NCBI GenBank assembly: GCA_049976305.1
Contig: JBMFIM010000018.1
Coordinates: 1-12,958 of the forward strand
Length of the DNA: 12,958 nt
From: Candidatus Micrarchaeia archaeon
GTDB taxonomy: Archaea; Micrarchaeota; Micrarchaeia; Micrarchaeales; CABMGC01
Direction: 5' to 3'
The notes under the pieces are model-generated. The model was not told the DNA's origin. It made no database searches and worked only from the letters and a program-made list of their open reading frames with translations. Numbering within the stretch: the first letter of the stretch is position 1; each line of letters begins with the position of its first letter. This document shows positions 1 through 12,958 of the stretch, one piece after another. The position numbers and the translations under genes were made by a program.

Positions 1-942
1 ACAGCAACACCTGCGCCTTTCCAGCAAATGATTCAGTTCTCTGAATCAAGCTACTCAAACTACATAACCTACAACGGCAACATAGCCAATTTCGAATTCT
101 TCACGCAGAGCGGCTCAATAATACCTGCATGGATAGAAAGCAACAACAGTGGCACAATAACCGTGTGGCTCAATTTAGCAAACGGCGTGCCAGCGTCAAA
201 CTCAATTACAGTTTATCTTGGCTTTGCCAGCCAAGGCACAAACCTGCTCTCAAGCAGTGGCACAACTGGCATAGGCGAAGCCCCACAGCTAAGCTCAACC
301 TATGCTCAATACGACGATGGGGCGAGCGTGTTCAACAACTACTGGAACTTTGCTGGAACCAGCTTGCCAACAGGCTGGGAAGTGATTGGAAGAGCAACTG
401 TAACTGTTAATAATGGCGTTTCAATTAGTGGAGGGACGGGAGCCACGTATGATAGCCCAGGAATAGAATATACTTCTACAAATTTTGGCACATCTTCTTT
501 TGTAATAGATTCGCTTTCAGAACCTAACACAGGTGGCACGGGGTGTTTTGGGGGCCTAGGAACAAGGCAAACTACATCAACAAGTTTAAGCAATTACCAA
601 ATAGTTGTTGACTCGGGAGACTTATGGGGTGCTTGTGGCAGCGGATACTATAGTATTCAGTATCTAACTAGTTCTTCTTCATCTTCCACAGAAAGCACAA
701 GTTTTACAATAAATCAAAATACGTTTTATATAATAACACTGATACAAAAAAGTTCCACCGCAGAAGGTTTGCTAAATTATGGAAGTCTAGCTACTGCTTC
801 ACCAGTTTCTATATATAACCCAGGAAATAATTATCTAACGTATCTCGCTAACTATGGAGGTGCGTATGTACAATGGCTTCGCACACGTGCCTACCCGCCA
901 AACGGCGTGATGCCAAGCTACAGCTTCGGCAGCGTAAGCTAG
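1..942 (+). CDS. 5'-truncated DUF2341-like, Ser/Thr/Gly/Asn-rich secreted or surface protein (beta-rich, possibly lectin-like)
   Basis: The frame is open from base 1 ([13 protein letters not shown]...) to TAG at 940-942, so the ATG at 28 is probably internal. Motifs [35 protein letters not shown] and [15 protein letters not shown] resemble DUF2341-type surface proteins of acidophilic archaea (recognised from memory). Confidence 0.72.
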
Positions 943-3335
943 GAAATGAGCTTTGCATCGACTACCGAAGCGCCTTGCTCTAGGCGCATGAGCCTTACTC
1001 CGCTTGCATGCCTGCCCGTATGCCTTATCGACTCCACAGGTATTGTTATGCTTATGCCCTTTGAGTTTAGAATTACGAGCTTTGTCTCGTTGCCTACAAA
1101 CATCGCCTTTGCCACATTGCCCGTCTTCTCAGTTACTTTGAAGTTTGCAACTCCACTGCCGCCTCTGCCTTGAAGCCTGTAACTCTGCACGCTTGTCAGC
1201 TTGCCGAATCCTTTCTCTGATATTGTAAGCACGCTGCCTTGGTCGTTTGCTGCGAAGACGTTTAGTGCTGAGTCATCGCCATGCAGTCTTATTCCCCTTA
1301 CTCCTGCGGCGTTCCTGCCCATCTCCCTGAGCCTGCTTTCCTCGAATCTTATTGCCTTTCCTTTCCTTGTCGCTATGAACAGATACGGCATGTTTTGATA
1401 CATGTGCACATCTACTATCGCGTCGCCCTCTCTGAGCAGCAGCGCCCTTACGCCTGTGGACCTAGGCCTTGCAAACAGCCTTGCAGGCGTTTTCTTCACT
1501 ACTCCGCGCTTAGTGAGGAATACCAGCTTGCTGCTCTCGAAGTCCTTTATGTTGAATGCATCTACTACTTGCTCGTCTTTCAGATTGAGAAGATTGACTA
1601 TGGACCTGCCTTCTGCATAGCGCGTGCCTTCTGGCACGTTGTATGCCTTTAGCCAGTAAACCCTGCCTTTGCTTGTCACAAAAAGCAAGTAATCCTTGTT
1701 GTTCGCTATCACTATCCTTTTTACGAAATCCCCTTCCTTTAGATTCATTGTTATTATACCTTTTCCTCCACGCTCCTGCTCCTTGTACTCGCCTATTCCA
1801 AGCCTCTTCACATAGCCCTGGTTTGTAAGCAGAATAGCTACTTGCTCGTTGCTTATCAGGTCCTCGTCCTTTATCTCCTCAGGCTGCTCCATGAACACGA
1901 GCTCAGTCCTTCTGGGCCTCTGGTATTTCTGCTTTATTTCCTGTATTTCCTGCTTTATTATAGCGTCAATCTTCTCAGGAGATGCAAGCACCTGCTTATA
2001 GCTTGCTATCTTTTCATCAAGCTGCTTCTTTTCATTCTCTAGCGTGGTGTGCTCGAGCTTTGTAAGCCTGCCAAGCTTCATGTCTAGTATTGCGTTTGCC
2101 TGCTTTTCGCTTAGGCCGAGTTCTGCCATGAGCTTTGACTTGGCTTCTGCTGTTTCGCCACTAGACCTTACTATTTCAACAACCTTGTCTATGCTTGCTA
2201 TTGCCACAAGCAGCCCTTCGACAATGTGTGCTCTCTCTTGCGCGACCTTAAGCTCATACTCGCTCCTTTTCCTTACAATCTCCCTTCTGTAGTCTATGAA
2301 TGTGTTTACTAGCTGTAGAAGGTTGTAGCTTCTGAGCTCATTTCCTTTTACAGCCAGGTTTATTATCGGAAACGTGATTTCCATTTGGGTGTGCTTGTAA
2401 AGCTGGTTTATGACCTGCTCTGGGCTTGCATCGTTTGCAAGGTATATGCTTATGCTTATGCCCTGCTTGTCGCTTTCGTCGTGAAGGTCGCGTATGCCTG
2501 TTATTACCTTTTGCTTTGCCAATTCAACTATGCTTTTTATCAGCTGGGCCTTGTTTACGCCATACGGTATTTCGGTGACCACAAGCTTGCGGTTTTTTTC
2601 ATCTATGTTTATTCTTGCCCTTACAGTCACCTGGCCCCTGCCAAAACGATAGCCGTTAAGCGCGGAGCCTGACATTATTGCTATGCCCCCGGTAGGGAAG
2701 TCAGGGCCTTTTATTATCCGCAAAAGGTCCTCAACAGTAGCATCTTTGTGGTCTATGGCATATGTCACAGCTTCGCAAACCTCTGCCAAATTGTGAGGGG
2801 GCATGCTTGTTGCTACGCCTACAGCAATGCCTTCTGCACCGTTTATGAGCAGGTTTGGCACCTTAGCAGGAAGCACAACAGGCTCTTGCTCAGTATTGTC
2901 GAAATTAGGCACGAACTGCACAGTTTCTTTATCAAGGTCTTCAAGCATCTCCTCTGCAAGCCTGCTTAGCCTTACCTCTGTGTATCTCATTGCTGCTGGA
3001 GGATCGCCGTCTATCGAGCCCATGTTTCCTTGGCCTTCTATAAGCACATGGTTCATTGAAAAGTCCTGGGCCATTCTTACTATTGCATCATAAACTGCTA
3101 TGTCGCCGTGAGGGTGGTATTTGCCTATGACTTCACCGGTTACCCTTGCACTCTTCTTTGTTGGCTTGTCGTGCGTGTTTCCTATCTTGTACATTGCATA
3201 AAGTATGCGCCTCTGCACAGGCTTTAGGCCGTCGCGCACATCAGGAATGGCCCTGCCTATGATTACGCTCATTGCATAGTCTAGATAGCTCCTTTGTATT
3301 TCGTCTTCAACAGCGACCTTTCTTATCTCTGCCAT
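939..3335 (-). CDS. gyrA: DNA gyrase subunit A
   Basis: 798 aa. [16 protein letters not shown], catalytic AAMRYTE, GyrA-box QERGGKG (1758-1778) and C-terminal beta-pinwheel repeats. No intein. Confidence 0.98.
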
Positions 3336-3342
3336 GTTACCA

Positions 3343-5253
3343 CTATATGTCCAAGTTCAGAACCTCTGCTGCATGCTCCTCGAGGAACTTCCTCCTTTGC
3401 TGGACGTCAAGCCCCATGAGTATCTCAAAGAGCTCGTTCGCACGCTCAGCGTCGCGTATTGTCACCTGCTTGAGCACCCTCTTTTCCGGGTTCATCGTAG
3501 TTTCCCACAGCTGCTCCGGGTTCATTTCGCCAAGACCCTTGTATCTTTGCACTTCAGCATCGTTGCCAAGCTCCTTTAGCCTTTCATTAAGCTGCTCGTC
3601 GGTATAGCAGTAATATGTTTGCTTACCTTTTGATACCCTGTAGAGGGGCGGCTGCGCTATGTAGATATAGCCAAGCTCTATGAGCCTGCGCATGAAGCGG
3701 TAGAAGAAGGTAAGGAGCAAAGTCTGAATGTGGCTCCCGTCCACGTCTGCATCACTCATAATTATGATTTTCTTGTACCTTATCTTGTCTGGATTGAATG
3801 TTTCCTTTATGCCCGTGCCTAGTGCAGTAACAATGGTGTTGAGCTCAGCGCTGCTGAATATTTTCTCCTCGCTAGCCTTCTCAACGTTGAGTATTTTGCC
3901 CCTAAGCGGGAGTATCGCCTGGGTTTGCTTGTCCCTCCCTTGCTTGCTTGAGCCGCCAGCGCTTTCTCCCTCTACTATAAACAGCTCAGCCTTGTCAGGA
4001 TCATCTTCTATGCAGTCCGCCAGCTTGCCTGGTAGCACCGCATTTTCAAACAGGCTTCTTTTCCTAGCAAGCTCTCTGGCCTTCTTAGCGCTTTCCCTAG
4101 CATTCATTGCCAGCAAGACCTTCTCTGATATCGCCTTTGCATCCTGCGGATGCTCTTCCAAGTACCTTGACAGCGTGGAATACACGCTAGTCTCTACAAG
4201 CGTCTTTATCTCAGTATTTCCGAGCTTTTCCTTTGTCTGTCCTTCGAACTCAGGGTTTGGAAGAAGCAAGCTTATCACTGCGGTAAGCCCCTCTCTAATG
4301 TCCTCCCCTGTTACCTTGCTTGTGTCTTTGCCGTTTTTTGACATGTAGTTGAGGATGGCTCTGCTCAAGCCGGACCTGAAGCCTATTACGTGCGTGCCTC
4401 CTTCCTCGGTCCTTATGTTGTTTACAAAGGATTCCAAGTGTTCATCGTAGGTGTTGGTGTATTGAAGGGCGTAAGTCAGCGTCACTCCCTTTTCTTGCCT
4501 TTGCTCCTTTATTATGCTTGTCAGGGGCTGCTTGTCTTTGTTGATGTAGCTTAGCATGTCTTCTATACCTCTTTCAGAATAGTACTCAATTTCCTCGTGG
4601 GAATTGAATCTTTCATCTATGAACCTTATGCGCAAGCCTGGATTCAGAAAGCTTGTATAAAGAAGCCTTTCCTTTAGCATTTCAGAGTCGAACCTAGGAT
4701 TAGGGAAGATCTCAGGGTCTGGCTTGAACCTTACTATGGTGCCTGTCTTGTCTGTATTACCAAGCTCTTGCAAAGGCCCCTTCGGCTCGCCCTTGGCGAA
4801 TTCCTGCACATATTCTTTCCCGTTCTTGAATACGTGCACTATCGTATATTCTGACAGGGCGTTTACTACGGTTAAGCCTACGCCGTGCAAGCCACCAGAG
4901 ATCTTGTAGACATCGTTGCTGAACTTGGCGCCTTTGTGCAGTGTGGTCATTATTACTTCCAGCGCGCTCTTACCGTAGTTTGGCATTATATCCACAGGTA
5001 TGCCTCTGCCATCGTCGCTTACCTCTGCTATGTCCCCTGTCTGATCCTCTGAGAGCCTTATGCTTATGTTCTTGGCATAGCCTGCAAGCGCCTCGTCTAC
5101 AGCATTGTCAAGGACTTCAAAAAGAAGGTGCAAAACGCCAGAGCTGCCAGTAGAGCCTATGTACATTGCCGGCCTTTTCCTTATTCCTTTTGTGCCTTCA
5201 AGCACTACAATTTTTGAAGCATTATACTCACTAGATGCATTGGGATCTGCCAT
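3343..5253 (-). CDS. gyrB: DNA gyrase subunit B
   Basis: 636 aa. GHKL motifs [72 protein letters not shown]-terminal NLDI. Short form without the E. coli-type insert. Ends 7 nt before the gyrA ATG. Confidence 0.98.
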
Positions 5254-5291
5254 TTAATCAACTGGTCTATAATTAGATTTATCTCTTAAAG

Positions 5292-5311
5292 AATATAAAG
5301 CCTCTTATACT
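5292..5311 (-). promoter_or_regulatory. putative archaeal promoter for gyrBA
   Basis: Minus strand reads AGTATAAGAGGC-TTTATATT; TATA-like box about 39 nt upstream of the gyrB ATG. Confidence 0.45.
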
Positions 5312-5386
5312 TGTTTGTCGTCGGAAACAGGCAGATTGCACATGATGCAGGCATTCCAATTTATCGAGATAAATTACAACAAAGCA

Positions 5387-5911
5387 TCAGCTTCTAACGA
5401 GCGATTTTATGGCTTCATCAACGTCTTTCCTCGAAGTAATTAAATAGACTGACACTGCGAACGCCGCTATCCTGCTTGACAAAGAGGTATAAAAGTCTAA
5501 GGCGTAATTGAGAAGGCCTTTTACCACGCCTAGCTTATTTTCGCCGAGCAGGTCTAGTGCTATTCCCTCAGCTATTGCATGCGAAAATGGTGTGCTTGTA
5601 AATCTTGAATCATTGCTGATAAGTATTCTGTGGCCGAGCTCGTGGCCTATTGTCGTCTCAAGATCTTTTAGCTGAAACGAAGCAGGAACAATTACTCCTA
5701 TGCCACCATTTTTCTCTATTGAGGAGTAGCCAAAAACCCTGTTATTGGGCGGGTCTCCAAAATCTAGCTCAAAATTGCTAACATTAAAGTCTCCATATCT
5801 GTGCTTCGCCTTTATGAACTTTTCATAGAATACATTTCCGATTAGTATTCGTGCTGCTTCTTCATCAATGTGCTTCTTTTCTTTATTTTTTAAGACTACT
5901 ACTAGAGCCAT
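5387..5911 (-). CDS. small zincin-like metallopeptidase (HExxH...E), family uncertain
   Basis: 174 aa, ATG to TGA. HELGH (residues 90-94) and AEGIA (E115) give a gluzincin-like third ligand. No clear signal peptide. About 42% GC by hand count. Confidence 0.72.
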   Translation of the reverse strand: MALVVVLKNKEKKHIDEEAARILIGNVFYEKFIKAKHRYGDFNVSNFELDFGDPPNNRVFGYSSIEKNGGIGVIVPASFQLKDLETTIGHELGHRILISNDSRFTSTPFSHAIAEGIALDLLGENKLGVVKGLLNYALDFYTSLSSRIAAFAVSVYLITSRKDVDEAIKSLVRS

Positions 5912-5936
5912 CTCAATAAGATAATTGCCGAAAAAC

Positions 5937-5944
5937 TTAATAAA
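5937..5944 (-). promoter_or_regulatory. putative TATA box for a leaderless transcript of the HExxH gene
   Basis: TTTATTAA on the minus strand about 26 nt upstream of the ATG at 5911, the spacing expected for leaderless archaeal mRNAs. Confidence 0.4.
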
Positions 5945-6025
5945 GCGAGCTGGAAATCACGCTCTTAGATGTTGCATGTCAAATCTCCAAGCCTATTTGG
6001 CTAACGAAAAGGCGATATAAGTAAG

Positions 6026-6046
6026 CAAAAGATATTTATATATATT
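6026..6046 (+). promoter_or_regulatory. BRE/TATA promoter of tuf-rpsJ
   Basis: CAAAAGATA-TTTATATA (TATA 6035-6042), about 50 nt upstream of the tuf ATG. Confidence 0.62.
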
Positions 6047-6092
6047 CGCCATAAAACATAATGCTTTTCTTGTGCTTAATTAGGTAGATTTT

Positions 6093-7364
6093 ATGGCAGA
6101 AAAACCACACATGAATTTGATCTTCATAGGACACATTGACCATGGCAAATCAACGACAGTTGGCAGGCTGATGTATGAAACAGGAGCGATTTCTGAGCAA
6201 GACCTCAGAAAGCTCAAAGAAGAGGAAGCCAAATACAACCAGGCAACACTTGAATTTGCCTATGTTACAGACGAGCTTAAAGAAGAGAGAGAAAGAGGAA
6301 TGACAATAGACATCGCAGAAAGAGAATTCCAAACACCAAAGTATTACTTCACAGTGATCGATGCGCCAGGCCATAGGGACTTCGTAAAGAACATGATTAC
6401 AGGGGCAAGCCAGGCAGATGCGGCAGTGCTAGTAGTATCTGCAGCAGAAGGCATTCAGCCTCAAACTAGAGAGCACGCATACTTGGCGAAGGTTCTTGGC
6501 ATAAACCAGCTCATAGTAGGAATAAACAAGATGGATGCTGTCAACTATGACCACGTCAAGTTCGAAGATGTCAAAAGCAAGGTAGCAAACTTGCTCAAAA
6601 CCATAGGCTACGACACAAGCAAAATATTGTTTGTTCCATATTCTGCTTTGCAGGGAGACAACGTGTCAAAACCTTCAGACAAGATGCCTTGGTATTCAGG
6701 CCCGACGTTGCTTCAAGCAATAGACACGTTCGAAGTGCCTCCTAAGCCCATAGACAAGCCGCTTAGGCTGCCTATACAAGACGTTTACACCGTATCTGGT
6801 TTCGGCACTGTGCCAGTAGGCAGAGTAGAGACAGGCGTTATGAAGCCTGGCGATATAATTGTAATAATGCCTCCGGGCATAAAGACAGACGTCAAGAGCA
6901 TTGAAATGCACCACAAACCTCTTCAGAGGGCGGAGCCTGGAGACAACATCGGCTTCAACATAAAAGGAGTCGATAAGAAAGACCTTAAGCGTGGAGATGT
7001 TGTAGGCCCTGCTGACAATCCGCCTACTGTTGCCGAAGAATTTACTGCGCAGATTGTAGTAATAAACCACCCAACCGCAATAGCTCCAGGCTACACGCCA
7101 GTATTCCACATACACACCGCACAAGTAGCATGCACAATAGCAGAAATACTTGAGAAGAAAGACCCTAGAACAGGGCAGACAATACAGAAGAACCCAGAGT
7201 TCATAAAGAACGGGGACGTTGCCATCGTGAGGATAAAGCCAACAAGGCCGGTGGTTGTGGAGAAGTACAGCGAATTCCCACAGCTAGGCAGGTTTGCAGT
7301 CAGGGACATGGGTCAGACAGTAGCAGCAGGCATAGTGCTAGATGTGGTGAAGAGACAAGCATAA
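6093..7364 (+). CDS. tuf: translation elongation factor EF-1alpha (aEF1A)
   Basis: 423 aa. [65 protein letters not shown]; archaeal type. Confidence 0.98.
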
Positions 7365-7371
7365 TGATTTA

Positions 7372-7677
7372 ATGGCCGTTGCTAGGATAAAGCTTACAAG
7401 TGTTTCTAGGAATGCAGCTTCTGATGTAGCCAAGCAAATAGTAGGCATAGCGAAAAATATTGGCATAAAATACAAAGGCCCTATTCCTCTGCCTACAAGG
7501 CGCATGGTCATAGCCACAAGGAAGACTCCTTGCGGGGATGGTTCAGATACCTATGACCATTGGGAAATGCGTGTGCACAAATGGCTTGTAGAAATAGATG
7601 GCAGCGACCAAGCGCTAAGGCAAGTAATGCACATACCCGTTCCAGACACAGTAAAAATAGAAATAGAGCTTTCCTAA
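7372..7677 (+). CDS. rpsJ: 30S ribosomal protein S10 (uS10), archaeal type
   Basis: 101 aa. ARIKL, KGPIPLPT, TRKTPCGDGSDTYDHWEMRVHK. Lies directly after tuf, the conserved archaeal order. Confidence 0.97.
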   Translation: MAVARIKLTSVSRNAASDVAKQIVGIAKNIGIKYKGPIPLPTRRMVIATRKTPCGDGSDTYDHWEMRVHKWLVEIDGSDQALRQVMHIPVPDTVKIEIELS

Positions 7678-7703
7678 CAACTTCCTAGCTTATCAACTTT
7701 TGT

Positions 7704-8867
7704 CTATTTTTTATTTGGCAAATACTTCCTTAGCTCTGCCGCTTTGTCAGTGTTCTCCCATGTAAACTCCTTTTCGCTTCTGCCGAAATGACCATATGCG
7801 GCAGTTGGTTTGTAGATGGGCCTTCTAAGCCTAAGCTCCTTTATGATTGAAGCGGGTCGCATGTCAAAGTGCTTCTTTACAATTTCAGCCAGCTTGTCGT
7901 CTGGCACCCTTCCGGTGCCCAAGGCGGTAACGTAGAAGCCTACTGGCTCCGCTACGCCTATCGCATATGCAATCTGCACCTCGCATTTTTCGGCCAAGCC
8001 AGCCGCTACTATGTTCTTTGCTATGTACCTGGCATAGTATGCTCCAGATCTGTCAACTTTTGTAGGGTCTTTGCCGCTAAAACATCCTCCGCCTGACTTG
8101 CCAACGCCTCCGTATGCGTCAACAACAGTCTTCCTGCCTGTAAGTCCAGAATCAGCCAAAGTTCCGCCAATTACAAACCTGCCGGTGCCGTTGATTATTA
8201 TCTTGGTGTTTTTGTCCACAAGCCCTTTAGGTACGACTTCGTTTATGACATGCTTCATAATGTCGCGCCTTACCTGGCCTATGCTGACGCTTTCTGAATG
8301 CTGCGCTGCTATTACTATGGCGCTTATCCTTTTCGGCTTTCCATCTACATACTCTACAGTCACCTGGGACTTGCCGTCGGGCCTGAGATAGGGGATTATG
8401 CCCTTTTTTCTGCACTCAGTTAGCCTTCTTGTCAAAGCGTGGGCAAGCACAGTAGGCAGTGGCATTAGTTGTGGAGTTTCGTTGCAAGCATAGCCGAACA
8501 CAAACCCTTGGTCGCCTGCCCCGAGCTCCTCGCCTTTCCTTTCATCAACCCCTATTGCTATGTCTGGAGACTGCTTCTCTACCGATACTACAACCCCGCA
8601 AGTGGCCCAGTCAAGGCCGTCTTTCGCGTTGTCAAGGCCTATCTCCTTGAGCGTGCTTCTGACTACTTTGGTTATGTCTACATTAGCAGTAGATGTTATT
8701 TGGCCTGTTACCACCACTATTCCCTGCATTATCAGAGTTTCGCAGTCTACGTGGGCAAACGGGTCCTGCCTTAGGTATGCATCTAGCACAGAATCCGAAA
8801 TTAAGTCAGCAACCTTGTCGGGGTGGCCTTCGGTAACACTCTCAGAAGTGATATGGTATATTGTCAT
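7704..8867 (-). CDS. metK: S-adenosylmethionine synthetase, bacterial/eukaryotic type (divergent)
   Basis: 387 aa. [63 protein letters not shown]. Confidence 0.96.
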
Positions 8868-8891
8868 AAAACCACAACATTAGGCAGCCAG

Positions 8892-10325
8892 TTATATTGC
8901 CTTTGCAGCGTTGGCCATTTTCAACGCTAGGCTTCTGTGGCTGTCTATGATGTTTACTTTTTCTTCAGGGTCCTCTTTTAAATCATACATTTCAGCCTTT
9001 TTATCCTTGTAAACGATTAGCTTTAAGCTCCGATAGTAAACTGCAGTGGCGAATTTGTTGAGAAAGAGCTTCGTTCTGTAGATCCTGTCGGCATATGAAG
9101 ACCTGCGCCTGAGAAGCCTGAGGAACTTCAAGTCCCAGAATTCAGTTATGCCGACATGGTCAGATATTACAAAATTGTCCCTCCTTAGCTTGCCGTTGAC
9201 TTCATCGGCTGTGCCATTTGCTATGTTGAGTATGGACTCGTGCAATGCAGTCAGGCTAACAGGCTTGCTTACTACCTCTCCGCTTGTTACCTGCTTGCCG
9301 TCTATGAAGCGGGCAGAGATCAGCGGCACATGAACAAGCTCCTCAAAAGGAAACATGTTGTGGTACATTAGCCCGTGCTCCATGAATGCCTGGCCGTGGT
9401 CGCTTGCCACTATTACTACGGCGTTGTCGAGTATGCCTGTCTGCTTCAGTGTGACAAATAGCCTTTTTATTTGGTCGTCTAAATAGCTAAGCCTTCTTGC
9501 ATATGCCTCCTTTATTATGTCGATGTCTTTTCCCTCAATGAGGCCCGCAAGGTAAAGCCACTTTTCCTGGTCCACATATCTCTTTGTTATTAGGTTTGTA
9601 GGATAGCCCTCATGGCCCTCCATGTAGTTTACGAAAATGAACTTGCTGGCATTGCCTGCCCTTCTTGCATAGCGCTCTATGGCCTTGTTAGTTTTCTTGG
9701 CACCGGCGTCGAGTTTGTAGAAGCCGTATCTTATTGCGAAGCGCTTGTCAAGCTTCCTCTTCAGGCTAAGGTACACTGCATCGAGGTGCTCCTTTGTAAG
9801 CAAGAGCGAAATAGCATAAGGAACCTTAATGAGCATATTCCTGAGCGTCTTGTTTGCCACGAGCTTAAGCTCGAAGCTGGAAAGCCTGCTCTTCCTTAGC
9901 TTTTCTTCTATCCACAGGTTTTTCACGTGCTCAAAGCCGTTTGTCAAGCCTGTTCCCTGGCTAAGGAAAGGATTGTTTGAAAATACCGCAGTGCTGTAGC
10001 CCAAATAGTTGAGCTTTGCAGCTAATGTAATTTCATTCTTCGGTATATACTTCACCTTCTCTACAAAAGGGTCTATCTTTTCGTCAAGGTTTCTGAGTGG
10101 GCTTTCTCTAAAAGCCTTTATGTCAAGGGTGCGCCTGTTGAGAAAAAGCGAGGCGTGCGATGGCGCGGTATAGGTGCTAGGCGCTATGGCCCTTTCATAC
10201 AATACCCCTTTTCTCGCAACGCCCTCAAGGAAAGGCATGCGGACTTTGCCGCCATAAGCGCGGAGATAGTCTGCCCTTACAGTGTCGAGAAGCAGAAAAA
10301 CTATGTTTGGCCTTTGACCCTTCAT
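8892..10325 (-). CDS. alkaline phosphatase-superfamily, sulfatase-like hydrolase/transferase (Thr nucleophile)
   Basis: Probable start is the ATG at 10325 (MKGQRPNIVFLLLDTVRAD), 1 nt after the dys stop; 477 aa. Motifs D-T-V-R-A-D, T-A-P-S-H, NYMEGH, SDHG, HVPL, YDLKEDPEEK. Confidence 0.88.
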   Translation of the reverse strand: MKGQRPNIVFLLLDTVRADYLRAYGGKVRMPFLEGVARKGVLYERAIAPSTYTAPSHASLFLNRRTLDIKAFRESPLRNLDEKIDPFVEKVKYIPKNEITLAAKLNYLGYSTAVFSNNPFLSQGTGLTNGFEHVKNLWIEEKLRKSRLSSFELKLVANKTLRNMLIKVPYAISLLLTKEHLDAVYLSLKRKLDKRFAIRYGFYKLDAGAKKTNKAIERYARRAGNASKFIFVNYMEGHEGYPTNLITKRYVDQEKWLYLAGLIEGKDIDIIKEAYARRLSYLDDQIKRLFVTLKQTGILDNAVVIVASDHGQAFMEHGLMYHNMFPFEELVHVPLISARFIDGKQVTSGEVVSKPVSLTALHESILNIANGTADEVNGKLRRDNFVISDHVGITEFWDLKFLRLLRRRSSYADRIYRTKLFLNKFATAVYYRSLKLIVYKDKKAEMYDLKEDPEEKVNIIDSHRSLALKMANAAKAI

Positions 10326-10326
10326 A

Positions 10327-11301
10327 TTACACCAGCCCTGCAGCCGCAAACATTACAGGAACTACTATTGTAGCGTCGCCGTCTATGGTTACATACTTTG
10401 CTTTTTCTTTCACTTTGCCCCACGAAACAGCTTCTGTAAGCCTCGCACCTGAAAGGCTTCCATCAAACTGGGTTGCTGTGGTTACATAAACTGCGTAGTC
10501 CAAGCCCCCCTTGAATTGGTTCCACCATATGACGTGGTGCTTGCTTATGCCGCCGCCTATCATAAACGCGCCAGTTACTTTGTTGTCGAATACGATGTTG
10601 CTTAAGTTAAGCTCATCCTTTACCAGGTCAAGCTTGAAATCGTGGTTCTGCGAATAAATGGCAATATGGGTTCCAAATGCGCCATCCAGTATGCCCGGGC
10701 AGAATATGGGCACCTTGTGCAAATATGCCTGCCTTAGTATGGAATTTTGGTCATTTATCCTTTTTCCAAATTCAAAAGCAAGCTCAGACGCCGTGTATGT
10801 GCTTTTCTTATTTGCTGCATATACCTCGTTCATAATCTCATAGAACTTCTTCTCGACTACAAAGCCGTAATCCTTCTGGCCTATGAAAACGTTTCCAAGC
10901 CTATAGATGTTTGCCTTGTGCAGTTCGGCATCGTTGGCGTAGAAAGTGCCAAGCCTGTACTTGCCACCGAAAGCCCTTGCAATATCGTGGTCGAACATGC
11001 CGCCAGTGGTTATTATCGCGTCGAAGTACTTGACGGCGCCGGCGAGCACGCCCCTCAAGCCAGTTGCAACTATGTCTGCCGGGAAGGAGAGGAAGTTGAA
11101 AGAGTCTTTGTCAGCAACCATTTCCTTGAGTATGTCAACCCCTGTTACCATGTGTTGCGCAGAAAATCCGCCGATATAGCGCATGGCTTCTACAAGCTCC
11201 TCTACACTCATTCCAGGCTTGAGCTTGACATCTTTGACCTCTTTTCCTAGATAGTTTTTGTTTGCCTCTCCGTACTTCAGCTTTATTCCCTTTTCTTTCA
11301 A
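10327..11301 (-). CDS. dys: deoxyhypusine synthase (aIF5A modification)
   Basis: 324 aa, TTG start preceded by GGGTGAT. TTGGMFDHD, GGGISKHH, DGSLSGA and EAVSWGK (catalytic Lys). Confidence 0.95.
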   Translation of the reverse strand: MKEKGIKLKYGEANKNYLGKEVKDVKLKPGMSVEELVEAMRYIGGFSAQHMVTGVDILKEMVADKDSFNFLSFPADIVATGLRGVLAGAVKYFDAIITTGGMFDHDIARAFGGKYRLGTFYANDAELHKANIYRLGNVFIGQKDYGFVVEKKFYEIMNEVYAANKKSTYTASELAFEFGKRINDQNSILRQAYLHKVPIFCPGILDGAFGTHIAIYSQNHDFKLDLVKDELNLSNIVFDNKVTGAFMIGGGISKHHVIWWNQFKGGLDYAVYVTTATQFDGSLSGARLTEAVSWGKVKEKAKYVTIDGDATIVVPVMFAAAGLV

Positions 11302-11305
11302 GATA

Positions 11306-11833
11306 TCACCCTTTCCTGAACTCCTCTATAACCCTATCCAAGCATATCCTAAGCCATGGGGTATAGTTTTGAGGGTTTTCCTCAACGTCCTTTTTTAGCA
11401 TGTCTAGGCTTATCCACTTATACGCCGAGGCCTCTTCCTTGTTTATGTTAGGCTCGCCATCGTATCTGCCGAAGATTACATGGTCGTATTCCCATTCGGT
11501 GAGGCCGTTGCCGACGTCGGCCCTGTAGATGAAAGAGAATTTCTCTTCCATGTCGCAATCAAAACCCATCTCCTCTTGGAGCCTTCTGTGCGCAGCTTCA
11601 ATTACAGCTTCGCCAGGTGCAGGGTGCGAGCAGCACGTGTTGCTCCATTTTCCTGCTGAGTGGTACTTGCCCTCTGCCCTTTTCTGGAGCATGGTCTCAC
11701 CTTTGGAATTGAACACAAATATGGAAAACGCCCTATGGAGCTTGCCGCCGTTTTTGTGGGCCTCAAGCTTGTCTTCTATGCCTACTTCGTTGTCGTGTTC
11801 GTCTACTAGTACCACCTTCTGCCTGTCTATCAA
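11306..11833 (-). CDS. idi: isopentenyl-diphosphate delta-isomerase, type 1 (Nudix fold)
   Basis: 175 aa, TTG start. AH...LHRAFS, WSNTCCSHP (catalytic Cys), RRLQEEMG, FIYRA, EWEYDHV (catalytic Glu), TPW. Confidence 0.95.
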   Translation of the reverse strand: MIDRQKVVLVDEHDNEVGIEDKLEAHKNGGKLHRAFSIFVFNSKGETMLQKRAEGKYHSAGKWSNTCCSHPAPGEAVIEAAHRRLQEEMGFDCDMEEKFSFIYRADVGNGLTEWEYDHVIFGRYDGEPNINKEEASAYKWISLDMLKKDVEENPQNYTPWLRICLDRVIEEFRKG

Positions 11834-11863
11834 GAAACCACAATATTCTTTTGCATGTTTAAT

Positions 11864-11879
11864 TTCTTATACTCTTCGT
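11864..11879 (-). promoter_or_regulatory. putative BRE/TATA promoter of the idi-dys-AlkP-metK operon
   Basis: Minus strand ACGAAGAG-TATAAGAA about 31 nt upstream of the idi TTG. The 9-mer AGTATAAGA also occurs upstream of gyrB (5303-5311). Confidence 0.4.
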
Positions 11880-11899
11880 TTTTGCAAGCTTTCTGAATG

Positions 11900-12067
11900 C
11901 AAGGTTGCGACTTCGGGCAGCGTGGAAGTTACGCTCAGGGATAGAGTATAAGTCCCGCAAGTGATTTTCGACGAACTGAGAACCGATAAACGCATCCTTT
12001 GCACAAAGCGGTGAGCGCACGAATGCAAAGGAAGCCCAAGCCATTTATGGGCGGATGTCACAAGGTT
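11900..12067 (+). repeat. 7-bp direct repeat CAAGGTT (11900-11906 and 12061-12067) bracketing the omegaRNA-like element
   Basis: Directly visible in the sequence. Confidence 0.8.
11907..12061 (+). mobile_element. IS200/IS605-family right-end remnant (decayed tnpB tail plus right-end hairpin); no transposase or nuclease gene
   Basis: The 3' end GAAG-CCCA(AGCCATTTA)TGGG-CGGATG-TCAC has the same layout as the IS608-type right end (guide tetranucleotide, hairpin, spacer, TCAN cleavage site). Broken translation GQRGSYAQG*SISP / ELRTDK / HPLHKAV resembles archaeal TnpB C-terminal tails (from memory). Confidence 0.7.
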
Positions 12068-12081
12068 AGCCGCACATATTA
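11907..12081 (+). ncRNA. putative orphan TnpB omegaRNA (reRNA) scaffold plus ~20-nt guide position
   Basis: Stems seen: CTCAG 11934-38/CTGAG 11976-80; GGGAT 11938-42/GTCCC 11952-56; TCCTTTGCA 11995-12003/TGCAAAGGA 12024-32; GCCCA 12034-38/TGGGC 12048-52; alternative AGCGTG/TACGCT 11919-35. Scaffold ends at TCAC 12061. Expression is unproven. Confidence 0.5.
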
Positions 12082-12106
12082 TATGCAGTGAGGGAATGAA
12101 CCAGGA

Positions 12107-12143
12107 GACAAAAGGGCCATGACAAAAGATGAGGCGACAAAAG
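12107..12143. repeat. three copies of GACAAAAG at 14-15-nt period
   Basis: Exact copies at 12107-12114, 12121-12128 and 12136-12143; a degenerate GACACCGAAG follows at 12155. Confidence 0.75.
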
Positions 12144-12204
12144 AAGTTATAATCGACACCGAAGCCAAGCCTAAAACGCCTAAATGAATCAAGCAAGAAA
12201 TCAA

Positions 12205-12232
12205 GAAAAGTGAATATAAAAAATAAAACAAT
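12205..12232 (-). terminator. oligo-U archaeal terminator region for the upstream surface-protein gene
   Basis: Minus strand TTGTTTTATTTTTTATATTCACTTTTC immediately downstream of the TAG at 12240. Confidence 0.45.
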
Positions 12233-12239
12233 CAACCTG

Positions 12240-12958
12240 CTAGTGCTTTCTTCGTCTGCTTCTTGATGCGTAGTAAGCCACTATTACTACTACAATTGCC
12301 ACTATGATTATTGTTGCTACTATTAACCATAGGTTGCTCTTTGTCGGTGTTGGAGTTGGTGTCGGCAAAACTGTAGTAGTGGGCACTGTGCTTGTTGTGG
12401 GCACTGAGGTTGTCGGCACGGTTGTGGTTGTTGTTGCTACTGTCTTGGACAATATGCCTACGAGCGGATCCTTTGGAACTACAAAGGTTATCGCGCACGT
12501 TGCAGGGTTGACTGTATATTGAGCTATCTGGGTCCATGTGCCGTTCTTATAGATGAATGGTGCCACGCTTGATGCCGGCGTGCTGCACGGATATGTCATG
12601 CTTACATTTGTGCTGACGCTTACATTTGCGCTTATTGTCAAGTTAAGCGCCTTCAGCACAGTGTAATTTGCAGGAGGCTTTGGCGCTGTGCTTGTTGCGT
12701 TTGCCGCATATATAGTTACAGGTGCAGGCGTGCTCGATGGCGTGCTGATATAGATTATTGCTTGCTCGTTTGTAAAGTTCACTACTACTGGCGATGTAGC
12801 AGAGATGGTCTTGTTAACGCTGCCAGAGGCGCCGGTTATTGATACAGATGTTACAGGAACCACCGTTGTGGTAGTGGTAGGTGTTGTGGTTACTGTGGTT
12901 GTTGGCACAGTAGTTGTGATCACGCCGCCGACACTAGGTGTTGTGGTTACTGTGGTTG
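12240..12958 (-). CDS. 5'-truncated membrane-anchored surface glycoprotein (Thr/Pro-rich linkers, small beta domain, C-terminal TM helix plus basic tail)
   Basis: The frame is open to the window edge (...TTVTTTPSVGGVITTTVP...). 8 N-x-S/T sequons and 2 Cys in a ~125-aa domain; TM segment LWLIVATIIIVAIVVVIVAYYA followed by SRSRRRKH. Confidence 0.88.
   Translation of the reverse strand, partial: TTVTTTPSVGGVITTTVPTTTVTTTPTTTTTVVPVTSVSITGASGSVNKTISATSPVVVNFTNEQAIIYISTPSSTPAPVTIYAANATSTAPKPPANYTVLKALNLTISANVSVSTNVSMTYPCSTPASSVAPFIYKNGTWTQIAQYTVNPATCAITFVVPKDPLVGILSKTVATTTTTVPTTSVPTTSTVPTTTVLPTPTPTPTKSNLWLIVATIIIVAIVVVIVAYYASRSRRRKH
12878..12958. repeat. perfect direct repeat of at least 24 bp at 57-bp period within the Thr-rich linker
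   Basis: TAGGTGTTGTGGTTACTGTGGTTG at 12878-12901 and 12935-12958; the second copy runs into the window edge. Confidence 0.9.

Follow-up and report, generated by a model that had tools for sequence, protein, structure and literature searches.

The analysed stretch of DNA (the window; 12,958 nucleotides) is contig C18 of a 723-kb genome assembled in 34 contigs and 93.7% complete, hereafter G000. At its left end lies the 3' part of a DUF2341 surface-protein gene (Table 1); since the reading frame is cut by the contig start, the gene lacks its 5' part. The convergent neighbour, which we take from its sequence to be gyrA-like, has other neighbour genes in G002 and G003. Further along the window, a 174-aa reading frame at 5387-5911 (-) occupies a lower-GC stretch and contains an HExxH-like motif (HELGH) with no clear Pfam match, and a 5'-truncated Thr-rich protein with a C-terminal membrane anchor is encoded at the other contig end (12240-12956, -). 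A second EF-1alpha fragment, at 75-78% to the window gene at 6093-7364, lies on the 636-bp contig C32 of G000 and probably comes from another organism.

Table 1. Features at the left end of the window.
Feature	Position (nt)	Strand	Basis and remarks
3' part of DUF2341 surface-protein gene	1..942	+	313 aa; frame already open at the start of C18
Host-type DUF2341 base domain, vertically inherited scaffold	1..273	+	99% aa / 90% nt to the G004 homologue
5' conserved arm (GEAPQ...NFAGT.LP), holds the first head strand; crossover zone	274..369	+	Shared-head and shared-scaffold pairs; joints at 356 and 370
Exchanged head, ~168 aa, AT-rich third positions, predicted ConA/GH16/CBM66-like jelly roll	370..873	+	Codon shift; 21% aa to closest homologue; fold match
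3' conserved arm (14-residue motif), last head strand; crossover zone	874..915	+	Pair tracks; strand 287-297
gyrA-like gene	939..3335	-	Convergent neighbour, host-type codon usage; context only, outside the system

The preliminary description of this DNA had proposed, from hand counts of codons and GC, that a foreign middle domain sits between constant flanks, and we reproduced every one of its figures exactly. C-ending Asn/Tyr/Phe codons number 22 of 28 in nt 1-378, 5 of 30 in nt 379-870 and 4 of 4 in nt 871-942. The GGC share of Gly codons is 10/12, 5/22 and 2/2 in the same three parts, and GC is 0.487, 0.388 and 0.597 (GC3 0.55, 0.23 and 0.71). When we compared the middle part with 1,544 windows of 164 codons from 503 other ORFs of G000, its synonymous GC3 of 0.227 was below all of them (median 0.475). 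An unguided change-point search placed the foreign segment at nt 385-876, and an equally strong segment appeared in 0 of 5,000 codon shuffles. Compared with the closest homologue, from G004, divergence begins at about nt 357-370 and ends at 873, which refines the switch points that had been placed near 379 and 870 at conserved motifs. Other accessory genes of G000 are likewise AT-shifted (GC3 0.24-0.35), so that low GC3 alone identifies no source and proves no foreign origin. Two adjacent AT-shifted genes of G000 (C14:11749-15204; GC3 0.24-0.36) are likely an acquired island. The Cys pair ascribed to the middle part is present (residues 182 and 212) but incidental, since 119 of 170 family heads contain no Cys and the pair is therefore no family feature.

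The gene encodes a Micrarchaeota DUF2341 protein. Its Pfam DUF2341 match (aa 31-89) is weak and below the cut-off (18.2 vs 23.4 bits), the homologues L067 and L179 pass this cut-off, and the profile of PHROG 7548 (rudivirus gp39-like) matches over aa 3-308 with an E-value of 1.3e-22. Membership in the DUF2341/PHROG 7548 family follows from this profile match and from both arms around the variable insert, which are the invariant columns of the family alignment. Among the best 78 loci of 556 relatives, the top genome matches are titled Micrarchaeota, and further matches are titled Parvarchaeota, Nanoarchaeota, Marsarchaeota, Bathyarchaeota or bacterial bins. Family matches were found in 33 of 41 related genomes, G000 included.

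The window protein is probably pilin-anchored. The closest full-length homologues (L031, L035 and L147; 517-543 aa) carry at their N-terminus a class III (pilin-type) signal motif followed by a pilin-like domain, and the motif KAQSAMEY with a hydrophobic tract occurs in these homologues and at the end of contig C12 of G000. The Pfam class III model PF04021 gave no match in L031. The predicted structure of the L031 N-terminal domain (pLDDT 83) consists of a 24-residue helix (residues 3-26) and beta-sandwich strands, and a fold search with it returned the archaeal pilins 8fk7 and 5tfy, weakly (E 7-9e-4) and amid non-pilins. The left end of C12 encodes residues 5-53 of the homologue N-terminus at 96% and runs off the contig; we infer that it is probably the missing 5' end of the window gene. 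G000 contains pilus machinery, with three matches to the assembly ATPase (PF00437) and one to the A24 prepilin peptidase (PF01478); PF06847 was not found in this genome.

Several other loci bear pilin-type genes or arm sequences. In G000 a 587-aa gene (C12:897-2657, -) carries, behind 178 residues that match the pilin part of the G004 homologue at 93% identity, an unrelated passenger, and judging by its sequence would be a case of whole-head swapping on the same pilin anchor. A repeat of ~130 bp, found at the G000 contig ends C1, C4, C7 and C25 and at C13:14970-15104, stands upstream of a pilin-type gene in G004 (L032:846-980), and further pilin-adhesin genes of G000 may be unassembled. The locus differs between relatives: in G003 (L064:1501-1550) a degenerate copy of the 3' arm lies directly behind a stand-alone pilin gene, and in G005 (L037:12-81) the 3' arm (97% to the window) opens a contig and has a different gene behind it.

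The structural model of the window protein has a pLDDT of 76.8 and is weak at residues 96-109 and 203-214. Model residues 110-298 align with ConA-type jelly rolls (Z 19.1, rmsd 2.8, 174 aligned) and with CBM66 (Z 17.8), a Foldseek search matched a jelly-roll structure with an E-value of 1.5e-7, and a Pfam search with the head gave no match. The predicted model shows the two-sheet jelly-roll fold of the ConA-like lectin/glucanase class. Inspection of the head by eye showed no E-x-D-x-x-E motif, which we take to be the GH16-type motif. The top viral structure match to the window protein was the DUF2341 protein of SBRV1 (E 6e-18), and the top Atlas match was a mostly viral cluster (TM 0.81). The first head strand of the model spans residues 111-116 and the last one residues 287-297, and the conserved flanking motifs include both. 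Based on the model, the head is a candidate sugar-binding-type (lectin-fold) domain, for which the fold alone shows no function.

Detailed comparison with homologues revealed that head and scaffold have different histories. The closest homologue, from G004 of the same genus, has in addition to its nearly identical base (Table 1) a 5' arm at 97% aa / 92% nt and a 3' arm at 95% aa / 90% nt, whereas its middle is at 21% aa / 36% nt; DNA beside the gene is 85-92% identical between the two genomes. Divergence along the gene is thus non-uniform, with flanks at 95-99% aa on either side of the divergent middle. The reciprocal arrangement also occurs: L115 and L130 share a scaffold (97% nt) and have heads at 27% aa, whereas L122 and L135 share a head (99% nt) in scaffolds at 42% nt, and heads 90-99% identical in DNA occur within scaffolds that are 42-48% identical. 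Within one gene, L078, two units with a 94% nt scaffold carry different heads.

The same pattern holds across the family, for which we compared 170 units defined by motif, a definition that misses divergent members. Their heads fall into 105 clusters at 50% identity, including 71 singletons, and flank and head identity are uncorrelated (rho 0.02; 94 distinct units giving 3,486 non-independent pairs). In flank and head trees of the 159 of 170 units with enough flank, 33 of the 50 supported splits in the head tree are contradicted by a supported split in the flank tree, and only 4 supported splits are common to both. Head GC3 is lower than flank GC3 in 58/62 Micrarchaeota-genome units (a group that includes loci titled Marsarchaeota), 57/58 metagenome units and 14/20 Parvarchaeota/Nanoarchaeota units; among the virus units it is lower in 7/11, with medians of 0.17 and 0.17 and hence no contrast. 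In the single-contig genome G231, one unit repeats the window pattern (GC3 0.56/0.24/0.50), and the heads of its units range from 0.24 to 0.68 beside flanks of 0.52-0.59, as expected if heads came in at different times. Differences between 8 close head pairs comprise 121 C/T, 120 A/G, 69 A/T and 84 others, 200 of the 394 being at third positions; within a type, heads are under purifying selection. We regard head exchange itself as highly probable; the divergence, the conflicting trees and the reciprocal pairs bear out the earlier claim that a middle domain of ~165 aa is exchanged by recombination between constant flanks.

When we followed 22 chosen pairs at the codon level, shared heads were identical from GEAPQ (nt 274) through the closing MP (nt 915), and pairs with a common scaffold diverged past NFAG and rejoined at W-R-R. 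The arms carry scattered synonymous differences and no fixed site in these tracks, which fits homologous crossover at varying points. Nucleotide identity of the 3' arm is 95% to G004 over 874-929 and 97% to G005 over 871-940, and exact runs common to the window arms and other units reach 59 nt and 29 nt. Identity at synonymous sites is just slightly higher in the arms (0.485 vs 0.437; 750 pairs), so that the arms look conserved mainly for structure. The notion that the flanks act as homology arms is supported as to the crossover, which lies inside the arms; since the arms encode the first and last strands of the predicted head, their conservation is probably structural.

RadA was found in G000. 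We found no reverse transcriptase (PF00078) in this 93.7% complete genome, no tyrosine recombinase (PF00589, the recombinase family searched for), no repeats flanking the head, and no second DUF2341-head unit or template repeat. A diversity-generating retroelement (DGR), which the preliminary description had already discounted, was rejected on the lack of a reverse transcriptase, of a second copy and of adenine-specific changes in the 8 close head pairs, where transitions prevail. Tyrosine-recombinase and repeat-based models of a site-specific cassette system (integron, shufflon or invertase kind) were likewise rejected, with no PF00589 match in G000, no flanking repeats, and arms that vary synonymously.

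With regard to the source of the window head, no relative was found in 247 other genomes of the order, a search of 1.84 billion representatives and two protein searches returned only the window's own protein, and no donor was found in IMG/VR viral contigs and plasmids or among the 169 other family units. The codon score of the head (-0.13) lies between the host median (+0.49) and the rudivirus 5-95% range (-0.59 to -0.30), and thus codon usage does not establish a viral origin. As for the direction of transfer, codon usage points from AT-rich genomes into Micrarchaeota, and in the midpoint-rooted head tree SIRV8/L253 is nested among cells.

In public contigs of the sequencing runs, something other than the window middle lies between both arms, in favour of the earlier idea: four contigs of runs X1 and X5 join position 356 or 370 to 869-874, although these contigs were matched at 80% likeness and may be from other organisms. 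The window head type exists elsewhere, as seen from one X5 contig that carries it at 81% nt (346-858, 95 differences) and from fragments at 83-86% in X1 and X2. Run X5 hardly covers nt 1-252 and leaves gyrA uncovered past nt 1008, and no record in the public contigs of the runs bridges the window head with the window flanks. Word shares were small for X2-X4, and where the head is poorly covered or missing, in X1, X2 and X4, this is no evidence of absence. One X5 contig reaching the 5' arm (with a loose end before window position 295) has a rudivirus-type YTG-x-AP motif upstream in our hand translation, which suggests that viral carriers are present in this run that also holds the window head type.

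The family is shared with viruses. A tblastn search matched it in 46 archaeal virus records, mostly of rudiviruses plus SMV1 and SMV2, and the family alignment as query found 26 loci in viral contigs; the whole window ORF as a single-protein query had no match in IMG/VR viral contigs. The SIRV2 member is gp39/ORF564, which adjoins ORF1070, and one paper reportedly names ORF581 as a virion protein. The rudivirus gp39/ORF564 is listed as a structural protein in Table S4 of PMC5454432, a paper that also flags ORF564 (cluster c3) as phylogenetically incongruent.

Among isolated viruses, SIRV1 (L264) and variant XX are 81% identical in the N-part and 23% in the head, and SIRV8 and SIRV9 (L275) 80% and 22%. 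Five of six rudivirus head types have a cellular match, at 50-75%: the SIRV8/SIRV11 type at 73-75% (partners L089 and L078), the SBRV1 type at 71-72% (L179), the SIRV1-XX type at 62-69%, the SIRV4 type at 53-59% and the SIRV1/2/3/5/9/10 type at 50-59%. The Italian/ARV/SRV type had no cellular match among the loci compared. The scaffolds of the best virus-cell head pairs are only 30-37% identical (SIRV8 vs L089/L078 33-34%, SBRV1 vs L179 30%), and the cellular partners adjoin FEN1-like, TRM5, tRNA-ligase, FtsZ, eIF5A or pilus ATPase genes. Since the highest virus-cell head identity is 76% aa / 73% nt, transfers between those sampled were not very recent. In trees of 39 rows chosen from the 170 units (all 11 virus units and 28 cellular ones; LG+G4, no mixture model), the virus flanks form one clade (100/99, with a bootstrap not fully settled), whereas the virus heads require 8 changes, with monophyly rejected at p-AU 9e-5. 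The six-member clade of SIRV8-type heads is in turn rejected on flank data (p-AU 2e-7). The incongruence of flank and middle trees that had been anticipated is thus seen in the supported splits and in a virus monophyly confined to the flanks. Symbionts and viruses of hot-spring archaea likely draw on one head pool. Of the donors named earlier, other species and viruses do belong to the pool, whereas for paralogs no donor is assembled in G000.

Short family members (~310-400 aa) occur in small-gene clusters without housekeeping matches (L122, L132, L135-L137, L139, L140, L142, L143, L145, L115 and L130), and some of their heads reach 90-94% nt identity to heads in other scaffolds (L073/L115, L106/L137). 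They are possibly an undescribed virus group, but we leave them unassigned; two of their neighbours gave no phage matches, IMG/VR gave no match, and of 60 neighbour ORFs one matched a viral contig and none matched G000.

Based on these observations, we consider it likely that the predicted lectin-fold head at 370-873 was acquired as a block, via the arms of its DUF2341 scaffold, from a pool common to Micrarchaeota, other small archaea and rudiviruses. Incoming DNA with another head, presumably from an AT-rich donor, would pair at the two arms (~95 and 45 nt) with the gene already present, and RadA-type homologous recombination would replace the resident head in frame and as a block. The arms probably form the edge strands by which the head docks on the base and are conserved for that, with recombination homology as a by-product. 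The protein would be displayed on a type IV pilus, its head might bind surface glycans on partner cells, and changing host surfaces could supply the selection.

Here, we need to consider explanations that do without an external donor or without exchange at all. Fast evolution of heads under diversifying selection, combined with A+T drift from weak codon selection or GC-biased conversion, would account for the low GC3 that is general for heads and for the AT-shifted accessory genes of G000 (0.24-0.35), and such drift may explain part of the A+T bias of heads. However, it yields neither a middle at 21% aa between flanks 90% identical in DNA, nor heads 90-99% nt identical in scaffolds that are 42-48% identical, nor heads common to viruses and cells, and the head and flank trees contradict it, which makes it the least credible of the explanations considered. 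That assembly at the conserved arms produced the flank-head pairing of the window as a chimera is very unlikely. In related samples the summed contig depth of the arms is hundreds to 1,100, against 0-4 for the head in three of four runs, exact shared runs reach 59 nt, no bridging record exists, and the contig breaks inside the gene; yet neither join interrupts the frame, the 3' arm has a length of only ~45 nt, the same pattern occurs in isolated viruses and in the single-contig genome G231, and the family-level result would stand even if the window were chimeric. Slightly less probable still is intragenomic gene conversion from silent or paralogous donors in the style of msp2 or pilS, with the donors unassembled. 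Pilin-gene repeats at several G000 contig ends, several units in other genomes, and the L078 units with their common scaffold and different heads would suit it. Against it, only one DUF2341-head unit was found in G000, five single-contig genomes have full-length units in long open frames, G022 and G032 have one match each, and internal donors explain neither the foreign codon usage nor the sharing with viruses. A promoterless donor array was found neither in G000 (34 contigs, repeats at ends) nor evidently in the five single-contig genomes.

What the heads do is a separate matter. We tentatively suggest, at somewhat less than even probability, that they form a shared, recombinase-free pool of receptor-binding heads copied in either direction between the virus particle, where they would be selected for gripping glycosylated pili or the S-layer of a host, and a pilus-tip adhesin of the symbiont, so that host recognition is traded. 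The rudivirus host-range data are partly against a simple one-head-one-host rule. The gp39 of SIRV5, 6 and 7 is identical, and section 3.5 of PMC5454432 describes SIRV5 and SIRV6 as differing on host Y.08.82.36; ARV3, MRV1 and SSRV1, Italian rudiviruses from three host genera, carry one head type (58-84%). Head type as the sole determinant of rudivirus host range is ruled out by this identity and by the three Italian viruses. It could also be that heads are indeed swapped, but for evasion of the symbiont's own viruses, or as structure or variable surface decoration, and not for host gripping. This reading, which we regard as unlikely, fits the fact that head type does not track rudivirus host range, that no ligand is known for the heads, and that fold likeness shows no function. 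It is at odds with the occurrence of the same head types on virions, which have no viruses to evade, with the listing of the virus protein as structural (PMC5454432 Table S4) beside ORF1070, and with the purifying selection within a head type seen at third positions.

The head of ~165 aa with sharp boundaries, small and expressible, is a common candidate for DPANN host recognition and for rudivirus host switching. DPANN host recognition is described as unknown in PMC11329633; LamG-like proteins are reported as expanded in Mia14 (PMC5498576) and lectin-like candidates in Nanobdella (10.1101/2023.10.27.564410). In rudiviruses, the diversity of host recognition has been attributed to genetic drift (Baquero et al., 10.1101/2020.01.16.907410), since no diversifier was known. 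Natural swap pairs are available in SIRV1 vs variant XX and SIRV8 vs SIRV9, beside virus-cell twins at 70-76% identity. A whole binding-type domain traded between viruses and cellular ectosymbionts would be an unusual route of gene flow, and neither an arm-bounded head swap nor head sharing between viruses and symbionts was described in the literature searched, which left most subscription papers and preprint supplements beyond its reach.

Diversity-generating retroelements are defined by a reverse transcriptase, a template repeat and adenine-specific changes. They resemble the present system in a variable lectin-type ligand-binding surface in small archaea and viruses, but here a whole domain is replaced, and none of these three features was found. 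Shuffling of T-even adhesins is said to have been treated by Tetart in 1998. In T-even gp38, variable binding segments are swapped between conserved motifs proposed as recombination hotspots (PMC12032242). That system works alike, with exchange between conserved motifs and no dedicated enzyme implied, and is not homologous; the difference is that the unit traded in the present family is an entire domain of ~165 aa set within a host domain, with a pool that extends over viruses as well as cellular symbionts. The Anaplasma msp2/p44 system, as far as the accounts at hand describe it, likewise has a hypervariable middle between conserved flanks and is driven by recombination, whereas here no silent donor array or single expression site was found and the donors appear external. 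Streptococcus sanguinis PilC is a modular type IV pilin whose lectin module has been shown to bind (PMC9934059), and archaeal DUF2341 proteins of arCOG03508 have been hypothesised to be pilus-tip adhesins (PMC4858521). The full-length homologues share with such modular pilins a class III-type motif, a pilin-like domain and a lectin-fold module; the accessible text on PilC and arCOG03508 describes no head exchange, the binding shown for PilC is a prediction for the window protein, and the pilin fold match, obtained with L031, is weak. Among the closest known systems is also the rudivirus gp39/ORF564 with its homologues (PHROG 7548, annotated as DUF2341 domain-containing), for which the accessible part of PMC5454432 neither localises the swap to the head nor links it to small symbiotic archaea. 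The rudivirus protein has the same DUF2341 base, the two arms and the swappable head, and differs in being a virion protein that is not pilin-anchored.

Follow-up and report, generated by a model that had tools for sequence, protein, structure and literature searches.

Positions 11913-12061 (plus strand) of the 12,958-nt window that we analysed, which is contig C18 of a 34-contig, 723-kb, 93.7% complete assembly of a Candidatus Micrarchaeia archaeon, hold what remains of the right side of an IS605/IS1341 element that carried tnpB and had inserted at a TTTAA site, and this stump is likely an inert scar that is decaying without selection (we give this reading a probability of about 0.87). The remnant, 149 nt long, belongs to a subfamily that we name A and consists of the last tnpB codons, which overlap an omegaRNA scaffold, and the right end. 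That it is an ordinary scar is argued first by an empty site in a close relative and by a putative guide that is neighbouring host DNA.

To define the element, we searched the DNA of relatives with positions 11830-12240 of the window. Matches were found in 26 of 60 relatives, and apart from a few short ones they began at query position 84 or 139 and ended near 233, that is, within 11913-12062; the match in G004, the closest congener, also covered the flanks. The boundaries of the remnant were set by where these matches start (query position 84) and stop (232-234), which places 11907-11912 outside the element proper, as junction sequence. Identity to the tnpB 3' ends of relatives is mostly 70-80% across the full 149 nt, with sharp common boundaries (the nearest copies, L054 and L003, reach 83.8% and 82.6%), and most of the relatives' matches lie directly behind the TnpB zinc-finger and RuvC-III motif. 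A family-wide DNA search detected the IS605/IS1341 family in 47 of 117 same-family genomes. An earlier note on this DNA had read the locus as a tnpB 3' end with an IS200/IS605 right end, forming an omegaRNA scaffold without its gene, and this homology bears it out. The right end terminates in GGATGTCAC at 12061, with the terminal TCAC and the subterminal hairpin (5 of 8 pairs) of the IS200/IS605 (IS1341-type) kind, and the scaffold is both homologous to and overlapping with the tnpB 3' end, as in omegaRNAs. A complete cognate element of 1347 nt could be aligned to the window through its last 159 nt only, so the left end is absent, and with a right end alone the remnant differs from PATEs, in which both ends are fused around no gene. 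No tnpA ORF or intact tnpB was found at the locus. What is left of the coding region is a TnpB tail broken by a premature TAG (11942-11944, plus strand; GAG in the family) and by deletions of 5 nt and 1 nt, and only 79 nt separate the element from the idi start at 11833; the earlier statements that the tail is broken, that there is no room for tnpB and that no left end remains were thus all correct. Scanned against Rfam to E=1, the whole window showed no match to an omegaRNA family; the one hit, a chance one to an lncRNA, lay elsewhere than at the locus. RNase P or SRP RNA, a first-sight idea, was dropped after the tnpB homology appeared and Rfam gave nothing.

The gene on the left (11306-11833, minus strand) matches the NUDIX fold and is 92% identical in amino acids to its G004 counterpart; we take it to be idi, encoding isopentenyl-diphosphate isomerase. 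It apparently starts with TTG at 11833. An out-of-frame ATG at 11856 (minus strand) opens an 8-codon upstream ORF before it, which G004 has too. Upstream of idi, within the retained host DNA, lies a TATA-like box (11866-11872, minus strand) that is presumably an element of the idi promoter.

Among the five congeners, idi is present in all and the element lies beside it in none, which favours the scar reading. In G004 the match to the window stops at 11901 and resumes at 12062; between those points G004 has 78 nt of host DNA that end in TTTAA, followed directly by the homolog of the guide. The putative guide itself (12062-12081, plus strand), the 20 nt that follow the right end, is identical to the G004 flank at 15 of 20 positions, and at 30 of 36 over a longer stretch, and its homolog leads into an intact ORF of 74 aa. 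Since the TTTAA abuts the guide homolog at the empty orthologous site, in the place of a TAM, the guide is the host flank that any insertion there would acquire. Judged from this alignment, it is the orthologous host flank of a TTTAA insertion site, in the upstream region of a small host gene. The G004 site could have arisen by precise excision rather than represent the ancestral state, and the guide would be host flank in that case as well.

Missing from the window are the left end and nearly all of tnpB, and also the 78 nt of host DNA that G004 has here, with the TAM at their end; we place the deletion junction at 11902-11912. The seven bases at the left of this junction (11901-11907) are the same as at the right flank of the G004 empty site, by chance or by templated repair. 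The small charged host ORF downstream, intact in G004, is broken here too: its 5' part lies at 12096-12187 (plus strand) and its 3' end is found on contig C28 (about 1870-1950), before what we take to be mevalonate kinase. This breakage also suits a scar. In four of the five congeners, idi is divergent to the presumed mevalonate-kinase-like gene; in this genome the idi-kinase pair of the genus is broken up, with the small ORF between them split across two contigs.

The structure of the scaffold was assessed on a reference alignment of 22 copies of the 159-nt form, leaving out rows of a 167-172-nt variant, rows nearly identical to others and one whose 5' part was unrelated. On it we drew by hand a structure of 38 pairs that includes a loop-to-terminus pseudoknot, in favour of which a long-range pair between the 5' start and the 3' end given by RNAalifold was set aside. 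The structure is paired in 98.3% of the cells, with 4 pairs changed on both sides, a score that is biased upward since the structure was drawn from the same rows. The window keeps 29 of the 38 consensus pairs. In the 5' domain (11934-11980, plus strand) helix P1 (11934-11938 with 11976-11980) is intact (5/5), P1b keeps 2/3 pairs and P2 1/4. The change that creates the TAG in the tail also breaks the P1b pair, and P2 has suffered a 5-nt deletion plus substitutions. A weak alternative hairpin can be formed in the P2 region, where the alignment is ambiguous (-1.4 kcal/mol, versus -4.6 in L003); a degenerate pattern for this P2 variant gave 0 matches in metagenome and genome contigs, and no natural subfamily with that hairpin was found there. 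P3 (11995-12032, plus strand) is intact (9/9); its arms, 11995-12003 and 12024-12032, are the perfect 9-bp stem that the earlier note had already recognised. Inside it lies hairpin P4 (3/5), and a pseudoknot (4/4) is predicted between the P4 loop, GTGA (12011-12014), and the terminal TCAC. At the right end (12034-12061, plus strand) the subterminal hairpin carries a 4-nt deletion and is cut from 8 to 5 pairs in the family alignment, with the terminal TCAC kept. Since a mini-element of G004 (L065) has the same shortened form, the shortening may be inherited or recurrent. The previous claim that the stems still pair is accordingly true of three helices (P1, P3 and the pseudoknot, 18 pairs in all) and untrue of four (P1b, P2, P4 and the right-end hairpin). 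The fold z-score is modest (-2.05), and 4 of 200 shuffles fold equally well.

Is this damage what decay without selection would produce? The window breaks 9 of the 38 pairs, versus 0-3 in each of 31 reference copies (15 with a full ORF, 8 tnpB-linked at contig ends, 4 partial and 4 with little upstream DNA). Nine pairs are also broken in each of the orphan copies L007 and L021, and two in the orphan L009. Substitutions private to the window fall in paired columns as often as chance predicts, in 6 of 12 cases when counted against the 22 copies and in 4 of 6 when counted against 40 rows, all 4 of them breaking pairs; none is compensated, and these counts are small, which makes the selection tests weak either way. 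We simulated neutral decay by randomly mutating the nearest tnpB-linked copy with 6, 12 or 18 substitutions and the three deletions, and obtained means of 6.5, 8.4 and 10.1 broken pairs, respectively. The damage in the window appears to be as neutral decay predicts, and the closeness of 9 to the neutral mean of 8.4, together with private substitutions that are not depleted in paired columns, supports the scar reading. The intact state of P1, P3 and the pseudoknot counts against it. Taken as a fixed set, these helices survive the simulated decay with P=0.10, 0.03 and 0.01 (6, 12 and 18 substitutions); for any intact helices totalling 18 pairs, which allows for post hoc choice, the values are P=0.54, 0.22 and 0.08. 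The scaffold may still be loadable by a TnpB.

The source of the stump is, from the features of its relatives, an ordinary, active IS605/IS1341 family. Of the matches in relatives, 56 copies were classified, a selection that favours the best scores, with three duplicates dropped. A full tnpB ORF is present in 21 of them and a partial or broken one in 7; 12 lie near a contig end (9 with upstream tnpB sequence, 3 uninformative), 5 have too little upstream DNA and 11 are without tnpB upstream. With these 11, which lie at unrelated loci, and eight more in this genome, gene-less stumps are common, a further argument for a scar. The RuvC D-E-D triad is kept in all 21 full-length cognate TnpB ORFs of this set; the cognate TnpBs would therefore be, by motif, nuclease-active and not TldR-like, and the parallel with nuclease-dead TldRs drawn before finds no support in them. 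The left ends of the family are preceded by TTTAA in 13 of 18 cases and by another NTTAA in 5, and at two loci (L015 and L052) an upstream ORF presumably encodes a TnpA-like protein, to judge from its motifs. A by-product of this survey is a family of archaeal TnpBs of roughly 410-430 aa, for which we predict TTTAA as the TAM and have a consensus scaffold of 38 pairs; by title and opening abstract lines, the papers found on TnpB in Micrarchaeota do not deal with this family. One single-contig genome (G044:C1; loci L034-L044 and L083) has about a dozen subfamily-A copies and several of a second subfamily, B, and lends itself to studies of the TAM and the omegaRNA in the two subfamilies.

In the genome under study, eight further subfamily-A fragments were found, of differing lengths and about 80-90% alike over short stretches. 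They comprise right-side stumps at C9:24121 (internally deleted), C5:17614 and C7:2934, two-ended mini-elements at C1:6114-6239 and C6:37793-37927, and left-side stumps at C7:24059 and C4:46839, with a left end plus a 5' scrap of tnpB near C4:4546. The stump in the window is itself a single 149-nt copy, not one of several similar copies at different sites such as mobilisation would leave. The mini-element at C1:6114-6239 and L065 (G004:C3) lie between matching flanks in the two genomes, which means that some remnants are older than the divergence of these species. The search for a cognate tnpB and for stand-alone copies that had been proposed was successful in part, with cognate loci in relatives and the eight fragments here: tblastn found no intact subfamily-A tnpB in the 93.7% complete assembly. 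As this assembly breaks at tnpB copies, a cognate gene that went unassembled is possible. HMMs for the Y1 transposase (tnpA) gave no match in the assembly, with the control positive in 6 of 14 genomes. These two results are again in favour of a scar. TnpB HMMs matched contig C12 only. C12 and the left ends found at the ends of C1, C3 and C9 belong to subfamily B, with near-identical ends inserted after TTAT, apparently a recent IS605/IS1341 subfamily. Its tnpB is split at contig ends, and the subfamily is seen also at C12:22080-22672 and at the start of C26. When its scaffold is aligned with the stump, 93 of 135 bases agree. The genome has a single C-terminal half of a TnpB, in which both of the acidic motifs that can be seen are preserved. 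The absence of a TnpB from the genome and a decay that is random rather than compensatory had been named beforehand as marks of a simple scar, and the sequences largely answer to this description.

From these data we propose the following history. A TnpA, acting in cis or in trans, would have inserted the element 3' of a TTTAA upstream of the small host gene, likely in its promoter. IS605/IS1341-type elements use flank-derived guides to cut the empty site and so persist, and the omegaRNA of this element would likewise have taken the flank as its guide. The promoter of the element, its tnpB, its left end and the 78 nt of host DNA would then have been lost in a deletion whose leftward extent was probably limited because idi had to retain its promoter, after which the stump would have gained its stop, three small deletions and unpaired changes. 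It is, by all appearances, no longer able to excise, and its original target (TAM plus flank) seems gone from this genome. The scar as such matters little; it offers a worked example of how an orphan omegaRNA-like locus may originate, by insertion at a TAM, one-sided deletion and drift, and its lesson is that the empty site should be looked for in a congener before domestication is claimed.

Among the alternatives, the one that fares best, improbable as we consider it, is that the stump is an accidental guide acting in trans, transcribed from a host promoter-like sequence and loadable by a TnpB encoded elsewhere, with no selected role. Its core helices and the terminal TCAC are intact, and published accounts describe gene-less elements that carry omegaRNAs usable in trans. 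Regarding the effector, the genome does have the tnpB of subfamily B, whose ends are near-identical, in pieces at contig ends, but this subfamily inserts after TTAT and not TTAA, its scaffold has just the 93 of 135 bases in common with the stump, and the best TTAT-adjacent match to the guide, among 8978 sites, is of 6 nt. The subfamily-A ORF was not found in the assembly, although a DNA run (X1, which may be the source sample of the assembly) yielded a contig of high depth that derives from a subfamily-A tnpB 3' end, and cognate genes therefore likely exist in that community. A contig of this run covers 12034-12318 without differences, reaching just 28 nt into the element, less than the 31 nt required for bridging; a second DNA run (X2) gave nothing. 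Also against accidental use in trans is that the element has lost its left end and the promoter it came with. The stump of the window is surpassed as a candidate trans-acting guide by a two-ended, gene-less subfamily-B element on C1 (about 20530-20764, minus strand) that keeps a whole omegaRNA region, 97% identical to the tnpB end of C12.

Far less probable is the domestication favoured by the earlier note, in which the RNA-coding portion was selectively retained as a guide that steers a TnpB, or a nuclease-dead TldR-like protein, to a host promoter or a virus. We looked for targets of the guide. The exact 20-nt guide had 0 matches in metagenome contigs, and viral contigs had 0 exact matches to the TAM plus 13 nt of guide or with 18 nt, in searches by exact matching, which miss imperfect targets; this result, too, is what a scar would give. 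Within the genome, the 20-nt sequences that come next to the guide in similarity differ from it at 5 positions, and the best seed match among 4186 TTAA sites is of 9 nt, next to ATTAA at C1:7703. This site, upstream of a gene for a membrane protein, is in an intergenic gap of 58 nt between genes that we take, from their sequences, to be SUI1-like and NuoM-like. Such a TAM-adjacent match counts against the scar reading. It is conserved in G004, positions 7-8 of the guide differ from the G004 flank in the direction that extends it, the core pairs of the scaffold are intact, and some TldR guides are reported to be just 9-11 nt long (PMC10705468). On the other hand, about 6% of TTAA-flanking 20-mers (about 0.06) have a 9-nt partner by chance, and one of five other stumps, the 80-nt one on C5, has a 9-nt match as well. 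The C1:7703 site was not found in the three other alignable congeners (the fifth gave no match), and the guide locus is missing from all five congeners, with no viral match. No nuclease-dead TnpB was found, the triad being complete in the cognate ORFs of relatives and the two visible acidic motifs present in the C-terminal half of this genome. With a guide that is host flank, no compensated private change, a deletion that also took host DNA and gene-less stumps that are common, we do not uphold selective retention. A specific form of this idea, that a short-seed guide is kept to steer an unassembled cognate TnpB, or a subfamily-B TnpB of relaxed specificity, to the TTAA-flanked upstream region at C1:7703, seems to us just as remote. 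Were it true, it would be a case of early omegaRNA domestication in a small-genome archaeon, with a promoter-derived flank that regulates a look-alike promoter, and domestication in general would mean RNA-guided regulation arising from the guide alone, without an adjacent dead nuclease.

We give hardly any credence to the stump being kept as DNA, as an outward promoter or a spacer for the neighbouring genes: its column-36 change creates a plus-strand TATA-like box (11943-11952), an exact inverted copy of the one upstream of idi, but L056, a tnpB-bearing copy, has the same base, and the downstream ORF that it would drive is broken. The presence of this base in L056 also means that the column-36 change is not a hallmark of orphan copies, as we had supposed at one point. 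A sigma-70 scan, with a model unsuited to an archaeon, found 1 site versus 0.9 expected.

The right-hand stump can be compared with several known systems. The elements ISDra2, the ISGst series and the Sulfolobus SisTnpB1 element have the same overlap of the scaffold with the tnpB 3' end and a guide beyond the right end. The stump differs from all of them in being the last 149 nt, without left end, gene or TAM, and unable to move or cut alone. IS605/IS1341-type elements are reported to insert 3' of an AT-rich TAM, with an empty 'donor joint' in relatives (10.1101/2023.03.14.532601), an arrangement to which the G004 site corresponds, and the TAM reported for SisTnpB1 is TTTAA (10.1101/2023.03.06.531077). 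IS605 remnants of Haloquadratum (e.g. HqIRS71) are described in PMC3119063 as frequent and gene-less, with a terminal segment retained in which the C-terminal coding region is disrupted. The stump likewise lacks the gene and keeps the terminal segment, and by this comparison it is best regarded as a degenerate IS605 remnant of that kind. Stand-alone omegaRNAs that work in trans with OMEGA effectors are described as evidently mobilised and as having a compatible effector in the genome (PMC10691335). The stump resembles them in its scaffold, its flank-derived guide and the lack of an adjacent effector gene; unlike them, it is a single diverged truncation, and a compatible effector was not found in the assembly. 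In TldR systems the RuvC triad is decayed, the gene lies adjacent and the pairing of guide and target is conserved (PMC10705468). They share with the stump a guide RNA derived from a TnpB omegaRNA and a short TAM-adjacent match upstream of a gene, whereas at the stump there is no adjacent gene, no decayed triad and no conservation of the guide locus. Finally, mobile PATEs keep both ends and the stump one; two-ended mini-elements do occur elsewhere in this genome, at C1:6114-6239, at C6:37793-37927 and on C1 near 20530-20764.

The rest of the window contains other genes. On the minus strand, a gene whose product resembles a surface protein is represented by its 3' part (12240-12958); the encoded piece of 227 aa has stalks rich in Thr and Pro, is hydrophobic in a C-terminal segment and has no Pfam match. 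At 939-5253 and 7704-8867 lie ORFs that, by their motifs, we take to encode gyrase A, gyrase B and a bacterial-type SAM synthetase, and that adjoin genes which are presumably, by the same kind of motifs, those for EF-1alpha and rpS10.
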